In this document: positions 1 through 64,000 of the stretch, piece after piece | How the letters are laid out: the number at the start of each line of letters is the position of its first letter | Numbering within the stretch: the first letter of the stretch is position 1 | IMG/VR virus record: IMGVR_UViG_2767802041_000001 | Coordinates: 21,082 to 85,081 of that record | Direction: 5' to 3' (one strand) | From: a virus | Taxonomy: Duplodnaviria; Caudoviricetes | Length of the DNA: 64,000 bases | Made by a program: the position numbers and the translations under genes | The notes under the pieces: model-generated | Told to the model about the DNA's origin: nothing | What the model saw: only the letters and a program-made list of their open reading frames with translations | The model's database searches: none

Positions 1-1
1 C

Positions 2-196
2 GACGGCGCCACGCCCGAACACTTCGAGCTTTACGAGCAGCCCGAGCCCCACGACCCGCAAGACCGCGTCATCAAGATGCGCGGCCCCGTCGTCTTCTGC
101 GCCCGCTTCGACAGCCTGAGCTTCACCCACGCGGACACCATCAGAGCCGCGCACGAACAGGCCCTCAAGCGCCTCCAGACCAAGGGCTGGATCTAG
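2..196 (+). CDS. 3' end of hypothetical protein (5'-truncated by window)
   Basis: Open frame with GC-rich third positions, DGATPEHF...LQTKGWI, ending TAG 194-196 and followed by a hairpin. Confidence 0.6.
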   Translation, partial: DGATPEHFELYEQPEPHDPQDRVIKMRGPVVFCARFDSLSFTHADTIRAAHEQALKRLQTKGWI

Positions 197-211
197 AAGC
201 CGAATCCGACA

Positions 212-242
212 GGCCCCCGCCCGCACACCGGTCGGGGGCTTC
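212..242. terminator. hairpin between convergent genes, probable bidirectional terminator
   Basis: GCCCCCG...CGGGGGC stem between stop codons at 196 and 249. Confidence 0.5.
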
Positions 243-248
243 GGTACG

Positions 249-959
249 TCAGGGGGCCTTCTCCACCGTCGCCGTGTCGATCCACCGGGCAAGGATGCTG
301 AACGCGGCCAACTGCTCCAGCGCCTCGTTCTCCTCCAACTCGTCACCGGCCTCGTGCGCGATCGGGTTCCGAATGCCCGCGTACACACCGCGGGCGAACG
401 CCGCCGCACCGTCGTGCCGGCTACGCCACGTGTCGCTGTCCTCCTTCGGCGCCAGACGCAGCCGCGGCTTCCCCGGCTCAGGATCCTTCGTGCTGAACGC
501 GTCCCCGAGGAGCTTCGACTCCGACAGATCCTTCCTGCCGACCTTCGCCTGCGCCTGGGCGTTCACCGCGACCGCAGCCATCCCTACGGCCTGCCGGTAG
601 TGGCCGCTCCCCCATAGGCCCTGCACGCTCCCCCACACCCACGGATGCAGAGTCGACGCGTCCAACTGCGGTGCGCCAGAGCCGAGGTTCTCGGCCAGCT
701 CCTGCTCGGCCCGCAACTGAGCGATTGCTCTAGTCGAAGCTTCCAGCTCCCGCCAGTAGCGATACGAGTTCTTCGGCCAGGCCGCCGTTCGCCAGGTCGG
801 CACCACTCTGTCGAGGATGTGTTCAACTACTTGCGCCTCCCCCTGGACATTCGCAATGGGGTAATTTCTTCTCCACGCAGACCCGGTCCAGGTGACGGAC
901 GCAGTGCGTATGAAGCTCTCAAGCTTCTCGATGGCCCATTCGTGGTTGATCTGAGTCAT
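249..959 (-). CDS. TIGR02391/Ymh-family HEPN-like protein (putative defence/Abi effector)
   Basis: LHPWVW...GHYRQAV...GIRNPIAHE...ALEQLAAFS pattern with an RxxxxH motif; ATG at 959 (MTQINHEW). Confidence 0.7.
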   Translation of the reverse strand: MTQINHEWAIEKLESFIRTASVTWTGSAWRRNYPIANVQGEAQVVEHILDRVVPTWRTAAWPKNSYRYWRELEASTRAIAQLRAEQELAENLGSGAPQLDASTLHPWVWGSVQGLWGSGHYRQAVGMAAVAVNAQAQAKVGRKDLSESKLLGDAFSTKDPEPGKPRLRLAPKEDSDTWRSRHDGAAAFARGVYAGIRNPIAHEAGDELEENEALEQLAAFSILARWIDTATVEKAP

Positions 960-1124
960 AGGCGCATGATGCTCGCCCGCTCCGACATCGAGCGATAATT
1001 CCTCGGCCTCGCATCGGCGTGTCGCGCGTGCCCTGCCCGGTTCGGGTGGGGGGTGACGTGTTTCCGCCCGCTTGTCAGCCCCCGGTGCCACAGTGGACAC
1101 AACCCCCGCACCGAGGAGCATGCC

Positions 1125-1394
1125 GTGGACCAGGACCCCGCACCGCAGTCGGCCGGACGCTGCACCGCCGCGCACATTGAGGACCCCACCCCCTGCCAGG
1201 GCCCGTACGACGCCGTCACCGTCCTCGACGGGACCGGGAACGTGGCCACCGGGTGCGAGCACCACGGGGCGCGCACGCTCGCCTCCGTGGAGGGGGCCTG
1301 TGTTGAGCCGGGCAGCGTCGTAGGGGCGGCCAGCCGGGCGTACGCGGCGTCCAGGGCGATCAGACCGTTCCGGCCGGCGGACACCAACGCGTAG
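1125..1394 (+). CDS. small Cys/His-containing hypothetical protein
   Basis: GAGGAG RBS then GTG; RCTAAHIEDPTPC...GCEHHGARTLAS. Confidence 0.55.
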   Translation: MDQDPAPQSAGRCTAAHIEDPTPCQGPYDAVTVLDGTGNVATGCEHHGARTLASVEGACVEPGSVVGAASRAYAASRAIRPFRPADTNA

Positions 1395-1477
1395 GCGTAC
1401 CGCGGGATTGCCGCAGTGCTGAGCCCCTGACCGGTGTGGTCGGGGGCTTCGTCATACCCGGACACCGATCCCAGATT

Positions 1478-1510
1478 CGTATGGCTATGCAATACGTTTC
1501 GCGGTATTAT
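1478..1510 (+). promoter_or_regulatory. operator palindrome overlapping a sigma70-like promoter
   Basis: CGTATGGC-TAT-GCAATACG (1478-1496); TGGCTA-17bp-TATTAT. Confidence 0.7.
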
Positions 1511-1624
1511 GGTGCATCACCTCGCGGGAGCGGCGGGATGGTTGGCCGGATTTGGGCTGACCCTGGAAGAGCCCCCTCCCCCGGGCCCCGAACGCCCAGC
1601 GAGCCCACGCCACCTGGAGCCCTG

Positions 1625-2058
1625 ATGCCCACCTCACCCACCCCCGCCGACCGCCCCACCGAGGAGCTGGCCGCCACGATCGAGACCGTGCTGCGTGAGT
1701 CGCTGCCCGTCTGGTGGCAGACCCCGCCGCGCCTGGACTGGGCTGCCCTGGCGGTGGCCCGGCAGCTCCTCGGCACCAGCATGTGCCCCGAGTGCCGCGA
1801 CACGGGGGCATGCAACGGCGGCCCGACCCCGCCGTCGCGACCCGCCGCCGCGCGAGCGTCACCCGCCGCCACCCGGACGCGGAGACCCGCACCGTGCGGA
1901 AGACCACCACGTACACCGTCGAGCCGGCCGAGCCGCCCACGCACCTGCCGAAGGGCACGAACGCCGAGGACTGCCCCGCCTGCAAGGGCACCAACCCGCC
2001 GTACCCGTTCCTCTGCCCCGGCCCGCCCGCTGCCCCTGCAGCGCCCGAGGAGCCCACC
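1625..2058 (+). pseudogene. mosaic or frameshifted hypothetical gene
   Basis: RBS+ATG at 1625 reads MPTSPTP...CPECRDTGACNGGP; near 1825 the coding-like frame switches to the one encoding ...NAEDCPACKGTNPPYPFLC. Confidence 0.4.
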
Positions 2059-2322
2059 ATGACCACGCCCGTCACCGACCACCACCCCGAGCCCTGGTTC
2101 TGGGGAGCCGACACCGACCGCTGCCCCCACGGCCCCGAGCCCGAGGACGACACCACCGACGCATGGGAGCAGTGGACCGACCGGCACCCCTGGTCCCCGC
2201 AGGACGTCCGCGTCTGCCTCGACGCCCCGATGGGCGACCAGTGCGCCGAGTGCTCCGAGGAGCACGGGGAGAACGTCCCCTGGGCGGACTGCGACGAGCG
2301 CACCGCCACCCCCGCCGCCTGA
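2059..2322 (+). CDS. acidic Cys/His-rich hypothetical protein
   Basis: GAGGAG RBS, MTTPVTDHHPEPWFWG. Confidence 0.65.
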   Translation: MTTPVTDHHPEPWFWGADTDRCPHGPEPEDDTTDAWEQWTDRHPWSPQDVRVCLDAPMGDQCAECSEEHGENVPWADCDERTATPAA

Positions 2323-2386
2323 TCACCCCTGCTGTGTGGCCGCCCCACCACAGGCGGCCACACCACACCCCGGAAGGACCACCGTC

Positions 2387-2707
2387 ATGGCCGAGCCGAT
2401 CGTCACCACCACCCGCCACGAAGTCAGCATCTTCCCCCTCGATGACATCAACCGCCGCGCCTTCACCCTCTACGTCGAACGCCTCCGCTACCGCCGCCCC
2501 GGCGAAGGCGAGTGGCGTGTCATCGACGGCGTCTACGGCTACAACGAGCGCGCGCTCCCGGACACCGACGTGCGTGACGCCCCCGGCTTCGACGAGACCA
2601 CCGCCCTCGGCATCGCGAAGGAGGCCGCCCGCCACATCGTCGTCAACGGCATGTCCGCCACCGAGGTGTACGACCGCACCCGCCCCGCCCCCGAGGGGGC
2701 CCGGTGA
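2387..2707 (+). CDS. hypothetical protein
   Basis: AAGGA RBS, MAEPIVTTTRHEVSIF, strong codon bias. Confidence 0.7.
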   Translation: MAEPIVTTTRHEVSIFPLDDINRRAFTLYVERLRYRRPGEGEWRVIDGVYGYNERALPDTDVRDAPGFDETTALGIAKEAARHIVVNGMSATEVYDRTRPAPEGAR

Positions 2708-2856
2708 CCGGCCAGCCCGTCTGCCAGTGGTGCGGGCAGCCTCCCGTCGGCACACCCCGGTGGTGGGACGGGCGGCCACAGTGCGAAGACGTGTTCGCCT
2801 GCCAGCAGCGGGCCGTTGACCAGAGCGGGCACAGCGAAGGCGCGGCCGGCGTGTAG
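2704..2856 (+). CDS. 50-aa putative Zn-ribbon protein
   Basis: GTGA overlap with the upstream stop; CQWC...CEDVFAC. Confidence 0.45.
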   Translation: MTGQPVCQWCGQPPVGTPRWWDGRPQCEDVFACQQRAVDQSGHSEGAAGV

Positions 2857-3232
2857 CTCACCGGCCGCGCCTTCGACCCTGCCCCGCCCTGCCCCTGAAA
2901 GAGGGTCAGAGAAATGGCGGGAAGCCCTCTGGGCCACTTGGCGCGCTGCGATACGCCCAAGCGTTCCAATAGCTCCCCGCCACGTTCCGGACAGGTTGCG
3001 GGAATTCCCTGCTGCAAGACCGAAACCGAACACGCTTCACGGTTTGGTCGGGATTCCCACACATGCCCCACCCGCCCAGGACGCTGCGAAGATCCGCAGG
3101 CCAGCGAGGCACCAGCCCAGCATCGTAGGTAAACAGCGAGTTTTCTAGGGGAACTTTTCAGTATTAAAACCAGTGCCTACAACTAGGCTCACGGCGTGCC
3201 ACATGTCTCATACACCGGGGGAAAAGCAGAGC

Positions 3233-4069
3233 ATGAGCAAGGTAAGTAAGGGTGCCCTTCGTGAACTCCTGATGGAGCGTCGGGCGCTGATTGACCCCAA
3301 GGGACACGGCTTCATCCGCCCGACCAAACAGGGACGGCGAGCCCCCGGGCTGACACAACACCAGATCGACACGCTGACCAACCGCTCGGACGGCACGTAC
3401 CAGCGCCTGGAGTCCGGAACCTGGGCCAACCCTCCCGGCGACTACCTCCGCGACGTCGCAACCCTCCTCGGCCTCAACGAGCAGGAATGGACCAGCCTGT
3501 GCCGGTACGCGGGCATCGGCGACCCCCCAGGCCCCCTCACCCCCGAGTCCGGCAAACAAGTCCCCGGAGTGTGGCAGGAAGCCGTCGACGGCATGCTCCA
3601 CCCCGCCTACGTCACCGACGCCTCCTGGGAGCTCATAGCCCACAACCGGGAGTTCGCCCGCCTCTTCCCCGGCGGGCAGGTGCCCCGCAACACCATGCGA
3701 TGGATGGTGTTGGAGAAGGGCGGCCGGCGCATGCTCACCGACTGGCACACCGCCTGGGCCCCCCTCGTCCTCCCCCAACTCCGAGCCGCCCTCTCCACCC
3801 GCCCCGACGACCCGATCCTCCGCCAACTCGAGCAGGATGTTCTCGCCGACCCGGACTGTGCCCCCATCTGGTCCGGGGCGGTCGCCCACATCCACCCCGA
3901 TGGCGACGAGCGCCCTCTCCTCCACGCCGAGGACGGCCCCGGCTGGGTGACGATGTGCGCGGCGCAGCCGATGACCGCCCCCGGGGCCCGTCTGATCGTG
4001 CTGGTGTTCCATGCCGGGGAGTCCCGGGCGCACGCCCGCACCCCCGTCCTCCGCGCCGACTCGACCTGA
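3233..4069 (+). CDS. MmyB-family transcriptional regulator (XRE HTH plus ligand-binding PAS-like domain)
   Basis: LRELLMERRALIDP...GRRAPGLTQ...YQRLESG HTH; PAYVTDASWELIAHN...NTMRW ligand domain. Confidence 0.85.
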   Translation: MSKVSKGALRELLMERRALIDPKGHGFIRPTKQGRRAPGLTQHQIDTLTNRSDGTYQRLESGTWANPPGDYLRDVATLLGLNEQEWTSLCRYAGIGDPPGPLTPESGKQVPGVWQEAVDGMLHPAYVTDASWELIAHNREFARLFPGGQVPRNTMRWMVLEKGGRRMLTDWHTAWAPLVLPQLRAALSTRPDDPILRQLEQDVLADPDCAPIWSGAVAHIHPDGDERPLLHAEDGPGWVTMCAAQPMTAPGARLIVLVFHAGESRAHARTPVLRADST

Positions 4070-4090
4070 CGCACCAGCACGCCCCCGACC

Positions 4091-4132
4091 GAGGCCACCT
4101 GCGCGCACCACCCCCATCGCGCAGGTGGCCTC
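4091..4132 (+). terminator. perfect 15-bp stem-loop
   Basis: GAGGCCACCTGCGCG...CGCGCAGGTGGCCTC downstream of the MmyB-like gene. Confidence 0.6.
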
Positions 4133-4330
4133 CCCCATGCGCCGCCCCGCACCCGAGAGCACCCCCGCGCCCGCGGCCGCCACCCCACCGGGCGCACAGG
4201 CACCACCGGCCACAGCAACCACAAACAGACCGCCCGCCCCGTTCCCCACCCCGCTGATCAGGGGCAATACCGGCTGGCACGTGCCATATGTTGTGCAGAC
4301 CACCGCCGCCCAGGCCTGCCGGAGGATGTC

Positions 4331-5380
4331 GTGCCCGCCTACATAGCCCAACCCGTCACCGTGTTCCCTCAGCATCAGATCACCACGGCCGAGATCGCCG
4401 ACGACATCCGCCACCACCACCCCGACCACCCCAAGCTCGGTGCGATCCTCCGCATGCTCACGAACACCGGGGTCGCCACCCGGTACTTCACCCGCCCCCT
4501 GGCCGCCCCCACCGTCGCCGGCACCGCTGGGGTCGGCACCCGGGCGGCCGCAGCCTTCGGCGACGCCCTCGACCTCGCCACGGAAGCAGCCCGCCGCACC
4601 CTCACCCTTCACCGCCTGGCCCCGGTCGACGTCGACGCCATCATCACCACCCACTCCACCGGGTGGGCCGTCCCCAACCTCGACATCCACCTCATCAACT
4701 GGCTCGGGCTGCGCCCCGACGTACGGCGCATCGCACTGACCACCCTCGCCTGCGCCGGCGGCACCCACGCCCTGATTCGCGCCGTCGACATGGTCACCGC
4801 CCGCCCTGGCGCCACCGTCCTCGTCGTCGCCGCAGAGGTCATCTCCGCCGTGTACAACCACGCCGACGACGCCGTGGAGCACATGATCTACAAGGCGTTG
4901 TTCGGCGACAGCGCCGCCGCCACGATCGTCACCAGCAGCCACCGCGGCCCCGGACTGCACGTCGCCACCCCCGACGACACGTACGAGCACGTCCTCCCCG
5001 CCAGCCTCACCCGTTACAACGGAAGGGTCGACGCGACCGGGTTCCACTTCGACAGCACGAAGGACGCCCTCACCGCCGCGGACGACGTCCTCCCCGACCT
5101 GTTGAAGTGGCTCGGCCCCGAGCTCGTCGACTTCGGGGTCATTCACCCCGGATCGCAGCGCATCATCAACGACACCGCCCGCGCCCTCGGCCTCGACGCC
5201 CACGACACCCGGCACAGCACCGACACCCTTGCCGAGGAGGGCAACCTCGGCGGGCCGTCCGTGCTGCGCATCCTGGAACGCACCCATGGCAAACCCCCGA
5301 CTGCCGGGTCGCGCGGGGTGATGGTCGCCTACGGGCCCGGGTTCAACACCGCGGCAATCCGGGGAACCTGGCACGCCTGA
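4331..5380 (+). CDS. type III polyketide synthase (RppA/PhlD/germicidin synthase-like)
   Basis: Cys-His-Asn triad motifs LACAGG, IHPGS and GNLGGPS; LFGDSAAA; YGPGF; GGAGG RBS. Confidence 0.92.
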   Translation: MPAYIAQPVTVFPQHQITTAEIADDIRHHHPDHPKLGAILRMLTNTGVATRYFTRPLAAPTVAGTAGVGTRAAAAFGDALDLATEAARRTLTLHRLAPVDVDAIITTHSTGWAVPNLDIHLINWLGLRPDVRRIALTTLACAGGTHALIRAVDMVTARPGATVLVVAAEVISAVYNHADDAVEHMIYKALFGDSAAATIVTSSHRGPGLHVATPDDTYEHVLPASLTRYNGRVDATGFHFDSTKDALTAADDVLPDLLKWLGPELVDFGVIHPGSQRIINDTARALGLDAHDTRHSTDTLAEEGNLGGPSVLRILERTHGKPPTAGSRGVMVAYGPGFNTAAIRGTWHA

Positions 5381-5457
5381 CCCGCCACTGCGCCCCCGCG
5401 TCGGACCGCACCCGACCGGGGGCAACGAAACGCCTCACCGGGTCCAGCATTGGAGGT

Positions 5458-5907
5458 ATGAGCCCTTCCCCTCGCTCCAGCGAGTCCAACCTGGTCGCCC
5501 ACGCCCGCCGCGAACTCCGCATCCTCGGCGAAGACCCCGACACCATCCGCGGCCTCTGCAAGGTCGTCCAAGCGTTCGCCAACATGGGCCACAGCGGCGG
5601 CAGCGCACCCCACGCCATCGCCTACCTGGAGCGCCTCCTGCGGTTCCAGCCCCTTACCGACCTCACCGACGACCCCGCCGAGTGGATCGACCGGTACGCC
5701 GAAGGCATGACCTCGACCCCTCTCTGGCAGTCCAACCGCAACAGCGAGGCGTTCTCCACCGACGGCGGGAAGACTTACTACCTCCTGTCCGAGCAGCAGG
5801 CCGCCGGGGACATCGCCACCACCCCGCTCCACCGCTCTACCGAGCTTCCGCGAGCAGAGATGACCATCACCACCTGGCCTGATGAGGCCGCGGTGAAGGA
5901 ATCATGA
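5458..5907 (+). CDS. conserved phage hypothetical protein
   Basis: SNLVAHARREL...GHSGGSA...PLTDLTDDPAEW...WQSNR. Confidence 0.75.
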   Translation: MSPSPRSSESNLVAHARRELRILGEDPDTIRGLCKVVQAFANMGHSGGSAPHAIAYLERLLRFQPLTDLTDDPAEWIDRYAEGMTSTPLWQSNRNSEAFSTDGGKTYYLLSEQQAAGDIATTPLHRSTELPRAEMTITTWPDEAAVKES

Positions 5908-6593
5908 GCGTCGCCCCGGAACCTGACCAGTCGGGCCTGAACGACTGGTACAAGGCAGGCTGCTCCCGTGCCTGCGCCAACCAGCACACCCTCCAGTGGG
6001 GGCGCTGCGCCCACGCCGAAGTGCCCACCGACGAATCCTTCATCGTCGCCAAAACCGCCCTCGCGACCCCAGAGTCCTGGCCCTACATCTGCGGCACCCC
6101 GCGCCACACCAAGCTTCTGGACTGGCTGCGCACACACGATATCGAACCCAGCTGCGTCTCCTCCGACGATCCGCTCAGCCTCGCCACCGGATCTGACGGC
6201 ACCCGGCTGATCGAGTACACGCAGTACCTCGTCACTGCGGAAGGTCACCGGTACCTGGACCCGAAGGACCGCACGGTCGCTGCCAAGGAAACTCGTCGCG
6301 CACCTGTGAAGACCGACCCCCCGCGGCCGAAGCGCGCCGACATCACCACCCTCGCGCTCCTCCAAGCAATCCACGACCACGCCACACGCCCCGTCCCGCT
6401 CGGGAAGTACCGGTGGGAGATCCCGGGCGCCTGGTGGACGCTGTGCACGGTTTACCCGGAGAAGGTGGTCACCGCGGCGTACGTCCGGGAGGACGACCGC
6501 GGGCACCTGGAGTGCGGTGTCAGCCTCCGTACGAGCTGGCTCACCGACGAAGGGCGGGCCCGCCTTGTCGAACTGCGAGGCGCCCCGATCTGA
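5904..6593 (+). CDS. hypothetical protein
   Basis: ATGA overlap with the upstream gene; 229 aa. Confidence 0.65.
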   Translation: MSVAPEPDQSGLNDWYKAGCSRACANQHTLQWGRCAHAEVPTDESFIVAKTALATPESWPYICGTPRHTKLLDWLRTHDIEPSCVSSDDPLSLATGSDGTRLIEYTQYLVTAEGHRYLDPKDRTVAAKETRRAPVKTDPPRPKRADITTLALLQAIHDHATRPVPLGKYRWEIPGAWWTLCTVYPEKVVTAAYVREDDRGHLECGVSLRTSWLTDEGRARLVELRGAPI

Positions 6594-6608
6594 CCGGCAA
6601 GCTGCGCC

Positions 6609-7379
6609 CTACGGTGCGACACGTCCGTTGGTGTTGAACGCGGCGTGCGTGAGCGGCATCAGCCCCGCCCAGTGCGCCTCCATCAGCTCCCCCACCATCT
6701 CAATCTCCCGCTGAGGGAACGACGGGACCTTGGCATCGGGGTGGGTGGTGCGGAGCCCCAGGAAGTGCATCAGCGACCTGGCGTTGCACGTCGCGTACAT
6801 CGACGAGTACAGGCCGACCGGGAGGACCGACCGGGCGACCTCCCGGGCCACACCCGCGGCCAGCATGGCCTCGTAGGCGGCGTACGCCTCCCGGTACGCG
6901 ACCTCCATGTGCAGCCGCGTGAAGTCGTGCAGTCCAGCCGGGCCGTCCACGAACTCGTACCGCCCGGACTTTCCCTGCTGCACCAGCTTTCGGTCCTCGC
7001 CGGGCCAGTAGAACACCGGCTCCAGCTCCCGGTACCTCCCCGACTCCTCGTTGTACGACCAGCCGGCCCGGTGCCGCATGAACTCGCGGAACACGAAGAT
7101 CGGGGCGCTGATGAAGAACGTCATCGACGTGTGTTCCCAAGGTGATCCATGCCTGTCCCGCATGAGGTAGTTGATCAGCCCCCGGTCCCGGGCCGTCTGC
7201 GGGTGCTCCACCGCGGTGTGCTCCAGGTCGACCATGGCGCGGGCCGGGAAGCTCCGCTCACCCAAGGTGGACACCCGGGCCGCGAACAGCACGTCCGCGT
7301 CGGACGCGGACGCCTTCACCAGCTCCACGGTGACGTCGTCACGGAACTTCGGCTGGGCGGGCATGGGGGTGTCGGTCAC
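6609..7379 (-). CDS. thyX: flavin-dependent thymidylate synthase
   Basis: HGSPWEH, REFMRHRAGWSYNEESGRY (RHRx7S motif) and NARSLMHFLGLR; GGAG RBS plus GTG at 7379. Confidence 0.95.
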   Translation of the reverse strand: MTDTPMPAQPKFRDDVTVELVKASASDADVLFAARVSTLGERSFPARAMVDLEHTAVEHPQTARDRGLINYLMRDRHGSPWEHTSMTFFISAPIFVFREFMRHRAGWSYNEESGRYRELEPVFYWPGEDRKLVQQGKSGRYEFVDGPAGLHDFTRLHMEVAYREAYAAYEAMLAAGVAREVARSVLPVGLYSSMYATCNARSLMHFLGLRTTHPDAKVPSFPQREIEMVGELMEAHWAGLMPLTHAAFNTNGRVAP

Positions 7380-7595
7380 CAGGACTCCAGGAAAGGGAAG
7401 GGTACCGCTCGGTGACACCAATTTTACGGCGATTCGAGTCGGTATATCTCCCTGGTTCAGGCCCAGTTGCCCGACTCTGCACCGCGTTGTCAGTGCCCCG
7501 TGGCACGCTGACCTTCCGGTGGTGGTCCGCCTCGAAGCCGATGCCACCACCGGCCCACCCGCACCAAGGCGAGGACCCTTCCCATGGCACTGAAC

Positions 7596-7865
7596 TGACA
7601 CGAGGAGGTGGTCGAGGTTGGCCCGGGACCCGGGCATCCGCAGGTCGTGCCGTATCGCCCACCCCTGCGCCACCAGCGGCGCCACCATGCGGGCCGTCTC
7701 GGCTTCCCCGGCGGCACCGTGCTCCCACCGGGCCGCCACAGCGTCCGCGCGCCGCACACGGCCCGTACGCACCCCCAGGGCGGCGAGGAGACGCTGCCAC
7801 ACCCCACGACGGGCGTTCGCGCGCAGGACGGCGGCCTGGACGGCCGCACTGTTCCGAGTGGTCAC
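7596..7865 (-). pseudogene. truncated NERD-like nuclease-related gene
   Basis: WEHGAAGEAET...GWAIRHDLRMPGSRANLDHLLVS, then abrupt non-coding-like sequence. Confidence 0.6.
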
Positions 7866-8503
7866 CGGCCCGCCTCCTCGTTGAACGCCTCAACGGTGCG
7901 CACCGCAGCCCGATACCGGCGGGCCTTCGCAACGGCAGCGTCGTCCCAGCCGTGGATCCGCTGCATCTCCGCCATCGTCCCGTGCTCGCACGTCTCGTCG
8001 TGGACGTCCTCTTCGCAGTCCCAGCCGAGCAATACCGCCCACAGCCACGCGTCGACCCGGTACTCACCCCAGTCTCGGGAGCTGGTGGCCAGGAGGCGTT
8101 GCAGGCCCTCGAACATCGGGGCCAGCGTCCGCAACGTCTCCTCGGCCTGGGATGCGCGGAACGTCTGCGGGGCCCACCGCTGCATCGCAGCCCAGAACTG
8201 CTGTGCCGCCCTGTCCGGCTCGTACCCCTCCCGGTACTCCAGGGTCCCCTCCGGGCGGATCGTGACCAGTGGGCCGACACCGTCGTGGACGCTGACTGTC
8301 GGCTGCGGCCACGGCGAAGGTGCTTCGTCCGCCGAGCCCCCGAGGAGGTAGTCGATGCCCTCGACGGTGGCCCAGATGTCGTGGTGCTCGGGGTACAGCT
8401 GGTGGGCTTCGGCGCGTTCGCGGAGGACGGTTTCGGTGAGCCCGGTCGACGTGATCAACCGGGCACGCTGCTCCCGCAACTCGGCGGGCGTCTTCTCGGT
8501 CAT
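7862..8503 (-). CDS. hypothetical protein
   Basis: MTEKTPAELREQ; coupled overlaps at both ends. Confidence 0.7.
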   Translation of the reverse strand: MTEKTPAELREQRARLITSTGLTETVLRERAEAHQLYPEHHDIWATVEGIDYLLGGSADEAPSPWPQPTVSVHDGVGPLVTIRPEGTLEYREGYEPDRAAQQFWAAMQRWAPQTFRASQAEETLRTLAPMFEGLQRLLATSSRDWGEYRVDAWLWAVLLGWDCEEDVHDETCEHGTMAEMQRIHGWDDAAVAKARRYRAAVRTVEAFNEEAGR

Positions 8504-8973
8504 GAGGTGGTCTCCGTGCTGTCGAGGGCGTTGAGGGTCGGGCAGGGGTGAGGGATGAACGCCACCCACTCCTCGCTCTTGGGGCCCGTACTGCGGCGTA
8601 CCGAGCACTCACCGCACCAGACCTGCCCCATGTGCTGGACGGGCGCGTGAAGGACCGCGATGCGCTGCACCGCTGCCAGAGCCGCCTCACCCCGGGCCAA
8701 CTCGGAATTGATGCTCTGAGTCAGCGGGCTCCCGAACTGCTTCTCCATGGGCGATGGAGCCCACCGCCGCACCGCGTCCCAGAACAGGCGGGCCGCCTCG
8801 TCCGGCTCGTACCCGGGCCCGTGCTCCAGGCGCCCGTCCGGGTGGATAGTGACGAGCGGGCCATCAGCTCCGGGGATGGTGATGCTTTCTGTGGATCTGA
8901 CGTCCACGGCCGTGATCTGCATGACCTTGGTGCTATCGACGGTGACGAGGGACGGTTCAGGCTGCTCGATCAT
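8500..8973 (-). CDS. hypothetical protein
   Basis: MIEQPEPS; shares a GPLVTIxPxG..GYEPDxAA..FW segment with the downstream gene. Confidence 0.7.
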   Translation of the reverse strand: MIEQPEPSLVTVDSTKVMQITAVDVRSTESITIPGADGPLVTIHPDGRLEHGPGYEPDEAARLFWDAVRRWAPSPMEKQFGSPLTQSINSELARGEAALAAVQRIAVLHAPVQHMGQVWCGECSVRRSTGPKSEEWVAFIPHPCPTLNALDSTETTS

Positions 8974-9194
8974 GCTGCGGTCTCCTTGGGGTTGTAGGTG
9001 TCGGGTCCGGGGATGGTGGTGACACGCCGCCCCCGGTGCCAGGTCGGCCAGTAGTGGCGTGGCGGGGTGTCGTACAGGACGGGCAGGGTGTGGTTGCCCC
9101 GGCAGGATCGTGCGGGGCCGTGGGGCCAGAGGCCGGCCGCGGTGACGGTGATGAACCGGTGGCAGTACGCGCACTGGCCACGGCGGGCGGTCAC
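8970..9194 (-). CDS. small Cys/His protein
   Basis: GTG overlap; CAYC...H...C. Confidence 0.5.
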   Translation of the reverse strand: MTARRGQCAYCHRFITVTAAGLWPHGPARSCRGNHTLPVLYDTPPRHYWPTWHRGRRVTTIPGPDTYNPKETAA

Positions 9195-10024
9195 GGGGTG
9201 TCGTCCAGGTCGTGGCCGCCGAGGACGAGGCGCATCCGCCCCTTCTTCACCACCGGGTCCTGGCCGGGCTTCGGCCAGTCGTCCGCACACAGCCCATGCG
9301 TCGGCGGCTCCCAGAACCGCCCTGCGTAGTGCCGGTAGACCTTCTCCCAGTCCGCCTTGAAGTAGCAGGGCAGCAGCCCACCCTTGTTCGGCAACGGGTC
9401 CGGGGCGGTCTCGTTCTGGGCGCGGAGCTGTTCGGTGACCCGCTCGGCATGGTCCTGGTGCCGCCGGCAGAACCAGTGCGCCGACTCCCAGCCCGTGACC
9501 GGGTCCTTCTCCAGCACGCGGTATCGGGAGTTGGCCCCGCATACCCCGTCCTCGGTGCGCCAGTCCCGGGGCGGCGTGTACGCGGCCATCGCCTCCGCCT
9601 TCAACGCGGCAAGGTCGGGCGGCAGCTCGTAGGGGCGGATCGGGGAAGGGGCGTGAGGATCGGGCTCGTACGGGACGGCGGGCTTGGGCTGGTAGGGGCG
9701 GAGACGCGGGGCCTGGCATGCCACGGTGTGGGCGTGCACGTCCACGTCCCGGGGTGTCTCGTACCGGGGGGCGTCGGCGGCCATCAGCCCGTCGTAGCGG
9801 GGCCTGCCTGCCGCGGTGCGCCCCAGGACTCGGCGGGCCTCCCGGAGCGGGCTGACACCGTTCTCTCGGTCGTTGAGGTACACGGCGTACGCGATGGCGA
9901 GGAGCAGTTCGCGGGCCTCGGGGGTGGCGCGCTCGTCGTTGTAGATGGCGCGGACGATCTCTTCGTAAGTGCGGGGCTTCTTCTCCTGCCGGGGGACGGC
10001 GGTGAGGCTGCGGGGTGCTCCCAT
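9191..10024 (-). CDS. hypothetical protein
   Basis: AGGAG RBS; 277 aa. Confidence 0.7.
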   Translation of the reverse strand: MGAPRSLTAVPRQEKKPRTYEEIVRAIYNDERATPEARELLLAIAYAVYLNDRENGVSPLREARRVLGRTAAGRPRYDGLMAADAPRYETPRDVDVHAHTVACQAPRLRPYQPKPAVPYEPDPHAPSPIRPYELPPDLAALKAEAMAAYTPPRDWRTEDGVCGANSRYRVLEKDPVTGWESAHWFCRRHQDHAERVTEQLRAQNETAPDPLPNKGGLLPCYFKADWEKVYRHYAGRFWEPPTHGLCADDWPKPGQDPVVKKGRMRLVLGGHDLDDTP

Positions 10025-10171
10025 GGCGTTCTCCTACGTGATGTGACGGTGGGTTACAGGGCGGCGAGCCCCGGGCGGGGCTTACCGGCGGGTAGGGGTC
10101 TCCGCCCCGGGAAAGTCGGATACTTCGATCAAGGAAGCGAGGCGGGAACAGCTCACACCCCCCGCCCCCAA

Positions 10172-10555
10172 CTACGCTGCGTTGCGTTTCCGGGCCTCGC
10201 GGCGGTCCGCCCGGTACACCCGCTCCCCCGCCCAGCACGCCTCGCACGGCTCCTCACCCCGGTACACGTGGGCGGCGAACCCCGCGTGGTCCCCGTGCCG
10301 GCGCGGCCGCCCGTCCAGCACCCCTGCCTGGCAGGCCAGCAGCACGGCGTGCGCCATGTTCCGGGCCTTCAACGCGGTGAGGATGACTTGCTGGTGGTAG
10401 TGGACGGTGCTGACGGCGAGGTGCATGGTGTGGGCGGTCTCGGGGATGGTGAGCCCGTTGGCGGCGTGGTGAAGGACTTCGGTCTGTCGGGGGCTGAGAG
10501 AGACTGCGGGCCCGCCACCCGAAGGCGACGGGCCCACCCGGGAGAGGGCGGTCAC
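10172..10555 (-). CDS. LuxR-type HTH regulator with C-terminal His/Cys motif
   Basis: LSPRQTEVLHHAANGLTIPETAHTMHLAVSTVHYH; HG...CEAC. Confidence 0.8.
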   Translation of the reverse strand: MTALSRVGPSPSGGGPAVSLSPRQTEVLHHAANGLTIPETAHTMHLAVSTVHYHQQVILTALKARNMAHAVLLACQAGVLDGRPRRHGDHAGFAAHVYRGEEPCEACWAGERVYRADRREARKRNAA

Positions 10556-11103
10556 AAGGTCCGCCCGGCCAGGAACTCGTGCATCACCCGGTTGTGCCGG
10601 GCGTCCGCGAGCGCGTTGTGCAGGCCTGCGGGCTGGTTCGGCATCTCCGGGCCACCCGCCTGCCAGCGCAGCTGCTCCAGCTCGTTGAACCACTGCGGGA
10701 TCTGCTCAGGCATCACGGACCAGTCGTTGTCCCACAGGGAGTGGAGGCGGCACATGTCCTGCGCCCCGTACCAGGCCCACAGGTGCGTGGTCTCGGCGTC
10801 CGCGGCCGCGAAATAGTCGGCAACGTCCTGCGCGATCTGAGGGGCCGTCTTCACGCTGCGGTCGCCCTTGTCGAGGCGCGGCCACTTCCCGTGCAGCCGG
10901 ATGTCCCCGTGGGGCTTCGGCAGGGACGGCCACACGTTCGCCATCATCCACTCGCTGCGGCCGAGGGCCTTGATGTCGAAGTCGCGGTGGACGGCGTAGT
11001 AGTCGACGCCCTGGTCGTCGGTGAGGCCGATGGATACCAGGCCCTTGAGGGTCGGGTCGGCGGGCAGAAACTCACAGTCGAGATACACGTTGCGGATGGT
11101 CAT
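10552..11103 (-). CDS. DEDD 3'-5' exoribonuclease (RNase AS/Rv2179c-like)
   Basis: YLDCEF...SIG...WAWYGAQD...HNALADA. Confidence 0.85.
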   Translation of the reverse strand: MTIRNVYLDCEFLPADPTLKGLVSIGLTDDQGVDYYAVHRDFDIKALGRSEWMMANVWPSLPKPHGDIRLHGKWPRLDKGDRSVKTAPQIAQDVADYFAAADAETTHLWAWYGAQDMCRLHSLWDNDWSVMPEQIPQWFNELEQLRWQAGGPEMPNQPAGLHNALADARHNRVMHEFLAGRTL

Positions 11104-11106
11104 GGG

Positions 11107-11478
11107 TCAGTTCTCCTTCGGTGCGTTGGCCAGCTGGAGCAGGACGGCGGCGTGGCAGTGGTCGGGCTCGCCGGGCGCGGGGAGCGGGCACCAGCACATG
11201 AGGTTCTGGCCCGCGAGGGTGGGCGCGTCGGTGATCAGGCGGTCGCGGCGGTCGTCCATCTCCTGTCGCTGCTCGGTCGTGATGGTCGGCGCGTGCACCT
11301 CGTAGCTGTTGTTCTCCAGCCATTCGCGGTACAGGGCGGTGGCGTGCTCCCGATTGGTGGCATCCGAGCCGACGATGAACGGGTTGCCGTAGCGAGAGCC
11401 GCGTCCGACGTAGATGGCTCCGGCAGGGGCACGCCACCCCTTGGTGCGGCGGCGCTGGATACGGGCAGGCGTGGCCAT
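11107..11478 (-). CDS. DUF4326 domain protein
   Basis: RIQRRRTKGWR...YVGRGSRYGNPF...LMCWC...CHAAVL. Confidence 0.85.
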   Translation of the reverse strand: MATPARIQRRRTKGWRAPAGAIYVGRGSRYGNPFIVGSDATNREHATALYREWLENNSYEVHAPTITTEQRQEMDDRRDRLITDAPTLAGQNLMCWCPLPAPGEPDHCHAAVLLQLANAPKEN

Positions 11479-11798
11479 CACTGCTCCTTCGGGGCGGCGG
11501 GCGGGAGCCCGTTGATGGTCAGTTCGCCATACGCGTCGACCTCGTTGGTCCAGTAGTCCGTGGTGGCGTGCCAGTGGAGGGTGACCGGGACAGGCTCCAT
11601 GGAGTACGCGTCGTCGGTCCACTCAGCGGCCGGGAGTCCGCAGGCGGCGTGCCGGAGCATCACCGACCCGGCGTCGACCTCCATGAGGTACTGGTCGTCG
11701 GGCTGAGGGCACTGGCAGGTGGTGTACGCGTCGGCCAGGTCCTCTTCGTCACCGGTGGGCGGGTCGACGGGCTCAAAGTTGATCAGTGGCACGGTCAC
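11478..11798 (-). CDS. acidic hypothetical protein
   Basis: Coupled GTG start; codon bias. Confidence 0.6.
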   Translation of the reverse strand: MTVPLINFEPVDPPTGDEEDLADAYTTCQCPQPDDQYLMEVDAGSVMLRHAACGLPAAEWTDDAYSMEPVPVTLHWHATTDYWTNEVDAYGELTINGLPPAAPKEQ

Positions 11799-11965
11799 TG
11801 CTCCTTGCGGTTGGCGCGGCGGGCGCGCATGCGGGCCTTGATCTGGTCCTGGGTGGGCTGCGTCCACTGGTGCCACCCAGCGGGCGGCTTCCACTGCCGC
11901 ATGTGCTCGCGCTGGTCGATGCCGCAGTGCTGGCAGCCGGACGGGTTCGGGGTGCGGGTGGTCAC
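11795..11965 (-). CDS. small Cys/His protein
   Basis: PSGCQHCGIDQREH...HQWTQP; coupled overlaps. Confidence 0.6.
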   Translation of the reverse strand: MTTRTPNPSGCQHCGIDQREHMRQWKPPAGWHQWTQPTQDQIKARMRARRANRKEQ

Positions 11966-12486
11966 GGGGCGGTGTCCTTGGGTGTGCGGCGGAAGCGGTT
12001 GGCGGGTCGTCGTGGGAGCGGCGCGGACGGGGTGCTGGGCTCGGCCTGGTCGGGGTGGGCGGTGATGGTCAGGGTGCAGCCGAACCCCGGCAGGTCGTTC
12101 GTGGCGGGCGCACGGAACACCACAGGCGGCCCTGGGCGGGGCGCAGAGGCCTCCGGGGTATTCGGGTGCCACACCTCCACCCACACCCCGTCCTCACGCC
12201 ACACACACCCGGTGCGGTCCGGCACGCTGTAGTCCAGGGCGGGCAGCACATCCCCCGCCCCCGACCGCAGGGCGACCGTCGCCTCCTGCCGGGCCGCGAA
12301 CACCGCCCACACCTCGGCGCAAAGCGGGGCGGACAGGCGGGCGGACATCATCGGCAGCCCGTCCGGGGTGGTCGACTGCACCCAGTCGGTCAGGTCGGCG
12401 TGGCGGCCGGCCCCGCTGTCGTACCAGTCGCGGGTCAAACGGGCCTTCGCCAACGCGGTGTCAGCAGTCGGAACGATCGTGGTCAT
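11962..12486 (-). CDS. hypothetical protein
   Basis: MTTIVPTAD; ATGA overlap. Confidence 0.6.
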   Translation of the reverse strand: MTTIVPTADTALAKARLTRDWYDSGAGRHADLTDWVQSTTPDGLPMMSARLSAPLCAEVWAVFAARQEATVALRSGAGDVLPALDYSVPDRTGCVWREDGVWVEVWHPNTPEASAPRPGPPVVFRAPATNDLPGFGCTLTITAHPDQAEPSTPSAPLPRRPANRFRRTPKDTAP

Positions 12487-12983
12487 CGGGTGTCCTTCAG
12501 GTCGGGATTGAGGTCGAGGAGATGCTGCGCCGCCTCGTCGCCGAGGGACTGCTCCACGCACCACACGGCGTAGCCCACGGTGGGGCGGGCCTCCAGCTCG
12601 GCGACCCGGGTCTCGGCGGTCTCGGCGCGCTTCCGCCACCGGGCCTTACCGTCCTTGTGATGCTCGACCTGACGGCGAAGGTCGGGCAGGGTACTCCGCT
12701 CCAGGAAGCGCTCCTCCTCCTCTAGCTCGCGGACCCGATTCTCGGCGGCGTCACGGTGGCGGCGGAGGCCGTTCATGGCCCGGGCGTTCTCCGCCAGCTC
12801 GGCCGTCGCGTCGGACAGCTCCCCACGCAGCCGGTCGACCTCGGCGGCGAGGCTCACCGCGATCTGGTGCAGGGCCTTCTCTGTGCCGTCGTTGTACGTG
12901 GCGGTCGACCAGGTCGAGGTGCGCTCCCCGTACTGGCGGAGACGGGCCAGGGCGGCGTCCGGGGTCATCGAGGTGTCGGTCAT
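12483..12983 (-). CDS. coiled-coil hypothetical protein
   Basis: GGAG RBS; heptad-rich sequence. Confidence 0.65.
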   Translation of the reverse strand: MTDTSMTPDAALARLRQYGERTSTWSTATYNDGTEKALHQIAVSLAAEVDRLRGELSDATAELAENARAMNGLRRHRDAAENRVRELEEEERFLERSTLPDLRRQVEHHKDGKARWRKRAETAETRVAELEARPTVGYAVWCVEQSLGDEAAQHLLDLNPDLKDTR

Positions 12984-13004
12984 GTGGGTCTCCGTGGTGT
13001 GGGA

Positions 13005-13196
13005 TCACCCGGCAGCAGGGGCGGGGGCCCACTTGCCGGTGGGGGTCGGCCGCTGGACGAGGTACGCGTGGGCAAGAGTGCCGCCCATCTCCTGGTGCGC
13101 CCGGACCCGGGCTTCGGCAAGGTGGCGGTGGGGGGTGGGCGTCTCTCGCATCACCGTTCCGTCGGGCCAAGCGGCGGCGTACTCGGGCGTGGTCAT
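13005..13196 (-). CDS. hypothetical protein
   Basis: MTTPEYAAAWPDG; TAATG overlap. Confidence 0.55.
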   Translation of the reverse strand: MTTPEYAAAWPDGTVMRETPTPHRHLAEARVRAHQEMGGTLAHAYLVQRPTPTGKWAPAPAAG

Positions 13197-13354
13197 TAGG
13201 TTCCTTCCGGGGTGAGGGCGGGGTCGTCCCATCCGAGGCCGCTGATGTCGAAGCCGTCGTCGTAGTCGATGGGCGGCAGGTCCCGGGCTTCGTAGGCGCG
13301 GATGCGGTCGGCGGCGGCCTGGGCGTCGAGCTGCTGCTGAATGGCGGCGGACAT
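13196..13354 (-). CDS. small acidic hypothetical protein
   Basis: GAGGAGG RBS; MSAAIQQQ. Confidence 0.55.
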   Translation of the reverse strand: MSAAIQQQLDAQAAADRIRAYEARDLPPIDYDDGFDISGLGWDDPALTPEGT

Positions 13355-13364
13355 GGGGGCCTCC

Positions 13365-13544
13365 TCAGTGGGTGACGATGCGGTAGTTGCGGTGGTCGTA
13401 TCCGGCGAACGCCCACTGGCCGGCGTGCTCGATGGCGAGCGCCTGGAGGGCGGCCCGGGCTTTGGTTTCGGTGGTGGGGGTGGTGGTGATGCGGCCTTCG
13501 GGGACGACGTAGCCGTCGGGGTCGAGGAGGCGGAGTTCCGGCAC
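13365..13544 (-). CDS. small hypothetical protein
   Basis: AAGGGG RBS plus GTG; first gene after an operator/promoter. Confidence 0.55.
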   Translation of the reverse strand: MPELRLLDPDGYVVPEGRITTTPTTETKARAALQALAIEHAGQWAFAGYDHRNYRIVTH

Positions 13545-13582
13545 GGTTGGTCCCCTTCGGGGGTGGTTGGTGCGGTGGTACC

Positions 13583-13615
13583 ACCATACCCAGTTTCGTA
13601 TTGCATAGCAATACG
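13583..13615 (-). promoter_or_regulatory. operator palindrome overlapping a promoter
   Basis: CGTATTGC-ATA-GCAATACG (13597-13615); minus strand TTGCTA-17bp-TATGGT. Confidence 0.75.
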
Positions 13616-13644
13616 TTTCAGGGTGTCCGAGTGACCCCGGGCAC

Positions 13645-13680
13645 GACAAAGGGCCCGACCCCCGAAGAGACCGGACCCTC
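13645..13680 (-). terminator. intrinsic terminator after ssb
   Basis: GAGGGTCCGGTCTC-TTCG-GGGGTCGGGCCC-TTT on the minus strand. Confidence 0.6.
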
Positions 13681-13699
13681 GCCGTACGCTCAACACCCC

Positions 13700-14245
13700 C
13701 TAGAACGGGGCCTCGTCCGAGTAACCCCCACTCTGGGAACCACCCCACCCACCACCCGCCGGCGCACCACCCGATGTCCCCGGGGTGCCCGACGCCCACG
13801 GGTCCTCCGCCGACACCCGACCCTGCTCCTGCCGCGCCCGCTGGAACTCCTCCCGCCCCTGGCCACCCGAGCTGTTCGAGCTGGCCTTCGTCACCACCGC
13901 CGTCGCGTTCTTCAGGCTGGGGCCCACGTCGTCCACATCCAGCTCGTACACCGTGCGCTTCACACCCTCACGGTCCTCGTACGACCGCTGCTTCAACCGG
14001 CCCTGCGCGATGACCCGCATGCCCTTCTGCAACGTCTCCGCGGCGTTCTCCGCCGCCTGCCGCCACACCGAGCACGACAGGAACAGGCCGTCCTTCGCGT
14101 CCTCCCACGCGTTCGTCTCCCGGTTGAACGTCCGCGGCACGGACGCCACCCGGAACTTCGCCACCGCCGCACCGGACGGGGTGAACCGCAGCTCAGGGTC
14201 ATCCACCAGGTTCCCCACCACAGTGATCACCGTCTCGCCTGCCAT
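13700..14245 (-). CDS. ssb: single-stranded DNA-binding protein
   Basis: [31 protein letters not shown]...DEAPF. Confidence 0.97.
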
Positions 14246-14306
14246 GCCGTACTCCTTCTCTGGGTAGAACGGGGCCCAGGCAGGCCCCGCCAAATGTGAT
14301 TGACGC

Positions 14307-14861
14307 TCAGGACGCTTCACGGATGTCGCCGACGGCCACCGGAGGCAGCCACCGCCCCTCCGCCCGGGCCCGCGTCTTCGCCCTGTCCCACGCCCGCTTC
14401 ACCGACCCCCGGTCCATCCCGAGGCGCTCCGCAACGTCGTCGTACGTCATGCCCCGCCGGATACCGGTCTCGATCGCGAGGCGCCGCTCGTCCCGGTTCA
14501 GCTCCACGGCCGGACCCGGGCCCAGGGCGCGCAGTACCGCGGACGTGTCGATGCCGTACCCCTTCGGCTTCACCACCGGGGCCGCATCCCGCACCGTGCG
14601 GACCACCGACAGCGGCGGGGCTGCCGGCTGCCCGTGCTCGTCGAACGTGACCCATGAAAGGGCGTCCTTCAAGCCGCGGTCCGGGTCCGCCAACGCGGCC
14701 AGGAGGACCGTGACCGCTTCCAGTTCGTGCCGGGTCAGGCCACGCAGCCGGGTCTTGATGTCGTCCGCAGACCCCTCGTGCACGTCCACCACCAGACCGG
14801 CAGCTTCGGGCAGGAGCGCTTCGACCATGTCGCCACGCTGCTCTACGGTCAGGGCAGTCAT
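14307..14861 (-). CDS. HTH DNA-binding protein
   Basis: C-terminal [21 protein letters not shown]. Confidence 0.65.
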
Positions 14862-15526
14862 GACGCCTCCCCCGCCCGCTCCGCAGCGCGCAGCACGTCC
14901 TTCACAGCCCGCCTACCCGACTCCCCGGACACACCCAGGTACGCGGCAATGTCCGCATACCTGGCCCGCATCCCCCGAAGCCGCAGCATCACGTCCAGGT
15001 AGTCGCCGGCCAACCGGACCCGCAGAGCCCGCGGGTCACCACGCCACACCACCCTCGGGGCGTCACCACCCGACCACCACACCGCGACCCGCACCGTAAC
15101 CGCGTCCACGAGCAGCCCGTCACGGTGCAAGGCACGCACCATGCCGTCCAGCGACCCGCACGACGACCGCAACCGGGACAACCGGTACAGCCACCGCGGC
15201 GACACCAACATGCGGGCCATCTCCCAGTTCGGGGAACCGCCCAGCAGCTCCTCCAACTCCAACGCCCGCCGCTGCGACGCATCCAACCCGCCGCCGATCC
15301 CCCACCGGTACACACCCTCGTCGTACGACCGGGTCGACTGAAGGCACTCGACGATCACGGGGCACTGGGCGCACGCCTCACGGGCCCGGTCCTGACCGGC
15401 CTTCGACGTGGTGTAGAAGTCCTCCGCGTCCACGTCCTCGGCACGGCACCGGGCGCGAAGTTTCCAGTCCGGCGGAGGCGCGGCGATTGTTGTGTCGCGG
15501 CGGGCTTCGAGGTTGAGGATCGTCAT
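14858..15526 (-). CDS. WhiB-family regulator with C-terminal extension/HTH
   Basis: WKLRARC...ACAQCPVIVECL...WGIGGG; YADIAAYLGVS. Confidence 0.8.
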   Translation of the reverse strand: MTILNLEARRDTTIAAPPPDWKLRARCRAEDVDAEDFYTTSKAGQDRAREACAQCPVIVECLQSTRSYDEGVYRWGIGGGLDASQRRALELEELLGGSPNWEMARMLVSPRWLYRLSRLRSSCGSLDGMVRALHRDGLLVDAVTVRVAVWWSGGDAPRVVWRGDPRALRVRLAGDYLDVMLRLRGMRARYADIAAYLGVSGESGRRAVKDVLRAAERAGEAS

Positions 15527-16128
15527 GACGGGTCTCCGAGGGGGTTGGGCCAGATGGCTTTGGTGAGGGCGTTGCGGTGGGTTTGGGGCATGGGGGTGAT
15601 GGGGTGGCCGAGCCAGTCGGCTCCGGCGGCCATGAGGGTGACGGCGTCGGCTGCGTTGTCGTTGCCGTCGGTGCTCCAGGCGGGGAAGCGGCGGGAGACC
15701 TGGTCGATGACGGCTCCCTTGCCTGCGTTGCCTTTGCCGGTGGCGTAGAGGGCGCGTTGGTTGGGTGACAGAAGCCCAATGGGGATCTGGGTGTTGTGGA
15801 GCTGGTTGTAGAGCTGCCACCAGAACCAGCCGCGTTCGTGGGCTCCTCCTCCGCTGCGGGAGACGGCGGGGAGTTCGATGACGACGAGGTCGGGTTGGCC
15901 GATGGCGGTGATGACTTGGTTGACGAGGTTGCGCATGGCGGTGAGGCGTTCGGTGTGGGGGAGCTGGGTGATGCCGGGGTCTTTGGTGCGGGCTTTGCGG
16001 TAGCCGATGACTTCGCACCAGCCGCGGGTGCTGGCGATGCCGGTGGCGGTGAGGGAGGGGTCGAGGCCGATGACGGTGTAGGGCGGTTGCGGGGGTCCTG
16101 TGGGGGCGTCGGGGAGGGTGAGGGTCAT
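15523..16128 (-). CDS. RuvC-like Holliday junction resolvase
   Basis: VIGLDPSLTATG, VVIE, YATGKGNAGK, DNAADA. Confidence 0.85.
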   Translation of the reverse strand: MTLTLPDAPTGPPQPPYTVIGLDPSLTATGIASTRGWCEVIGYRKARTKDPGITQLPHTERLTAMRNLVNQVITAIGQPDLVVIELPAVSRSGGGAHERGWFWWQLYNQLHNTQIPIGLLSPNQRALYATGKGNAGKGAVIDQVSRRFPAWSTDGNDNAADAVTLMAAGADWLGHPITPMPQTHRNALTKAIWPNPLGDPS

Positions 16129-16346
16129 GTGGCGTACTCCTGGATGTGGGTGGGGCCGTGGGGTCCGGTGCGGAGGTACGTCGCGTGGCCGGGTGCGTGG
16201 CCTACGTGGACGCCGTGGCAGTACCGGCAGCGGTAGGTGTGGAAGCGGGGTCCGCCTTCGCCGCGTATCTGCCTGGCTCGGCGGCGGGCGGTGCGCCGGC
16301 TGGGGAAGCGGTGCTTGCCGAGGCAGGAGGCTTCGTACTCAGTCAT
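16125..16346 (-). CDS. small Zn-finger-like protein
   Basis: CLGKHRF...YRCRYCHGVHVGH. Confidence 0.65.
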   Translation of the reverse strand: MTEYEASCLGKHRFPSRRTARRRARQIRGEGGPRFHTYRCRYCHGVHVGHAPGHATYLRTGPHGPTHIQEYAT

Positions 16347-16686
16347 CGCGGGTTTGGGTGATGGCGATGGTGAGGGGCACGGCGCCGTCGGCGTGGGGTG
16401 GGCAGGTGGTCCAGGTGCCGGCGACAAGGTGGGCGTGCCAGTGGTGGGCGCGGTCGGCGTAGTAGCGGCCGGGGAGGATGGCGTCGGCTTCGAGGGTGAA
16501 GGCCTGGGGGTTGTGGTGGCCTACGCGGATGAGGTTGCCGTTCCAGATGCGCCATCCGGGGTGGTTGGGGTGGGGGCGGCCGAGCTGGTTGTCACCGTTC
16601 TCGGCGATGACGAGGGCGTTGACGTTCTGCTGGGCGAGGGCTGCGCCGAGGATCGCGATGTAGGTCTGGTCGGGCCTCTTAGCCAC
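16339..16686 (-). CDS. hypothetical protein
   Basis: GGAGG RBS plus GTG; codon bias. Confidence 0.55.
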   Translation of the reverse strand: MAKRPDQTYIAILGAALAQQNVNALVIAENGDNQLGRPHPNHPGWRIWNGNLIRVGHHNPQAFTLEADAILPGRYYADRAHHWHAHLVAGTWTTCPPHADGAVPLTIAITQTRDD

Positions 16687-16870
16687 GGGGTGCCTCCCTG
16701 AAGGGGATGTCCACCTGGGTGATGTCGGGGTCCGCCATGGGGTCGCACCACCGGGTCGCGTGCTGGTCCTGGTGCCAGTCGTGCTGCCCGGGCCCGTTGG
16801 TGCAGCGGAAGAGGGTGTCCGTCTCCGGGTCGTACAGGCCTTCGGGGCACTGGGGGGTCTCGGCACTCAT
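16679..16870 (-). CDS. small Cys/His protein
   Basis: MSAETPQC; ATGA overlap. Confidence 0.55.
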   Translation of the reverse strand: MSAETPQCPEGLYDPETDTLFRCTNGPGQHDWHQDQHATRWCDPMADPDITQVDIPFREAPRG

Positions 16871-17808
16871 CGGGGGGCCTCCGTGGTGGTGGGGTACTCG
16901 CGGACGCGGAGGTTGGCCGGCCAGTAGGTGGGGTCGCCGCCCTTGGTGTCGCCGTGGGCTGCGACACTCTTGCCAGCCCAGTAGGTGTCGCGGGCCCATA
17001 CGCTGCCGAGCTGCTTCACGAAGGGGGCGGCGCCAGCGTGGCGGGCGTCGTCCAGGAGGTCGGTGACCCACTGGGGGTTGAGGGGGCGGGCGCCGGGGCC
17101 GGATTCGCCGCCGATGATGACCCAGTCGGGGAGGACGGCATCGGGGCAGGGTCCGCTGCAGAAGCCGCCGGGGAAGTCGTGGGTGGGGCAGTGAATGTGG
17201 CTGCGGTTGAGGCGTACGGGCCCGAGGAGCGGTTCGCAGGACAGGAAGCGGACGGCTGCGGGGGTCTGGGCGAGGGCGGGGATGCGGAGGTCGGCGCGCT
17301 TCTGGTCTTCGACGCTGACGCCGAGCCACACGTTGGGGAGCGGCCAAGTCCAGGCGGCTTCCGGGTTCCGGCCGAAGACGGTTTCGGCGCGGTGGCGGGC
17401 CATGTGGGCGAACAGGGGGTCGTTGAGGAGGCTGCGCATGCGGCCGTGGCGCTTGGTGAGGATCTGGTAGGTGTGCTGGGGGGTGGCGGCCATGACGCCG
17501 AAGATGAGGTGGAGGTCGGCGGTGGTGATTCCGGCGTGGAACAGGTCGGACATGCTGTTGACGAAGACCTTGCGGGGCTTCTTCCAGCGGAGGGGTTCGG
17601 TGAGGGTGTCGGGGTGGGTGGTGATGCCGAAACCGGGGCCGCTGGTGCGGGGGTCGCCGTCGTTCTGGTACTTGGCGGAGCCCATGCCCTTGAGGCGCTT
17701 GGCCATGGTGAGGGCGTAGCAGTTGTCGCAGCCGGGGCTGATGCGGTCGCAGCCGGTCGTCGCATTCCATGTGACGTCGGTCCACTCAATGCTGCTGTTT
17801 GTTCCCAT
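16867..17808 (-). CDS. DUF5131 (phage Gp37/Gp68) family protein
   Basis: SSIEWTDVTWN..GCDRISPGCDNCYA, VFVNSMSDLFH, LTKR, SCEPLL, WVIIGGESG. Confidence 0.92.
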   Translation of the reverse strand: MGTNSSIEWTDVTWNATTGCDRISPGCDNCYALTMAKRLKGMGSAKYQNDGDPRTSGPGFGITTHPDTLTEPLRWKKPRKVFVNSMSDLFHAGITTADLHLIFGVMAATPQHTYQILTKRHGRMRSLLNDPLFAHMARHRAETVFGRNPEAAWTWPLPNVWLGVSVEDQKRADLRIPALAQTPAAVRFLSCEPLLGPVRLNRSHIHCPTHDFPGGFCSGPCPDAVLPDWVIIGGESGPGARPLNPQWVTDLLDDARHAGAAPFVKQLGSVWARDTYWAGKSVAAHGDTKGGDPTYWPANLRVREYPTTTEAPR

Positions 17809-18278
17809 CAGGCTGCCCTCCAGCGTTCGCCTCGGCGGATTCGAAGAATTGCGGTGTGGCTGATGCCGTAGTCACGGCCGACGACGCGTGCCGGGCGTGT
17901 GTCGACTCGTATGGCTCTGGCCTGTTCGGCGGTGATCCGGTGGTTGGCCTTCTGTTCACCGGTGGGTTCGGTGCCGTGTATGGCCTTGTCGCGCATGTTC
18001 TCGGTGCGCGTTCCCCAGGCAAGGTTGTCGGCGTGGTTGTGACGGGGGTTTCCGTCCAGGTGCCGGCATTCCTGTCCTTCGGGGCGTGGTCCGACAAAGG
18101 CCAGGAGTACGGCGTGGTGGACCCAAAGCTTCCGGCGGTCTCCTGTGATCACGTAGAGATGGCCTGTGCTCATCGCCATCGGGTGCATGACCTTGCCTCG
18201 GGGGCCGCGCATCTGCCCTGTTCGAGTTACCTCGTAGCCCCGGTGCCCCGGTACAGGGGTCCACTGAATGCCGGTCAT
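17808..18278 (-). CDS. HNH endonuclease (NUMOD4/HNH_3 type)
   Basis: VHHAVLLAFVGPRP...CRHLDGNPRHNHADNLAWGT; lower GC. Confidence 0.88.
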   Translation of the reverse strand: MTGIQWTPVPGHRGYEVTRTGQMRGPRGKVMHPMAMSTGHLYVITGDRRKLWVHHAVLLAFVGPRPEGQECRHLDGNPRHNHADNLAWGTRTENMRDKAIHGTEPTGEQKANHRITAEQARAIRVDTRPARVVGRDYGISHTAILRIRRGERWRAA

Positions 18279-18526
18279 GCTGCGGTCTCCCAGTAGGTGT
18301 CGATGGTGGTGAGGTGGCGGGTTTCGGCTTGGATTTCGCGGACGCGGGCGGCGTAGCCGAGGACGTAGTGGGTGTTGGGGTGGTGGTCGATGAGGTAGCT
18401 GAGGCGGACGGTGAGGACGGGGTGGGGTGTCCCGGTCTGGTGGTCGTCGTAGGCGTCGGCGCGGCCGGCGTAGTAGGCGGGGTCGTTGCCGTGGAGGAGG
18501 GCGGGGGGGGGGGTCATGGTGGTCAT
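18275..18526 (-). CDS. hypothetical protein
   Basis: YYAGRADAYDD; coupled to the HNH gene. Confidence 0.6.
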   Translation of the reverse strand: MTTMTPPPALLHGNDPAYYAGRADAYDDHQTGTPHPVLTVRLSYLIDHHPNTHYVLGYAARVREIQAETRHLTTIDTYWETAA

Positions 18527-18591
18527 GGGGGGGCCTGTTCCGGGGTGGGGCCCGGGGTGTGGTGGCCCCGGGCGGGCGGCGGTCAGGTCGA

Positions 18592-18741
18592 CTAGTCGGC
18601 GTCGTAGGTGTGGGAGACGACGGTGATGTCGCCCTTGTAGGCGGAGGCGGCGTCCTCGATCTCCTGGCGGAGGGTGTCGAGGTCCGTCTCGGTGAGGTCG
18701 ACGGCGGTGACGGTGATCGTGACGGCGATGCGGGTGTCCAT
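18592..18741 (-). CDS. small acidic protein
   Basis: MDTRIAVTITV; TGATG overlap. Confidence 0.55.
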   Translation of the reverse strand: MDTRIAVTITVTAVDLTETDLDTLRQEIEDAASAYKGDITVVSHTYDAD

Positions 18742-18956
18742 CAGGCGGCGTCCTGTCCGAGGGGTGTGGTGACGGGGGTGAGGTCGCCGAGCTCGGCGCG
18801 GAGGAAGTCCTCGGATGCCCAGACGAGGCGGGAGACCTTGGTGGGGTCGAGGTGGGAGGGGACGAACAGTCGGTCGCCGTTGCTGTCGGTTCCGGCGAGG
18901 CGCCACTGCTTGCCCTCGGGGGTCTGGAACAGCTCGACGGTGGTGGTGTTGGGCAT
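18741..18956 (-). CDS. hypothetical protein
   Basis: GGAG RBS; MPNTTTVELF. Confidence 0.6.
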   Translation of the reverse strand: MPNTTTVELFQTPEGKQWRLAGTDSNGDRLFVPSHLDPTKVSRLVWASEDFLRAELGDLTPVTTPLGQDAA

Positions 18957-19105
18957 GGGTGTCTCCGGGTTCGGTGGTTCTGGTGAAGGGGTCTGCACCC
19001 GGCCCCGGGAGCTACTGCGCACCCAGTAGGTGTGGTGCTCGACTCGGGGCCGGGGTTGGCCCGTTCCTGCCACGTCGCGGTTGGCAGGAACGGGGGCCGG
19101 TGGGG

Positions 19106-19450
19106 TTACTCGTCGCCGGTGCGGGGGTGCTCGTCGGCGCAGGTCTCGCACTGGACGAACTCGACGGTGCCGTCCATGTAGGTGCGGGCCTTGGCGGCGT
19201 CGAAGATTCGGTCGCAGTAGCAGCCCTGGCAGGTGCAGCGGGTGAGTTCGCCGGAGGCCGGGGGGTGGATGCCGATGAGGTGGATGACCTGGGCGTGGAT
19301 GAGGGCGCTGGCGGTGAGTTCGCGGTGGTCGGCGTAGTCGTTGGCCTGGTCGAGGAGTTCGTCGACGCGGGTGGCGAGGGTGGTGGTGAGGTGGTGGGCG
19401 TGGATTTCGGAGGGCTGTGTGGGGGCGTGCGTCATCACGGCGTGGCCCAT
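19106..19450 (-). CDS. Cys-rich hypothetical protein
   Basis: AGGAGG RBS; CTCQGCYC...CETC. Confidence 0.6.
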   Translation of the reverse strand: MGHAVMTHAPTQPSEIHAHHLTTTLATRVDELLDQANDYADHRELTASALIHAQVIHLIGIHPPASGELTRCTCQGCYCDRIFDAAKARTYMDGTVEFVQCETCADEHPRTGDE

Positions 19451-19509
19451 GGCGGCCTCCTGGTTGGGGTGGTGGTCCGGTGGGGTGTGTTCTCCCTTCC
19501 GGTGACACC

Positions 19510-19542
19510 ACAGTACCCATTCTCGTATTGCTATGCAATACG
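19510..19542 (-). promoter_or_regulatory. operator palindrome overlapping a promoter
   Basis: CGTATTGC-TAT-GCAATACG (19524-19542); minus strand TTGCAT-17bp-TACTGT. Confidence 0.75.
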
Positions 19543-19560
19543 TTTCGGGTGATGGCATGA

Positions 19561-19597
19561 GAAAGCCCCCACCCCCCGGGGGAAAGGGGTGAGGGCT
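19561..19597 (-). terminator. intrinsic terminator
   Basis: AGCCCTCACCCC...GGGGTGGGGGCTTTC on the minus strand. Confidence 0.55.
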
Positions 19598-19627
19598 GGC
19601 CTCAAGGTGATGCCGGCGGGCGCGCGG

Positions 19628-19879
19628 TCAGGGTTCGTCGGAGCCCTTCGCGAGCACCCAGTCCCGGTGCGCCATCAAAATGTCGGAGTAGGAGACGTAG
19701 TCGCGGCGCCACCCGCCGGCCGACCGGCGTCGCACGGTGGGCAGCTCCTCGGCGGCGATCCAGCGGCGGATCGTGGACACGGACGCGGGGTGCCCGGTGC
19801 GGCCTAGGAGGTCGCTGATCGCCTGGAGCGGCATCAGGTCGTTCGGTGCCGGAGCGGGGATGAGGTGCTCAATGGCCAT
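19628..19879 (-). CDS. excisionase/MerR-like small HTH protein
   Basis: LQAISDLLGRTGHPASVSTIRRWIAAEEL. Confidence 0.7.
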   Translation of the reverse strand: MAIEHLIPAPAPNDLMPLQAISDLLGRTGHPASVSTIRRWIAAEELPTVRRRSAGGWRRDYVSYSDILMAHRDWVLAKGSDEP

Positions 19880-20014
19880 GTCGTACTCCCGGTGAGCGGG
19901 CGGCCATCGTTCGCAGCTCCGGCGGCCGTCACGGGTGTTGGGGCCCTGGAGCCCCTGAGGGTGTGTGATGAAGGTGTTGCGTGGGGGGTACTGGTCTGAC
20001 CGTCGAGGTGCCGG

Positions 20015-20557
20015 TCAGGTTGCGCTGGACTTCCGGGCGAATTGCCGGGCGATGTGGTGGTGGGCGAGCGTTGCGAGGGGCCAGGTGTTGGAGAGGCCCT
20101 TGTCGTCGACGCAGTACCGGTTGATGCAGGCGGCCCGGTTGGCGGCGGTGCTCCAGAGGAGACCCCAGCATCCGCAGGCCGGGCAGGGGTGCTGGTTCAC
20201 GACGGTGGTGTCGCCGAGGTCGATGGCGTGCTCCAGGCCCTGCCGGTAGATCAGGGTTTCGCGGGCCTGCTGGTATTCGGCGTCGAGGTGGGCGGTGTGC
20301 TGCCTCGCCCAGTCGTAAACGCGGGTGGCGTCGGCCGGGGTGGGGCCGGCGGGCCGGGTCCAGTCGGCGGCCCTGGTGTGCTCGACGACCTCGACGACCG
20401 CGGTGTGGATGCGGTCGAGGACGTCGAGGTTGAGGGGTGCGGGTGAGGTGGTGCGGGTGGCGGTGCGTCCGTCACCGGGTCCGCGGCGCTCGTGCTGGGT
20501 GAACTCCGCCTGGAGGAGCCGGAGCCTGCGTTCGGTGGTGCTGTCTTCTCCCAGCAT
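20015..20557 (-). CDS. hypothetical protein with C-terminal Cys cluster (possible regulator partner)
   Basis: PAPLNLDVLD...CPACGCWGL...CINRYC. Confidence 0.65.
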   Translation of the reverse strand: MLGEDSTTERRLRLLQAEFTQHERRGPGDGRTATRTTSPAPLNLDVLDRIHTAVVEVVEHTRAADWTRPAGPTPADATRVYDWARQHTAHLDAEYQQARETLIYRQGLEHAIDLGDTTVVNQHPCPACGCWGLLWSTAANRAACINRYCVDDKGLSNTWPLATLAHHHIARQFARKSSAT

Positions 20558-20775
20558 GGTGTCCCCGTCCCACTGAGCCGGCCGGGGGCGCGGGGCGTAC
20601 GGTGTGGGGCCGGGGCGCGCGCCGGTGGCCGGAGGTTGTCACTCCGGGTAGTTCCGGACGCCCCATGATGCCACTGATTCGTCCCGTGTTGAACAGAACG
20701 TGCCAAGTGATCTACGGGCTGTGTGTGACTGTTGCCGACTCGTCACCAATCACCCCGCATTGCCAGTTGGCATAT

Positions 20776-21183
20776 TCACAGAGCGTCAGGGGCGTCCCGG
20801 AGTACCTGCATCATGCCGGTCAGGTGCTGGTACTCGTCCGGGCTGAGGCGCTCCTCGGCGTGGGAGCTGGTGAGCATCAGCTGGAGGAAGTCGAGGGTGG
20901 TCCGGTACACGTGGGCGGCGGCCTCGTCGGTGAGGGTCGCCTGGTGCGCGATGAACCACGCTTCAACGTCCAGGGCGAGGCGCTGCTGGGGGCTGTCCGG
21001 GGCGGCGGTGCGTTCCGGCTGCGGGGGCTGGGGGGTGCGGTGGCCGCGGCTGGTGCGGGTGGTGCGCCGGCCGAAGGGGATGACTCGGGACCCGTCGCCA
21101 ACGGGGGGTGTGGCGGGGGCGGGGCCCGGGGGTCCGGGGGTGTGGTGGCCCGCGGGGCGTGCGGGCTCGACGGATGAGGGCAT
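20776..21183 (-). CDS. hypothetical protein
   Basis: GGAG RBS; MPSSVEPA; helical C-terminus. Confidence 0.5.
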   Translation of the reverse strand: MPSSVEPARPAGHHTPGPPGPAPATPPVGDGSRVIPFGRRTTRTSRGHRTPQPPQPERTAAPDSPQQRLALDVEAWFIAHQATLTDEAAAHVYRTTLDFLQLMLTSSHAEERLSPDEYQHLTGMMQVLRDAPDAL

Positions 21184-21720
21184 GGGGCGTCTCCGCTCCT
21201 CGGCATTGGGAAGGGCGGTCGCACGATCGCAGTCCGTGCGGCCTCCCCTGGCCGGCTGCCGGTGGCCGGTACCGGGGGACGTCCACTGTGACACTGATCA
21301 GGTCACATGGGTAAGCGTTGACCGGGTTTTGATACCTCTGTGATCACTTTGGGGGTAGGGTCCCGGCCATTTGTGTGGGTGGGGTGGGCATGAAAAAGCC
21401 CCCGGGGTGCGGGGGTTGGTGGGGTGGGCATGCCCATCCGGTGATGGGGATTGTAGACCGGGGGTCGCGTCAGGGGGTAGGGGTCGGTGGCGCCAGGTTG
21501 GGTTGGTGCTGGTGGGGTGTGGGGGCAGGGGCGGAGGCGCTGCGATACCCGGGGTGGGGAGTCGCCTCTGCCCCTGCTGCCGGACGCGTCAGGGCGTGCG
21601 GCATTCCCAGCCAAGGGCTTGGGGATGGTCGAGGGAAGGGGCTGGTCACAGGGTCACTCGTACGTGTGACCGATAAACCCCGGCAAGGTGCCGGAATGCG
21701 GCCGAAACCGGCCCCACGCA

Positions 21721-21767
21721 CACTGCGGCCCCACCCCGCTGCTGCTCGGTGGGGTGGGGCCGCAGTG
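21721..21767 (-). terminator. stem-loop after parB
   Basis: CACTGCGGCCCCACCCC...GGGGTGGGGCCGCAGTG. Confidence 0.6.
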
Positions 21768-21772
21768 GTAGG

Positions 21773-22948
21773 TCAGGCGGACTGGCTCGAGGGCTCGACG
21801 CCTACGGCTTCGAGGAGTCGCTCGGTCAGGCAGTGCAGCGCCGCTTCGGGGAGTTCGGCGATGACGATGTTCGCGAGCTGCTCCCAGTCGTGCGTCGGCA
21901 ACTGCCGGACGGGGATCGGCGGCTCCGCTGCCGGGGGCTTTCCAGTCCCTTGGGGCTCAACCTGGTCCGCTCCGGAGAGAGTGGTGCTGGTGAGACCCCG
22001 CGAGTGACCCCAGGGTGTGGTTGCGGATGCCTGGCCCTGGTCGCGGGGCTCGGGCACCCCGGCAGGGTGGGTTCCGGTGAGTGCGGCCGTTGCCTCGGGC
22101 AGCGCTGGGGCCCGGGCGGGTGTCTCCCTGGGTGTGGCAGGTTCTGGTGCCGGTTTTACGGCCGTAAAAACTGGCTCGGACGGTGCAGCCTGACCGCCTG
22201 CCGGTTGGGATCGTCGGGCCGCTCTGGTGGCCTTCCTCTGCGCGGCTTTCGCTGCGCGGTCCTTCTGCTCCTGCTCCCACCACTGGAACTGGGCGTCGAC
22301 GTCCCACTGGTGGTCTTTCACGAGCTTGCCGAGCTTCCGGGCCGGCTCCAACGGCATCTGCTGGTGCCGAACAAGTTCCTGGACCTCGGGGGCCAGGCGA
22401 AGAAGTACGCGCCGCTGCGATACCCAGCCGTCGGCGCGTTCGTAGTGCTCGGCAACGGACCGGGCAGTACCGAACGCTTCCACGAGGACCTCGACGGCGT
22501 TTGCTTCCTCGATGGCGTCGAAGTTCTGCCGGTCGATGTTCTCCGAGACGACTGCGTCGAGGAACGTCTTGCGGGATTCGGCGTAGCCGTCGTTGATGAC
22601 GCACTCAAGCGCGGGGAGCTCTACGGCGGTGGCTGCTCGGTAGCGGCGTTCGCCGCTGACGATGACGAAGTCGACGTTGCCGATCTGGCCTTTGTGCTCG
22701 GGCCACAGCTCAAGGTAGGCGCGGCGCGTGACGACAGGGACAGCTTGGATCTGGCGCCGTTTGAGGCTGCGCCCGAAGTCCTCGAGCTGCTCCGTGGTCC
22801 CGAAGTCGCTCCGCGGGTTGACGAGGTTGGGGGCGATGCGGCCGAGGGGAACGCGGAGGAGCCGGCCGTCGGCCCGGGTGTCAACGACTTGGTCGGGCGC
22901 GTCGTCGTCCTCAAGAAAGTCGTCGAACTCGTTCGGGTTCATCGCCAT
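21773..22948 (-). CDS. parB: ParB-family partition protein
   Basis: NPRSDFG...IVSGERRYRAA...ENIDRQNFDAIEEA, HTH region. Confidence 0.92.
   Translation of the reverse strand: MAMNPNEFDDFLEDDDAPDQVVDTRADGRLLRVPLGRIAPNLVNPRSDFGTTEQLEDFGRSLKRRQIQAVPVVTRRAYLELWPEHKGQIGNVDFVIVSGERRYRAATAVELPALECVINDGYAESRKTFLDAVVSENIDRQNFDAIEEANAVEVLVEAFGTARSVAEHYERADGWVSQRRVLLRLAPEVQELVRHQQMPLEPARKLGKLVKDHQWDVDAQFQWWEQEQKDRAAKAAQRKATRAARRSQPAGGQAAPSEPVFTAVKPAPEPATPRETPARAPALPEATAALTGTHPAGVPEPRDQGQASATTPWGHSRGLTSTTLSGADQVEPQGTGKPPAAEPPIPVRQLPTHDWEQLANIVIAELPEAALHCLTERLLEAVGVEPSSQSA
22154..22169. promoter_or_regulatory. candidate parS site 1
   Basis: Perfect palindrome TTTTACGGCCGTAAAA inside parB. Confidence 0.65.
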
Positions 22949-23676
22949 CACAGGGCCGCCTGCTTCTGGCGGCGGATCTGGTGCTCCAGGGCGAGGGCCA
23001 CGAAGTCCTGCTTGGCCTTGGTGGCGGTGTGGTTCGACTCGTACTGGGTGCAGAAGCGCCCGTTGGTGATGCCGCGGGTGTGGGGCTTGTAGTGGCGGAG
23101 CGTGGTGTTGTAGAGGTTCCAGCCGCGCTTCTTGACCATGCTGATGGTGCGGTCGCGGTCGATCTCTCCGTCGCGGGGGTCCCAGTTGTTGACGACGACG
23201 CCGTAGGGGATCTGCCGGGGCATGAGGACGCGTTCGATGGTGGTGCGGGTAGGTCGGAACGCGGACCCTTCGGCTTCGAGGGGGACAATGACGTCGTCGG
23301 CTACGTCGAGTACGGCGCGGAGGGCGTCTCCGACGGTGCCGTCGCCAAGGGGGTCGATCGACTCGTCGTCGTCGTCTTCCTCGTTGAGGGGCATGAAGCC
23401 GGGGGTGTCGACGATGACGAAGTCGGCCTTGGCACGGCGGAGCTTGCGGAGCTGCTCGACGTTGCGGCTGGCGTTGACGACGCGGAAGGGGACTTCGCGC
23501 CCCTGCTTCCGGACTTCCTCGGCGTGCTCGACGCTGGTGGCCTGGGGGTCTATCGACACGACGGCAACGGACTGGTCTTCGCCGACGATCTCCGCAAGGA
23601 CGGCGGCCAGGTTGACGGTGATGAGCGACTTGCCCACCCCGCCCTTCCTGTTCAAGAGCACGGTGATGTAGGGCAT
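22948..23676 (-). CDS. parA: ParA-family partition ATPase
   Basis: KGGVGKS deviant Walker A, IDPQ, IVDTPG. Confidence 0.95.
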   Translation of the reverse strand: MPYITVLLNRKGGVGKSLITVNLAAVLAEIVGEDQSVAVVSIDPQATSVEHAEEVRKQGREVPFRVVNASRNVEQLRKLRRAKADFVIVDTPGFMPLNEEDDDDESIDPLGDGTVGDALRAVLDVADDVIVPLEAEGSAFRPTRTTIERVLMPRQIPYGVVVNNWDPRDGEIDRDRTISMVKKRGWNLYNTTLRHYKPHTRGITNGRFCTQYESNHTATKAKQDFVALALEHQIRRQKQAAL

Positions 23677-23778
23677 GTTCTTCTCCGAATACTTCCCGAT
23701 GTTCCGGTACTCCGGGGACTGGGGGCAGTCTGTCAGACCGGGCGGGTGTCTTCGGAGAGGGCTCTTGGGTGGGCGGGT

Positions 23779-23794
23779 TTTTACGGCCGTAAAA
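23779..23794. promoter_or_regulatory. candidate parS site 2
   Basis: Identical palindrome TTTTACGGCCGTAAAA upstream of parA. Confidence 0.65.
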
Positions 23795-23795
23795 C

Positions 23796-24560
23796 TCAGG
23801 CGACGTCGAAGACCTGCCGTACGGGCGCGGTCGTGCCGCCGGTGTGCTTGTAGGCGATGGCGGCTTGGCGGGCGCGTTCGGAGTCGGACAGCTGCGGGCC
23901 GACTGCTTTCTCCGCGGCGGCGACCGCGTCGGTGAACGCAGCCTCGGGTTCGCGGGCCATCGCCTGGTTCTGGCGCTCGATCGCCGCGGCGGCCAGGGGG
24001 TTGGTGGCGGGGCGTTCGGCTCGGCGGATCGCGGCGATGGCTTCCTTGTACCCGTCGCAGGCCGTGTCCCGGGTGCGAACGGGTCGTTCCACCGTGGGCC
24101 GGTCGGGAGCGCTGGTCGCCTGTGCGGGCTGCGCGGTGATGGGCCCGGGCGGCAGGACACGGACGCTGCGTACGAGGTCCCGCCCGGCCTTGTCGTTGAT
24201 CTGCTTGCACAGTTGCCCGCCGAGGAGGCGGAGCTGGGTGGCGTAGGCGGGTGAGGCGGGGCGGAGGTCGAGGCGCCCGGCCTGGGGGTCGTAGTGGACG
24301 GGTTCGATGTGGCCGACGTACTGGGGGCACAGGTTCGGCCACTGCTCGAGAATGTTGCCGCCGCCCATGCCGCCTTGCCAGCCGAGTTCGGTGGTGAGGT
24401 GGCCGAGGACGTTGCCGAGGCCAGCAGGGTCGCGTCGTTCACCGCGGATGGGCCGTGCGGTACGGAGGCGGGGTTTGGTGGTGGGGCGGGTCTTCGCGGC
24501 GGCGCGGGCGGCTTGGAGGGCGATGCGGGCCAGGTCGGCACCGGACGCTTCGGCGGTCAC
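23796..24560 (-). CDS. DciA/DUF721-like protein (helicase loader-like)
   Basis: SGADLARIAL...RDPAGLG...GW...QWP...ASPAYATQLRL...IN. Confidence 0.75.
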   Translation of the reverse strand: MTAEASGADLARIALQAARAAAKTRPTTKPRLRTARPIRGERRDPAGLGNVLGHLTTELGWQGGMGGGNILEQWPNLCPQYVGHIEPVHYDPQAGRLDLRPASPAYATQLRLLGGQLCKQINDKAGRDLVRSVRVLPPGPITAQPAQATSAPDRPTVERPVRTRDTACDGYKEAIAAIRRAERPATNPLAAAAIERQNQAMAREPEAAFTDAVAAAEKAVGPQLSDSERARQAAIAYKHTGGTTAPVRQVFDVA

Positions 24561-24940
24561 GGCTGTACCTCCGGAGTGGCGAAGTAGCTCTCGTGGACCG
24601 CCCACACGGCGTCTGTGCGCATGGCCATCTCGCCGTCGCGGAGTTCATCAGCCAGTAGGCCGGCCAGCTCTCCCGGCTCCAGCAGCGGTTCGTCTTCGGC
24701 GGCAAACGCGGCGTTCAGACGGTCGCGGATGCGGTCGAAGGTCAGCTTCTGCACGTGCCCGTCCGGTCGGATCACATTCAGGTAGCCAACAGCGCAGGCC
24801 TGCTCGAACGCGGCGAGAGCTTCCGGAAGGCTGGCCAGCTTCAACTCCGGCGTGCGGGTGCTGCGGGCGGCGCGGGCCTTGGCGAGGCGCTGGGCCCTGG
24901 CGGCCTTGGTGCTGGTGTTGCGCTTCTTCTTGCTGCTCAT
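24557..24940 (-). CDS. hypothetical protein
   Basis: GGAG RBS; basic N-terminus; coupled to the DciA-like gene. Confidence 0.65.
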   Translation of the reverse strand: MSSKKKRNTSTKAARAQRLAKARAARSTRTPELKLASLPEALAAFEQACAVGYLNVIRPDGHVQKLTFDRIRDRLNAAFAAEDEPLLEPGELAGLLADELRDGEMAMRTDAVWAVHESYFATPEVQP

Positions 24941-24952
24941 GGTGGTCTCCGG

Positions 24953-26359
24953 TCAGAAGGCGGGGGTGGGTTCGGTGGTGGTGAGGCGCAGCAGGACGAG
25001 GGCCTGGTCGACGAGCCGGTTGGTGAGGAGGCGGCGGGCGTCGCGGTTGCCGAGGGCCTCGAGGAGGTTCCGGACGTAGGTCGGGTCCTGGGCGGCGTAC
25101 TGCCGGTGCTCAAGGACCTCAGCGCGGGTGAGGGCGTCGATGTTGGTGTCGCCCTCGGGGTGCTCGGTGGCGCCGGCCAGGTCGGCAGCGGACACGGCCT
25201 GGGTCTGGCGGGCTGCCTGGATGGTGTCCATGGCGGCAGCAGCAGTGTCGGTGTACTGCTCGGCAGCGGCAGCGCCGGGGCCGTCCCAGCCCTGATGGCG
25301 AATGCGCTCGCGGAGGCGGGAGTCCTCCCACGCGGTGAGCATCAGGTGCCGGGCCTTGGTGGAGGCGTACAGCTTGTGGGCGCCCTTGAGGCGGTAGGCG
25401 AGCAGCCCGGAGGGGCGGCGGGAGTCCCTGGCATCGATGGGCCCCTGCTCTTCGGCGGCGGCCTGGACTTCCTGCCACTGCCATCCGGCGTCGGCGCAGT
25501 GCCGTGCGATCCACGCGATGCGGGGTGCGGAGGCGCGGGAGAGCCAGGGCACGTTGTCAATGAGCTGTCGGGCTAGCTGGTGGCGGCGGCCGACCTTGTT
25601 GAGCTTCTGCGGCCCGCGGTTGGTCTTCTTCGGGGTGGGGTGACTGCTGGTCCCGCTGGCGAGCTTTGTCTCAGAGGGGGGGATAGAACCACCCGCAGAA
25701 GAAGTCCCGGTAGAACCACCCTCCATTAGGGTGCAACGGCCCTGCCCGGAAACAGGGGTGCGGCGGCGGGGGCGACGCACCTTCCGGGCGGCCTTGCGGG
25801 CGAGCTTCCCGAGGGCCTTGCGGGCGGCGTCGGCGGCACCGACGGGGCGGCGTTGCACTCCTTCGCCGACGACACGAATGCCGTGCGCTTCGTCGAACGC
25901 GAGGGGGATGGTGCGCTCGTACACGGAGGCTTCGTCGCGGCCTTGGGCGACGCGGCCGCCCTTGGTGCGGTAGACGAGGAGTCCGGCTTCGCGGAGCATC
26001 CCGAGGTGGTATTCGACGGTCCGCTCGGAGATGCGGAGCTTCCGCGCGAGGTAGGCGATGCCGGGCCGGCACTCCTTGAGGTTGGCGCATTCCTGGGCGA
26101 TGAGGAGGGTGGTGGCGTTCATGCCCCGGGGCCCGTGGCTGCTGGTGGGGGTGTAGCGCTTCGCCTTGGGGTCGGCGGCCCAGTGGATGGCGGTCATCCA
26201 GGTGTGGCCGTCGAAGGCGATGCGTCCGGTGGTGGTGCTGATCCACTGGCACGCAGGGGCGATCGGGGGGCACTGGGTGCCCTGTTTGGGTGCAGACTTT
26301 TGCCGCGAATCGCCCATGCGGGCGTGCGGAAGCTGACAAGCGGTGTTCGGGTACGGCAC
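24953..26359 (-). CDS. putative replication initiator (winged HTH)
   Basis: CRPGIAYLARKLRISERTVEYHLGMLREAGLL HTH; lies upstream of DciA-like and parAB genes. Confidence 0.65.
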   Translation of the reverse strand: MPYPNTACQLPHARMGDSRQKSAPKQGTQCPPIAPACQWISTTTGRIAFDGHTWMTAIHWAADPKAKRYTPTSSHGPRGMNATTLLIAQECANLKECRPGIAYLARKLRISERTVEYHLGMLREAGLLVYRTKGGRVAQGRDEASVYERTIPLAFDEAHGIRVVGEGVQRRPVGAADAARKALGKLARKAARKVRRPRRRTPVSGQGRCTLMEGGSTGTSSAGGSIPPSETKLASGTSSHPTPKKTNRGPQKLNKVGRRHQLARQLIDNVPWLSRASAPRIAWIARHCADAGWQWQEVQAAAEEQGPIDARDSRRPSGLLAYRLKGAHKLYASTKARHLMLTAWEDSRLRERIRHQGWDGPGAAAAEQYTDTAAAAMDTIQAARQTQAVSAADLAGATEHPEGDTNIDALTRAEVLEHRQYAAQDPTYVRNLLEALGNRDARRLLTNRLVDQALVLLRLTTTEPTPAF

Positions 26360-26384
26360 TATGGACCTCGTTCCGTTCTGCGGA

Positions 26385-26580
26385 CACGAAAAAGCCCGCT
26401 TCGGTGGGTGCTGGTTCCGGAAGAACCTGAAAGTCGCTCGACCTGATCGGCCCCGGTCGCCAAACCGGAAGTCGGAAGTCGGGCCTTAGCTCGGTCGCCA
26501 AACCGAGCCGTAGGAAGTGGCCGCGCACGATGCGCCAACATCGGCGGCCAGCGGTAGAGGAAGTGCCCCCGCCAAGGGGC
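26385..26580 (-). promoter_or_regulatory. structured rep leader: four UUGGCG-loop hairpins plus terminator/attenuator
   Basis: CGCCAA loops at 26458, 26496, 26533 and 26570, each closed by a stem; CCCACCGAAGCGGGCTTTTT on the minus strand just before the rep start. Confidence 0.6.
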
Positions 26581-26605
26581 CCAGGACCTCCCGCTTAGAA
26601 GATCG

Positions 26606-26770
26606 CTACGTCACCTGATCCCCCTTGCTGGGTTCGGTCTGCCCAACGGCGGTCGCGTTGGGAAAGGTGGGGTACCTGCCGGTGATCAGGTCCAGGCCGC
26701 GTACGAGCCGCTGCTCGCGCAGCTCTTCTGCGAGACGGCGGTCTGCCAGGTGAAGGTTGCTGTCGCTCAT
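26606..26770 (-). CDS. small hypothetical protein
   Basis: GAGG RBS; ATGA overlap. Confidence 0.45.
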   Translation of the reverse strand: MSDSNLHLADRRLAEELREQRLVRGLDLITGRYPTFPNATAVGQTEPSKGDQVT

Positions 26771-26976
26771 CGACGGTCCTCTCGCCACAGCCAGGCCATG
26801 AACCCGAGGGCGACTGCCGTCCCGAGGATCATGCCGAAGAAGAGATTCCCGACAACGAGCAGGTCTCGGTCGATGCCCGGCCACGCCCAGGAGACGGCGT
26901 ACGGGGCGGTGGTGACGCTGGCGGCCACCGCGAGCAGGAGTCCGAGGCCGACGGCCCAGTTGCGCTTGGCGCTCAT
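26767..26976 (-). CDS. small two-TM membrane protein
   Basis: Two hydrophobic helices; ATGA overlaps. Confidence 0.6.
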   Translation of the reverse strand: MSAKRNWAVGLGLLLAVAASVTTAPYAVSWAWPGIDRDLLVVGNLFFGMILGTAVALGFMAWLWREDRR

Positions 26977-27377
26977 CGCTCGCCCTCCGTCCGGCTCGCC
27001 TTGTCCCGTGCGCGCTCGTACCGGGCACGGGCGGCGATGAACGCTTCGTCCGTACCGCCCCGGTCCGGGTGCGCGTCCGCCATGGCCTGCTTCAGCTCAG
27101 GCAGGGACGGAGACTTCCGCTGACCGGGGATCTCCGGCGGGTTCAGGTGCAGCCGGCGGAGGGTGTAGCCGTGCAGGATCTCGCCGTCAGCCTCGATGCG
27201 CGGCCGGTCCACGAACCCGGACCGGCCGTTCATGACGAAGTAGATCCGCTTCGGGGTCTTCTTCGTGATCTCGTAGCGGAGGACCTTGTAGTTGCCGAGA
27301 GGGCCGTCGTCCCAGTTGGCGTCCCACAGCTCGTACAGGTACTCCGTGGCGACGACCTCGTCGCCCTGGGCGGTCAC
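26973..27377 (-). CDS. hypothetical protein with C-terminal J-domain-like HPD motif
   Basis: KKTPKRIYF; AHPDRGGTDEAF. Confidence 0.65.
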   Translation of the reverse strand: MTAQGDEVVATEYLYELWDANWDDGPLGNYKVLRYEITKKTPKRIYFVMNGRSGFVDRPRIEADGEILHGYTLRRLHLNPPEIPGQRKSPSLPELKQAMADAHPDRGGTDEAFIAARARYERARDKASRTEGER

Positions 27378-27738
27378 GCGGCGGTGTGGGTAGTGGTGAC
27401 AGAGCCCGCATGCGTCGGCGGTGTGATCTTCACGCCGGAACTGCGGGGCCTACTGTCTACGGGGTCGGGTCCCCGGGTACGCTTCGCCATGTCGGCACCT
27501 TCAATCGCTTCGAAACGGTGTGGTGTCGGCCCGGCCCCGCGCCAGATGTTTGCCGCATCTGGGTAACCGTGGGGCCGTTCCTTTGTCTGGAGACTCCATT
27601 CGGCCTGGCTCGTTTCTGAGTGGTCGTCTGGCGTCAAGCGCAGCTTACCGGTTCGTCCCGTCACTGTCTGCCTCCTTGGCGATCGTGTTCGCTCATCGGA
27701 CTTGTCGTCAGATATGCAGCTCATCGCACAGCCGTGCG

Positions 27739-27784
27739 GACCTGCGGTGTTGTCCTATAGTTTTGCGACTTAAATAACCGGATC
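27739..27784 (-). repeat. 46-bp repeat, copy 1 (inverted relative to 40856-40901)
   Basis: Exact reverse complement of GATCCGGTTATTTAAGTCGCAAAACTATAGGACAACACCGCAGGTC. Confidence 0.9.
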
Positions 27785-27807
27785 CCGCAGCCTCCTTCCA
27801 GCACCGC

Positions 27808-28242
27808 TCAAGACGCCCTGGCCAGCAAAAAGGAAGGAGAAGACTCGCCAACCTCGGCCCGCTCCACCCGGATCGGGTGGACGCCCCCGGTAGTACCCGG
27901 GGGCGCGTCGTCGGGGGCGGTGGTGGTGTCGGTGCGGCGCCCGGTGCGGGCCTTCGTCGCCGCACACGTACACACCACGCACCGGCAGCCGAGCACGTTG
28001 TACCGGTACTCCCCGTGCGGCACCCCCTCCCGCCGCACCTTCGCCCCCACCACCTTCGCCTCCTCCACAGCGGCCGCGAACTCCCGGTTCGTGCGCGCGT
28101 ACCGGGTCGGGACTGCCCGGCTGATCCCCAACTCGTCGGCGGCGTCACCGAGGCGGGCCCCGTGGCGCAGCAGGTCGAGGTACGCGGCCTGGGCGGCCGG
28201 CCCGAACACGGTGGGGCGGCCACGGCCCCGGGTGGCGGTCAC
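27808..28242 (-). CDS. HTH protein with HG..Y...CRC..C motif
   Basis: GRPT...DAADELGISRA; HGEYRYNVLGCRCVVC. Confidence 0.65.
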   Translation of the reverse strand: MTATRGRGRPTVFGPAAQAAYLDLLRHGARLGDAADELGISRAVPTRYARTNREFAAAVEEAKVVGAKVRREGVPHGEYRYNVLGCRCVVCTCAATKARTGRRTDTTTAPDDAPPGTTGGVHPIRVERAEVGESSPSFLLARAS

Positions 28243-28700
28243 CAGGCGTCCTCGTCCCGGCTGATGGTGCCGGGCTCCTCACCCCGGTACCAGGCCGACT
28301 GTTCGGCGTCGGCAGGATGCCGGGGCGGGTGCACGGTCGCGGACCGGGCGACGAGGCCGCCCATTGCCGTGTACCCGGCGTCGTCCAGGGCGGCCCGCAG
28401 CCGGTCCAGGGCGTCCCGCGTCCATGTCGGGCGGGCCGACAGTTTCCCGGCCTGGTAGCCGACGGGGAGGGCGGCGTCCCACACGGCCTGGACCATGTCG
28501 GCCGGCCAGTCGGGGAACAGGTCGGTGGGGAGCTTGCGGACGGTCCCTGCGGCTTCGAGGTGTCCGGCGGCGAGGAGTCCGGCGAGGTAGTCCCCGGAGG
28601 TCTGGCACCGGTCGGCGAGCGCCTGGTCGACGTGGGCCGGTGACGGGGCGTCGGGGGTCGGTGCGGGGGTGGAGTCCGAGGTGGTGGTGGGCTGGTTCAT
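28239..28700 (-). CDS. hypothetical protein
   Basis: MNQPTTT; ATGA overlap. Confidence 0.6.
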   Translation of the reverse strand: MNQPTTTSDSTPAPTPDAPSPAHVDQALADRCQTSGDYLAGLLAAGHLEAAGTVRKLPTDLFPDWPADMVQAVWDAALPVGYQAGKLSARPTWTRDALDRLRAALDDAGYTAMGGLVARSATVHPPRHPADAEQSAWYRGEEPGTISRDEDAW

Positions 28701-29659
28701 GCTGCGGTCTCCAGAACGGTCGACGAGGTGGTGGCGGGGCGGTGCGGGACCCGGTTCGGGGCGGTGGTTCGCGCGGCCGCGGTGGTGGTGGGGGTGAGGA
28801 ACACCAGGCGCAGCTGCACCGGGCCGCCCGTACCCGTCCCAGCGGAGGCTCGCGGGCGGGATGCGACTACCCGCACCTCCGGGGCCGGGCGAGGGCGGCG
28901 CGGCACGTCCTCCATGGCGGGCAGCACCAGCTGCACCGGGCGTCGGGGGGCGATCCGCCGCTGCCGTACCCCGTCCGCCGTCGGCGCCGCCGCATACGGC
29001 CACGGCCCGTCCGGGCGGATACGGGTCGAGCGGGGTATCAGCCGGTTCTCCACCGCCGCGGCGAGCAGCTGGTCGCGGGTCGCACGGTCCCGGTCCAGCC
29101 CCAACATCCCCACCAGCGCGCTGCGGTGCCAGTTCGCCGTCCGCACGTCCATGCCCGCGAGGGCCGCCACCCGCTCCGGGTCGGTCTCCCGGGCGAGGGC
29201 GAGGAGGAGTTCGCGGCGCTGCGGGGTGCGGGCCTCGACCATGTCCCCGACCGGGGTGGGCGTGGTGTCGGCGGTGACGGTGTCGTGCCGTCGGGCGATC
29301 AGCCGGCGGTGCCGGGTCAGAGCGAGTTCCCCGCCGAGGACGCCTTCGGGTTCGACGAGGTGCTCAACCTGCCGGCCGGTCCCGTCGGTCTCCGTGGTGG
29401 TGGTGTTGGCGTAGGTACGGCACAAGGCCAGCACCGGGCACCGGCCACAAATCTGCAGGGCAGTCTTCTCCCGGTCCAGGCGGGTCTTCTGCGCCTCCGC
29501 ACCATCACCCGTGTACGGGCCCCACGCGTCCAACGGCACGTCCGGGTCCCCCGCGGACATGCCCGGTGCCTCGGGGTCGGGGGCGCACCCCCGGTACTTG
29601 TAGTGCCGGTCGTCCACCAGGCGCTGCCTCGCCGCAATCGCATCGACGGTCGTGGTCAT
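28697..29659 (-). CDS. WhiB-like Cys domain fused to a LuxR-like HTH
   Basis: YRGC...ICGRCPVLALC...EGVLGG; TPQRRELLLALA...VAALAGMDVRTANWH. Confidence 0.6.
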   Translation of the reverse strand: MTTTVDAIAARQRLVDDRHYKYRGCAPDPEAPGMSAGDPDVPLDAWGPYTGDGAEAQKTRLDREKTALQICGRCPVLALCRTYANTTTTETDGTGRQVEHLVEPEGVLGGELALTRHRRLIARRHDTVTADTTPTPVGDMVEARTPQRRELLLALARETDPERVAALAGMDVRTANWHRSALVGMLGLDRDRATRDQLLAAAVENRLIPRSTRIRPDGPWPYAAAPTADGVRQRRIAPRRPVQLVLPAMEDVPRRPRPAPEVRVVASRPRASAGTGTGGPVQLRLVFLTPTTTAAARTTAPNRVPHRPATTSSTVLETAA

Positions 29660-29982
29660 GGGGTGTCCCCTTCCTGCGGGTTGTGGTGTGTGGTGCGGGC
29701 CAGCTCGGCGGCGACGACCGCGTCCGCGGCGGCCATCACCGCCAGCTCGGACGCGGCACGCCCGGTGAACTCCTCTGCGGCCCGCTGTTCGGCGACCGCA
29801 GCAGCGACCCGGGTACGGAACGCCTCCAGGTCCCGGTGATGCACAGCGTCCGCCAGCAGGGTGGCAGCGCGCTCCGCCCGCAGCACACGGCGCAGGCGGT
29901 GCAACTGCCACCACACCCGGCCGGCACCCGCCACAACGGCGAGCACCGCGGCCACGGCGGCGTACTGCTGGGTGGTGGTCAT
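29656..29982 (-). CDS. membrane-anchored hypothetical protein
   Basis: GAGGAGG RBS; N-terminal TM helix. Confidence 0.55.
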   Translation of the reverse strand: MTTTQQYAAVAAVLAVVAGAGRVWWQLHRLRRVLRAERAATLLADAVHHRDLEAFRTRVAAAVAEQRAAEEFTGRAASELAVMAAADAVVAAELARTTHHNPQEGDTP

Positions 29983-30053
29983 GGGTGTCGCCTCCTCTCC
30001 GGGGCGCCGGAACAACACGGGCACGGGCTTGGGCCTCGGGCTGGCCTTCGGGG

Positions 30054-30200
30054 TCACCGCGGCACACCCCCGGTGGGGTTGGGCGGCAGGTCCATCCGGC
30101 CCGACCGGTACCGCCACACCGCCACCAAGAACGGCGAAGCCACCAGCAAGGACAGGACGACGTAGACCAGGGCGATCAGCACGGGGTGCCTCCAGGGCAT
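30054..30200 (-). CDS. 48-aa single-TM protein
   Basis: MPWRHPVLIALVYVVLSLLVASPFLVAVWRYR. Confidence 0.45.
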   Translation of the reverse strand: MPWRHPVLIALVYVVLSLLVASPFLVAVWRYRSGRMDLPPNPTGGVPR

Positions 30201-30257
30201 GGGGAACGGAACGGCCGGCCCCAGAGCGGGACCGGCCGGTAGTCGACAGAAGGCAGA

Positions 30258-31967
30258 TCAGGCGGCGACGCTCAGCTCCGACTGCGGTTGCGCGTGCCGC
30301 TCCAGCTCTTCGCCGGTGACGGCTTCGACCAGGGCGCAGAGGATGACCTCGGCGGCGTTGGGGGTGACGGCGTTGCCGTACTGGCGGACCTTGTCACGTT
30401 TGGAGCCGAGGACGATGTAGTCGTCGGCGAAGCTCATCGCCCGGCCGATCTCGTGGGGCTCCAGCATCCGAAAGCGGACGTCGTTGATGTCGACGTCGCC
30501 TCGGACGAGGGCGTACCGGTCGCGGGTGGAGAGGGCGCCGATGGGTTCGCGGACGGTGCGGGCGGTGCCGTTGGTGTAGTAGGGGACGAGGATGTCGTTC
30601 CAGGTGACGAGCGACTGGTGGCCAGCCGTGGTGAGGGCCCGGACGGGTTCGGTGACCGGGGTGCTGAGGTATCCGGCGTCGCCGCGCACCGAGTTGTTCC
30701 GCATGACCATGGCGGGGATGTCGGGCATGACGAGCCCGTGGTGGTTCCCGGAGGCGGTGACGGTGGCGAGGGCGTCGGTCACGGACCGGGCGACGGAGCC
30801 GCCGCCGCGAAGTTCGGCGATGAACGGCAGCCAGGCAAGCCCGGTCTCGTTGCGGGTGGTCATGGTGCGCAGCGGGTCGTTGACGGAGCGGGCTTCCTTG
30901 CCGTCGCGGCCTTCGACGGGGACGAGGAGCGGCGGGACCATGAGTCCGTCGTTCTCCCGGGTTGTGCGGGCGCCCATGGGTTCGCCGACGCTGACGGCCG
31001 AGTCTCTCCAGGTGCCGCCGGCCGGGACCATCATCGGGACGGGCTGGGAGAACTTCTTGAGCCCGGCCTGGATGCGGGCGAGCGTCTTGTCGGCGAGGGG
31101 CTTGGCCCGGTCGCCGATGCGCTGTCCGGGGATGGACCAGTCGATCGCGGCGGCGGCGGGGAGCGCTTCGGGTTCGACGATCTGGTTGCGGCAGGTGGTG
31201 GAGGGGCAGCGGTAGACGTACTGGGTGCGGTAGCGGCCCATGTCGCGGCCGGGGGTTTTGAACACCTGCATGGCCTGCACCCAGGTGTCGCAGCCGGAGC
31301 ACCAGGCGCGGGGGCGGAGCCACTTGTCCCAGTCGGGGGTGCGGCCCAGCGACTTGTGCCAGTAGCCGACGTAGAGTCGGTCGCGGGACTGGGGTGCGGC
31401 GTGCACGGACCGGGGGTTCGCGTGCATGCTGTTGAGGGCGATGATGCGGGTGAGGTAGCCCATTTTGTGGAGCTCGCCGATCCACCGGTCCCACTGGTCC
31501 CAGGCCCGGACGTCGGTGACATTCTCGACGACCCCGGCCTTGACGAGCCCGCCGCGCTCTTGGACGCCGCGGAGGTACAGCGGCACCTCCTCCATCAGGG
31601 CCCGGGACTCTTCCTCCGCGTCGGCGGGCTCCTCCTCGTCCTGGTCGACGAGGAGGTCGAGGAGGCTGCCCTGCATGGCGGTGTCGAAGTTGCGGCGCTT
31701 GCCCTTCGCCACGGACCAGTTGGTGCACTCCGGGGAGGCCCAGAAGATGTCGGTGACGGGCCAGTCCCAGACGGGGGCGGTGCGGATGTCGCCGCGGTAG
31801 TGGCTGGCCTCGGGGAAGTTCGCCTCGTGGGAGTCGATGGCCTTTGCCCAGTGGTTCGCGGCGCGGGTGACGCGCACGCCGGGAACGGAGTGGGCGCCCT
31901 GGCTGGAGCCTCCTGCACCACAGAACCAGTCCATGACCGTCAGTGCGTTGTCGTCGTTGCGGTACAT
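30258..31967 (-). CDS. DNA (cytosine-5)-methyltransferase
   Basis: DWFCGAGG (motif I), ASPEC (IV), ENV (VI), QSRDR (VIII), GNAV (X). Confidence 0.93.
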   Translation of the reverse strand: MYRNDDNALTVMDWFCGAGGSSQGAHSVPGVRVTRAANHWAKAIDSHEANFPEASHYRGDIRTAPVWDWPVTDIFWASPECTNWSVAKGKRRNFDTAMQGSLLDLLVDQDEEEPADAEEESRALMEEVPLYLRGVQERGGLVKAGVVENVTDVRAWDQWDRWIGELHKMGYLTRIIALNSMHANPRSVHAAPQSRDRLYVGYWHKSLGRTPDWDKWLRPRAWCSGCDTWVQAMQVFKTPGRDMGRYRTQYVYRCPSTTCRNQIVEPEALPAAAAIDWSIPGQRIGDRAKPLADKTLARIQAGLKKFSQPVPMMVPAGGTWRDSAVSVGEPMGARTTRENDGLMVPPLLVPVEGRDGKEARSVNDPLRTMTTRNETGLAWLPFIAELRGGGSVARSVTDALATVTASGNHHGLVMPDIPAMVMRNNSVRGDAGYLSTPVTEPVRALTTAGHQSLVTWNDILVPYYTNGTARTVREPIGALSTRDRYALVRGDVDINDVRFRMLEPHEIGRAMSFADDYIVLGSKRDKVRQYGNAVTPNAAEVILCALVEAVTGEELERHAQPQSELSVAA

Positions 31968-32887
31968 CAGGCTGCGTTCCTCTCGCGGGTGTCGGCGTTG
32001 CTGTTCAGCTCGTCACGGCGGGCCCGGAGATGCGTGATGCGGGCGGCGAGCATGTCCTCGACCCGCGTCGGGACCTTCGGCTCGCCGAACGGGACCATCT
32101 CGTTCAGCAGCGTCTTCGCCTTGGCCTCGGCAAGGGCCTGGAGCGTGGCCTCCAAGCTGTCCCACCCGTTACGGACCCGCTCCAGGAACGGGCCCAGGAT
32201 CTGCTGCTGCGTCTCGGCCGGCGTCATGGCCCGCGGGCCGGACGTTTCCGGCCGTGCCTCCTGCGCCGGGCCGGCCGCGGTCTCGTCGAGCGATGCGCCC
32301 CCGGACTCCACGATCTCCAGGTCCGACGACGTCCACAGATCCAGCGCCATCCCGAACCGCATCCCCGCGTTACGGATCGCGTCCCCGATGATCTCCTTCA
32401 CCGCGTCGCCACCAGACTTACCGTCGGCACTGCCGTAGCCCAGCCGCGTCATCCCGCACACCGTGAGACGGATCCACATGCCACGGTTCCCGTCGTACTG
32501 CGGCAGCCCGTTTGCATCCGGCGCCATCGGCTCCCAGTCCCAGAACGGGTCGACGTTCAGGAGCCGGTTGGTGGCCTCGGCGTGCCCGACGAAGCGGAGG
32601 TCGATGTGCGCGGTCGTCATGTTCTGCCCGCACTTCCGGCACTGGCGACGCTCATGGTCGTTGCGGCTGCAGGTGCCCTTCGCGTCGCGGCAGGCCTTGC
32701 ACCAGACGCGGGGAAGGTAGCGGATCTCTTCGGGCTTGAACGGCTCGCGAAGTCTGTGGAGGGCTTCGAGCTGCTCGGCGCGGCTGTAGCCGAAGGTGTT
32801 GGCCGGGCGGGTGTCGGCCTGGTTTTGGGTGTGCGAGGTGGGGCCCTCCGCCGTGACGCTGGCGGGGGCCTCGGTGGCCGTGGCCAT
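31967..32887 (-). CDS. Rad52/Sak-like single-strand annealing protein
   Basis: LREPF...FVGHAEATNRL...WIRLTVCG...KEIIGDAIRNAGMRFG.ALDLW. Confidence 0.75.
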   Translation of the reverse strand: MATATEAPASVTAEGPTSHTQNQADTRPANTFGYSRAEQLEALHRLREPFKPEEIRYLPRVWCKACRDAKGTCSRNDHERRQCRKCGQNMTTAHIDLRFVGHAEATNRLLNVDPFWDWEPMAPDANGLPQYDGNRGMWIRLTVCGMTRLGYGSADGKSGGDAVKEIIGDAIRNAGMRFGMALDLWTSSDLEIVESGGASLDETAAGPAQEARPETSGPRAMTPAETQQQILGPFLERVRNGWDSLEATLQALAEAKAKTLLNEMVPFGEPKVPTRVEDMLAARITHLRARRDELNSNADTRERNAA

Positions 32888-32962
32888 GAGGTCTCCTATG
32901 GGGTTATCGCCGCCGGCTGGCGGGCCCGGGTGTCGTCACCGGCGCCCGCCCCGGGCGGGGAG

Positions 32963-33511
32963 TTACTCGGGTTCGGGTAGGGCAGTGAAGTTGTCGACGA
33001 GCCAGGACCGCAGAACCTGCGACGTGATCGGAGCCCAGTCCAGCTCCCCATCCGCCAGGAGCTTCTGCCCGTACTCGTCGACCCGGCGGCGCAGGTCCGC
33101 GTTCACCCGGATGTTCAGGTTCGCGACCGGCCCCTCGTGCTCACCCCGGACGGGGCGCAGCGGCGTGTACTCGTCGGTGAGGAACGAGTTCAGCGCGGCC
33201 GCAGCCTCCATGGAGAGGGAGGTGCCCTTCTTCAGGGCGGGGGTGGTGCCGTCCTTCTTCATGGCCTCGTCCTTCTTCTGGACGTTGACCTTGATCTCGT
33301 CACGCACCGCCCGGGGCATGCGGATCGCGAGGTTCGGGCTCTCCTCCTCCAGATCCTTCCATCGCAGCCGGCTGACGAAGCGGGCCCCTTCGTCGGTGAG
33401 GACGAAGTCGACGGTGTCGGCGAGCTCGGCGGGGGCGCCGGTGTCGCGGAGGTGTGCGGAGGCCTTCTTGAGCAGGTCGACGCGGTGCTGGTCCTGGCGG
33501 CTGAGTGCCAC
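32963..33511 (-). CDS. putative repressor with tandem ribbon-helix-helix-like motifs
   Basis: NLAIRMPRAVRDEI and NLNIRVNADLRRRV; operators directly upstream. Confidence 0.55.
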   Translation of the reverse strand: MALSRQDQHRVDLLKKASAHLRDTGAPAELADTVDFVLTDEGARFVSRLRWKDLEEESPNLAIRMPRAVRDEIKVNVQKKDEAMKKDGTTPALKKGTSLSMEAAAALNSFLTDEYTPLRPVRGEHEGPVANLNIRVNADLRRRVDEYGQKLLADGELDWAPITSQVLRSWLVDNFTALPEPE

Positions 33512-33600
33512 GGGGCGGGGTCCTCTCGGCGGGCGCCGCCCGTGCCGAGGGTGGCCGGGCGGGCGTGCATGGGCGTGTACCACGTCATCGTCCTCCATTT

Positions 33601-33619
33601 CGTATTGCTACGCCATGCC
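33601..33619. promoter_or_regulatory. degenerate operator copy
   Basis: CGTATTGC-TAC-GCCATGCC. Confidence 0.5.
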
Positions 33620-33678
33620 CGACGGGTATGGCGGCCGGGAAGCGGGTGTTCCTGGCTGATGCCAACCCTACGCCCTTT

Positions 33679-33711
33679 CGTATTGCATTGCAATGCGTTT
33701 CGTGTCATGGT
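33679..33711 (+). promoter_or_regulatory. operator palindrome overlapping a promoter
   Basis: CGTATTGC-ATT-GCAATGCG (33679-33697); TTGCAT-17bp-CATGGT. Confidence 0.7.
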
Positions 33712-33743
33712 GGTCGCACACCACAACACGCGGGGAGATCGCC

Positions 33744-34082
33744 ATGAAGGCCAGCAGCCGCCAGGCACGCCAGACCATCCGCACCAGGACCCGCACCCAG
33801 CGCGCTGCCGCCCGCATTGCCCGACGCGGCAACGGCACCCTCACAACCCACGCCATCGCCGCCGGCCTCACCCCCCGCGAAGCCCGCAGCGTCGCCAGCA
33901 GCCTCCGCAAGACCGCCACCAAGCTCGGCATCCAGGGCCAGGCGGGCACCGCGCACACCAAGGGTCGCGTTCGCACCTGCACCCGATACACCCGCCAGCA
34001 GGTCGCCGCCCTCGCCGTGGCGTACCGGCCCCGCAAGGAGGCCTACCGCCTCGCCGCCACCCGCCTGACCCTCGCCGCGTAA
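33744..34082 (+). CDS. small, highly basic protein
   Basis: GGAG RBS; MKASSRQARQ; Arg/Lys/Ala-rich. Confidence 0.7.
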   Translation: MKASSRQARQTIRTRTRTQRAAARIARRGNGTLTTHAIAAGLTPREARSVASSLRKTATKLGIQGQAGTAHTKGRVRTCTRYTRQQVAALAVAYRPRKEAYRLAATRLTLAA

Positions 34083-34090
34083 GGAGCCTG

Positions 34091-34837
34091 ATGTTGATCT
34101 GCCAGAGTTGCGAGAAGGAACCCAAGGGGCCTCTCGTTAGGGGCAGGTGCGACGCCTGCTATCGCAGACACCTTCGTGCGCTGAAGCAAGCAAACACGTA
34201 CGTCCCCAAGACCCCTCTCGACCGCAACCGGCCCGTGAAGGAGCGCATCCTGGACAGGGCCGTTTCCGGCTGGGGCGGATGCATCATCTGGACAGGGCCG
34301 ACCTGGGACGGGTACGGAGTTGTGAAAGTCGGCGGCTCGGCACGTGTAGCACACCGGGTTCTGTACGAAATCTTCATGGGCCCGGTGCCAGGCGGCTTGG
34401 AACTGGACCACACCTGCCACACCGAACAATTGGACTGCCCCGGCGGGCAATGTGTCCATCGGAGGTGTGTCAATCCGTATCACCTGGAGCCCGTGACCTC
34501 TGCCGAGAACAAGTTCCGCGGGAGAAGCCCCATAGCGGCAAACGCATTCAAAACTCACTGCCCACAGGGTCACGAGTACACCGACGACAACACGTACCGG
34601 AAGCCCAGCAACGGGCAGCGCGTCTGTAAGCAGTGCCGCGACGCGCAGTATCGAGCGGCACATCCGCCACGTCCACGAGTCGACACGGAGCGATCTCATT
34701 GCCGAAACGGCCACCCCCAGGGCGCTTCGGCCACCTTCATTGACTCTGGTGGGGTAACCCGCTGCAAGGAGTGCCGTAGGGAGTCGAGTCGTCAAAGTAA
34801 GCGACGCCGACGGCAGGAGCGGAACGCGTCTACCTGA
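34091..34837 (+). CDS. HNH homing endonuclease with Zn-finger repeats
   Basis: GCIIWTG..DGYG..AHRVLY..LDHTC..CVNPYHLEPVT..EN; THCPQGHEY and SHCRNGH; lower GC. Confidence 0.88.
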   Translation: MLICQSCEKEPKGPLVRGRCDACYRRHLRALKQANTYVPKTPLDRNRPVKERILDRAVSGWGGCIIWTGPTWDGYGVVKVGGSARVAHRVLYEIFMGPVPGGLELDHTCHTEQLDCPGGQCVHRRCVNPYHLEPVTSAENKFRGRSPIAANAFKTHCPQGHEYTDDNTYRKPSNGQRVCKQCRDAQYRAAHPPRPRVDTERSHCRNGHPQGASATFIDSGGVTRCKECRRESSRQSKRRRRQERNAST

Positions 34838-34916
34838 GGCACGGGCACAACCGTGAGATCACGGCGATTGTAGACCGCCCCTCGCGCCAGCCGCCACCAA
34901 ACCGGACACTAACCCC

Positions 34917-35123
34917 ATGGCCCGCGACAACCGGAACGCCCAGCCCACCCTCATCGACGACCCCAACACCGGCTACCGGCACCGGTACTGCCGACGCTGC
35001 GGACGACCGTTGACCGTGCTCAGCTCGCGGTTGAACGGGTACGGCCCGGCCTGCGACCCCAACCGGCACCCCGGTGCGGCAGCACCCCACGAAGTCGACC
35101 AAGACGCTATCCCCGGCACCTGA
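34917..35123 (+). CDS. DUF6011-like Zn-ribbon protein
   Basis: CRRCGRPLT..SS...GYGPAC. Confidence 0.65.
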   Translation: MARDNRNAQPTLIDDPNTGYRHRYCRRCGRPLTVLSSRLNGYGPACDPNRHPGAAAPHEVDQDAIPGT

Positions 35124-35394
35124 CGACCGATAAGCTCCACCACGCATCACCACCTTGAAGACCCGACGTGGACGAAGGCCAAACAGCAGGCCCAGACAAC
35201 ACGGGGCACTTCAAGGAAAGGGGGGCTCATGGTTGAACGACACAAACCAGAAGCCGACGACGAAAGACTCGTTCGGACGTCGCGTTGCAGGTCACCTGAC
35301 AGCGCGCGCACTGTGGGAAGCCATCAAGTGGCTGTACGAGCAAGTTTCGTCGCTCTAGGTTGACGCAGGTCCCGGGACCCACAGTCCGGGACTG

Positions 35395-36537
35395 TCACCC
35401 CGCAGGCGGCCCGTCCAGCGGCACCGCCGTCACCGACCGGCGCACCTGCTCCATCCGCACCGGCAACGGCTCCCACCCCCGCGACCCCGCCATCACCCAG
35501 TTCAACGCCGCAATGCCCTTCGTGTACGACCGGCGCAACCCATCCGGCAACAACCGCACCCCCGCCGGACCCGCCTTCGACGCCTGCAACGTCACCCACA
35601 ACCCCCGCCGCGAACCCAACAACGGCAGGTCCTCGACCACCTGCTCGCGGATCTCCAACCAGCGGCGCACCGCAACCCGCGACCCCTCCCGCAGCGCATA
35701 CCACTCCACCTCCGGCGGCGGCCCCAATTCCTTGACCGCCGCCAACACCCGCTGCCTCGTCGCCTCCGATCGGGCCTCCAGGCGCCCGCCGAGCACCACC
35801 TTCACCGACTCCGGATGCACCTCGGCCAGGGCAGCGATCTCCCCCACCCGGTTCGCCGGCCCCTTCTGCTGCCGCCGCCGCACCCCCACCGCCGACAGAT
35901 CCTCCGCCAGGTCGTCCACGTTCACCGCGGCCAGCTCACCCGACCTCGGCCCCGCATCCAGCACCACCGCCACCATCGCCAACAGCCGGGCACGCTGCTC
36001 GAACGACATGCCCACACCATCCCGCGACAACGGGCCCCGGGCGGCCAGGTCCACCATCCCCCGGTACAGCGCCTCCAACGACCGGGCCTCGACCGTCGGC
36101 TTCAACTCGGGCTGCGGCAGCACCGGCAACACCAACCCCACCCCAGGGGCTACCACCGGGCCGAGCAGGGCCACACAGTCCAGGAACACCCGCTGCGACG
36201 CCAACGGCACAGCCCGACCCCGGTCCTCCGCCCGGTAACGCAACTCCCCAGCCGCCACCAGGTCGAACACCGCCCCCAGCACCTCCGGGGCGAACAGTCG
36301 GCCCGCCGACCGCAGCACCCGCCCGCCGGCCACCTCCGGGCGGCCCACCGCACGGTCGAACATCCCCACCACCGCCCACAACTGGTGGGCCCGCTGGTCC
36401 GAGACCTGCACCGGAACACCGCCAGCCCCCGGGACCCGCAACCGCCCCTCCCACCGGCCGGCGTCACGCGGCGCGACCCGCTCCACCACCGCGGCGAGCT
36501 GCCGCACCGCCGGGGAACCGTACTGCCTGCTGTTCAC
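35395..36537 (-). CDS. degenerate tyrosine-recombinase-fold protein
   Basis: Box I-like RLLAMVAVVLDAGPRSGELAAVNVDDL; EQVRRS instead of HxxR; protein ends before any catalytic Tyr. Confidence 0.6.
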   Translation of the reverse strand: MNSRQYGSPAVRQLAAVVERVAPRDAGRWEGRLRVPGAGGVPVQVSDQRAHQLWAVVGMFDRAVGRPEVAGGRVLRSAGRLFAPEVLGAVFDLVAAGELRYRAEDRGRAVPLASQRVFLDCVALLGPVVAPGVGLVLPVLPQPELKPTVEARSLEALYRGMVDLAARGPLSRDGVGMSFEQRARLLAMVAVVLDAGPRSGELAAVNVDDLAEDLSAVGVRRRQQKGPANRVGEIAALAEVHPESVKVVLGGRLEARSEATRQRVLAAVKELGPPPEVEWYALREGSRVAVRRWLEIREQVVEDLPLLGSRRGLWVTLQASKAGPAGVRLLPDGLRRSYTKGIAALNWVMAGSRGWEPLPVRMEQVRRSVTAVPLDGPPAG

Positions 36538-36559
36538 CGGGGTCTCCTGCTCGTAGGCA

Positions 36560-37663
36560 TCAGGTGAGTCCTGCGGAGGCATTGTCCTCCCAGCCGTCGT
36601 CGCGCTGCATGTACCCGAGCATGGAACGGCTGTGCCTGGCCCACCCGCCCTGGTCTGCGATGGCGACGGCGTCCTTGCCCTTGCGGCGCCCGGTGGACGC
36701 GAGGCCGGAGCGCAGGGAGTGGCCGGTCCAGAGGATGGGGATGCCGGCCCGCTGGGAGATGCGCTTGATGGCGCGGGTTACCCCGTCCGGCCCGAGCGGG
36801 CCGCGGATGTTGCCGTGCTGGTCGATCCAGTGGAACGCCGAGTCGGACGGCGACTCGTGGGGGCTGCCTCCGTGGGCGACGAGGGCCTGCCGGTATGCGA
36901 CCCAGGCTCGGACTGGGCAGATGACGGGGTCCTTCTGGTAAGGGATCTTCGCGTCGCGCACGGAGTGCTTCGTCTTGCCGGTGAGGACGGAGACGACGAG
37001 CCCCTTGGCCCGTACGGCGACGTCACCGTTCAGCAGGCCGGCGGGCTCGGAGGCGCGGGAGGCGAAGTGGAACCCGGTGAGAACGAGGGCGAGGTCGCGC
37101 AGGCCTTCAAGGCTGTCGTCGCAGGCTGCGGAGATGGCGTAGAGGCCGTCGGGGTCGGCGGCCACCGCCTGGCCGCGGCCGCGGCGCTCCTTTCCCTTGA
37201 GGAGCAGCACCTCCAGGCCGTCCAAGGCGATGCGCGCCTCGGCGGCGTCGTCCTTGGTGACGGTATGGCCGCCCCTGCGCAGGCCGACGATCGCGGCGTC
37301 CAGGTGCAACCGGGCGCTGGCCGGCGCGTACCCCAAGACCCCGCCCGGTCCTGGCCGTTGCCGTCCTTCGCGGAGTAGCCACCCGACGTAGGCGACCAGA
37401 GTGCCGCGCGATCCCTCGGTGAGAGGGAAGCCCTGCGCGGCGCAGAACCGCTCCCAAACGCGCCAGGACTTGGTGTAGGTGTCCTCGGTGTTCGCGGGCC
37501 GGATCTCGGCGGCGACGGCATCGGCGAAGTCCTCGGCCTGCGCGAGCCGGGCGGCCGCCTCGACGCCGTGGCGTGCCGCCCACTTCTCGACGAGCGCTGC
37601 ACGCTGGGCGACGGCCGGGCTCGGTAGCGGCCCCAGGGGAAGGCCATCCAGGGCGGTGCTCAC
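36560..37663 (-). CDS. Cre-like tyrosine recombinase/resolvase
   Basis: PANTEDTY..W..W..FC N-domain; RDLAL...ASRASE; KT; GHSLRSG; GGW...MLGY. Confidence 0.9.
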   Translation of the reverse strand: MSTALDGLPLGPLPSPAVAQRAALVEKWAARHGVEAAARLAQAEDFADAVAAEIRPANTEDTYTKSWRVWERFCAAQGFPLTEGSRGTLVAYVGWLLREGRQRPGPGGVLGYAPASARLHLDAAIVGLRRGGHTVTKDDAAEARIALDGLEVLLLKGKERRGRGQAVAADPDGLYAISAACDDSLEGLRDLALVLTGFHFASRASEPAGLLNGDVAVRAKGLVVSVLTGKTKHSVRDAKIPYQKDPVICPVRAWVAYRQALVAHGGSPHESPSDSAFHWIDQHGNIRGPLGPDGVTRAIKRISQRAGIPILWTGHSLRSGLASTGRRKGKDAVAIADQGGWARHSRSMLGYMQRDDGWEDNASAGLT

Positions 37664-37926
37664 TGCTTTGATCCCGGCTTCTCGTCCCAGTAGCCGTTGT
37701 CCACTCCGGTCTTCAAGTACCGCATGGCATGGTCGATGGAGGCCGAAGGGTCTAGGGCTGCATGAAGAATCTCGCTGAACTCCTGGTGGGCGGCGGCGTC
37801 TGCCGGGTTGAGCCCCCGTCGGCACTTGCGGTCCCAGTAGTCGCTCTCGACCATGATTCGGTCTTGGAGTTCAGCACGGGTCAGGCTGTCCAGGTCGGCA
37901 CGGGTGAGTCGCTTGAAGGCGGGCAT
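37660..37926 (-). CDS. hypothetical protein coupled to the recombinase
   Basis: AAGGAG RBS; GTGA overlap. Confidence 0.6.
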   Translation of the reverse strand: MPAFKRLTRADLDSLTRAELQDRIMVESDYWDRKCRRGLNPADAAAHQEFSEILHAALDPSASIDHAMRYLKTGVDNGYWDEKPGSKQ

Positions 37927-37947
37927 CTGGGGCTCCTTGACACGTCA

Positions 37948-37988
37948 CGTCTTACCTCGGATAAGGAGAGGTTATCCGAGGTGAGACG
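37948..37988. other. lox/dif-like recombination site
   Basis: CGTCTTACCTCGGATAA-GGAGAGG-TTATCCGAGGTGAGACG: 17-bp arms with 1 mismatch and a 7-bp asymmetric spacer. Confidence 0.65.
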
Positions 37989-38153
37989 CAGCGTTCCGCC
38001 CGGCACGATCAAGCAGAGGTGGCCGCCACTTCTGCTCTGTACGCGATCCTAAGGATCAGGCCGGATACAGGCCGAGACGCTGGAGCAGCACCGTGACCCC
38101 GTAGATCACGACGGATCCCGCGACCTAGACCGCCACGGCGAGCACCCGGTATT

Positions 38154-38522
38154 TCACTGGAAGATTCGGACCACGCCTCGACGGTGCGCTTCCATCGCAT
38201 CCACGGTCATCTCGTGGACGGCGACGTTGATCCCGCCCGGCAGAGCAGCCGTTCCCGGGGAGACGGTCACATTGGGCATGTAAACGTTGACGCGCGACAG
38301 GCTCTCGACCAGTCCACCGAGCGGACCCGCCTTCAACCGGAGGAGTCGCTCGGCGCACTCGCGGCAGGACGGCATCCTGTTTTGCTTGCGGGTGCAGACG
38401 TACTGGCCGCCGCTTCGAGGGTGGGCGTGGTCACGGTGGCCGCAGCGCGGGCAATCACTGCCGTGCCGACGGGTCACCTGGCGCAGGGCGCGGTCAGCGT
38501 TCGGGTAGGGGCGGTGACTCAT
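38154..38522 (-). CDS. Zn-binding hypothetical protein
   Basis: AGGAGG RBS; MSHRPYPNADRAL; CPRC..H..C..CREC. Confidence 0.6.
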   Translation of the reverse strand: MSHRPYPNADRALRQVTRRHGSDCPRCGHRDHAHPRSGGQYVCTRKQNRMPSCRECAERLLRLKAGPLGGLVESLSRVNVYMPNVTVSPGTAALPGGINVAVHEMTVDAMEAHRRGVVRIFQ

Positions 38523-38781
38523 CGCGACCTCCTGGTGGGCGTACTGCCGATCGTAGCGACGAACCGGCGCAGGCTTCCCCCCGCTCGGTCACGGGTGCAG
38601 CAGCCGGGACAGTGGCGTCGGCCGGGCCCCGGGTTCGTGCGGGCGTTCCGGCGGGTCGGGTGGTTCGCCGGGGTGCGCGGTGTCGTCGGGGCCGGCCGCC
38701 TCGACCTCGCGCCGGTTCGGGTCGGTGCTCATGGTTCAAGGGTGCGCTTGGTGAGGCAAGTTGCTGCCCCTGGGTAGACAG

Positions 38782-38823
38782 TTCAACGCGTCCGTTGACT
38801 TTTCAATGGGTGCGTTGAATAAT
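38782..38823 (+). promoter_or_regulatory. promoter with overlapping imperfect inverted repeat
   Basis: TTGACT-17bp-AATAAT ending 6 nt before ATG 38830 (leaderless); TTCAACGC..TTGA/TCAA..GCGTTGAA symmetry. Confidence 0.65.
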
Positions 38824-38829
38824 GGGGTC

Positions 38830-39633
38830 ATGGAAGCCACCCGTGACACCATCGCCGCCACGCACCGTCGCATCGCCCGCGTCACCAACGCCCTGCTCGC
38901 GGAGCTCCCGCCGGAAGCCGTCAGCGGCACCATCGCCTTCGGCAAGCCCGCCGGTACCCGAGTGATGCTCAACGAGGACCTGACTGCCGCAGACATCCTC
39001 AACAAGTCCCGAATGCACGACGAAGGCGGCTTCGCGGACCCCCACTGGGTACTCCAGGGCGTCCACCCCGAGCTGTGGAACGGCCGCAAGCCCACCCGTG
39101 ACACTCAGGTCCGAACGACCGAGACCGATCAGACCATCCCCGCCCCTGCCCGCCAAGCTCTGTCTGCCGCAACCTCCTTCGGGGCGGCCTTGCTCAACTG
39201 GAGAAAGGCGTCTCCCGGAAGCCACCACCCTGATGAGGTTCGCGAGCGAGCCGCAGGCCGCGTTGCGCTGCACCTTGCCGACGCCAACGCAATCCTGGAC
39301 ATCCTGGAGCCCGAGTTGGGTCTGACGGAGCCTGCCGAGCAGGGCCCCGACCAGCTCCCCTCCGTAGCAGCCCTGGCCGCCCTGCCGCCGATCACTCGGG
39401 CTATCGCCGCCATCCGCGCCCGTGACACGGCAGACCGCAGCAGGACGGTTTACGCGGACGTACTGGGGGAGGCCCTGGCGGAGCTCAAGCAGACCCACGG
39501 ACGTGGCTGGACGACCCACGCGGCCAACGCTTTGGGTATGAAACCGTCGTCCGCCGATGAGGCGCTGCGCCGTTACCAGCGACGCTTGAACACGGCCCAT
39601 ACCCCGAACCAGAACCCCACCACCGAGCAGTGA
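38830..39633 (+). CDS. hypothetical protein with C-terminal HTH; first gene of the cassette operon
   Basis: GWTTHAANALGMKPSSADEALRRY; ends in TTEQ. Confidence 0.65.
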   Translation: MEATRDTIAATHRRIARVTNALLAELPPEAVSGTIAFGKPAGTRVMLNEDLTAADILNKSRMHDEGGFADPHWVLQGVHPELWNGRKPTRDTQVRTTETDQTIPAPARQALSAATSFGAALLNWRKASPGSHHPDEVRERAAGRVALHLADANAILDILEPELGLTEPAEQGPDQLPSVAALAALPPITRAIAAIRARDTADRSRTVYADVLGEALAELKQTHGRGWTTHAANALGMKPSSADEALRRYQRRLNTAHTPNQNPTTEQ

Positions 39634-39644
39634 GGACCACGACC

Positions 39645-39842
39645 ATGAACGACCGGCTCGAATCCCGGCCGGGAGGCCACCCGCACCTGGACACGATCCT
39701 GGCCCACGGCGAGAGCCCCCGCCACCTCCTGATGGACCACCTGTGCCGCCCGGCCCGCCTCGACCGGGCACTCACCGAGACCTACGCGCGGCAGCTCATC
39801 AACGCCGTGATCACCGAAGCGAACCCCCAGACCGGGCAGTGA
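39645..39842 (+). CDS. cassette gene 1 (65 aa)
   Basis: Starts at the ATG of repeat 1 and stops at the TGA of repeat 2. Confidence 0.75.
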   Translation: MNDRLESRPGGHPHLDTILAHGESPRHLLMDHLCRPARLDRALTETYARQLINAVITEANPQTGQ

Positions 39843-39853
39843 GGACCACGATC

Positions 39854-40114
39854 ATGGCGAAGGTAACCGCCCGCGACGCCCTGTCCTACTCGCTCAAGCG
39901 AGATCAAGCCCAGTTCGCCGAAGAGGCCGAGCGGCTGGCCAAGCAGGCCGCGCACATCGCCGCGAACCCGCCCACTGACGGCCGATCCGTTTCCGGCGAC
40001 ATCACCCGCCTCATGCAGGAGGCCGCCTTCCTCCTCAAGCGGGCCGTCACCATCGAAGCCGGGCTCGAAGCCGTCGGGCTGATGGGTGTCGAGACCGCCA
40101 CCACCGCACAGTGA
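39854..40114 (+). CDS. cassette gene 2 (86 aa, helical)
   Basis: MAKVTARDAL...TATTAQ between repeats 2 and 3. Confidence 0.8.
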   Translation: MAKVTARDALSYSLKRDQAQFAEEAERLAKQAAHIAANPPTDGRSVSGDITRLMQEAAFLLKRAVTIEAGLEAVGLMGVETATTAQ

Positions 40115-40125
40115 GGACCACGACC

Positions 40126-40287
40126 ATGGAGTACGAGCCGAGCGCGGACGAAGAGGTCTGCGGCGACACCTACGACCACGACGTCGTCATCGACCACGAG
40201 AGCAAGGACGGCATCCAGTGGCACTGCGCCCGACCCGGGTGCGGAGTTGAAGTCTGGGACCCGGCGCCCATCACCACCGAGCAGTGA
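40126..40287 (+). CDS. cassette gene 3 (53 aa, acidic, Cys/His)
   Basis: MEYEPSADEEVCGDTYDHD...HCARPGC...ITTEQ; absent from the ORF track. Confidence 0.75.
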   Translation: MEYEPSADEEVCGDTYDHDVVIDHESKDGIQWHCARPGCGVEVWDPAPITTEQ

Positions 40288-40298
40288 GGACCGCGACC

Positions 40299-40457
40299 AT
40301 GGCAACCTACATCCTTTGCATTGAGACCGACGGCGATGTCAATCCGGCCCAGCTCCGAGCCGACCTAGAGAACGCGGCCGAGGTAGGAGACCTCTCGGTC
40401 GGCCTGAAGGTCACCGCCGTAGCGGCAGTCGAGCCTTCGGCCACCACCGAGCAGTGA
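40299..40457 (+). CDS. cassette gene 4 (52 aa, acidic)
   Basis: MATYILCIETDGDVNPAQLRADLE...SATTEQ; absent from the ORF track. Confidence 0.75.
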   Translation: MATYILCIETDGDVNPAQLRADLENAAEVGDLSVGLKVTAVAAVEPSATTEQ

Positions 40458-40468
40458 GGAGTACGACT

Positions 40469-40642
40469 ATGACCCGCGAGGAGTACGAGGAGCAGTACCG
40501 CCGCCTAGAAGCCGACGCGGCGGACGCCAAGAAGACCCTGAACCGCGCTCGCGCCACGTACGACGGCATCTGCGAGGAACTGCGGAACCTGCGCATCGAC
40601 TGGACCGAGCAGCAGCGCCGTCAGACCACTACCGAGCAGTGA
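40469..40642 (+). CDS. cassette gene 5 (57 aa, coiled coil)
   Basis: MTREEYEEQYRRLE...QTTTEQ. Confidence 0.75.
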   Translation: MTREEYEEQYRRLEADAADAKKTLNRARATYDGICEELRNLRIDWTEQQRRQTTTEQ

Positions 40643-40855
40643 GGACCACGGCGGCGGAACACGACTACGTGCCGGAGGGCACGCCACAGTGCCGCAGGTG
40701 TGCAGCCACCGAGCAGTAGCCCGCCAGCGCGACGCCCCGACCATTAGAGGTGGCCGCGGGCGGCGCCGTGTCAGCCTACGTGCTGCTGCTTGTCCGTCGA
40801 GACGACCCGAGGACGACAGTCCAGAGGGGGCCGGCAAGGATGGAGAGACGTGCAA

Positions 40856-40901
40856 GATCCGGTTATTTAAGTCGCAAAACTATAGGACAACACCGCAGGT
40901 C
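40856..40901 (+). repeat. 46-bp repeat, copy 2
   Basis: GATCCGGTTATTTAAGTCGCAAAACTATAGGACAACACCGCAGGTC. Confidence 0.9.
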
Positions 40902-40923
40902 AAAAGCCTGGACGCCAGACTTG

Positions 40924-42210
40924 TCATGCCACCCTCGTCAACCTGAGCCACGACCCGGCACGCAACACCGTTGCCGTAGCCATCGCCGCGTTCTGCGCCC
41001 ACTGCACAGTGATCGCCCCGGACGCACCCGCAGTGATCGTGCCAAGCGGAGTAACGATCAGCCCGGCAGCAGTGATGCCGACCCCAATAGCCACACCAGG
41101 GTCGTACCGAGTCAGCCGCAACGACCCCGTGCCGTCCGAAACGCCCAGCGTGATCCCGGCCGGAGCCCAATGCCCAGTAGAGCCGGGCGGCGCAGACAGA
41201 GTCAGCAGCAGGTCGCCCGCCGGGTCCCCCGAGACAACCAGGCACGCGTCTATGGCGTACCGGCCGCCAGCGGTAACGGGGAGGGTGAGGTGGTCGTCGT
41301 CCTGGAGGACGGTAGACGAGGTGACGGACTCGTCAGCGGCCTTGTCGACCGTGCGGATGACGCCGACGACGTCACCTGTCGGCGGGACGCCAGCAGGGCC
41401 CTGCGGTCCTTGCGGCCCGGTAGCTCCCGTATCGCCCTTCGGGCCGGCGGGTCCCGTTGCACCAGTGGCTCCAGTGTCGCCCTTGGGGCCGGCGGGTCCC
41501 GTTGCACCAGTGGCTCCAGTGTCGCCCTTGGGGCCGGCCGGGCCGACCGCTCCCGTGGCCCCGGCCGCACCGGTAGCGCCGGTGTCGCCCTTCGGCCCGG
41601 CGGGGCCTTGAGGGCCTGTGTCTCCCGTGTCGCCCTTGGCTCCATCCGGGCCGGTTGCACCGGTTGCTCCGGTGGGTCCGGGGTCTCCCTGCGGGCCTGG
41701 CACCCCCTGCGGGCCCTCCGGCCCGGTCGCCCCGTCGGCTCCCGGCGCCCCATCGGCTCCGGCAGCGCCCGGGTGGCCTTGTGGGCCAGGGTCGCCTGCC
41801 GGGCCTGTCGCGCCGGGCGGTCCTGCTGGGCCCTCGGGGCCCGGCACGTACACGATGGTGCTACCCCCGGTCGGGGCCTCCCCCAGATCGACCCGCAGAT
41901 CCCCCACCCAGTGCGGGCCGCCGGTCTCCGGCACCAGGATGTACGTCATCACCGGCATGCCGTCGTACGAGCGGCCCTCCATCACCGCCCACACCGTGTC
42001 CCCGGCGTCCGCCTGGACCTGCGCGTTCGGGATCAGGTCCGCGGACCAGGTGCCGTCCTCCTGCGGCTTCACCAGGACGGGGCGGACGACCTCGGCCTCT
42101 TCCCCGCCGGCGTACCCGATCGCCCGGGCGCCGGTGACGTCGACCAGCTCGATCTCGATCCGGGTCTGCGACGGCACCCCGCCGAACAGCTTGCCCGTGA
42201 CGGTGGCCAT
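40924..42210 (-). CDS. collagen-like tail fibre/minor structural protein
   Basis: Long Gly-X-Y run ([15 protein letters not shown]); C-terminal ...[14 protein letters not shown]. Confidence 0.85.
41441..41530. repeat. two identical 45-bp tandem units in the collagen region
   Basis: 41441-41485 is identical to 41486-41530. Confidence 0.85.
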
Positions 42211-42590
42211 CAGATGCTCCAGGTGATGAGGTCGGTGGGCACCGAAACGGGCTCCTGGCCACACGTGCACGCACGTAGCCGCTGATTCGCCGAGCGCACC
42301 ACCATCAGTGCGGACCGGAGTTTCTCCTCCCGGTCGTCCCGCTCGGACCGGAGCTTGTCGACGTCGTGCTTGAGCTGCCCGATCTCCTCGCGTAGCCCGT
42401 TGATCTGCGCCTGCAAGGCGTCCCGTATCTCCTTGAACGCCTCACGGTCCTGCTGCCGCTCACTCGCCGCGTTCTGCGGCGCCGCCTGTTCACGGGCCGC
42501 GATCCGCGAGTTCCGCGACGCGTACAGGGTTCCCGCGAGGCTGATGAGGGCGATTGCTGCCGTGCCAACGGCGGTCCACGCGTTACCCAT
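42210..42590 (-). CDS. TM plus coiled-coil lysis-cassette protein
   Basis: N-terminal TM helix, heptads, position after holin. Confidence 0.7.
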
Positions 42591-43039
42591 TACGCTGATC
42601 CATTCTCCGGGCGGCGCACCGGTGGCTCAGGCCACCCGGATACGACGATCAACCGCAGTGCGGCAAATGCCCAGGTGGCAGCGTTCACCCAGGCGGAGGG
42701 AAAGTCGCCGTCGATGATCGCGCCGATGTAGGCGCACGACCACAGCAATGTCGGTAGGACCGCAGCAGCAAATCCGTACCGGTCACGTCCTGTGCGGGCC
42801 AGAGCGAAGGCGATCGCCGTGAGTCCGCAGACCACCCACAGCGCACCCCAAACCCACATGGGAGCTATCTGGCGCAGGAGAACCATGCCGCGAACCGTGT
42901 TGGGGCTGGGCTCCGTCATGAAGCTCAGACCCAGCATCGTCCACGCCATGCCGGCGCACGCCAGGTATGCACCGCGGCGGCCCAGCCTGTTGTCGAGCCG
43001 CTTCAGCACCCGGCAGGGCAGGAAGGCCGCCGCGCGCAT
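42590..43039 (-). CDS. four-TM membrane protein (lysis cassette)
   Basis: LGRRGAYL...WGALWVVCG; hydrophobic helices. Confidence 0.7.
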   Translation of the reverse strand: MRAAAFLPCRVLKRLDNRLGRRGAYLACAGMAWTMLGLSFMTEPSPNTVRGMVLLRQIAPMWVWGALWVVCGLTAIAFALARTGRDRYGFAAAVLPTLLWSCAYIGAIIDGDFPSAWVNAATWAFAALRLIVVSGWPEPPVRRPENGSA

Positions 43040-43359
43040 CAGGCGCCTACCGCCGTGCCGTTCTTCGCTCCGACGTCCTGGGCTCGGCCCGCGACTCCGG
43101 TGGGCTTCCATAGACCGAAGTGGGTCAGCACGCCGGTGGCGAAGCTGACTGCCCACAGGACTACGGCGGAGCCGACCTGGTAGTCGTCGCCGGGGTTGGC
43201 CAGTTCGACGAGGAACCCGTTCAGGGCGGTGAGGAAGAGTAGGAGAACGGCCTTGGTGCCGGGCTTGGTGACGCGGGTGGTGACGAGACCGACGAGGACG
43301 GGCAGGACGACGCTGATCGCGAGGCCGAGCCAGTACGCGGTGTCGAGGTTGGGCTGCAT
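43039..43359 (-). CDS. holin
   Basis: VLPVLVGLVT...HFGLWKP; three TM helices; follows the endolysin. Confidence 0.75.
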   Translation of the reverse strand: MQPNLDTAYWLGLAISVVLPVLVGLVTTRVTKPGTKAVLLLFLTALNGFLVELANPGDDYQVGSAVVLWAVSFATGVLTHFGLWKPTGVAGRAQDVGAKNGTAVGA

Positions 43360-43395
43360 GGTGAATTCCTAAGTGAGGAGGCGGTTAGGAGGTGG

Positions 43396-44322
43396 TCAGG
43401 CGGTGACGGTGAACCCGTACTTCTTGCCGAGTCGGGTGAGGGAGTCCTTGCCGGGGATGCCGTCGGCGGCCTTCCCGGTGTAGCTGCCGCCAGCCTTGGA
43501 CTTCTGCCAGCGGGAGTAGGCGGCGACGGTGGTGGTGCCGAAGTGGCCGTCGGAGTACGGCTTGGCGAGGAGCCCGGCGTCGACCAGGGCGGTCTCGACG
43601 ATGCGGACCCCGGCGTAGGTGACGGGGGTGCCCTTGGCGGCCGGGTTGGAGCGCGCGGCCGCGATGAGCTTCGACAGGTCGACGACGGGGGCCTTGGGCG
43701 GGGCAGGCTTGGTCGGGGTCGTGGCGGGCTTGCCGCCGAGGCGCTTGGTGATGCGGGCCTGCATGGCGGCCCAGTCGACGCCTCGGGGGTCGACCTTCCC
43801 GGGCTGCCAGTCGAGGTGCCGGAGGACGGATCGCACGGACCAGCCGTGTACGCGACAGAGGGCTGCGGCGGCCTTCTCGATGGCGAGGAGCTGAGCCTCG
43901 GGCCAGGGGTCCTTGCCGTCACCGAGGTTGACGCACTCGAAGCCATAGAAGTGCCGGTTGCCGTCGGTGTTCGCCTCGTTGTCCGCCGGGAGCGGCTTCT
44001 CGTCGATGATGGCGCGGAGGACGTCGTCGTCGCCGAGCCCAGCGTGGTTGGCCCGCCCGTTCCCGACGAGGTGGACGACCCCGGCCTTGTCGATGACGCC
44101 GTGGCAGAGCGGTCCGGGCAGGGCGGAGTGGCCGTTGTAGCAGAGCTCGACACTGTTGGCGGTGCCGCTGGTGACGGTGTGGTGGATCATCACGCCGTGC
44201 GTCGGCCCCCACGGTCCCTTGTGGTTCCGGTTGTTCGTCCGCCAACTGCGGTGCTCGACGACCGTGAGGCCTTCGTCACGGAGAGCCTTGAGCAGGCGGT
44301 CGGCGTTCAGTGGAGTAGCCAT
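43396..44322 (-). CDS. endolysin, N-acetylmuramoyl-L-alanine amidase with C-terminal PG-binding domain
   Basis: GVMIHHT...GPLCH...GRANHAG...YGFEC...GKVDP; DGHFG..T..AY..WQ...ADGIPG. Confidence 0.93.
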   Translation of the reverse strand: MATPLNADRLLKALRDEGLTVVEHRSWRTNNRNHKGPWGPTHGVMIHHTVTSGTANSVELCYNGHSALPGPLCHGVIDKAGVVHLVGNGRANHAGLGDDDVLRAIIDEKPLPADNEANTDGNRHFYGFECVNLGDGKDPWPEAQLLAIEKAAAALCRVHGWSVRSVLRHLDWQPGKVDPRGVDWAAMQARITKRLGGKPATTPTKPAPPKAPVVDLSKLIAAARSNPAAKGTPVTYAGVRIVETALVDAGLLAKPYSDGHFGTTTVAAYSRWQKSKAGGSYTGKAADGIPGKDSLTRLGKKYGFTVTA

Positions 44323-44324
44323 GG

Positions 44325-44717
44325 TCAGTTCTCTCTGGTCGGGGCGGGCGTGACGCGGGGCACCTGTAGCCGGTCCCATGCCACCTGGTCGGGGATGCCG
44401 GATACGTCGCCGCCCTCCCTGGGGCGCAGGGTGTGCTGGAACGCGGCGAAGGCCTTCCTGTGGCCGTTCGTCCAGTCCGCGCCAGCGGGCTGCGTGCTCG
44501 GCCAGTGCCCTTCCTGGACGAGGCGGCGGGCCATGGCCTGGACGATCGGGCTGTGCCGGCCGCCATGGAAGAAATGGGCGCCGGGGTACGGCTCGTGCAG
44601 GTCCTGCGGGGCCGGGGTTTCCGCTACGGGCGGGGTCGTTGACGCTTCCGGGGCGGGTTTCGCCTCAGGCGTGTTGGCCGGGTCGGCGGTGTCGTCGGGC
44701 TTGGTGAGACGGCTCAT
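44325..44717 (-). CDS. peptidoglycan-binding domain protein
   Basis: YPGAHFF..GRHSPIV..M..RL...FAAFQ...GIPD..W. Confidence 0.75.
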   Translation of the reverse strand: MSRLTKPDDTADPANTPEAKPAPEASTTPPVAETPAPQDLHEPYPGAHFFHGGRHSPIVQAMARRLVQEGHWPSTQPAGADWTNGHRKAFAAFQHTLRPREGGDVSGIPDQVAWDRLQVPRVTPAPTREN

Positions 44718-45541
44718 CGGGTGCTCCAGGAGTCAATGCGGGGCTGGATGACGTCGGCCTGGTCGCGGAGGGCCAGGTAGGTGGAGAGGCGGAGCCGGCC
44801 GTCGCCGTGGTCCCCCCAGGCGCTGCCCCAGGACTGGCGGAAGCGGAGGATCGAGTGCTCCGGCATGAGGGTGCCGTCGTCGAACGCGACGGCTTCGAGG
44901 GCGGTGACGCACACCTCGTGGCCGCCCTCCAGAGGCGAGTCCGCCCAGGCCGGGTCGGCGTCGATGAAGCCGTCCGGGTCCGGGCTGCTGAAAGCGGCGT
45001 GCCACGGCATCCCGAGGAGAAGCGGCCCGGTCTGCAGCAGCGTGCACAGTTCTTCGGCGGTGGTGGCGTGCCCGTACTGGTCGATCAGGCCCCGGTTGCG
45101 CAGGGCCTTGGCGACGCCGAGGCCGGACGAGCCGACGTCCTGGGTGGGCCACGTGTACTGGGACCACTGGTCGCAGGCGGTGGCATCCGCGTACAGGCCG
45201 ATCGCGAAGTGCTGTGCCATCGCCGCATCCGCGAGGTTGAGGGCGGCGGCGTGCGCCTGTTCGGGGGTGAGGAGGATGGAGAGGAGGGCGGTGGCCGCAT
45301 TGCCGGTGCACGACGCGAGCGCGTCGACATCCTGCTCGAGTCCGTAGGCGTCTGCGGTGTGGATGCCTTGGGCGATCAGGTTGCGCTGGTCGAGGACGGG
45401 CAGGCGGGGCTCCCACGCGGTCGCGCGCAGCGGCTGCCCGTCGTACGGGCGCCGGTAGGCCAGGCTCCGCGGGTCCAGGACCTGGTGGCGGCCGAGCCCG
45501 GGGGCTGGGTCGTATGTGCGGATCGTGAGATCGGTGGGCAC
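44714..45541 (-). CDS. papain-like (C1) cysteine peptidase
   Basis: LDQ...SCTGNA; GGHEV; RQSWGSAWG. Confidence 0.75.
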   Translation of the reverse strand: MPTDLTIRTYDPAPGLGRHQVLDPRSLAYRRPYDGQPLRATAWEPRLPVLDQRNLIAQGIHTADAYGLEQDVDALASCTGNAATALLSILLTPEQAHAAALNLADAAMAQHFAIGLYADATACDQWSQYTWPTQDVGSSGLGVAKALRNRGLIDQYGHATTAEELCTLLQTGPLLLGMPWHAAFSSPDPDGFIDADPAWADSPLEGGHEVCVTALEAVAFDDGTLMPEHSILRFRQSWGSAWGDHGDGRLRLSTYLALRDQADVIQPRIDSWSTR

Positions 45542-45667
45542 CGTGCCCGTGCTCCTGCACTCCCCGCGCCCAGAGCAAATGTGGTTGGCGTGCTGCGCCG
45601 GCCGGGGCCGGGTGGCAGTCCCTCGGGGGTGGTGCGGGGCGGAGGGTCGCCCTACAGGTCAGCGTAC

Positions 45668-45707
45668 GGGGTGGTGGGCCAGGGGTTGCCCCTGGTCCAC
45701 CACCCGC
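45668..45707 (-). terminator. stem-loop after the tail protein gene
   Basis: GGGTGGTGGGCCAGGGG-TTG-CCCCTGGTCCACCACCC. Confidence 0.55.
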
Positions 45708-45736
45708 GGATGGGGCTTGTCGGGGCCGCGCTCGGG

Positions 45737-47986
45737 TTAGTCCAGCCAGAATTGGATCTGGTTGAGGGACAGGTAGCCGGTCCCGGCGGCCAGGTAGGTG
45801 TTGGCGCCGCTGCTGATGTTGTTGAGGCTGATCTGCCCGGACGAGTTCACGTTGACCGAGAGACTGCCGCCGCCCGGCCCTGCGCCTACCCACTGGTTCA
45901 CCTGGAACGTGGTGGCCGGCCGGTAGCCAGCGGGGAGCGTGGCGATGATCTCGCCGTTCACCAAAGTGGTGGTCGCAGTGCGTTTCGCCAGGTCCCGGAC
46001 CACCACGCTGCCATCAGGCATCGCCCGGAAGCGCCCGGACCCGAACGTCGTACCGTACCCGGTCCATCCGGTGCCGAACGTCAAAGCGTTCCAGCCCGGG
46101 TCGGCGAAGACGGTTCCGCTGCCCACCTCGATGGAGTCGGAGACGTACAGCTTTCCCAGGACGCTGGCCGCCGACGTCGTTCCGTCTTCGAGCATGGCCA
46201 GCGGGCCGACACGCCACTGGCGTTCACCGGACGGTCCTACCGCCATGGTGAATTCGGGTGGCGTCGGGCCGTGTGTCGGCGGCTTGATGGTGAGGTAGCC
46301 GAGTTCCATCTCGCCGTCCGATGTGATGCCGGACTCGATGGTGCCAGGCGTCTCGCCTGCTGCTCGGCCTGACCACAGCTGGATGACGCCGGTCGTGTTG
46401 ATGACGACGCGACGGCCGGTAGTGGCGGTCTGGATGGTGGACCCGGTGACGGTTCCCCCCACGATGCTGGTACCGGTGATCGTGCCCCCAGTGATGGTTT
46501 TGCCGGTGATCGCGTCGGCTTTCAGTGCGGTCGCGTCCACGGAGCCGACGGCGAGTTTCCCGGCGGTGATCGTGTTCGCGGCGATCTTGTCGGCGGTGAC
46601 CGCCAACGCGTCGAGCTTCGCAGTCGTCACCGCCCCGGCTGCGATCTTCGAGGCGTTCACGCTCTCCGCGTCGAGCTGGAGAGTCTGCACCGCACCAGCG
46701 ACGATCTTCGCGGTGGTGATCGCCCCGTCCTGGATCTGGGTGCCGGGCAGCACCGGGCGCACGGACGCGTTGTCCCACCACACCGTGCCCGCCGTCGCGT
46801 TGCCCGACTCCACCCGGATCCGGGCGACCGCTGCGGTCGCCGGTGCCGTGTAGGTGCCAGACAGGGCCGTCCACGCGTCCCGGACGGGGCTGGTGGTGCT
46901 CGCCTTGCCGTAGCTGATGATCCCGCCGGCTGCGGTCTCCCACCGGATCTGGAAGTTGACCTCGGTTCCTGCCCAGTCGGCGGACACCCAGTAGTCGATA
47001 CCCAGCCGGATCTGGTCGCCGGGCAGTACGGGCAGGGCGGTGAGCTGCACAGAACGGTAGGCCGGGGACGCCGACACCGCGTTGATGCGAAGCGAGGTCG
47101 GTGACCCGTTGCCCTTGGTGGTGTCCTGGGTGGCGTGGGGGCTACCGGAGATGATGGCCGCCGTGTACGCCCCCTCAAAACTGGGGTCGGTGAGGATGTT
47201 CGCGCCGCCGGTTACGGTCAGCTTGTCGGTGGTGATCGCCCCGGCTGCGACGGTGGCCGCAGTGACCGCGTTCGCGGCGATCTTCCCGGCGATGACGGAG
47301 TTCGCGGCGATTTTCGGGGACGTCACGGCGTCGGTGGCGAGCTTCCCCGTCGACACCGCTGCGTCGTGCAGGGCCACTTCGAGGACTGCACCGTCCTGGA
47401 TGGCTGTGGAGTCGACGGCGCCGACAGCAACCTTGGCGGCGGTGACGGCGTCGTCTGCGAGCTTGACCGTGGTGATGGTCCCGTCGGGCACCACTACCGG
47501 CTCCGGCCCGTACGGACCTGTCTGGGCGGAGGGTGCGGAGGCGGTGCCGGAGGTGCTGCGGGCGACGAGCCGCACGTACACGGGGGTGTCGGTGGGGACG
47601 ACGACGGTAGCGCCCTGCGCGGTCTCGATCGTCGACTGCAGCGTTACCGCGGTCGGGGTGAACCCGTCCTCGGGGCTGGCGTGGACTTCGGTACGGGACC
47701 AGTCCAGCGGCAGTACCCCGTCGGTGAACAGCCCGTCCCACGATGCGGTGACGCCGCCGAGGACGGACAGGACGAGCGGGGCGGACGGCTGTGGCGGGGG
47801 CGGGCCGTTGACGATGGTGACGGCGGTGGTGCCGTCGCCCTGCTGCCCGACGATGCCCCGCAGTGACCCGGTGCCGTCCCGGACGAGGAGGGCGGTGTCG
47901 TCGAGGGATGCGGAGGAGAGTCGGGCGGAGCGCTGCAGTTCCGCGATCTGTCGCTCGAGGCTGGCGATCTTCTGGCCGATGTCCAT
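45737..47986 (-). CDS. minor tail/host-recognition protein
   Basis: FN3-like segment, AVTAAKIA repeats, carbohydrate-binding-like domain, C-terminal TLPAGYRP motif. Confidence 0.85.
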   Translation of the reverse strand: MDIGQKIASLERQIAELQRSARLSSASLDDTALLVRDGTGSLRGIVGQQGDGTTAVTIVNGPPPPQPSAPLVLSVLGGVTASWDGLFTDGVLPLDWSRTEVHASPEDGFTPTAVTLQSTIETAQGATVVVPTDTPVYVRLVARSTSGTASAPSAQTGPYGPEPVVVPDGTITTVKLADDAVTAAKVAVGAVDSTAIQDGAVLEVALHDAAVSTGKLATDAVTSPKIAANSVIAGKIAANAVTAATVAAGAITTDKLTVTGGANILTDPSFEGAYTAAIISGSPHATQDTTKGNGSPTSLRINAVSASPAYRSVQLTALPVLPGDQIRLGIDYWVSADWAGTEVNFQIRWETAAGGIISYGKASTTSPVRDAWTALSGTYTAPATAAVARIRVESGNATAGTVWWDNASVRPVLPGTQIQDGAITTAKIVAGAVQTLQLDAESVNASKIAAGAVTTAKLDALAVTADKIAANTITAGKLAVGSVDATALKADAITGKTITGGTITGTSIVGGTVTGSTIQTATTGRRVVINTTGVIQLWSGRAAGETPGTIESGITSDGEMELGYLTIKPPTHGPTPPEFTMAVGPSGERQWRVGPLAMLEDGTTSAASVLGKLYVSDSIEVGSGTVFADPGWNALTFGTGWTGYGTTFGSGRFRAMPDGSVVVRDLAKRTATTTLVNGEIIATLPAGYRPATTFQVNQWVGAGPGGGSLSVNVNSSGQISLNNISSGANTYLAAGTGYLSLNQIQFWLD

Positions 47987-49089
47987 CAGACACCTCCGTA
48001 CTTGTAGGCGTCGGCTGGCTTGAGGTCGATGACGGCCTGCGGGCCGCCCTCGGCGTCGGGGCGGGTCTTCCACCCGGTGATGCGCCGCCAGCCGGTGTAG
48101 TTCACCCACGGGTTGCGGACCCGGGTGTACACGTCGTCGCCGACCTGCCACGACCCGAACGGGGCGGAGCTGGTGTTGCGGATGGTGATCTGGTCGACCG
48201 AGCCGAGGACCATGCGCCGCGAATGCTCGGCCGCGGTCAGCTTGGCGAGGGTGTCGTTGGCTTTGACCTGCGCGAAGTCCTGGGTGTGCTCCAGGCGCAG
48301 CCTGCCGTTGCGGACAGCGGACACCTGCCGCTTCTTCGCGGACCCGTCGCCGTCACCGAGGCCGATGACGACCTGGGCGTACTCGTCCCCGGAGAACGGG
48401 ACCTCCGGGTCGTCCAGGATGTTGACGCCGGACTCGAAGGTGATGTCGGTGCGGCGGGCGCCGAGGCGTGGCCACCCCAGGCGGATGCGGCGTACCGGGG
48501 CGGTGCGGGCGGGGTTCCAGGCGGTGGTGCAGGTGTAGTCGGGGCTGGCCTCGGCGGACACCAACTCGTCCGCCATGTCGCCGAGCGGTTTCCCGTCCCA
48601 CCAGTAGCTGTTGAAGCGTTCGGCGGGGGTGCCGATCGTGGACGTGGACGTCGTTGCGTCGACGACGACACCGAGGTCGCCGTCGGGGATGGACTGGGCG
48701 TAGGCCCAGATGTCGCGGACGACCTGGCACCGGTCCGTGTAGGTCCAGGGGCCGCGGCCACCGCACTGCCCGTCGAGGTCGAACCGCCTCTGCAGGTACG
48801 ACGACCAGCCGGCCGCCTCGATCGCGAAGACGTCGCCCTTCGGTCGGACGTCCCAGACGAGGCCGCCCCACCGGAGTTGGTCGTCGACCTCGACGTAGAT
48901 GAGGGTGGTGCCCGGATCGAGGAGGGTGGGGCTCTGGGACACCAGGCGCGGGGACAGGGTCCCGGTCAGGCTGCCGGGGCCGTTGAGTTCGTCGCCGTAC
49001 TCCAGGTCCCCGACGGGCAGGGCGTGAGAGAGCCACGCCCCGGTCAGGGCGTGCTGGGTGAGGACCCGACCGGGGGCGGAGGCGGTCAC
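47986..49089 (-). CDS. minor tail protein (hub/Gp37-like)
   Basis: ELNGPGSLTG...WGGLVW...GSWQVGDDV; synteny. Confidence 0.8.
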   Translation of the reverse strand: MTASAPGRVLTQHALTGAWLSHALPVGDLEYGDELNGPGSLTGTLSPRLVSQSPTLLDPGTTLIYVEVDDQLRWGGLVWDVRPKGDVFAIEAAGWSSYLQRRFDLDGQCGGRGPWTYTDRCQVVRDIWAYAQSIPDGDLGVVVDATTSTSTIGTPAERFNSYWWDGKPLGDMADELVSAEASPDYTCTTAWNPARTAPVRRIRLGWPRLGARRTDITFESGVNILDDPEVPFSGDEYAQVVIGLGDGDGSAKKRQVSAVRNGRLRLEHTQDFAQVKANDTLAKLTAAEHSRRMVLGSVDQITIRNTSSAPFGSWQVGDDVYTRVRNPWVNYTGWRRITGWKTRPDAEGGPQAVIDLKPADAYKYGGV

Positions 49090-50021
49090 CGGGGGGCCTC
49101 GGTGAACTCAACATCCGCGGCAAGGGCTGTGCCTGAGTCGACCTGGATGCGGCCCGCGTTACCGGACGATCCCGCGCCCTGGACGCGGAGAAGCTGGGAG
49201 GTGCCTCGGTAGGCGGAGGGGATGGTGAGGGTGTCCGCGACGATGGTCCCGACCCGGCGCACGCCGGTGCCCTGGTTGTCGTCGAGAGTGGTCTCCTGCA
49301 GGGTGAGGCTGCTGCCGAAGGTCGCGCGGACGCTGCCGAAGTAGTTGTTGACGGAGAACCGCAAGGGCACTACGTCGATCTTGATGCGGACCGTGGTGGC
49401 CCAGTCGGGAATCGCGATCGTCCACCCAGGGGCGGTGCTGAAGTAGGCGAAGGTGGTGGACGCGCCGATCACGGTGGACTGCCCGCTCGGCGACTGGGTG
49501 AGGAGCTGCCGTTCGCGGCGGGGGTTCGCTATCTGCCGCAGGTCCTTGATCATGGCGTTGGTGATCGTGGACGTGGACGCCGGAATGTCGATCCGGGCCA
49601 GCGGAATCCCCGTCCGCCCGTCGGGGATCGTCGTGGCGGACGAGGACACGTTCGAGATGATCTGGAAGTAGTTGATGTTGTCGGTTGCCGGGTTCAGGCT
49701 CCCCTCGTATTGCGGGTCCTGGACTCGCACGATCAGCATGTCGGAGCGAGGCGAGCCCCCTGTTGGGGCGACATCCACAGTGGCCGAGCCCTGATTCCGG
49801 ATGGCGTAGGAGCCCTGGAAGGCGTCGAAGCGGCCACGGACGACGCCAGAACCACTCGCCACCTGCACGCCGCCGCCCGGGGTGCCGAGCTGGGACACCT
49901 TCAGGTCGGTACCGGCCGTGATGCCCTCGGCGCCTCGGGCAAGATCTTGGACTAGGGCCCTGAACTGCTCGGCCGAATGTGTGGCCCCGTTCACGAGGAT
50001 AGGCACTTGATACAACGGCAT
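49086..50021 (-). CDS. minor tail protein
   Basis: PRSDMLIVRVQDPQY...LARIDIPAST..IT.AMI.DLR. Confidence 0.8.
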   Translation of the reverse strand: MPLYQVPILVNGATHSAEQFRALVQDLARGAEGITAGTDLKVSQLGTPGGGVQVASGSGVVRGRFDAFQGSYAIRNQGSATVDVAPTGGSPRSDMLIVRVQDPQYEGSLNPATDNINYFQIISNVSSSATTIPDGRTGIPLARIDIPASTSTITNAMIKDLRQIANPRRERQLLTQSPSGQSTVIGASTTFAYFSTAPGWTIAIPDWATTVRIKIDVVPLRFSVNNYFGSVRATFGSSLTLQETTLDDNQGTGVRRVGTIVADTLTIPSAYRGTSQLLRVQGAGSSGNAGRIQVDSGTALAADVEFTEAPR

Positions 50022-50031
50022 GGTGCGCTCC

Positions 50032-50934
50032 TCAGAGGGCGGTGTAGGCGTCGCGCCAGGTCAGGCGGAGACGGGCGGTGTTGGTGTTGTCGAAGCCGGT
50101 CCACCGGAATTCGCTGGGGCCGGGCGGCAGGGAGAACAGGTCGATACGGGAGGCGGGCGACAGGAGCGTGGAGGCGTTGCCGCCGGTCTCCCGGGTGACG
50201 GTCCGGTAGCCGGGCCGGGTGTCGATCTCCACCCACTGGCCGGCGGCCAGGTTCAGGGTGGGCAGGTCGAGGCGGCGCCCGGACGTGGAGTGGATGACGG
50301 ACACGTTGGCGACCGGGCCGGTGATGCGGATGACCGGCCATGCGTGCCCGGTGCCAGCGTTGTGGGCCCACCCGGGCCGGTCCGCAGCCGTTGTCCCCGA
50401 CTGCACGAAAATGGGGGCGACGATCGGGGCGGCGAACCCTCCGCCGGTGAGCCAGCCGAGGGGGATCTCCGTGGTGGTCTCCTCATCGGCGTAGAACGTG
50501 GGGTCCGTGGCGACGAACTCCAGGTCGAGGGGCACGTAGCCGTGGACGACCTGCTTGTACTCGGGGTCGACGCGGCGCAGCCGACCGTCGAGGCGCTTCA
50601 CGGGGCGGCCCGGGCGCAGGATCCGCAGCGGCATCGTCACCCCGCCTGCCAGGCGCACCGCAGGATCGTCGGCGTCGGCCTGAAGGGCGGCCACCACGTC
50701 GTGACAGGCGGCCGGGTCACCGGGGATGCGGATCGCGGCGTCGATCTGCACCTGGCGGGCCGCGTAGTAGTCCGGGCCGGCGAACACCCCATCCATGGAC
50801 GGCTGGTCGACGTCGGCGTCGCGGACCGGCGGACGGCCGAGGCCGGTGGTCTCGATGACCTGAATAGGTGTTCCGGCACCCATGAGGACGCCGCCGAGTT
50901 CGTACTGCCAGTCCGTCAGCTCAAGCGGCGGCAC
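50032..50934 (-). CDS. distal tail protein (Dit)
   Basis: Follows the tape measure; FVATDPTFY, NAG..WP.I.I.GP, LPPG. Confidence 0.85.
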   Translation of the reverse strand: MPPLELTDWQYELGGVLMGAGTPIQVIETTGLGRPPVRDADVDQPSMDGVFAGPDYYAARQVQIDAAIRIPGDPAACHDVVAALQADADDPAVRLAGGVTMPLRILRPGRPVKRLDGRLRRVDPEYKQVVHGYVPLDLEFVATDPTFYADEETTTEIPLGWLTGGGFAAPIVAPIFVQSGTTAADRPGWAHNAGTGHAWPVIRITGPVANVSVIHSTSGRRLDLPTLNLAAGQWVEIDTRPGYRTVTRETGGNASTLLSPASRIDLFSLPPGPSEFRWTGFDNTNTARLRLTWRDAYTAL

Positions 50935-53900
50935 GGGCGTTCACCCCTCCCCTGCGAGCCCGGCGGACCTGGCGCCCGACCTGGGAAGCGATGTCCGAAG
51001 CGGTCGCCCCGGTGCGGACGGTGCTGACGTTCACGTTGGTGTCGCCGCCCTCGCGGACGATGACCAGGGGACGGCTGCCAGAGACGTCGGTCAGGCCCAC
51101 CCCGAACCGGGCGGCGACGTCGCGGAGGACGTTCGTGGCCGGGCCTCGCTTGTTCGCCCCGAGGGGGATGTACGCCTCGCCGCCGCTGGCAGGCTCGGCG
51201 AACGTGACCGCGCCGCCGCGGGTGGAGTAGATGCCCTCCCGGATGCCACCGTTCTCGTACGACAGGCCCTTGTTCGCCCGGGCGAGGTCGGCAATGAACT
51301 TCGCTGCCCGGGAGCCGAGGGATGACTTGATCTGGGACTGGGCCTTCGTCGCGGTGGCGATGATGACGTCCTCGCCGAGCCCGGTGGTGTCGGCCACCGT
51401 GTGGATGCCGGTCTTGTTCGTCTTGATCGCCGCGATGATCGCGATGAGCTGGTCGACCTCGTCGTTCGTGAGGGCGCTGTTGGCCTTCTTCGCCGCAGTG
51501 TTCGCGCTGCCAGCCTTCTTGTTGTCCTTCACTGCGGCAGCGGCGAGCTGCTGTGCGGCGGTGTCGCCCTGGGCGGCGAGCTGCTTGGCGAGGTCCCCGT
51601 ACCCGCGGGCTGCCAGCGTGGCGAGGTTGCGGGTGAACGCGCTGTCGGCACCGGTGGCCTTGTCGAGCTGCCGGGTGTAGTCCGTCAGCGACGCCTTCGC
51701 CGTTGCGGACAGGTTCCTGAGCGCGGCCGCCATCTCGTTGATGTACTTCGTCGACCCGTTCGCCATCTTCTTCGCGAGGGCCACACCGTCCTTGCCCATC
51801 GCAGCGAGGGCGTCAGCGACGTCGCCCCCGACGCGGTCGGCGACCTTCTCCAGGTCGGCGTTCCAGACCCGGGTGGCCTTGCTGTTGGCCTTGAGCTGCT
51901 TCTCGACTGCGGCCAGGGAGAAGTACTCGACGTCCTTGGTGGTGACCTTCCCCTTCTTGCCCTTGACCTTGACCTTCTTGGTCTTGTGCCCGGCCTGCCC
52001 GGCGTCGGTCGGCGAGTACAGGGAGCCGCTGTTCGGGTCGTACCGCCAGTCGGTGACGTTGCCGTCCGCGTTCCACTGGATCGCTGCGGGGTCGCCGCCA
52101 AGACGCCGCACCGTCTCCTCGGTGATGGCACGGGACCGGGTCCGCTTGGACGGGTGGAGAGGTACGTACGATTCCCCGCCTGTCTCATCCTCCGCAAAAA
52201 CGCGCCATGTACCGGCCCTCGCAATGTGCGCAACGTGACCGTTCTTCGTGTCGGGGCTGCTACCGAAGCCGCCCTGCGCGAAGCTCCGTATGCCCCCGCG
52301 GATCCCGCCGTCGGCGTAGTAGTCAACGACCCCGCCGTCAGCTTCCCGAAGCTGCGCACCGTGCGCACCCTCGCGGCGGGCCGTGGATCCGGTGACCCGG
52401 TAGTTCGTGGTGATGGTGATGGTCTTGTCGGAGAGGCTGTCGCGGGCGTACTTGACCTGCTGCAGCCCGGAGATGGCACTGCCGGTGAGAGCCGTGACCT
52501 GGACTCGACCGTCGGGGAGCGTCTTCGTCTTGTAGCCGAGCTGCTCAAGGAGCGCCTTCGCGTCGGCAGTCAGGGCCTTCACGGTGACGGACTTGTTGCC
52601 CGGCGTCGCCTTGATCTTCGCGATGACGGAGTCGAGACCGGCGATGGCGTCCTCGCGCCGCATCTCGATTGTGCTGACCTTCTTCTCCGGAATGACGAGG
52701 ATGCTCGCGGCAAGGGACCGGGCCTGGGAATTGGTGAGACCCATCGCCTGGCCGGCCCTGATGATGGCCTGCTCGCCGCGTTCGTAGATCCCGTTGACGT
52801 ACTCCCAGGAGCGGTTCTGGTCCTTAGCTGCAGTTGCCGCCTCGTCAGTCTTTGCCGCAAGATCCTGCAGGGCGGTTGCGGCGGCCTGGGCCTTCGGCGA
52901 GTTAAGGTCGAGCTCGCCGTTGACCATCTTCAGCGACCCGGCGTTCTCCTTCGCCGCCTTCGCCGCGGCGTCGATGCTCGCCTCGAAGCCGATCATGCCG
53001 CCGAGCGCAGCCCGGTTCGTCTCATTCAGGGCGACGATCGACTGGCGCAGCCCGTCGGTGCTGGCCTTCTGCGCGTCGAGCTTCTCCTTCGTCGCCTGCG
53101 CCTGCCGACCGAACAGCCCCATCCCCTGAGCGGCGAGCTCCTGCTCGGCGGCGGCGGCGGCAACAGCCGCCTTGTACTCGGGGAAGAGTTCCGCGACCTC
53201 CTTGGCGCTCTTGCCGGCGTTCTTGGCGGAGGCTTCAACCAGGTCGAAGAACTCGCCGGCCTGCTTGCCGTTCCCGGACTGCGTCATGCTGGCCAGGGAC
53301 TCGTCGAGGCCCTTGAAGTCGTCTTTCAGAGCACTGAGAGATTTCTCGCCCTCGGTGAAGTCCTGCCACAAGTTGTGCGCGCTACGCCGCAGGTCATCGA
53401 GGGGGCCGATGCCAGCGTTACCGAACGACTTGACGTACTCCTCGTTCTCCTTCGCGGCTTTGCCGATGTCGTCGATCTTCTTTACCAGCCCGGCGGTGTC
53501 ACCGAAGGTGTCCTTCAGTTCACCGGTGTACTCGCCGGTCGCGTGGAGCCGCTTGAGGCTGGTGGTGAGCCGGTCGACGTCCGGGGGTGCGCCGCGGGCG
53601 TTCTCGGCGAGCTTGGCGACGCCGATCGCCACTACGCCAAGGACTCCGAGGCCGATGGCTGCCTTCTGGAGTCCGGACATGCGCTGGGTGACGCCGCCGA
53701 TCGCCTGGCGGACACCGCCGAACATCATGGACCGTCCGAACGCGGTGACGTTGGCGAGCGCGGCCCCGCCGGCGACGGCACCCAGGGTGGCCATGCCGAG
53801 CGTCGCCAGTTTCATTGCGGCGTAGAGCTGGATGAACGTGGACAAGGCTTCTGGGGGGACGGCGTTGACGAGCTGGGCGAGGGCGTTGACGGCGGTGAGG

Positions 53901-55477
53901 ACGCTGACGCCCATGTCGGAGGCGGCGACCAGCAGGTTGGTGACGGCCTTCGCGAGGTTCCTGAGGGTTTCTCCGACGAGGGGCCCGTTCTCGCGGGCGT
54001 AGGCCATGAACTCCCGGAGGTCGGAGCCGACCTCCCCGGTGTCGAGGGCCCGGATGAAGCCGGTGAGGTGGGTGGTGCCGCGGGCCAGGGCCCCGGTCGC
54101 GAATTCGGTGAAGGACTTGATGAACCGGTCGAAGCCAGAGGTCGTCATGCCGCCGGCAGCAACGTTCAGGAGACGGTCGAGCTCGCGGGAGGTGCCCTTG
54201 ACGAGGCCCTGGGTGTGCGGGAGGAGCGCCCCGAAAAGGCCCAGGCTCTTGGTGACGACGGGCATGGTGTCCCCGGCCAGGGCATCCGAGTAGTCCTTGT
54301 ACTCGTCCTTGAAGACGGCCAGGGCGGCGGCGGACTCCCGGGCCGCGGGCGGCATGTCGGACAGGGTCCGCAGGTACTCAGCTTCGGCCTTGGCTGCCTC
54401 TTCGGAGGACCTGCCGTGCTCGTCGATGGCGTCCTGGTACTTCTTCTCCGCTTCGGCGGCTTCTGTGAGTGCGACGATCTGCCCGGCCACCGCGACACCG
54501 AACGCGCCGATTGCTGCACCGGAGGCGGTGAGGCCTGCGGCAATCGGGACGGTCGCGGCGGCGATCGGGATGAGGGCGGTACCGAGGGCGACGGCGGCCA
54601 CGATGAGGTTTCGGGTGTTGTCCGCGGCACCGTTCGTGGAGTTGCTGACCGTGCCGAGGCTGCCGTTGAGCCCGCCGAGGCGTCCGGTGACCCGGGTGAG
54701 GGTGCCGTCGAGGTCGTCCAGGTCGCCGCGTAGGGTCCGGGTGCTGCCGGACAGGTCGCCGATGTTGGTGTGCGCGGTGCGGGCACTGCTGCCGACGGAG
54801 CGGATCCCGGTTGCCGCATGGCGGGCCCGGTCTCCGATCTCGTCCAAGGCGGCTGCCGCCGCGACGGCTCTTCCTCGGAGTGTGCGCAGTTCCCTGGAGA
54901 GATCGGCGGCGGCTTCCTTTGCTGCGCGCAGCGCTACTGCCGCTGCCGCACCCCGGGTAGCGAGGGCGCTGAGTGAGCCTTCGGCCCGGCCGGCGTTGGT
55001 GCGGAGGTCCCGTACGGCTGCGGCGGTCGCTGCGAGCCGGGCGGGGTCGCCGTCGAAGTCGACGCGGATCCGGACCGGGGACAGGGCTTGGATTTCTGCC
55101 AGTGCGGTCCGAAGTGAGGCGCGGGCGGCGGTGGTGTTGTCGTCGAGGCGGGCGGTGATGCGGATATCACGGACGGCCCGGCTGAGGCTGCGTTCGGCAT
55201 CGGCCGCGGCCCGGGCGAGGTCGCGGAGGTCCCGGGCCCCGTTCTGGGCTTGGCGGGCCATGCGCTGGAGGCGGCCGCGGGCAGCGTCGGACGCCCGGCC
55301 GACACCGGCGATGGCTCCCTGCGCGGTGCGGGAGGTGGTGCCGAGGCGGCGTACCTCCCGCTCGGCGTCGGAGGTGGCACGGGCGAGAGTGCGGGCGTGA
55401 CCGGCGTTGGCCCGCAGGGTCCTGGCCAGGCTGGTGCCCTGCCCCCGCAGGGACACATCCAGATTCCAGTGGGCCAC
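50921..55477 (-). CDS. tape measure protein
   Basis: 1518 aa, Ala-rich and helical; hydrophobic stretches; YADGG and FAE..GGE.Y.PL motifs. Confidence 0.93.
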   Translation of the reverse strand: MAHWNLDVSLRGQGTSLARTLRANAGHARTLARATSDAEREVRRLGTTSRTAQGAIAGVGRASDAARGRLQRMARQAQNGARDLRDLARAAADAERSLSRAVRDIRITARLDDNTTAARASLRTALAEIQALSPVRIRVDFDGDPARLAATAAAVRDLRTNAGRAEGSLSALATRGAAAAVALRAAKEAAADLSRELRTLRGRAVAAAAALDEIGDRARHAATGIRSVGSSARTAHTNIGDLSGSTRTLRGDLDDLDGTLTRVTGRLGGLNGSLGTVSNSTNGAADNTRNLIVAAVALGTALIPIAAATVPIAAGLTASGAAIGAFGVAVAGQIVALTEAAEAEKKYQDAIDEHGRSSEEAAKAEAEYLRTLSDMPPAARESAAALAVFKDEYKDYSDALAGDTMPVVTKSLGLFGALLPHTQGLVKGTSRELDRLLNVAAGGMTTSGFDRFIKSFTEFATGALARGTTHLTGFIRALDTGEVGSDLREFMAYARENGPLVGETLRNLAKAVTNLLVAASDMGVSVLTAVNALAQLVNAVPPEALSTFIQLYAAMKLATLGMATLGAVAGGAALANVTAFGRSMMFGGVRQAIGGVTQRMSGLQKAAIGLGVLGVVAIGVAKLAENARGAPPDVDRLTTSLKRLHATGEYTGELKDTFGDTAGLVKKIDDIGKAAKENEEYVKSFGNAGIGPLDDLRRSAHNLWQDFTEGEKSLSALKDDFKGLDESLASMTQSGNGKQAGEFFDLVEASAKNAGKSAKEVAELFPEYKAAVAAAAAEQELAAQGMGLFGRQAQATKEKLDAQKASTDGLRQSIVALNETNRAALGGMIGFEASIDAAAKAAKENAGSLKMVNGELDLNSPKAQAAATALQDLAAKTDEAATAAKDQNRSWEYVNGIYERGEQAIIRAGQAMGLTNSQARSLAASILVIPEKKVSTIEMRREDAIAGLDSVIAKIKATPGNKSVTVKALTADAKALLEQLGYKTKTLPDGRVQVTALTGSAISGLQQVKYARDSLSDKTITITTNYRVTGSTARREGAHGAQLREADGGVVDYYADGGIRGGIRSFAQGGFGSSPDTKNGHVAHIARAGTWRVFAEDETGGESYVPLHPSKRTRSRAITEETVRRLGGDPAAIQWNADGNVTDWRYDPNSGSLYSPTDAGQAGHKTKKVKVKGKKGKVTTKDVEYFSLAAVEKQLKANSKATRVWNADLEKVADRVGGDVADALAAMGKDGVALAKKMANGSTKYINEMAAALRNLSATAKASLTDYTRQLDKATGADSAFTRNLATLAARGYGDLAKQLAAQGDTAAQQLAAAAVKDNKKAGSANTAAKKANSALTNDEVDQLIAIIAAIKTNKTGIHTVADTTGLGEDVIIATATKAQSQIKSSLGSRAAKFIADLARANKGLSYENGGIREGIYSTRGGAVTFAEPASGGEAYIPLGANKRGPATNVLRDVAARFGVGLTDVSGSRPLVIVREGGDTNVNVSTVRTGATASDIASQVGRQVRRARRGGVNARAAA

Positions 55478-55510
55478 CGGTCGCCCTCCTCTCTGCTGGT
55501 ACGCGGTTGG

Positions 55511-55885
55511 TCAGGTCTTGAGCGCTTCGGCGACCTCCATTGCGGCGGCCACCGACGCGGGAAGCAGGACGACTTTCATGCCGGCCCCGGCCTGCCCGTC
55601 GGGAATGTGCTGCTGCACGCGCTGGATCTCCTCGCAGCCGAAGCAGCGGCGGGCGGATGCGACGTAGGCGTAGGGGTCGCCGCCGAGGTCGGGGTCCCAC
55701 TCGTCTTCGCGTGTCCCGCACGTGCAGACGGTCCGCAGGTACGCCTGGTAGGCCAGGGCCTTGGCCCGGTCAAGGGGAGTCCACGTGCCGGTGCCGACGC
55801 CCCGGAACTGGGAGTGGGGCATGCCGTGGTGGTGGCAGAGCTCCAGCTCGGCACGTAGCTGCTCATCCTCGATCAGCCTTTTCCC
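55511..55885 (-). CDS. tail assembly chaperone, -1 frame extension (G-T part)
   Basis: The -1 frame from GGGAAAA reads RLIEDEQLRAELELCHHHGMPHSQF...CTCGT...CFGC. Confidence 0.8.
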   Translation of the reverse strand, partial: GKRLIEDEQLRAELELCHHHGMPHSQFRGVGTGTWTPLDRAKALAYQAYLRTVCTCGTREDEWDPDLGGDPYAYVASARRCFGCEEIQRVQQHIPDGQAGAGMKVVLLPASVAAAMEVAEALKT

Positions 55886-56421
55886 AGGTCCATGCGGTCC
55901 GCCTGCTGGACACGGAGGGCGGCGGAGTAGAGGCGCTCGCCTTCGGCCTGCGACCAGTTGTCGAGGAACTCGGCGGCGTCCTCTTCGGTGAGCGGGTCCA
56001 GGGACGCGGCGGCAATGAGGACCGGGGCCATCGTGTCGGGGTTGTAGTCGTAGCCCTTGCCAGCCTGGTCCTCGGTCGGCGGGTGCGCGGCAAGGAGTTC
56101 CCTGAACTCGTTGCGGGGCAGCGCCTGGAAGCGCAGCTCAATGGACGCCTCGTCGAGTGCCGCCTGCGCGGACGCCAGATGGTCGGCGGCAGCCTTGGCG
56201 GCGGCCTGGGCGGTCTTGTCGCCCGGGTTCTTCTCCGCGGTCTCCTGGGCCTGCTCCTCCAGGAGCTGGGCGGTCGCGGCCGCCTTCTTGAGGTCGTCGT
56301 CGTCGCAGATCGTCAGGGTCACGGTGGGGCGGGTGCGGGCGCGGAGCTTGGCGCGCTTCGCTTCCCAGTGCGCGTCGGCGGTAACGGCTTCGGCCGGGGG
56401 TGCGGGCTTGCGTGCGGTCAT
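55873..56421 (-). CDS. tail assembly chaperone (G)
   Basis: FQALPR..F..L.AAHPPT; ends DLGKG across the slippery site. Confidence 0.85.
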   Translation of the reverse strand: MTARKPAPPAEAVTADAHWEAKRAKLRARTRPTVTLTICDDDDLKKAAATAQLLEEQAQETAEKNPGDKTAQAAAKAAADHLASAQAALDEASIELRFQALPRNEFRELLAAHPPTEDQAGKGYDYNPDTMAPVLIAAASLDPLTEEDAAEFLDNWSQAEGERLYSAALRVQQADRMDLGKG

Positions 56422-56527
56422 GGGGTGGTTCCTCCGTCAAGGGAAGGGGGACCCGGCTGGGCGCCGACGGGCGCCCCTTCCCGAACGTCGTCGGGCCCAG
56501 CCGGGAGCAGGGGAGGTCAGACTGGGG

Positions 56528-57322
56528 TCAGCCGCCGGGTGTGGTCGTGGTGACGTTCACCGCGGGGCTGGTGCCGCCGGTCAGGGAGGCGGAAGCAGTC
56601 ATCTGCGGGACGTCGTCTCCGGCGAACTGGCCGGCGAACGTGACCGTGACCGGAGTTCCCGGGTGCGGGCCGCCAGCGCACGTCACGTCACCGGACTCGA
56701 TGTTCGACAGCGCGACCAGGGCGGACTGAACGGCGGAGGCGGCGGCGTTGAACGCGATGCCGGAGGTGGTCTGCCCGGAGAACGTCAGCGTGTACGTGCC
56801 GCCGGTCGGCGTGCCCGTGATCGTGACGGTCTGGACCTCGTTCGTGCCAGCGGCCGGGACGGGGGCGCCCTGGAGAGGCCGGCTGGTGATCGAGCACGTT
56901 GCCATGAACTTTGCGGCCTCGTTGTCCGCGGTGTACTGCGGCGACAGGGTTGCTACACGGATCGGGAAAACGTCCATGCTGTTGTTGCCAGGCTTGTCGC
57001 CCTTGCGGAGGATGACGACGAAGCCGACGGTGCCCTTGGCGAAGGTCTGCTCGAGGTCGGCGTCCTCTTCGTCCTCGTAGAATGTGAAGCTCGACTGGTC
57101 CGCCTTGTCGGAGCCGGGGATCGTCGAGTCGTAGGTGTCCGCCATGTCCGGCGTTTCGATCTCGTTGTTCGTGACCGTCCAGCCGTCCATCGCTGCGATG
57201 AACTCGGAGAACTCCGTTCCGGCGTTGAGCTCGGTACGGGTCGGGATCATGTTCTCGGCGGCAATGGTCGGGACGAAGTAGAACTTCGACGTCCCGCGCC
57301 GCATGTACTTCTTGACCGGCAT
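56528..57322 (-). CDS. major tail protein with C-terminal accessory domain
   Basis: PTRTELNAGT...TPDMADTYDSTIPG...DVFP; EVQTVTITG domain. Confidence 0.9.
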   Translation of the reverse strand: MPVKKYMRRGTSKFYFVPTIAAENMIPTRTELNAGTEFSEFIAAMDGWTVTNNEIETPDMADTYDSTIPGSDKADQSSFTFYEDEEDADLEQTFAKGTVGFVVILRKGDKPGNNSMDVFPIRVATLSPQYTADNEAAKFMATCSITSRPLQGAPVPAAGTNEVQTVTITGTPTGGTYTLTFSGQTTSGIAFNAAASAVQSALVALSNIESGDVTCAGGPHPGTPVTVTFAGQFAGDDVPQMTASASLTGGTSPAVNVTTTTPGG

Positions 57323-57459
57323 TCGTGGGCCCCTTTGTCCCGGGGCCGCCCGCCTTTCGGGCTCGGGCCCCTTACACGTGGTGTGTGGGTGCGGCCACCT
57401 GCGTGGTGGCGTCCGCGTGGGGTCCCGCCGCGGTGCGGTGAAGCGTGCCTGACCAGAGG

Positions 57460-57909
57460 TCAGGTGGAGGTCAGGTCGAACCTGAACCGCTGTACGTAAC
57501 TCATGATGGCATCGGCGGGGTCGGATGATCCCCCCGGTTCGGTGTCAGGGCCGCGCCCCATCACGCTCGCGCCGGGGATCACAAGCTGGTGCAGCCACAA
57601 GCCGGTGGCGGGGTCGCGTCCGCAAGCGACTTCGCGGGCCTTGTCGGCCATCCACTCGGCCTGGTCGGCGACACCGTAGGAGTCGGGTCGGGTCGGGTCC
57701 GGGCCGGACACGGGAGTGATCTGGTAGACGAAGGAGGCGTCCTCGTTGAGGTCGCTGTAGGGCGCGCCACTGTAGAACGCGGGCAGGGAGTGGAGCAGGT
57801 AGTACCGGTGAGGGTTCCCGGAAGGCTTCCGGCCCCGGCCGACCGGAATGCCGGTGGCGGAAGCCAGCAGGGCGGAGAACGCCATCGTGACGGGCGCACG
57901 CGCAATCAT
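57460..57909 (-). CDS. tail terminator
   Basis: Synteny; YQIT.V...QAEWMADKAR. Confidence 0.7.
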   Translation of the reverse strand: MIARAPVTMAFSALLASATGIPVGRGRKPSGNPHRYYLLHSLPAFYSGAPYSDLNEDASFVYQITPVSGPDPTRPDSYGVADQAEWMADKAREVACGRDPATGLWLHQLVIPGASVMGRGPDTEPGGSSDPADAIMSYVQRFRFDLTST

Positions 57910-58085
57910 CCTGCCTCTCCTCCCGCTAGCTCGCGACCGTCCAAGGACGAGTGGGTCACGACCCAGCCGACGGACCCGTCTTCGCGCTTTACCGGGCGGC
58001 TGCGCGGTCCGCACACGCAGTCGGACTCTCCGCTGGTGTCGTGCTCGATGAGGTCTCCCACCGGAGCCACGTGGACGCTGTTCAC
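57906..58085 (-). CDS. 59-aa conserved Cys/His phage protein
   Basis: HVAPVGDLIEH...CVCGP...THSSLDGRE; overlaps both neighbours by 4 nt; absent from the ORF track. Confidence 0.6.
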   Translation of the reverse strand: MNSVHVAPVGDLIEHDTSGESDCVCGPRSRPVKREDGSVGWVVTHSSLDGRELAGGEAG

Positions 58086-58471
58086 CCCAGCACCTCCTCA
58101 ACGGCACCGAGCATCTGCTCACGCAGGACGGCCTCCATGCGGGGGACAGCGGGCCCGACGTGCGGGTACGGCGGCTGGTAGAAATGCCGGCCGATGCTGT
58201 CCGTCATGTCCCAGAACCCGTACTCCAGCCGCCTGCCCTGCGGCGCGTTGGTGCCGATGGTGCACTGCGCCCCGTGCGGGATGCCCCGGCCGACGACCTC
58301 CCAGGACGACCGGTACTTGCCGGTGATGACGTTGGGGCCGGGGCGGCCGGTGGCGTTGGCGCGGATCATGCCGCGCCCGAGTTCGGCGGTGTGGACGACG
58401 CGGCGGGCGATGGCGTCGCCGAGGTTGTCGGCGGACGCCTCTAGCCGGTCGGCGAGCTCGTCGGGAGTCAC
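58082..58471 (-). CDS. HK97 gp10-like tail completion/neck protein
   Basis: PNVITGKYRSSW...GTNAPQGRRLEYG...PYPH.GPA. Confidence 0.85.
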   Translation of the reverse strand: MTPDELADRLEASADNLGDAIARRVVHTAELGRGMIRANATGRPGPNVITGKYRSSWEVVGRGIPHGAQCTIGTNAPQGRRLEYGFWDMTDSIGRHFYQPPYPHVGPAVPRMEAVLREQMLGAVEEVLG

Positions 58472-58929
58472 GGGCCACCGCCGTCCACGCCGGGCGGAAT
58501 CGCGTTCTGGTCCAGAGGCGTCTTGCGGACGACCTCCACTGTGCTGGCCATGCCGGGCCCTGCGCACATCCAGGTGCGGCCGAGGAGCGCTGTCCGGGTC
58601 GGGTCGTGGACGGCGACGACGGACGCGATGGCCTGCTCGGGCGGGATGGGGGCGGTCAGCGGGGTGAGGAGGAAGTAGGCGAGTTTCTGCTGCTGGGTCC
58701 ACGGCTGGGTGGCGTCGGGGACTGCGGACCGTTCGGTGGTGCCGCTGGACGGGACGACCGCACCGGGGCCTTCGTACAGGACGTCGCCTTCGGGGTACTC
58801 CAGTTGGCCTGTGGTGGTGTTGAGGACGGGTTCGCCACCGCCGGGTCGGGTGACGCGGACGGTGTCGATGAGCAGGTTCTTTGCGATGAAGGCGACAACT
58901 CCATCAAGCGCTCGATCCAGCCCGGCCAT
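58468..58929 (-). CDS. head-to-tail stopper (DUF6093-like)
   Basis: DTVRVTRP..TG...LYEGPG. Confidence 0.75.
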   Translation of the reverse strand: MAGLDRALDGVVAFIAKNLLIDTVRVTRPGGGEPVLNTTTGQLEYPEGDVLYEGPGAVVPSSGTTERSAVPDATQPWTQQQKLAYFLLTPLTAPIPPEQAIASVVAVHDPTRTALLGRTWMCAGPGMASTVEVVRKTPLDQNAIPPGVDGGGP

Positions 58930-59312
58930 CAGGTGCCTGCCTTGCCGAGGGCCATGTCGGCGAGGGTCTGGAGCATGGCGCGGGTGAGTTCGTGGGGGGT
59001 GCCGTCGAGGTCGTCGCGGTTGAGGGCGGCGCGGCTGAGGGCGGCGGGGTCGATGTTGGCGAGGAACGCGGCGACGGTGTCGCCGGGGTCCTGCTGGTCA
59101 CCGACCGCGACGTGCGCGAGGCCGTCGAACTGGACGCCGGTCTGGGGTGCGGCGTAGAGGACGAGGAGCGGTGTGGAGCCGAGGCGGGCTTCCAGGTTGA
59201 AGCCCTGGACGCTGCTGCTGACATCGGTTCCGTCGATCTCGACGCTGCCGGTGAGGCCGTTGGAGGTGAGGCGGACCTGGTGCGGCCGGTCGGCCATGCT
59301 CGGGGCGATCAT
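58929..59312 (-). CDS. hypothetical protein
   Basis: GSVEIDGTDVSSSV; coupled overlaps. Confidence 0.65.
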   Translation of the reverse strand: MIAPSMADRPHQVRLTSNGLTGSVEIDGTDVSSSVQGFNLEARLGSTPLLVLYAAPQTGVQFDGLAHVAVGDQQDPGDTVAAFLANIDPAALSRAALNRDDLDGTPHELTRAMLQTLADMALGKAGT

Positions 59313-59554
59313 TCGTCGTCACCCTTCCGGTCGACGTGCCGCTGGCTGACGACCTGCTGAGCAGACGCGAGGAGGCCGTTCTGCTCGATCCACGACAGCC
59401 CGTCGCTCGTCATCATGGCCAGATGTGCGTCGCCATCTGCGTCGATCACCTTGGCGATGACGAGCGCGGAGGCGATGAGGTCTCCGTCGTCCATGTCCAG
59501 AGCGACGCCGAGCCCGTCGAGGATGTCCCCGATCTTCTGCTCTCGTTCGGTCAT
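59309..59554 (-). CDS. small hypothetical protein
   Basis: MTEREQKIG...SDGLSWIEQNGLL. Confidence 0.65.
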   Translation of the reverse strand: MTEREQKIGDILDGLGVALDMDDGDLIASALVIAKVIDADGDAHLAMMTSDGLSWIEQNGLLASAQQVVSQRHVDRKGDDE

Positions 59555-60384
59555 GCGAAGGCTCCGAGGGGGTTGGGGCGGTCGAAGTGTGGGAGGAACT
59601 GTCGCTGGCAGTTCGGGTGCGCGCTGGGGTGGGCGAGGGCGTCGTCGATGCTGCGATACGTGCCGTCGGCCAAGTCCGAGTCCTGGTGTGATGTCCAGCC
59701 GCATTCCGCGCCGTCGCGGACCTGGACGCGGGTGCAGCCGAGCTGCTCGTACGCCGTGGTGACGGCCCCGAGGTTGGAGGCGGTGACGGCCTGCCACGAC
59801 AGCGCGGCCCCGGCCCACGTCTCGACGGGGTGCCGGGCGTCGTTGACGTAGATGACGGTGCCGAGCGGGTGCTGCTGGCGCAGGGCGTCGGGGTCGAAGC
59901 TCCCGGCGTTGAACTGGGTGACCCGGGCGCGGGCGGCGTCTTGGGCGGCCCGGAGGAACGCCTGGGCGCGGCGGATGGCTTCCTGGAGGCGGCTCATAAG
60001 GTCGGCGTAGTACTGGGCGGTCAGGGTGGTGACGGTGCTCTGGTGCCGTGGGGTCCAGGACCACAGGCTGTGAGGCCGGTTGCCCCGGTCGAGCATGGCG
60101 AGGGAGCCGTCCCGGTAGGCGGTGGGCAGGTCGGTGGTGGCCCAGCGTTCGATGAACGCCCCGGTGTCGCGGCTGAACGCGGCGAGGGCCTGTTGGAAGG
60201 TGAGGACGGCGGCGCGGATGCGGGTGATGGCGGCTCGCCCGGGCCGGATCGCTGCGAGGGCGGTGAGGAGCCGGTCCTGGGCGTCGGTGAGGATCCGCCA
60301 CGCGCCCGTAAGGCGACTTACCCCGCCGCGGATGAAGTCGAGGAGGCGGGCCCGGAGGGTGCGGCGTCGGGTGGGAGTGCTCAT
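59551..60384 (-). CDS. MuF-like minor capsid protein
   Basis: DGAECG...HPNCQRQF. Confidence 0.7.
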   Translation of the reverse strand: MSTPTRRRTLRARLLDFIRGGVSRLTGAWRILTDAQDRLLTALAAIRPGRAAITRIRAAVLTFQQALAAFSRDTGAFIERWATTDLPTAYRDGSLAMLDRGNRPHSLWSWTPRHQSTVTTLTAQYYADLMSRLQEAIRRAQAFLRAAQDAARARVTQFNAGSFDPDALRQQHPLGTVIYVNDARHPVETWAGAALSWQAVTASNLGAVTTAYEQLGCTRVQVRDGAECGWTSHQDSDLADGTYRSIDDALAHPSAHPNCQRQFLPHFDRPNPLGAFA

Positions 60385-60716
60385 CGGCGGGGCCGCTCGA
60401 CGAGCTGGATCAGACCGAAGCCGCCGGTGTCCTCGTCGTTCGGGGCCGGCGGGTCGTCGGGTGCCGGGGGCTGCCCGGACTCCAGGGCGGCCAGTTGCCG
60501 TTCGTAGGCGGCGATGTTCGCGGACGTGTTGATGGACACGACGCCGGACACGGACACGGACCCCGGTGAGGCGAGGAGGTCGGCGAGGCGTTCGCGGACG
60601 ACCTCGATGGCGACCGCGCGCCCGGTGTGGAGCCGGGTGTAGCGGGCGGTGAGGTCTGTGACGTTCGTGCTGCGGCCCAGTTGGGAGAGCAGCCACTCTC
60701 GTACGGCTGTGTCCAC
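60381..60716 (-). CDS. head-to-tail adaptor
   Basis: Synteny; VAIEVVRERLADLL..P..VSV.G. Confidence 0.65.
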   Translation of the reverse strand: MDTAVREWLLSQLGRSTNVTDLTARYTRLHTGRAVAIEVVRERLADLLASPGSVSVSGVVSINTSANIAAYERQLAALESGQPPAPDDPPAPNDEDTGGFGLIQLVERPRR

Positions 60717-60805
60717 CGGGTCCTCCAGGTTGGGGGTGGGCTGGGAAGGGGGTGCAGGTGCGGGCCCGGCCTGGCGCCCCACCAGGGGGCGGGCCCGCAC
60801 ACCGC

Positions 60806-61186
60806 TTACTGGCCGCCGGTGCCCTCAGCGGCGGCCGTCCGGCCCCGGGCCGGCTTACGGGCCGCGCGGGTGGCGGCCGGCTTGGTGTCGTCGGAGGCGT
60901 CCCCGTGGGCGGGGGTGGTTTCGTCGGACTGGGTGTCAGCGCTGCCGGTGTCCGCCGGACCCTCGCCAGAGGCGGCGTCCGGGTCGTCCCCGGAAGGGCC
61001 GCTGTCGCCCTCCGTCTTGGCCGCCAGGTGCTTCTTGACGGCCGCAGGCAGCTTTCCGCCCTCCCAGCACGCCGGGTTCGTCACCAGGACCGCGTACTTC
61101 GGGTCCGGTGTCTCTCCGGCGCGCAGGAGGATGTCGCGGTGCTTCTCTGGGTCCCTGACGAACACTGTTCGCGCGAGTGTGGCCAT
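60806..61186 (-). CDS. capsid-associated hypothetical protein
   Basis: VFV.DP...L.AG.TP...VTNP..W plus a low-complexity tail; follows the capsid gene. Confidence 0.7.
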   Translation of the reverse strand: MATLARTVFVRDPEKHRDILLRAGETPDPKYAVLVTNPACWEGGKLPAAVKKHLAAKTEGDSGPSGDDPDAASGEGPADTGSADTQSDETTPAHGDASDDTKPAATRAARKPARGRTAAAEGTGGQ

Positions 61187-61189
61187 GGG

Positions 61190-62257
61190 TCAGTCCTCCG
61201 ACAGCACCGTGGCGCTGATGTGGAAGTTGTTGACGTAGAGGACCGGCATCGCGATGGCGTTGGCCGTGGTGGAGAAGTGGACCGGGTTCTCCTTCTTCTC
61301 GTAGGAGACGTAGATGCCCGGCTCCCTGGCCGCCTCGAGTCCCGGGTTTTCGCCGGGGTCGAGGTTGTCCTGCTCGGCGGTGACGCCGTACTGGGTCTGC
61401 GCCCACTGCTCCGGGTTCGGGGGGACCATGGCCCACAGGGACTCGGGGGTGACGCGGACGTACTCGTCGTCGGACCAGACCTGCTCGTCGTAGATCTCGA
61501 TCGGGGGCAGGCTCCAGCGGGCGCGGACGGCGTTGACGTCCGGCGGCGACAGGGTCGTGGACGGGGTGGTGCCGGGGCTGGAGGAGTTCCAGAACGCGGT
61601 GCGGTACTCCAGGTTGGAGGCCAGCACAGCGGCGGCACGCTCAGAGGTGATGACCTTGGCGGGGCGGGGTGCGCCGACGCTCTTGAGGTAGCGGATCCAC
61701 GCCTGCTCGTCGGTGAGCGGGGTGGCGCCGTCCTGGTCCCAGGGGATGGCGGCGACGGGCTTGTTCTCGGTGGGTACGTTCCAGTCGACGTCGAGCCACT
61801 CGCCGCCGTTGTCCGGGCCGGGGAGCTTGACGACGCCGGTGGACAGGAGCTGGCCGGCCGCGATCTCCATGGCGATCTTGATGGAGGTGAAGTGGCGCTC
61901 GAGGTCGTCGTAGAGCTGGTCGATGAACTCCTGGTCGTCCGCGCCGCGGCGGGCGTTGAACAGGATGAGGGAGAGTTCGCCCATTTCCAGGGTCTGGCCG
62001 ACCGGGGGCAGCATGCCCTCGTTGACGACTCGCTCGGCCTGCCGCTTCGCGAGTGCGTGCGGGGTGTCGAAGGCCCGGAACTTCGCGGCGTTGATGCGCC
62101 GCTTGTTCGACTCGATGCGGAACTTCGGCCCGTAGATCTTCCGCTCGGGGATGACGCTCTGGGTGAGCGCGTACTGGTTGGGCGTGGGGAGCCCGTTGAT
62201 GTAGGCGTTGATGTCTTCCGGCGTGACGTTCCGCAGGAGACGGTCGAGGGTGCTCAT
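61190..62257 (-). CDS. major capsid protein (lambda gpE-like)
   Basis: AKFRAFDT, LPPVG, L.TG, P...W, 355 aa; follows the decoration gene. Confidence 0.9.
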   Translation of the reverse strand: MSTLDRLLRNVTPEDINAYINGLPTPNQYALTQSVIPERKIYGPKFRIESNKRRINAAKFRAFDTPHALAKRQAERVVNEGMLPPVGQTLEMGELSLILFNARRGADDQEFIDQLYDDLERHFTSIKIAMEIAAGQLLSTGVVKLPGPDNGGEWLDVDWNVPTENKPVAAIPWDQDGATPLTDEQAWIRYLKSVGAPRPAKVITSERAAAVLASNLEYRTAFWNSSSPGTTPSTTLSPPDVNAVRARWSLPPIEIYDEQVWSDDEYVRVTPESLWAMVPPNPEQWAQTQYGVTAEQDNLDPGENPGLEAAREPGIYVSYEKKENPVHFSTTANAIAMPVLYVNNFHISATVLSED

Positions 62258-62272
62258 GTTCGGTCTCCTTGC

Positions 62273-63019
62273 TTACCGGTAGTGGATGCTGACGCCGGGG
62301 GCGACGCTGGCGACGTCGGTCGGGTCGAAGGGGATGGGCAGCTTGTTGGCGTAGACCTCGCCGTGCCACAGGAGCGCGCCGCTGGTCTTGGTGGACCCGG
62401 GGGCGAAGGTGGACTCGGTGGCGAGGAAGCCGGCGAAGACTTCGGTGCCGTCCGTTGCGGTGCCTGCGCCGCCGCCGGTGGTGGTGCCGATGGTGACGCT
62501 GGGGGTGGATCCGCCGGTGAGGCCGGAGCCGGAGGCGGTCATGGCGGCGACGTCGTCGCCCATGAACTGGCCGCCGAACGTCACGGTGATGACGGAACCG
62601 GGGTGGGGGCCGCCGGTGACGGTGAGGTCGCCTGCCTCGATGTTGGAGAGGTTCTCCAGGGCGGTCTTCACCTGTGCGGCGGTCGCGTTGTACGGGATTG
62701 CCGCGGTGGTCTGCCCGGACCAGGTGAGGGTGTAGGTGCCGCCGGTGGGGGTGCCGGTGACGGTGACGGTCTGGACCTCGGATGTCGGGCCGGAGTACGG
62801 GGCGTAGAGCCCGGTGGCCTTGATCTTCCCGAGGGGGATGCCGTCCTTGATGATGTTGCGGGGCTGGAGCGGGTGCCCGGCGGTGTAGTGGACCCCGTTG
62901 ACGAACTTCGTCGTGTCCAGGGCGATGGTGTTCGCGTCGTGGGTGCCGACGAGGGAGGCGAGCCACGGCCGGTCGGCGGTGGCTTCCTCGCTCGTGCGCA
63001 TGGGCTGGAAGTCGTTCAC
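62273..63019 (-). CDS. head decoration protein with inserted accessory domain
   Basis: GIPLGKI.ATGLY.PY...[EVQTVTV insert]...GFL...ALLWHG.V...LP. Confidence 0.8.
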   Translation of the reverse strand: MNDFQPMRTSEEATADRPWLASLVGTHDANTIALDTTKFVNGVHYTAGHPLQPRNIIKDGIPLGKIKATGLYAPYSGPTSEVQTVTVTGTPTGGTYTLTWSGQTTAAIPYNATAAQVKTALENLSNIEAGDLTVTGGPHPGSVITVTFGGQFMGDDVAAMTASGSGLTGGSTPSVTIGTTTGGGAGTATDGTEVFAGFLATESTFAPGSTKTSGALLWHGEVYANKLPIPFDPTDVASVAPGVSIHYR

Positions 63020-63120
63020 TGCCCTCTCCTCAGGGTGGTGTGCGTGTTTCAGGCGGCGCCGGGTGGTGGCGCGTCCACGAGGAGAGGGGCGTGGTCCCTG
63101 GGTTGTACGGGTGGTGCGGT

Positions 63121-63855
63121 CTAGGCGGCGTCGGGGATCTTCCCTCGGCGCTTGAGCATGGCGAGGCCGCGCTCTCCGGGCTTGGGCTGGTTGGCGCCGG
63201 GGCGCGGCACGCCGGCGGCAGGCAGCCCGGTGGGGGCCGGGGGTACGACTGTCGGGTCGGGCTGCCGGGTCGCTCCGAAGAGCTCGGGGCGGCGCTGCTT
63301 GAGCGCGTCGGCGGCGGCCTGGACGTCTTCGTCGTCGGCATCGTCCGGTACTCGGAGGAGCGCGGCGGCGTCGTCGAGGTCGTCTCCAGTGGCTCCGAGA
63401 CCGACGAGGAGGGCACGCCGGTTCGCGGTGCGCTCGCGGGCTTCGGCGGCCTTCTCGCGGGCGTCGGCCCGGGCTTCGCGTTCGGCGAGCTCGCGCTCCT
63501 TCTTCTGCTGCTCGCTCAGCTGGGCTTCCTTGGCCTTGCGGCCTTCCTCGATGAACGTCTTTGCGTCGTCGAGGTTGGAGAAGCCGAGGTCGGCGGCGAC
63601 CTTCTCGAGAGCGGCCCTTGCTCCGGCCCGTTCGCCCTGCGCCTTCTCCTTCGCGGCCAGAGAGGCGACTTCGTCCTGGGTGAAGGTGCGCGTGGCGGGA
63701 GGGCTCGGCTTCGGCGGGTCCTGGGGGTTGGGGGTGCCACCAGCTGGCGGGTCGCCGCCGTCGTTGTAGAAGACGGCCATGGCGAGTGCGCCGGTGTAGG
63801 GGTGCGCCCAAGTGGTGCGGTTCGGGGCGGGTCGGTGGAGCTGGGGGCGGCGCAT
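63121..63855 (-). CDS. scaffolding protein
   Basis: TFTQDEV, charged coiled coil, RRPELF. Confidence 0.85.
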   Translation of the reverse strand: MRRPQLHRPAPNRTTWAHPYTGALAMAVFYNDGGDPPAGGTPNPQDPPKPSPPATRTFTQDEVASLAAKEKAQGERAGARAALEKVAADLGFSNLDDAKTFIEEGRKAKEAQLSEQQKKERELAEREARADAREKAAEARERTANRRALLVGLGATGDDLDDAAALLRVPDDADDEDVQAAADALKQRRPELFGATRQPDPTVVPPAPTGLPAAGVPRPGANQPKPGERGLAMLKRRGKIPDAA

Positions 63856-63923
63856 GAGGGTACGTCCTCCCAAGGAGTCGTTGTCAGGCCCCGCGCCTGA
63901 GATCAAGGAAAGCACGACTCCAG

Positions 63924-64000
63924 TCATTCGTTCCCCCTGCTCTCCTCTGGGTCAGGTTCTTCCTGGTCGGAGGCGGGTGCGACCGGGGGGAAGGTGGGGG
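63924..64000 (-). CDS. 3' end of upstream gene (probably portal), truncated by window
   Basis: ...PVAPASDQEEPDPEESRGNE*; position upstream of the scaffold. Confidence 0.4.
   Translation of the reverse strand, partial: PTFPPVAPASDQEEPDPEESRGNE

What the first reader, a model, noticed from the sequence alone, without database searches (positions are those of the whole stretch)
3150..5380. Phage-borne type III PKS plus MmyB-like ligand-binding regulator: candidate chemical signalling circuit
Seen: an intact type III PKS (Cys-His-Asn motifs) directly downstream of an XRE/MmyB-type regulator, among phage hypothetical genes and with no tailoring or export genes. Established: stand-alone type III PKSs make diffusible pyrones or phenols (germicidin, THN, phloroglucinol), and MmyB-family proteins have a PAS-like pocket for hydrophobic ligands. 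Inference: a synthase/receptor pair resembling luxI/luxR, which could let the phage-plasmid count lysogens, gate lysis versus lysogeny, or alter host germination and development.
Basis: partly seen in the sequence, partly recalled or inferred. Interest (0 to 1): 0.85.

Follow-up and report, generated by a model that had tools for sequence, protein, structure and literature searches.

The report
Violapyrone gene pair on phage-plasmid
The two genes are a further copy of the already studied vioB/vioA pair, a regulator and a small polyketide synthase that make alkyl-pyrone compounds, carried as cargo on a Streptomyces virus that also lives as a plasmid; a signalling role for the virus remains an untested idea.

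Summary
Window 3233-4069 (+) encodes an MmyB-like regulator (Xre HTH plus PAS-like ligand domain). Window 4331-5380 (+) encodes an intact type III PKS with Cys141/His272/Asn305. Both lie on an 85-kb pZL12-family Streptomyces phage-plasmid.

The pair is not new. It is an orthologue (75% and 65% protein identity to the pCQ3 copy) of the vioA/vioB cluster of S. somaliensis. There, knockouts and heterologous expression showed that VioA alone makes violapyrones (3-methyl-4-hydroxy-6-alkyl-alpha-pyrones) and that VioB is a negative regulator (PMC4924298, PMC5898002). This scan reached the same reading before on other DNA. That note gave me the lead, and I checked it here.

My own work adds these points:
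- The roughly 2.5-kb cassette is the unit that moves.
- Regulator and synthase co-diverge.
- Both are under purifying selection.
- Copies have switched between phage-plasmids and large (chromosomal) contigs at least six times.
- Most relatives in sampled species genomes are not linked to a pZL12-like capsid gene.
- I found no conserved operator, and no sign that the regulator controls other phage genes.

The luxI/luxR-like reading is therefore only partly supported. Functional coupling is shown in the orthologue. Ligand identity and any phage-level role are untested.

The parts
2835..2875 (+). Perfect 15-bp-stem hairpin at the 5' edge of the conserved cassette. It may be an insulating terminator; that function is inferred.
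   Evidence: Inverted repeat I1. A stable hairpin stands at the aligned position in 17 of 21 lineages at z <= -2.3 against 100 shuffles.
2876..3232 (+). Conserved non-coding region upstream of the regulator. It holds a -10-like TAGGCT (3184-3189) and a T-tract/A-tract dyad (3154-3170) over the -35 position. Promoter and operator roles are inferred.
   Evidence: Conserved blocks across phage-plasmid and chromosomal copies. The consensus promoter scan found nothing. RNAalifold found no shared fold. Rfam found nothing above threshold.
3233..4069 (+). vioB-like regulator, 278 aa: Xre-type HTH plus MmyB-like PAS-type ligand-binding domain.
   Evidence: Pfam HTH_31 and MLTR_LBD. AlphaFold2 model with pLDDT 87.3; best PDB fold match is 3pxp MltR, E 3.8e-10 over 281 columns. 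65% identity to the pCQ3 regulator, which the paper gives as 94% identical to VioB. dN/dS 0.09-0.34.
4091..4132 (+). Perfect 15-bp-stem hairpin after the regulator gene, terminator-like. It implies a separate promoter for the PKS.
   Evidence: I3. RNA fold -36.1 kcal/mol, z -4.71, 0 of 200 shuffles as stable.
3195..3206 (+). First copy of the 12-mer CGTGCCAYATGT, 6 nt downstream of the regulator's -10-like hexamer.
   Evidence: Only two copies in the 64-kb window and in the rest of the element at <=1 mismatch. Not conserved in other lineages.
4280..4291 (+). Second copy of the 12-mer. It overlaps the palindrome TGGCACGTGCCA (4275-4286) and the -10-like TATGTT (4287-4292) of the PKS.
   Evidence: A TAnnnT element stands at the matching place before the PKS start in most of the lineages printed, read by eye.
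4331..5380 (+). vioA-like type III polyketide synthase, 349 aa: predicted alkyl-alpha-pyrone (violapyrone-type) synthase.
   Evidence: Pfam. Cys141/His272/Asn305. 75% identity to pCQ3.110c WP_012840496.1, which the paper gives as 95% identical to VioA. L190, Y229 and S242 are kept and I174 is V. dN/dS 0.22-0.38.

Best explanation
This is a copy of the two-gene violapyrone cassette (vioB regulator, vioA synthase), carried as accessory cargo by a pZL12-family Streptomyces phage-plasmid. By orthology, the synthase takes beta-ketoacyl starters from host fatty-acid metabolism and condenses them with methylmalonyl-CoA. The products are 3-methyl-4-hydroxy-6-alkyl-alpha-pyrones, made without any tailoring enzyme. 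By orthology, the MmyB-like regulator holds synthase expression down. Each gene has its own promoter region, and the regulator gene is bracketed by two strong hairpins. My inference is that a hydrophobic ligand in the PAS-like pocket relieves repression; the ligand could be the pyrone itself, an acyl precursor or a host signal. Shown in the orthologue: product class, sufficiency of the synthase alone, negative regulation. Shown here: orthology, intact catalytic and mutagenesis-tested residues, regulator fold, co-inheritance, purifying selection, and movement of the cassette between phage-plasmids and chromosomes. Inferred: the ligand, the operator, and what the compound does for the element or the lysogen.
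For: Literature: PMC4924298 (abstract, sections 4 and 11 read). vioA and vioB lie on a circular plasmid of about 85 kb. The vioA knockout loses violapyrone B. The vioB knockout gains about eightfold. Knockouts of flanking ORFs have no effect. PMC5898002 (passages and section 9): vioA alone under a constitutive promoter gives 14 violapyrones in S. coelicolor M1146. I174A and Y229A are severely defective and S242A is inactive. Link to this window: the paper's reference protein WP_012840496.1 is the PKS of plasmid pCQ3. The window PKS and regulator are 75% and 65% identical to the pCQ3 pair. pCQ3 carries a capsid protein 88.7% identical to the window's. pCQ3-like copies L045 and L046 fall in the same phage-plasmid clade as the window. 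The pCQ3-type regulator also has MLTR_LBD at 47.5 bits. The window enzyme keeps L190, Y229 and S242. The unit behaves as a cassette. The regulator is directly upstream in 41 of 41 loci with upstream DNA. DNA homology between phage-plasmid and chromosomal copies starts 110-400 bp upstream of the regulator and ends at the PKS stop. Flanks are otherwise unrelated.
Against: No experiment exists for this copy. 75% and 65% identity leave room for a different product spectrum or regulatory sign. VioA position 174 is Val here instead of Ile. No RNA data were available. I could not define a conserved operator. Regulator orthologues at about 60% identity occur without a PKS on linear plasmids, so the regulator is not tied to this synthase in every case. 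I did not see the VioA or VioB sequences themselves, so the link runs through pCQ3 and the identities stated in the paper.
Confidence: 0.8

Rival explanations
1. Signal-and-receptor circuit. The pyrone diffuses between hyphae and binds the regulator, releasing repression in a positive loop. The element uses this to sense lysogen density, to gate induction, or to alter host germination or development.
For: The regulator has a PAS-like pocket of the kind that held myristic acid in 3pxp. The products are amphiphilic, like that ligand. Synthase and regulator co-diverge. Germicidin, made by the related stand-alone enzyme Gcs, is described as an autoregulator of germination. A 40%-identical PKS on an S. 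anulatus linear plasmid lies beside an ScbR-family autoregulator receptor gene.
Against: No binding data exist. The cassette works in chromosomes without any phage around it. The candidate operator 12-mer occurs only at the pair's own two promoters in the whole element and is not conserved. The pair does not lie beside the recombinase region of the element. In the vio papers the only activities reported are weak antibacterial and anti-influenza effects.
Confidence: 0.1
2. Conflict function. The pyrone, or the operon it heads, serves phage-host or phage-phage conflict, for example exclusion of other phages or competitors of the lysogen, or support of counter-defence.
For: The gene 77 bp downstream on the same strand is a Tad3-family Thoeris inhibitor (Pfam 2.4e-33; PDB 9b7d Tad3, E 0.0031). 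I saw no strong hairpin in between (read by eye), so co-transcription is possible. The upstream neighbour at 249-959 gives weak matches to defence-system models. Violapyrones inhibit MRSA at 25 ug/mL at best.
Against: The Tad3-like gene accompanies the pair only in the closest relatives: 3 loci (L042, L044, L049) of 46 examined. Chromosomal copies have unrelated neighbours. Neither protein matches PADLOC or PHROGs families.
Confidence: 0.07
3. Same enzyme family but a different product or regulatory logic. The window enzyme would make another pyrone or resorcinol, or the regulator would activate rather than repress, because the pair has diverged from vioA/vioB.
For: Identity to the pCQ3 copy is 75% for the PKS and only 65% for the regulator. 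Position 174 differs. The paper reports that host background changes the product spectrum. MmyB itself is described as an activator.
Against: Same clade, same gene order, same element family. The mutagenesis-tested Y229 and S242 are kept. Purifying selection acts on both genes.
Confidence: 0.1

Closest known systems
vioB-vioA violapyrone cluster of Streptomyces somaliensis SCSIO ZH66 (Huang 2016, PMC4924298; Hou 2018, PMC5898002)
   Same: Two genes only: an XRE-type regulator beside a 350-aa type III PKS on a circular plasmid of about 85 kb. The window proteins are 75% and 65% identical to the pCQ3 pair, which the paper gives as 94-95% identical to VioA and VioB. They fall in the same tree clade. 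L190, Y229 and S242 are kept.
   Different: This is a diverged copy whose product and regulation are untested. Val stands at position 174. A Tad3-like gene lies downstream instead of the small ORFs listed in the paper. The vio papers call the replicon a plasmid and never mention phage or MmyB. Here the replicon is shown to be a phage-plasmid and the regulator an MmyB-like protein.
pZL12 / phage ZL12 genes pZL12.99 and pZL12.100, and the pSLE1 type III PKS
   Same: PKS 89% and regulator 92% identical to the ZL12 pair, with the same order. They are annotated 'transcriptional regulator' and 'type III polyketide synthase'. The PKS on pSLE1 and pZL12 was noted in PMC4487206. Type III PKS genes found only in plasmid-borne prophages were noted in PMC10023795.
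   Different: In the passages I read, those papers treat the PKS as an orphan of unknown product and do not link it to violapyrones or to its regulator.
Cpz6 (presulficidin synthase of the caprazamycin cluster), DpyA and Gcs (germicidin synthase)
   Same: All are bacterial type III PKSs that make alkyl-pyrones from fatty-acid-derived starters. The paper gives VioA as 53% identical to Cpz6 and 36% to DpyA, clustering with Gcs. Gcs (3v7i) is the second-best solved match of the window enzyme, E 1.7e-40.
   Different: Cpz6 sits inside a large cluster, where its product relays sulfate. Gcs is chromosomal. None of the texts I read describes an MmyB-like partner for them.
RppA / THN synthase (1u0m)
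   Same: It is the best solved sequence match (E 4.3e-45), with the same triad.
   Different: It is a paralogue, not an orthologue. Two genomes that hold the cassette (G001, G003) also hold a separate RppA-like gene, only 35% identical to the window enzyme. The S. somaliensis RppA-type gene was not needed for violapyrone.
MmyB / MltR family regulators (3pxp; PMC3406030)
   Same: Xre HTH plus PAS-like ligand domain, by Pfam and by fold. They are typically placed next to the gene they control.
   Different: 15 of 16 S. coelicolor paralogues are transcribed divergently from the target; here the genes are in tandem. MmyB is described as an activator, VioB as a negative regulator.
luxI/luxR, Streptomyces butyrolactone or furan synthase-receptor pairs, and phage arbitrium (recalled, not from a call)
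   Same: A small-molecule synthase gene lies next to a ligand-binding transcription factor gene on a mobile element.
   Different: There is no homology to any of these families in the Pfam scans. No evidence shows that the product is the ligand or that phage decisions are controlled.

Membership tests
vioA/vioB violapyrone cluster | Two-gene unit: the regulator gene next to the type III PKS gene, with flanking genes dispensable | tested here: met
   Regulator directly upstream on the same strand in the window and in 41 of 41 related loci with upstream DNA. Only the pair is shared with chromosomal loci.
vioA/vioB violapyrone cluster | Orthology of the synthase to VioA | tested here: met
   75% identity to WP_012840496.1 of pCQ3, which the paper states is 95% identical to VioA. 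Same clade as the pCQ3-like L045 and L046. The VioA sequence itself was not seen.
vioA/vioB violapyrone cluster | Residues shown by mutagenesis to matter in VioA (I174, Y229, S242; L190 neutral) | tested here: met
   The window has V174, L190, Y229 and S242. pCQ3 has exactly I174, L190, Y229 and S242, which validates the numbering. I174V is conservative, and V is the commonest residue in the family (48 of 73).
vioA/vioB violapyrone cluster | Product is a 3-methyl-4-hydroxy-6-alkyl-alpha-pyrone | not testable with these tools
   Needs expression and LC-MS or NMR.
vioA/vioB violapyrone cluster | The regulator acts negatively on the synthase | not testable with these tools
   Shown only for vioB by knockout. 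No RNA holder was listed for this element.
Type III polyketide synthase | Chalcone/stilbene synthase N and C domains above the curated cut-offs | tested here: met
   72.7 bits against 27 and 29.3 bits against 27.
Type III polyketide synthase | Cys-His-Asn catalytic triad | tested here: met
   C141, H272 and N305 align to the triad motifs of 1u0m and are invariant in 75 of 75 sequences.
MmyB-like (MltR) regulators | Xre-type HTH plus MLTR ligand-binding domain | tested here: met
   HTH_31 at 28.2 bits against 27; MLTR_LBD at 65.3 bits against 26.3.
MmyB-like (MltR) regulators | Fold of 3pxp | tested here: met
   Model pLDDT 87.3. 3pxp is the top PDB match, E 3.8e-10 over 281 columns, TM 0.45; the next matches are PAS domains. 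phmmer against PDB sequences found nothing.
MmyB-like (MltR) regulators | Binds a hydrophobic small ligand | not testable with these tools
   Only 3pxp with myristic acid is on record.
Autoinducer synthase-receptor circuit (luxI/luxR-like or butyrolactone-like) | The regulator binds the product of the adjacent synthase | not testable with these tools
   No binding data are in the papers read.
Autoinducer synthase-receptor circuit (luxI/luxR-like or butyrolactone-like) | The regulator controls genes beyond the synthase, such as phage lysis-lysogeny genes | tested here: inconclusive
   The only candidate shared site occurs just at the two promoters of the pair in the whole element. It is not conserved elsewhere, so the true operator is unknown.
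RppA / THN synthase | Orthology to RppA | tested here: not met
   A separate 35%-identical RppA-like gene stands in two of the three cassette-bearing genomes searched (G001, G003; none at E <= 1e-10 in G002).
pZL12-type phage-plasmid | Phage structural and lysis genes together with plasmid partition genes on one replicon of about 85-95 kb | tested here: met
   Terminase, capsid, tail, amidase, ParA/ParB and a recombinase in the identical 85,024-bp record. 86.6% DNA identity to phage ZL12 over 41% of the first 12 kb. That pZL12 forms plaques is recalled from Zhong 2010, a paper that is not held.

The most novel reading that the evidence does not exclude
Violapyrones could be a diffusible signal with the MmyB-like VioB-type protein as their receptor: a ligand-released repressor loop. 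It would be spread among Streptomyces by temperate phage-plasmids, which would use it to sense related lysogens or to tune host development (germination, sporulation) and their own induction. That would be a non-peptide chemical communication module shared between phages and host chromosomes.
Probability: 0.1. Interest if true: 0.8.

Novelty: new member of a known kind. Interest (0 to 1): 0.35.

Why it matters
The genes themselves are explained, so this copy adds little biochemistry. Two links are missing from the texts I read.

First, the 'plasmid-situated' violapyrone cluster sits on temperate phage-plasmids of the pZL12 family. The vio papers never mention phage. In the passages I read, the phage and plasmid papers treat the PKS as an orphan. 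My search for 'violapyrone' with 'phage' found six papers. None has either word in its title or abstract, and the one I opened does not link them.

Second, VioB belongs to the MmyB family, which has a ligand pocket.

Together these make a concrete question testable in harmless laboratory strains. Why do about three quarters of these phage-plasmids (26 of 34 in PLSDB) keep a regulated alkyl-pyrone synthase under purifying selection? And is its product sensed by its own regulator?

Tried and rejected
1. A shared operator. The 12-mer CGTGCCAYATGT stands before both genes and nowhere else in the element. Across 43 sequences (the window and 42 loci), only the window and L009 beat all 30 shuffles, at non-equivalent positions. 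That is about what chance gives, so I do not treat it as an operator. The palindrome TGGCACGTGCCA is no commoner than chance at 2 mismatches.

2. A structured leader RNA upstream of the regulator. About 430 bp are conserved. RNAalifold gave only 5 pairs at -1.6 kcal/mol, and Rfam gave nothing near threshold. Only the local 5' hairpin holds.

3. Consensus sigma-70 promoters: none found. The -10-like elements I name were read by eye from alignments.

4. bldA control: no TTA codon in 79 PKS genes. Of 58 regulator genes only L016 has one, in its run-on frame.

5. Expression: no RNA holder was listed for the stretch, and read laying was not used.

6. PHROGs and PADLOC gave nothing for either protein. 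NCBIfam gave only sub-threshold DpgA and FabH matches.

7. Reading the enzyme as a THN synthase was rejected.

8. My own literature searches before one search did not find the vio papers. The lead came from the scan's earlier notes. Zhong 2010 is not held. Supplementary tables of the vio papers were not seen, including Table S3, which lists 21 vioAB loci, and Figures S16 and S17. They may bear on distribution and on the residue alignment.

9. Monophyly of phage-plasmid copies was rejected (AU p 4.6e-89). The tree is a 'quick' tree. 18 near-duplicate rows, 6 partial or duplicate rows and a few skipped loci were left out, and 12 rows of unknown context were not counted.

10. Names given by sources for 120 listed relatives are generic, such as PhlD or type III PKS.
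Full report
What is there. The window is 70% G+C. Its first 12 kb match the 85,024-bp record NZ_CP070261.1 of Streptomyces californicus at 100%; the window runs across that record's ends. They match phage ZL12 at 86.6% over 41%. The window's own record is an 85,081-base virus record. The identical plasmid record carries a terminase, major capsid protein, tail genes, an amidase, ParA/ParB, a tyrosine recombinase, a DnaB-like helicase and thyX. This is therefore a phage-plasmid of the pZL12 kind.

The two genes. The regulator is at 3233-4069 (+), 278 aa from the RefSeq start. It has HTH_31 and the MmyB-like ligand-binding domain above Pfam's cut-offs. The synthase is at 4331-5380 (+), 349 aa. 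It has both chalcone/stilbene synthase domains above cut-off. Its Cys141/His272/Asn305 align to the triad of THNS and are invariant in 75 of 75 aligned sequences. An AlphaFold2 model of the regulator, built from 29 sequences, has pLDDT 87.3. Its best PDB match is 3pxp, the MmyB-like regulator MltR (E 3.8e-10, 281 columns), followed by PAS domains.

Anatomy.
- A perfect 15-bp-stem hairpin lies at 2835-2875 and another at 4091-4132. The second folds at -36.1 kcal/mol, z -4.7. The regulator gene is thus bracketed by terminator-like hairpins, and the PKS should have its own promoter.
- A TAnnnT element stands before the PKS start in most of the lineages printed (read by eye). In the window it is TATGTT at 4287-4292, 38 nt before the start codon.
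- Upstream of the regulator, about 430 bp of non-coding DNA are conserved in phage-plasmid and chromosomal copies alike.
- That region begins with a hairpin, stable in 17 of 21 lineages. It contains a T-tract/A-tract dyad over the -35 position and a -10-like TAGGCT (3184-3189).
- No shared RNA fold, Rfam family or consensus promoter was found. The promoter and operator assignments are my inference.

What it is. My own literature searches showed that the PKS on pZL12-like plasmids had been noticed as an orphan. [quoted passage not shown] PMC10023795 says that type III PKSs were found only in prophages on plasmids. The scan's earlier notes then pointed to the violapyrone cluster, and I checked that claim.

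Huang 2016 (PMC4924298; abstract and sections 4 and 11 read) reports the following.
- S. somaliensis SCSIO ZH66 has a type III PKS, VioA (350 aa), and an XRE-family regulator, VioB (272 aa), on a circular plasmid of about 85 kb.
- The vioA knockout loses violapyrone B.
- The vioB knockout makes about eightfold more, plus four analogues.
- Knockouts of flanking ORFs change nothing, so the cluster is just these two genes.
- VioA is 95% identical to pCQ3.110c (WP_012840496.1) of Streptomyces sp. W9. VioB is 94-95% identical to the W9 and W75 regulators.

Hou 2018 (PMC5898002; passages and section 9) adds three points. vioA alone under a constitutive promoter gives 14 violapyrones in S. coelicolor M1146. 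VioA groups with Cpz6, DpyA and Gcs. I174A and Y229A are severely defective and S242A is dead.

In the PLSDB record of pCQ3, the tblastn hit of the window PKS is that very accession. The window PKS and regulator are 75% and 65% identical to the pCQ3 pair. pCQ3's capsid protein is 88.7% identical to the window's. The pCQ3-like copies L045 and L046 lie in the same clade as the window. The window enzyme has V174, L190, Y229 and S242. The pCQ3-type regulator also carries the MmyB-like domain.

I conclude that the window pair is an orthologue of vioB/vioA. The link runs through pCQ3 and the identities printed in the paper, because I did not see the VioA sequence itself.

What my analysis adds.
(a) Coupling. 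The regulator is directly upstream on the same strand in 41 of 41 loci with upstream DNA. 45 loci were fetched; 3 are cut by contig ends, and 1 is a 30%-identity Myxococcales hit without the regulator. Pairwise identities of the two proteins correlate (Spearman 0.86, 54 loci, 1431 pairs). dN/dS is 0.22-0.38 for the PKS and 0.09-0.34 for the regulator in ten pairs.

(b) Spread. 60 of 401 sampled Streptomycetaceae species genomes hold a homologue at E <= 1e-60. Of the 30 best loci, each with 1.5-kb flanks:
- 13 have the regulator adjacent and co-directional;
- 4 more have a partial co-directional match at the flank's edge;
- 3 have a divergent MmyB-like gene;
- 10 have none.
The 10 without a regulator are all at 51% PKS identity or less.

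(c) Context. Only 4 of those 60 genomes have the PKS on the same contig, within 60 kb, as a pZL12-like capsid gene. In most large-contig loci only the pair, about 1.9 kb, is shared with the element. Chromosomal neighbours are ordinary genes: MFS, oxidoreductase, TetR, SDR and an acyltransferase. Conversely, 26 of 34 PLSDB plasmids with a related capsid gene carry the PKS. Only the top 60 of 186 PKS-matching records were listed, so the other 8 could hold distant relatives. By my count, 43 of the 120 listed protein clusters have a longest contig of 85-108 kb.

(d) Movement. On a quick maximum-likelihood tree of 57 rows, phage-plasmid copies fall in at least four places. The label changes at least 6 times between 17 phage-plasmid and 28 large-contig rows, and their monophyly is rejected (AU p 4.6e-89). 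DNA homology between phage-plasmid and chromosomal copies starts 110-400 bp upstream of the regulator and ends at the PKS stop codon. Capsid identity and PKS identity are uncoupled; for example CP109516 has a PKS at 88.8% and a capsid at 40.3%. The cassette, not the phage, is the unit that moves.

How it most likely works. By orthology, the synthase condenses fatty-acid-derived beta-ketoacyl starters with methylmalonyl-CoA to alkyl-alpha-pyrones, and the regulator keeps its expression low. The PAS-like pocket suggests a hydrophobic ligand that relieves repression. Whether that ligand is the pyrone, an acyl precursor or a host signal is unknown.

It would resemble the ligand-released repressors of Streptomyces autoregulator systems (recalled) rather than luxR. 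Four findings weigh against a phage-specific circuit:
- the cassette lives without phages;
- regulator orthologues at about 60% identity occur without a PKS on linear plasmids;
- the only shared motif, CGTGCCAYATGT at 3195 and 4280, is confined to the pair within the whole element;
- that motif is not conserved elsewhere.

Surroundings. The gene 77 bp downstream (5458-5907) is a Tad3-family protein (Pfam 2.4e-33; weak match to PDB 9b7d). Tad3 is described as an inhibitor that binds the ThsB sensor of type I Thoeris (PMC13728456, passages). It accompanies the pair only in the closest relatives. The element also encodes a WhiB-family protein. This is of note because deletion of host wblA lowered vioB and raised vioA transcripts in S. 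somaliensis.

Verdict. This is a real, intact and conserved gene pair, and it is a new member of a characterised cluster. The scan reached this reading before on other DNA. The open question is what a regulated alkyl-pyrone does for a phage-plasmid.

Noticed in passing
window 5458-5907 (+): A 149-aa gene directly downstream of the PKS is a Tad3-family protein (type I Thoeris inhibitor): Pfam PF25185 at 114.8 bits, E 2.4e-33; phrog_14697; weak match to PDB 9b7d. It is present next to the pair only in the closest relatives (L042, L044, L049).
   Followed up: partly
window 5904-6593 (+): A 229-aa ORF overlaps the stop of the Tad3-like gene and has no Pfam, PHROGs or PADLOC family. It converges on thyX (6609-7379, minus strand).
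   Followed up: partly
window 249-959 (-): A TIGR02391 / Hypoth_Ymh protein gives weak PADLOC matches to a HEPN component (Aga_HEPN, E 9.8e-07) and to PD-Lambda-3_B. It may be a defence-type gene on the element.
   Followed up: no
window 2704-2855 (+): A small ORF of about 49 aa, not annotated in RefSeq, with a CxxC ... CxxxxxC pattern. It overlaps the stop of the upstream gene and ends just before the hairpin at 2835-2875.
   Followed up: no
window 14858-15526 (-): The element encodes its own WhiB-family regulator (Pfam Whib, 44 bits). In S. somaliensis, deletion of host wblA lowered vioB and raised vioA transcripts, so an element-borne Wbl protein might bear on the cassette.
   Followed up: no
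window 2800-3232 and the aligned stretches of 20 loci (alignment A3): About 430 bp of non-coding DNA upstream of the regulator are conserved between phage-plasmid and chromosomal copies. They include blocks such as GCAGGCCAGC and AGCATG and a near-palindrome GGGAATTCCC. No RNA fold or known family explains them.
   Followed up: partly
L086 (NZ_CP108296.1) and L087 (NZ_CP108254.1): Regulator orthologues at about 60% identity stand without any PKS on linear plasmids. They are followed by a small ORF, a DUF3995 protein, a sigma factor and (on L086) an SRPBCC protein.
   Followed up: partly
L052 (NZ_CP109342.1, S. anulatus linear plasmid), 6800-8441: A 40%-identical type III PKS converges on an ScbR-family autoregulator-binding regulator gene instead of following an MmyB-like gene.
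   Followed up: no
L018, L024, L028, L030 (chromosomal copies), about 9060-11900: Downstream of the chromosomal cassette lies a conserved run: TetR (MftR-type C-terminal domain), a short-chain dehydrogenase and a membrane acyltransferase_3. It might tailor or respond to the pyrone in those genomes.
   Followed up: partly
L016, about 7082-9124: The regulator reading frame runs on for 677 aa across the PKS gene, from a lost stop or a frameshift. This is the only such copy seen.
   Followed up: no

Follow-up and report, generated by a model that had tools for sequence, protein, structure and literature searches.

An operon of small genes in the window (the whole stretch of DNA analysed, 64,000 nt) was found to be joined together by a 29-nt sequence, ACCACCGAGCAG-TGA-GGACCACGACC-ATG (array consensus; hereafter the joint), which is conserved across a family of replicons, links different genes in different relatives and contains the breakpoints at which cassettes are shuffled. 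The operon is probably a variable, moron-like accessory operon of a ZL12-like Streptomyces plasmid-prophage, in which the joint would serve as expression adaptor and as exchange boundary at the same time. The window is related to the Streptomyces plasmid-phage ZL12, and the replicon was recognized as a ParA/ParB plasmid-prophage from the annotation of a deposited plasmid record sharing an identical 2,101-nt stretch. Feature coordinates are collected in Table 1.

Table 1. Features of the small-gene array and its surroundings (window coordinates)
Feature	Position	Strand	Description
Tyrosine recombinase gene	36560..37825	-	longest ORF; PF00589, PHROG integrase
Small divergent ORF	38589..38732	-	47 aa; CDS in annotation of identical stretch
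Promoter-like site TTGACT-17-AATAAT	38795..38823	+	10/12 consensus positions
Lead gene g1	38830..39633	+	267 aa, all-helical, ends TTEQ
Joint R1	39619..39647	+	ACCACCGAGCAG TGA GGACCACGACC ATG, 29/29
Cassette g2	39645..39842	+	65 aa, family D/F9, ends QTGQ
Joint R2	39828..39856	+	24/29
Cassette g3	39854..40114	+	86 aa, family B/F2, ends TTAQ; predicted helical hairpin, disordered tail
Joint R3	40100..40128	+	27/29
Cassette g4	40126..40287	+	53 aa, family E/F5, pI 4.05, ends TTEQ
Joint R4	40273..40301	+	28/29
Cassette g5	40299..40457	+	52 aa, pI 4.05, ends TTEQ
Joint R5	40443..40471	+	26/29
Cassette g6	40469..40642	+	57 aa, family F6, ends TTEQ
Joint R6	40628..40651	+	24/29; truncated after GGACCACG; without ATG
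3' remnant of family C cassette	40653..40719	+	alignment with L039 g5; 5' ~95 nt missing
Conserved array end TAG CCCGCCAGCGCGAC and hairpin	40717..40766	+	G+C-rich hairpin ~40729-40766
Conserved right-flank motif GTCGCAAAACTATAGGACAA	40871..40890	+	at most 4 mismatches in 6/15 other loci first examined

The six copies described in an earlier note on this DNA were recovered both by matching of the 29-mer and by a repeat search. Matching placed copies at 39619 (0 mismatches), 40100 (2), 40273 (1) and 40443 (3), with none in 100 shuffles of the sequence, and the copies at 39828 and 40628 agreed at 24 of 29 positions each; the repeat search returned one family of six with spacings of 209, 272, 173, 170 and 185. 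All six lie within 1.1 kb on the same strand, and no copy scoring 20/29 or better was found outside the array in the whole 85,081-nt record. In every copy but the truncated sixth the TGA overlaps GAGG and an ATG follows 9 nt after GAGG, ATG being the start codon at all five joints that have one (5/5). Each cassette thus lies, as had been claimed, behind a stop/Shine-Dalgarno/ATG adaptor, and five genes of 52-86 aa fit exactly between copies; their unrelatedness was borne out by BLASTP among the window's own genes (no pair at E<=1e-3). The same six genes were called by the independent annotation of the identical stretch in the deposited plasmid record.

The lead gene had been read as a helix-turn-helix (HTH) gene ending in TTEQ. 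The ending stood, the start was corrected to the ATG at 38830, and the HTH identity was not confirmed: no family was found for g1 in Pfam, PHROGs or NCBIfam, its predicted model (pLDDT 73.5) had no match in the PDB (Foldseek best E 0.39; VIA-align wide best Z 7.7, generic helical bundles), and atlas leads to HTH families were weak (0.82, below the level counted). The cassette proteins are small, as noted earlier, and only two of the five are clearly acidic, the others having pI values of 5.1-6.5. The AF2 model of g3 (pLDDT 87; residues 84-86 below 50) had no match in the viral library at E<=0.001. Searches of g1-g6 and of family A, a common lead-gene family, against Pfam, PHROGs, NCBIfam and PADLOC, the last of which holds defence models and not anti-defence models, assigned no family and gave sub-threshold coiled-coil or DUF6933 matches only. 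The proposed acr/aca identity of the array genes was not confirmed by these searches.

A single promoter-like site was found in the region against 0.2 expected, and the promoter placed earlier at the head of the array is its sole promoter-like match. With 6 nt between the end of the -10 hexamer and the ATG, the lead gene is probably leaderless; TAnnnT stands 6-7 nt before the first ATG in 11 of 15 related arrays. On the left, the start region of the 47-aa ORF, CATGGTTCAAGGGTGCGC at 38730-38747, forms the conserved flank of the array, which is exact in four of 15 other loci (L006, L040, L047, L054) and weaker, with up to 4 mismatches, in further loci. At the other end the family C remnant contains a 16-codon GTG ORF (40669-40719) ending ATEQ, and its last 15 nt, GCCACCGAGCAGTAG at 40705-40719, are the terminal half joint; the earlier description of a sixth copy without ATG followed by a half copy was therefore accurate. 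The end motif and hairpin come after the final gene, both in the window and in seven of the nine other arrays displayed. The hairpin is probably a terminator without a U-run and was not listed by the consensus terminator scan; no Rfam family was found in 38000-41200 at E<=1.

Beyond this record, the joint was found in no fewer than 28 records of Streptomyces phages or plasmids, where it links different small genes. When viral contigs were scanned with 15 nt of the joint, the joint context was found in 15 of 32 matching stretches, and the copies were clustered on one strand in 14 of these 15 records. All relatives with matches (14/14) carried the joint on one strand ahead of unrelated genes, the ATG being part of the search pattern and the preference for ATG being shown independently for the window only. 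Scanning genomes, one per species, with the 3' 18-mer returned 77 stretches. Their 5' half was TTEQ-like (8 or more of 11 nt) in 13, all from Streptomyces, and scored 7 or less in the other 64. A 36-nt joint query gave chance-level matches only in 50,697 deposited phage genome records, and a match in Streptomyces phage SV1 was rejected as an unrelated overlapping stop/start.

Across the 29 arrays assembled in this way there are 97 genes and 46 R joints; a second kind of joint, AAGGAGAnC-TGA-CC-ATG, occurs 12 times. Nineteen gene families recur in at least two arrays, with more than one left neighbour for 17 and more than one right neighbour for 16, where gene calls were automatic, some with wrong starts, and junction contexts are not independent samples. 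The product of g2 is 94% identical to that of L039 g4, whose neighbours differ, and g2 also occurs in run X8 behind a KEN-type joint; on a contig of another strain the order is KEN-type joint, g2, 264 nt of other sequence and the array end. Cassette g3 has 54 Streptomyces homologues and different neighbours in L040, L042, L044 and L095. Homologues of g4 were found in L051 (77 aa, ending TTEK) and L095, those of g6 in L083 and L095 beside other neighbours, and none of g5 in any of the other 28 arrays. Where shared cassettes were aligned (three alignments), homology starts at ..CCATG and stops just past the ATG of the next joint. ZL12 tracks L039 up to ACCGAGCAGT and then jumps to the L039 array end, so a three-gene block was gained or lost between two TTEQ-coding repeats. 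The array flanks of ZL12, L040, L044 and L047 are as in the window, with different content between them; among the loci compared (flanks 65-91% identical) there were no near-identical relatives differing only in the array. The earlier proposal of a modular array with gain, loss and swapping of genes is thus upheld by a joint kept with other genes and in other orders, with breakpoints inside it; the same genes in the same order in all related phages, which would have spoken against it, were not found, content and order both being variable. In some relatives two or three loci carry R joints, and the array is therefore not strictly a one-locus device.

In the preferred reading, a sigma-70-type promoter would drive a probably leaderless first gene, with later small genes attached through the joint. 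The 3' half of the joint would be the expression adaptor, its stop overlapping the GAGG Shine-Dalgarno core ahead of a fixed 9-nt gap and the ATG. GAGG pairs with CCUC of the anti-Shine-Dalgarno sequence. Diverged joints retain this layout (stop, GGA or GGG, and an ATG 11 nt past the stop), and in RNA folds five of six joint regions were less stable than shuffles (z +1.0 to +2.6). With the stop and Shine-Dalgarno sequence overlapping, the gap fixed and the local RNA unstructured, a ribosome ending one gene could pass to the next and start it, and translational coupling is what we infer. Since the joint marks each border between genes and recurs in many related replicons, it is also a short conserved boundary sequence. 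Homology-guided recombination inside it, by whichever recombinase acts there, could swap, add or delete entire cassettes, each left in frame and able to be expressed; cassettes with a consensus joint would be able to spread between arrays, which would help to keep the joint uniform. The TTEQ ending would be the translated 5' half of the joint.

That TTEQ is instead a functional C-terminal peptide, a targeting, secretion or stability tag of the cargo proteins, is highly improbable. Exactly TTEQ ends 25 of 51 distinct junction contexts, most of the others being one residue off, and the g3 model predicts an exposed, disordered tail; the conservation of the tail, however, is of codons. Tail threonine codons (n=77) are ACC in 75 cases, ACT in 2 and ACG in none, against 63% ACC and 25% ACG in array-gene interiors (P=3e-13), and among 41 variant tail codons 37 are non-synonymous and 4 synonymous. 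In families A and G the ending, HKEN/KES or TTEQ, tracks the joint type. The 54 homologues of g3 carry about 30 different tails, whose columns show no more conservation than the body (last residue 48%), and neither of the two known homologues of g1, a rare protein, ends in TTEQ (0/2). Over 31 homologous cassette pairs, identity was 64.5% at third positions, 78.8% in the 12 tail nucleotides and 91.8% in the next 17 nt, the last figure being inflated by the selection of joints. These sequence patterns show a tail constrained as DNA and not as peptide, and the suggested targeting or stability signal is countered by them; because related phages keep the joint with genes in other combinations, the shared ending seems to be a side effect of the DNA joint. 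Stoperators, which are spread genome-wide, bind the phage repressor. Like the stoperators of Cluster A mycobacteriophages, as mentioned in the excerpts of PMC3203893 and PMC3029335, the joints are asymmetric repeats at stop/start borders, all along the direction of transcription, and the operon adjoins a divergent, regulatory-looking region. It is nevertheless very unlikely that a putative repressor binds them to block array transcription in the lysogen: in this genome the sites are found in a single operon and not throughout, the same joint stands under different lead genes (g1, family A, family L), no full copy was found in ZL12, and no DNA-binding domain was confirmed in g1 by Pfam, PHROGs or structure searches. 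An integron-like system, in which the nearby tyrosine recombinase inserts and excises cassettes site-specifically at the repeats, would match the layout, with the recombinase divergent from a promoter followed by promoterless, one-way cassettes of variable content, each with its repeat. The recombinase gene, some 1 kb upstream, diverges from the array, and this neighbourhood is the same in ZL12; since all relatives are syntenic, the recurrence is not independent evidence. Such a system is scarcely credible here. The sites of integrons, attC, are imperfect inverted repeats that fold as single strands. The joints, unlike attC, have neither dyad symmetry nor a stable single-strand fold (no inverted repeat with both arms in one joint among the 25 longest of 77 pairs; 81-nt joint regions folding no better than shuffles), they form part of the coding and translation signals instead of separate recombination sites, and the array has no attI. 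The protein (367 aa and "tyrosine-type recombinase" in the annotation of the identical stretch, from a later start) matched PF00589 weakly (27.9 bits; cut-off 27.1) and fell far below the cut-off of the NCBIfam XerA/integron-type model (17.9 against 220 bits) and of the second-best NCBIfam model (15.3 against 335); integron-integrase models gave no match at E<=0.01, and three other genes separate it from the array. The earlier suggestion that it acts on the repeats was accordingly given up, and given a ParA/ParB plasmid-prophage it would more plausibly resolve multimers or integrate the element. The Sak-like single-strand annealing protein (SSAP) offered as the other driver fared no better: Pfam models for Rad52, Sak, RecT and ERF (0/4) had no match in the 85-kb record, and no SSAP is annotated in the 72,025 of 85,024 bases listed for the record sharing the identical stretch.

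A joint acting purely in cis as an expression signal, akin to start-associated sequences (SAS), read by the ribosome or by some factor of phage or host, with shuffling by illegitimate recombination and selection and without a role for homology, is rather unlikely, and it shares several observations with the preferred reading. The SAS of Cluster K mycobacteriophages, in the excerpts of PMC3203893, is a 13-bp sequence in 11-19 copies across the non-structural half of the genome, and Microbacterium Cluster EF phages have a similar motif in those of PMC7302621. So far as these excerpts describe them, such motifs and the joint alike are short, asymmetric, well-conserved sequences containing the Shine-Dalgarno signal at the ribosome-binding position, oriented one way and standing a few nucleotides ahead of ATG starts in unrelated gene families, sometimes overlapping the upstream stop and specific to one phage group. 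The joint differs in its 29 nt, in always including the stop, in its fixed 11 nt to the ATG and in its 12-nt extension into the upstream gene, by which it dictates a protein tail; in this genome all its copies belong to a single operon, and between relatives the genes of that operon are reshuffled. Its copies are not 11-19 over the non-structural half, it does not fit the 13-bp Cluster K consensus, and only an AGGA(C/G)C-like core is shared with the Cluster K and EF consensus given in the excerpts. Joints match at 93-100% in relatives whose flanks are 65-75% identical, a far better conservation than that of neighbouring DNA, which argues for selection on the sequence itself; with the joint near-identical and the rest so diverged, purifying selection is needed by the preferred reading too, and a trans-acting factor recognizing the joint would explain it as well or better. 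Joint mismatches were 3.50 within genomes against 3.28 between them (permutation P=0.76); joints within one genome being no more alike than joints of different genomes, there is no sign of in-situ homogenization, which again favours the pure signal and counts against the preferred reading, as does the failure to find an SSAP. Illegitimate events do occur here, the window's last joint having been destroyed by a non-homologous deletion, and breakpoints at gene borders are equally expected from illegitimate recombination followed by selection. A ribosome site, however, needs only the GAGG core and its spacing, and diverged joints keeping just those precede intact genes. The pure signal also leaves unexplained the half joint at the array end, without ribosome-binding site or ATG, and the gain or loss of a gene block bounded by TTEQ-coding 12-mers, and the uniform 11-nt spacer at 46 joints is unlike the outcome of scattered illegitimate joints.

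The joint as adaptor and exchange boundary, in turn, recalls an older idea. The boundary-sequence idea is said to go back to Susskind and Botstein and the lambdoid phages. In the modular theory, as recounted in the excerpts of PMC3029335, short sequences shared at borders could let homologous recombination reassort modules, and illegitimate recombination became the default explanation when such sequences could not be found at most mosaic borders. The joint resembles them as a short sequence common to the borders of exchangeable, unrelated modules, with the breakpoints inside it. It is unlike Botstein-type boundary sequences in being explicit, in standing in up to six tandem copies and in doubling as an expression signal; it lies at 46 borders in 29 arrays, where recombination would take place. 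These boundary sequences and the Cluster K SAS are the closest known kinds. Morons, in the same excerpts, are accessory genes of phages that come with a promoter and terminator of their own (PMC3029335). The operon is likewise an insertion between conserved phage genes, with variable content, a promoter-like site and a terminal hairpin, the two latter being a putative promoter and terminator; unlike a moron, it is not a single gene but links up to seven or more cassettes through a standard adaptor.

A bolder version of the preferred reading makes of the array a homology-guided cassette system, an "integron without an integrase", whose joint is a universal expression adaptor and recombination site; this is possible, if doubtful. 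If true, the small genes would be selfish, portable cassettes moving between Streptomyces plasmid-phages and expressed on arrival, the joint would stay uniform because cassettes keeping it spread, and the cargo would be fast-turnover host-interaction genes, e.g. for counter-defence or exclusion. The operon is in any case an unusually clean example, in about thirty replicons, of an explicit, tandem boundary sequence where breakpoints fall, and border-guided reassortment can therefore be tested in a genetically tractable host. It also indicates that a joint at the DNA level can impose a common C-terminal tail on unrelated proteins, a caution against reading recurrent termini as signals, and a standard joint of this kind could be a natural plug-and-play adaptor for polycistronic constructs in Streptomyces. 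As a separate observation on the arrays, the low-depth contigs of X6 break near the repeats.

Scanning the window with the 29-mer ACCACCGAGCAGTGAGGACCACGACCATG gave four matches with 0–3 mismatches, none being expected by chance (100 shuffles), and two weaker copies, the second and the sixth, which agreed at 24 of 29 positions each. A repeat search placed all six in one family with spacings of 209, 272, 173, 170 and 185 nt. Copies 1–5, termed R joints, each comprise the final four codons and TGA of the upstream gene, followed by an 11-nt spacer starting with GGA and the ATG of the downstream gene. The cassette genes between the copies (g2–g6) encode 65, 86, 53, 52 and 57 aa, and no similarity among the five was found on mutual comparison. 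A promoter-like TTGACT-17-AATAAT lies 6 nt ahead of the lead gene, g1. The same six genes were called by the independent annotation of an identical 2,101-nt stretch in the Streptomyces plasmid record NZ_CP070261.1 (H6), where all six are annotated as 'hypothetical protein'. The six-copy repeat with five exactly fitting, unrelated reading frames described in the earlier note was confirmed by the 29-mer scan, the repeat family and the gene calls. Coordinates are listed in the table.

Coordinates of the array, its surroundings and features of related loci
Feature	Record or locus	Position (strand)	Size	Remark
Lead gene g1	window	38830-39633	267 aa	heads array
R joint, copy 1	window	39619
R joint, copy 2	window	39828
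R joint, copy 3	window	40100
R joint, copy 4	window	40273
R joint, copy 5	window	40443
R joint, copy 6	window	40628
Deletion	window	40643-40660	~95 nt	destroyed last joint
Motif GTCGCAAAACTATAGGACAA	window	40871-40890		between putative array terminator and tail-fibre gene
Tail-fibre-like gene	window	40924-42270 (minus)
Collagen-like Gly-X-Y repeats	window	41372-41728		within tail-fibre-like gene
Family A lead gene	L006	4151-4465
Family A lead gene	L044	4040-4354
Second-type joint	L006	4453-4470
DUF6354 cassette	L133	3499-3843
DUF6354 cassette	L134	2177-2512
Extra mini-array	L009 (record G003, ~15.7 kb)	~6400-6900
Extra mini-arrays	L056 and L121 (NZ_JBFAWU010000028.1)

The sixth copy ends early, after GGACCACG. 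Alignment placed 3' of it the terminal ~65 nt of a cassette, the intact version of which is the fifth gene of the array at the related locus L039. This remnant contains a terminal half joint, GCCACCGAGCAG-TAG, and a G+C-rich hairpin at about 40729-40766, the probable terminator, was predicted next after the half copy. The deletion listed in the table joined GGACCACG to the inside of a family C cassette and is an illegitimate event within the array, not a homologous one.

For comparison with related loci, 16 arrays were curated by hand and 31 loci were then processed automatically, joints being assigned by set criteria in 29 of the 31. The 29 arrays held 97 genes, 46 R joints and 12 joints of a second type. 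Nineteen families recurred in at least two loci, with more than one left neighbour for 17 and more than one right neighbour for 16, and 36 genes were singletons; these shuffling counts are approximate, some of the automatic gene calls having wrong starts. The claim that the array is modular and its genes shuffled was borne out, as g2, g3, g4 and g6 recur in other arrays, each beside different neighbours; no such recurrence was seen for g1 or g5 in the 29-array comparison. The usual lead gene of the arrays belongs to family A (~100 aa, 14 members in the 29 arrays), which is missing from the window, where g1 occupies the lead position. Family A proteins have a CxCGCG motif in the N-terminal part and, in the C-terminal part, a C-x3-C-x12-H-x3-H pattern that is zinc-finger-like in appearance. 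Among the cassettes that recur in related arrays, one family (seen at L133 and L134) carries the annotation DUF6354, and a small opposite-strand gene just past the array is annotated DUF6207.

When g2, g3 and g4 were aligned with their homologues at the nucleotide level, homology ran from ..CCATG to just past the ATG of the next joint. A contig from a sequencing run of another strain (X8) passes from a KEN-type joint, the second type, into g2 with 7 differences, then into 264 nt of other sequence and the array end. The Streptomyces plasmid-phage ZL12, the sole relative of the 85-kb record among deposited phages, has the same flanks yet just two genes at the array site, the second of which ends ATTEQ and passes straight into the shared end motif. 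ZL12 is collinear with L039 until ACCGAGCAGT, from where it matches the array end of L039, so three genes were gained or lost as a block between two repeats that encode TTEQ.

The second joint, AAGGAGAnC-TGA-CC-ATG, places the SD within the last codons, which gives KEN or KES tails. It connects cassettes within the same arrays at L006, L039, L042, L043, L044, L046, L047, L086 and L095. Read by eye, the two joint types have ACCACC, GAG, TGA and GACCATG in common, and on this comparison the R joint looks like a KEN-type joint with 9 additional bases past the stop. Hybrid tails, such as TTKES, exist.

Viral contigs searched with 15 nt of the joint yielded 32 stretches: 15 had the full joint context and 17 are unrelated chance matches. 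The 20-nt 3' part of the joint (at most 3 mismatches) was present in 14 of the 15 joint-context records, its copies clustered and always on a single strand. When one genome per species was scanned with the 3' 18-mer, 77 stretches were obtained; in 13, all from Streptomyces, the 5' half was TTEQ-like, agreeing at 8 or more of 11 nt, while the other 64, including five from Streptomyces, scored at most 7 of 11 and are chance matches. It follows that the 5' and 3' halves of the joint go together and that the element is restricted to one group of Streptomyces phage-plasmids. Parts of the locus are common to 13 Streptomyces plasmid records, in which annotated genes are likewise separated by 11-nt gaps. 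In a few replicons, joints are present at two or three loci. Some relatives have further mini-arrays elsewhere on the replicon; these use an R-like joint, in one case with a 10-nt spacer, and close with a similar end motif and hairpin.

Across 31 homologous cassette pairs, identity was 64.5% at third codon positions, 78.8% over the 12 tail bases and 91.8% over the next 17 bases, the last figure being inflated by the picking of joints for consensus likeness. In relatives with flanks 65–75% identical to the window, joints were still 93–100% identical and were often the sole matching DNA in the array. Similarity between joints was no higher within a genome than between genomes; the consensus is thus maintained throughout the gene pool, which requires selection. 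By fold prediction the joint regions were no more structured than shuffles and mostly less so, and they had no Rfam family match.

The TTEQ tail had been proposed as a targeting or stability signal. Among 51 distinct junction contexts selected by the 3' 17-mer alone, 25 encode TTEQ and most others are one-base variants. A peptide tag is contradicted by the frozen threonine codons of the tail (ACC 75/77, ACT 2/77, ACG 0/77, against 63% ACC and 25% ACG within array genes; P=3e-13) and by the variants, 37 of 41 variant tail codons changing the amino acid. Tails also vary within families: depending on the array, members of A and G end in HKEN or KES or in TTEQ, 54 g3 homologues show ~30 different tails, and both g1 homologues lack TTEQ. 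Conservation in the g3 family was no better in the tail columns (0.83, 0.69, 0.74 and 0.48) than in the body (0.83), and the tail was disordered in the predicted g3 model. From the codon bias, the non-synonymous variants, the different tails within families, the column conservation and this disorder it follows that the tail is not a conserved peptide but results from translating a conserved DNA or RNA element.

As to what that element does, integron-like recombination at the repeats fits poorly, since the joints have no palindromes or folds and the recombinase is of the wrong type; the integrase mechanism suggested in the earlier note was not borne out on the same grounds. Stoperator-like repeats are likewise disfavoured, because within the window's own 85-kb record the joint is local to the array and not genome-wide. 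The main rival holds that the joint is an expression signal only, of the start-associated-sequence (SAS) kind, with homology playing no part in shuffling. Sections of PMC3203893 report SAS and ESAS in Cluster K, and parts of PMC7302621 describe intergenic repeats of Microbacterium phages, SAS-like ones among them. In the preferred reading, too, the 3' half of the joint has an expression role: it supplies a GAGG core that overlaps the stop codon, at a fixed distance from the ATG and in open RNA. The lead gene is probably leaderless, and each downstream gene would be translated through coupling. As the whole account, expression alone is considered rather improbable. The joint, present at every border and as a half copy at the array end, is the sole homology shared by neighbours that are otherwise unrelated, and the observed breakpoints fall in it; its most likely role is thus to guide cassette exchange, which would proceed by homologous recombination. 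The reading with the best support, which we judge probable, is a composite: a moron-like variable operon with a standard adaptor, in which the joint both serves expression and guides such exchange. Boundary sequences, morons and one case of ~50 bp are treated in passages of PMC3029335. No description of the joint or array was found in titles and abstracts (full-text searches), the original pZL12 description being outside the coverage.

The products of g1–g6 and family A had no above-threshold match in Pfam, PHROGs, NCBIfam or PADLOC. The g1 protein was predicted to be all-helical and its model had no PDB match in a structure search; an HTH nature, as put forward in the earlier note, is suggested only by weak atlas leads. 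A helical hairpin was predicted for g3. The cargo had been called often acidic, which holds strongly for g4 and g5 and not for the other array proteins; an anti-defence role is a guess.

The array is flanked by a tyrosine-recombinase region and by tail-fibre and lysis genes, the latter on the other strand. The annotation of H6, as examined over 72,025 of its 85,024 bases, includes ParA/ParB, terminase, capsid, tail and lysis genes, and the replicon has a ZL12-like plasmid-prophage life style. A single-strand annealing protein had been put forward as a driver of recombination; none is named in the examined bases, and the claim was not upheld. Outside the array H6 also has a type IV coupling-protein-like gene, a DNA cytosine methyltransferase, a WhiB-family regulator and thyX. 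Of the 15 other loci first examined, 6 also carry the motif seen downstream of the array, with at most 4 mismatches. The Gly-X-Y repeats of the tail-fibre-like gene form a 10-copy family with spacings of 9, 36 and 45 nt, and the annotation of the identical stretch of the plasmid calls the product 'collagen-like protein'.
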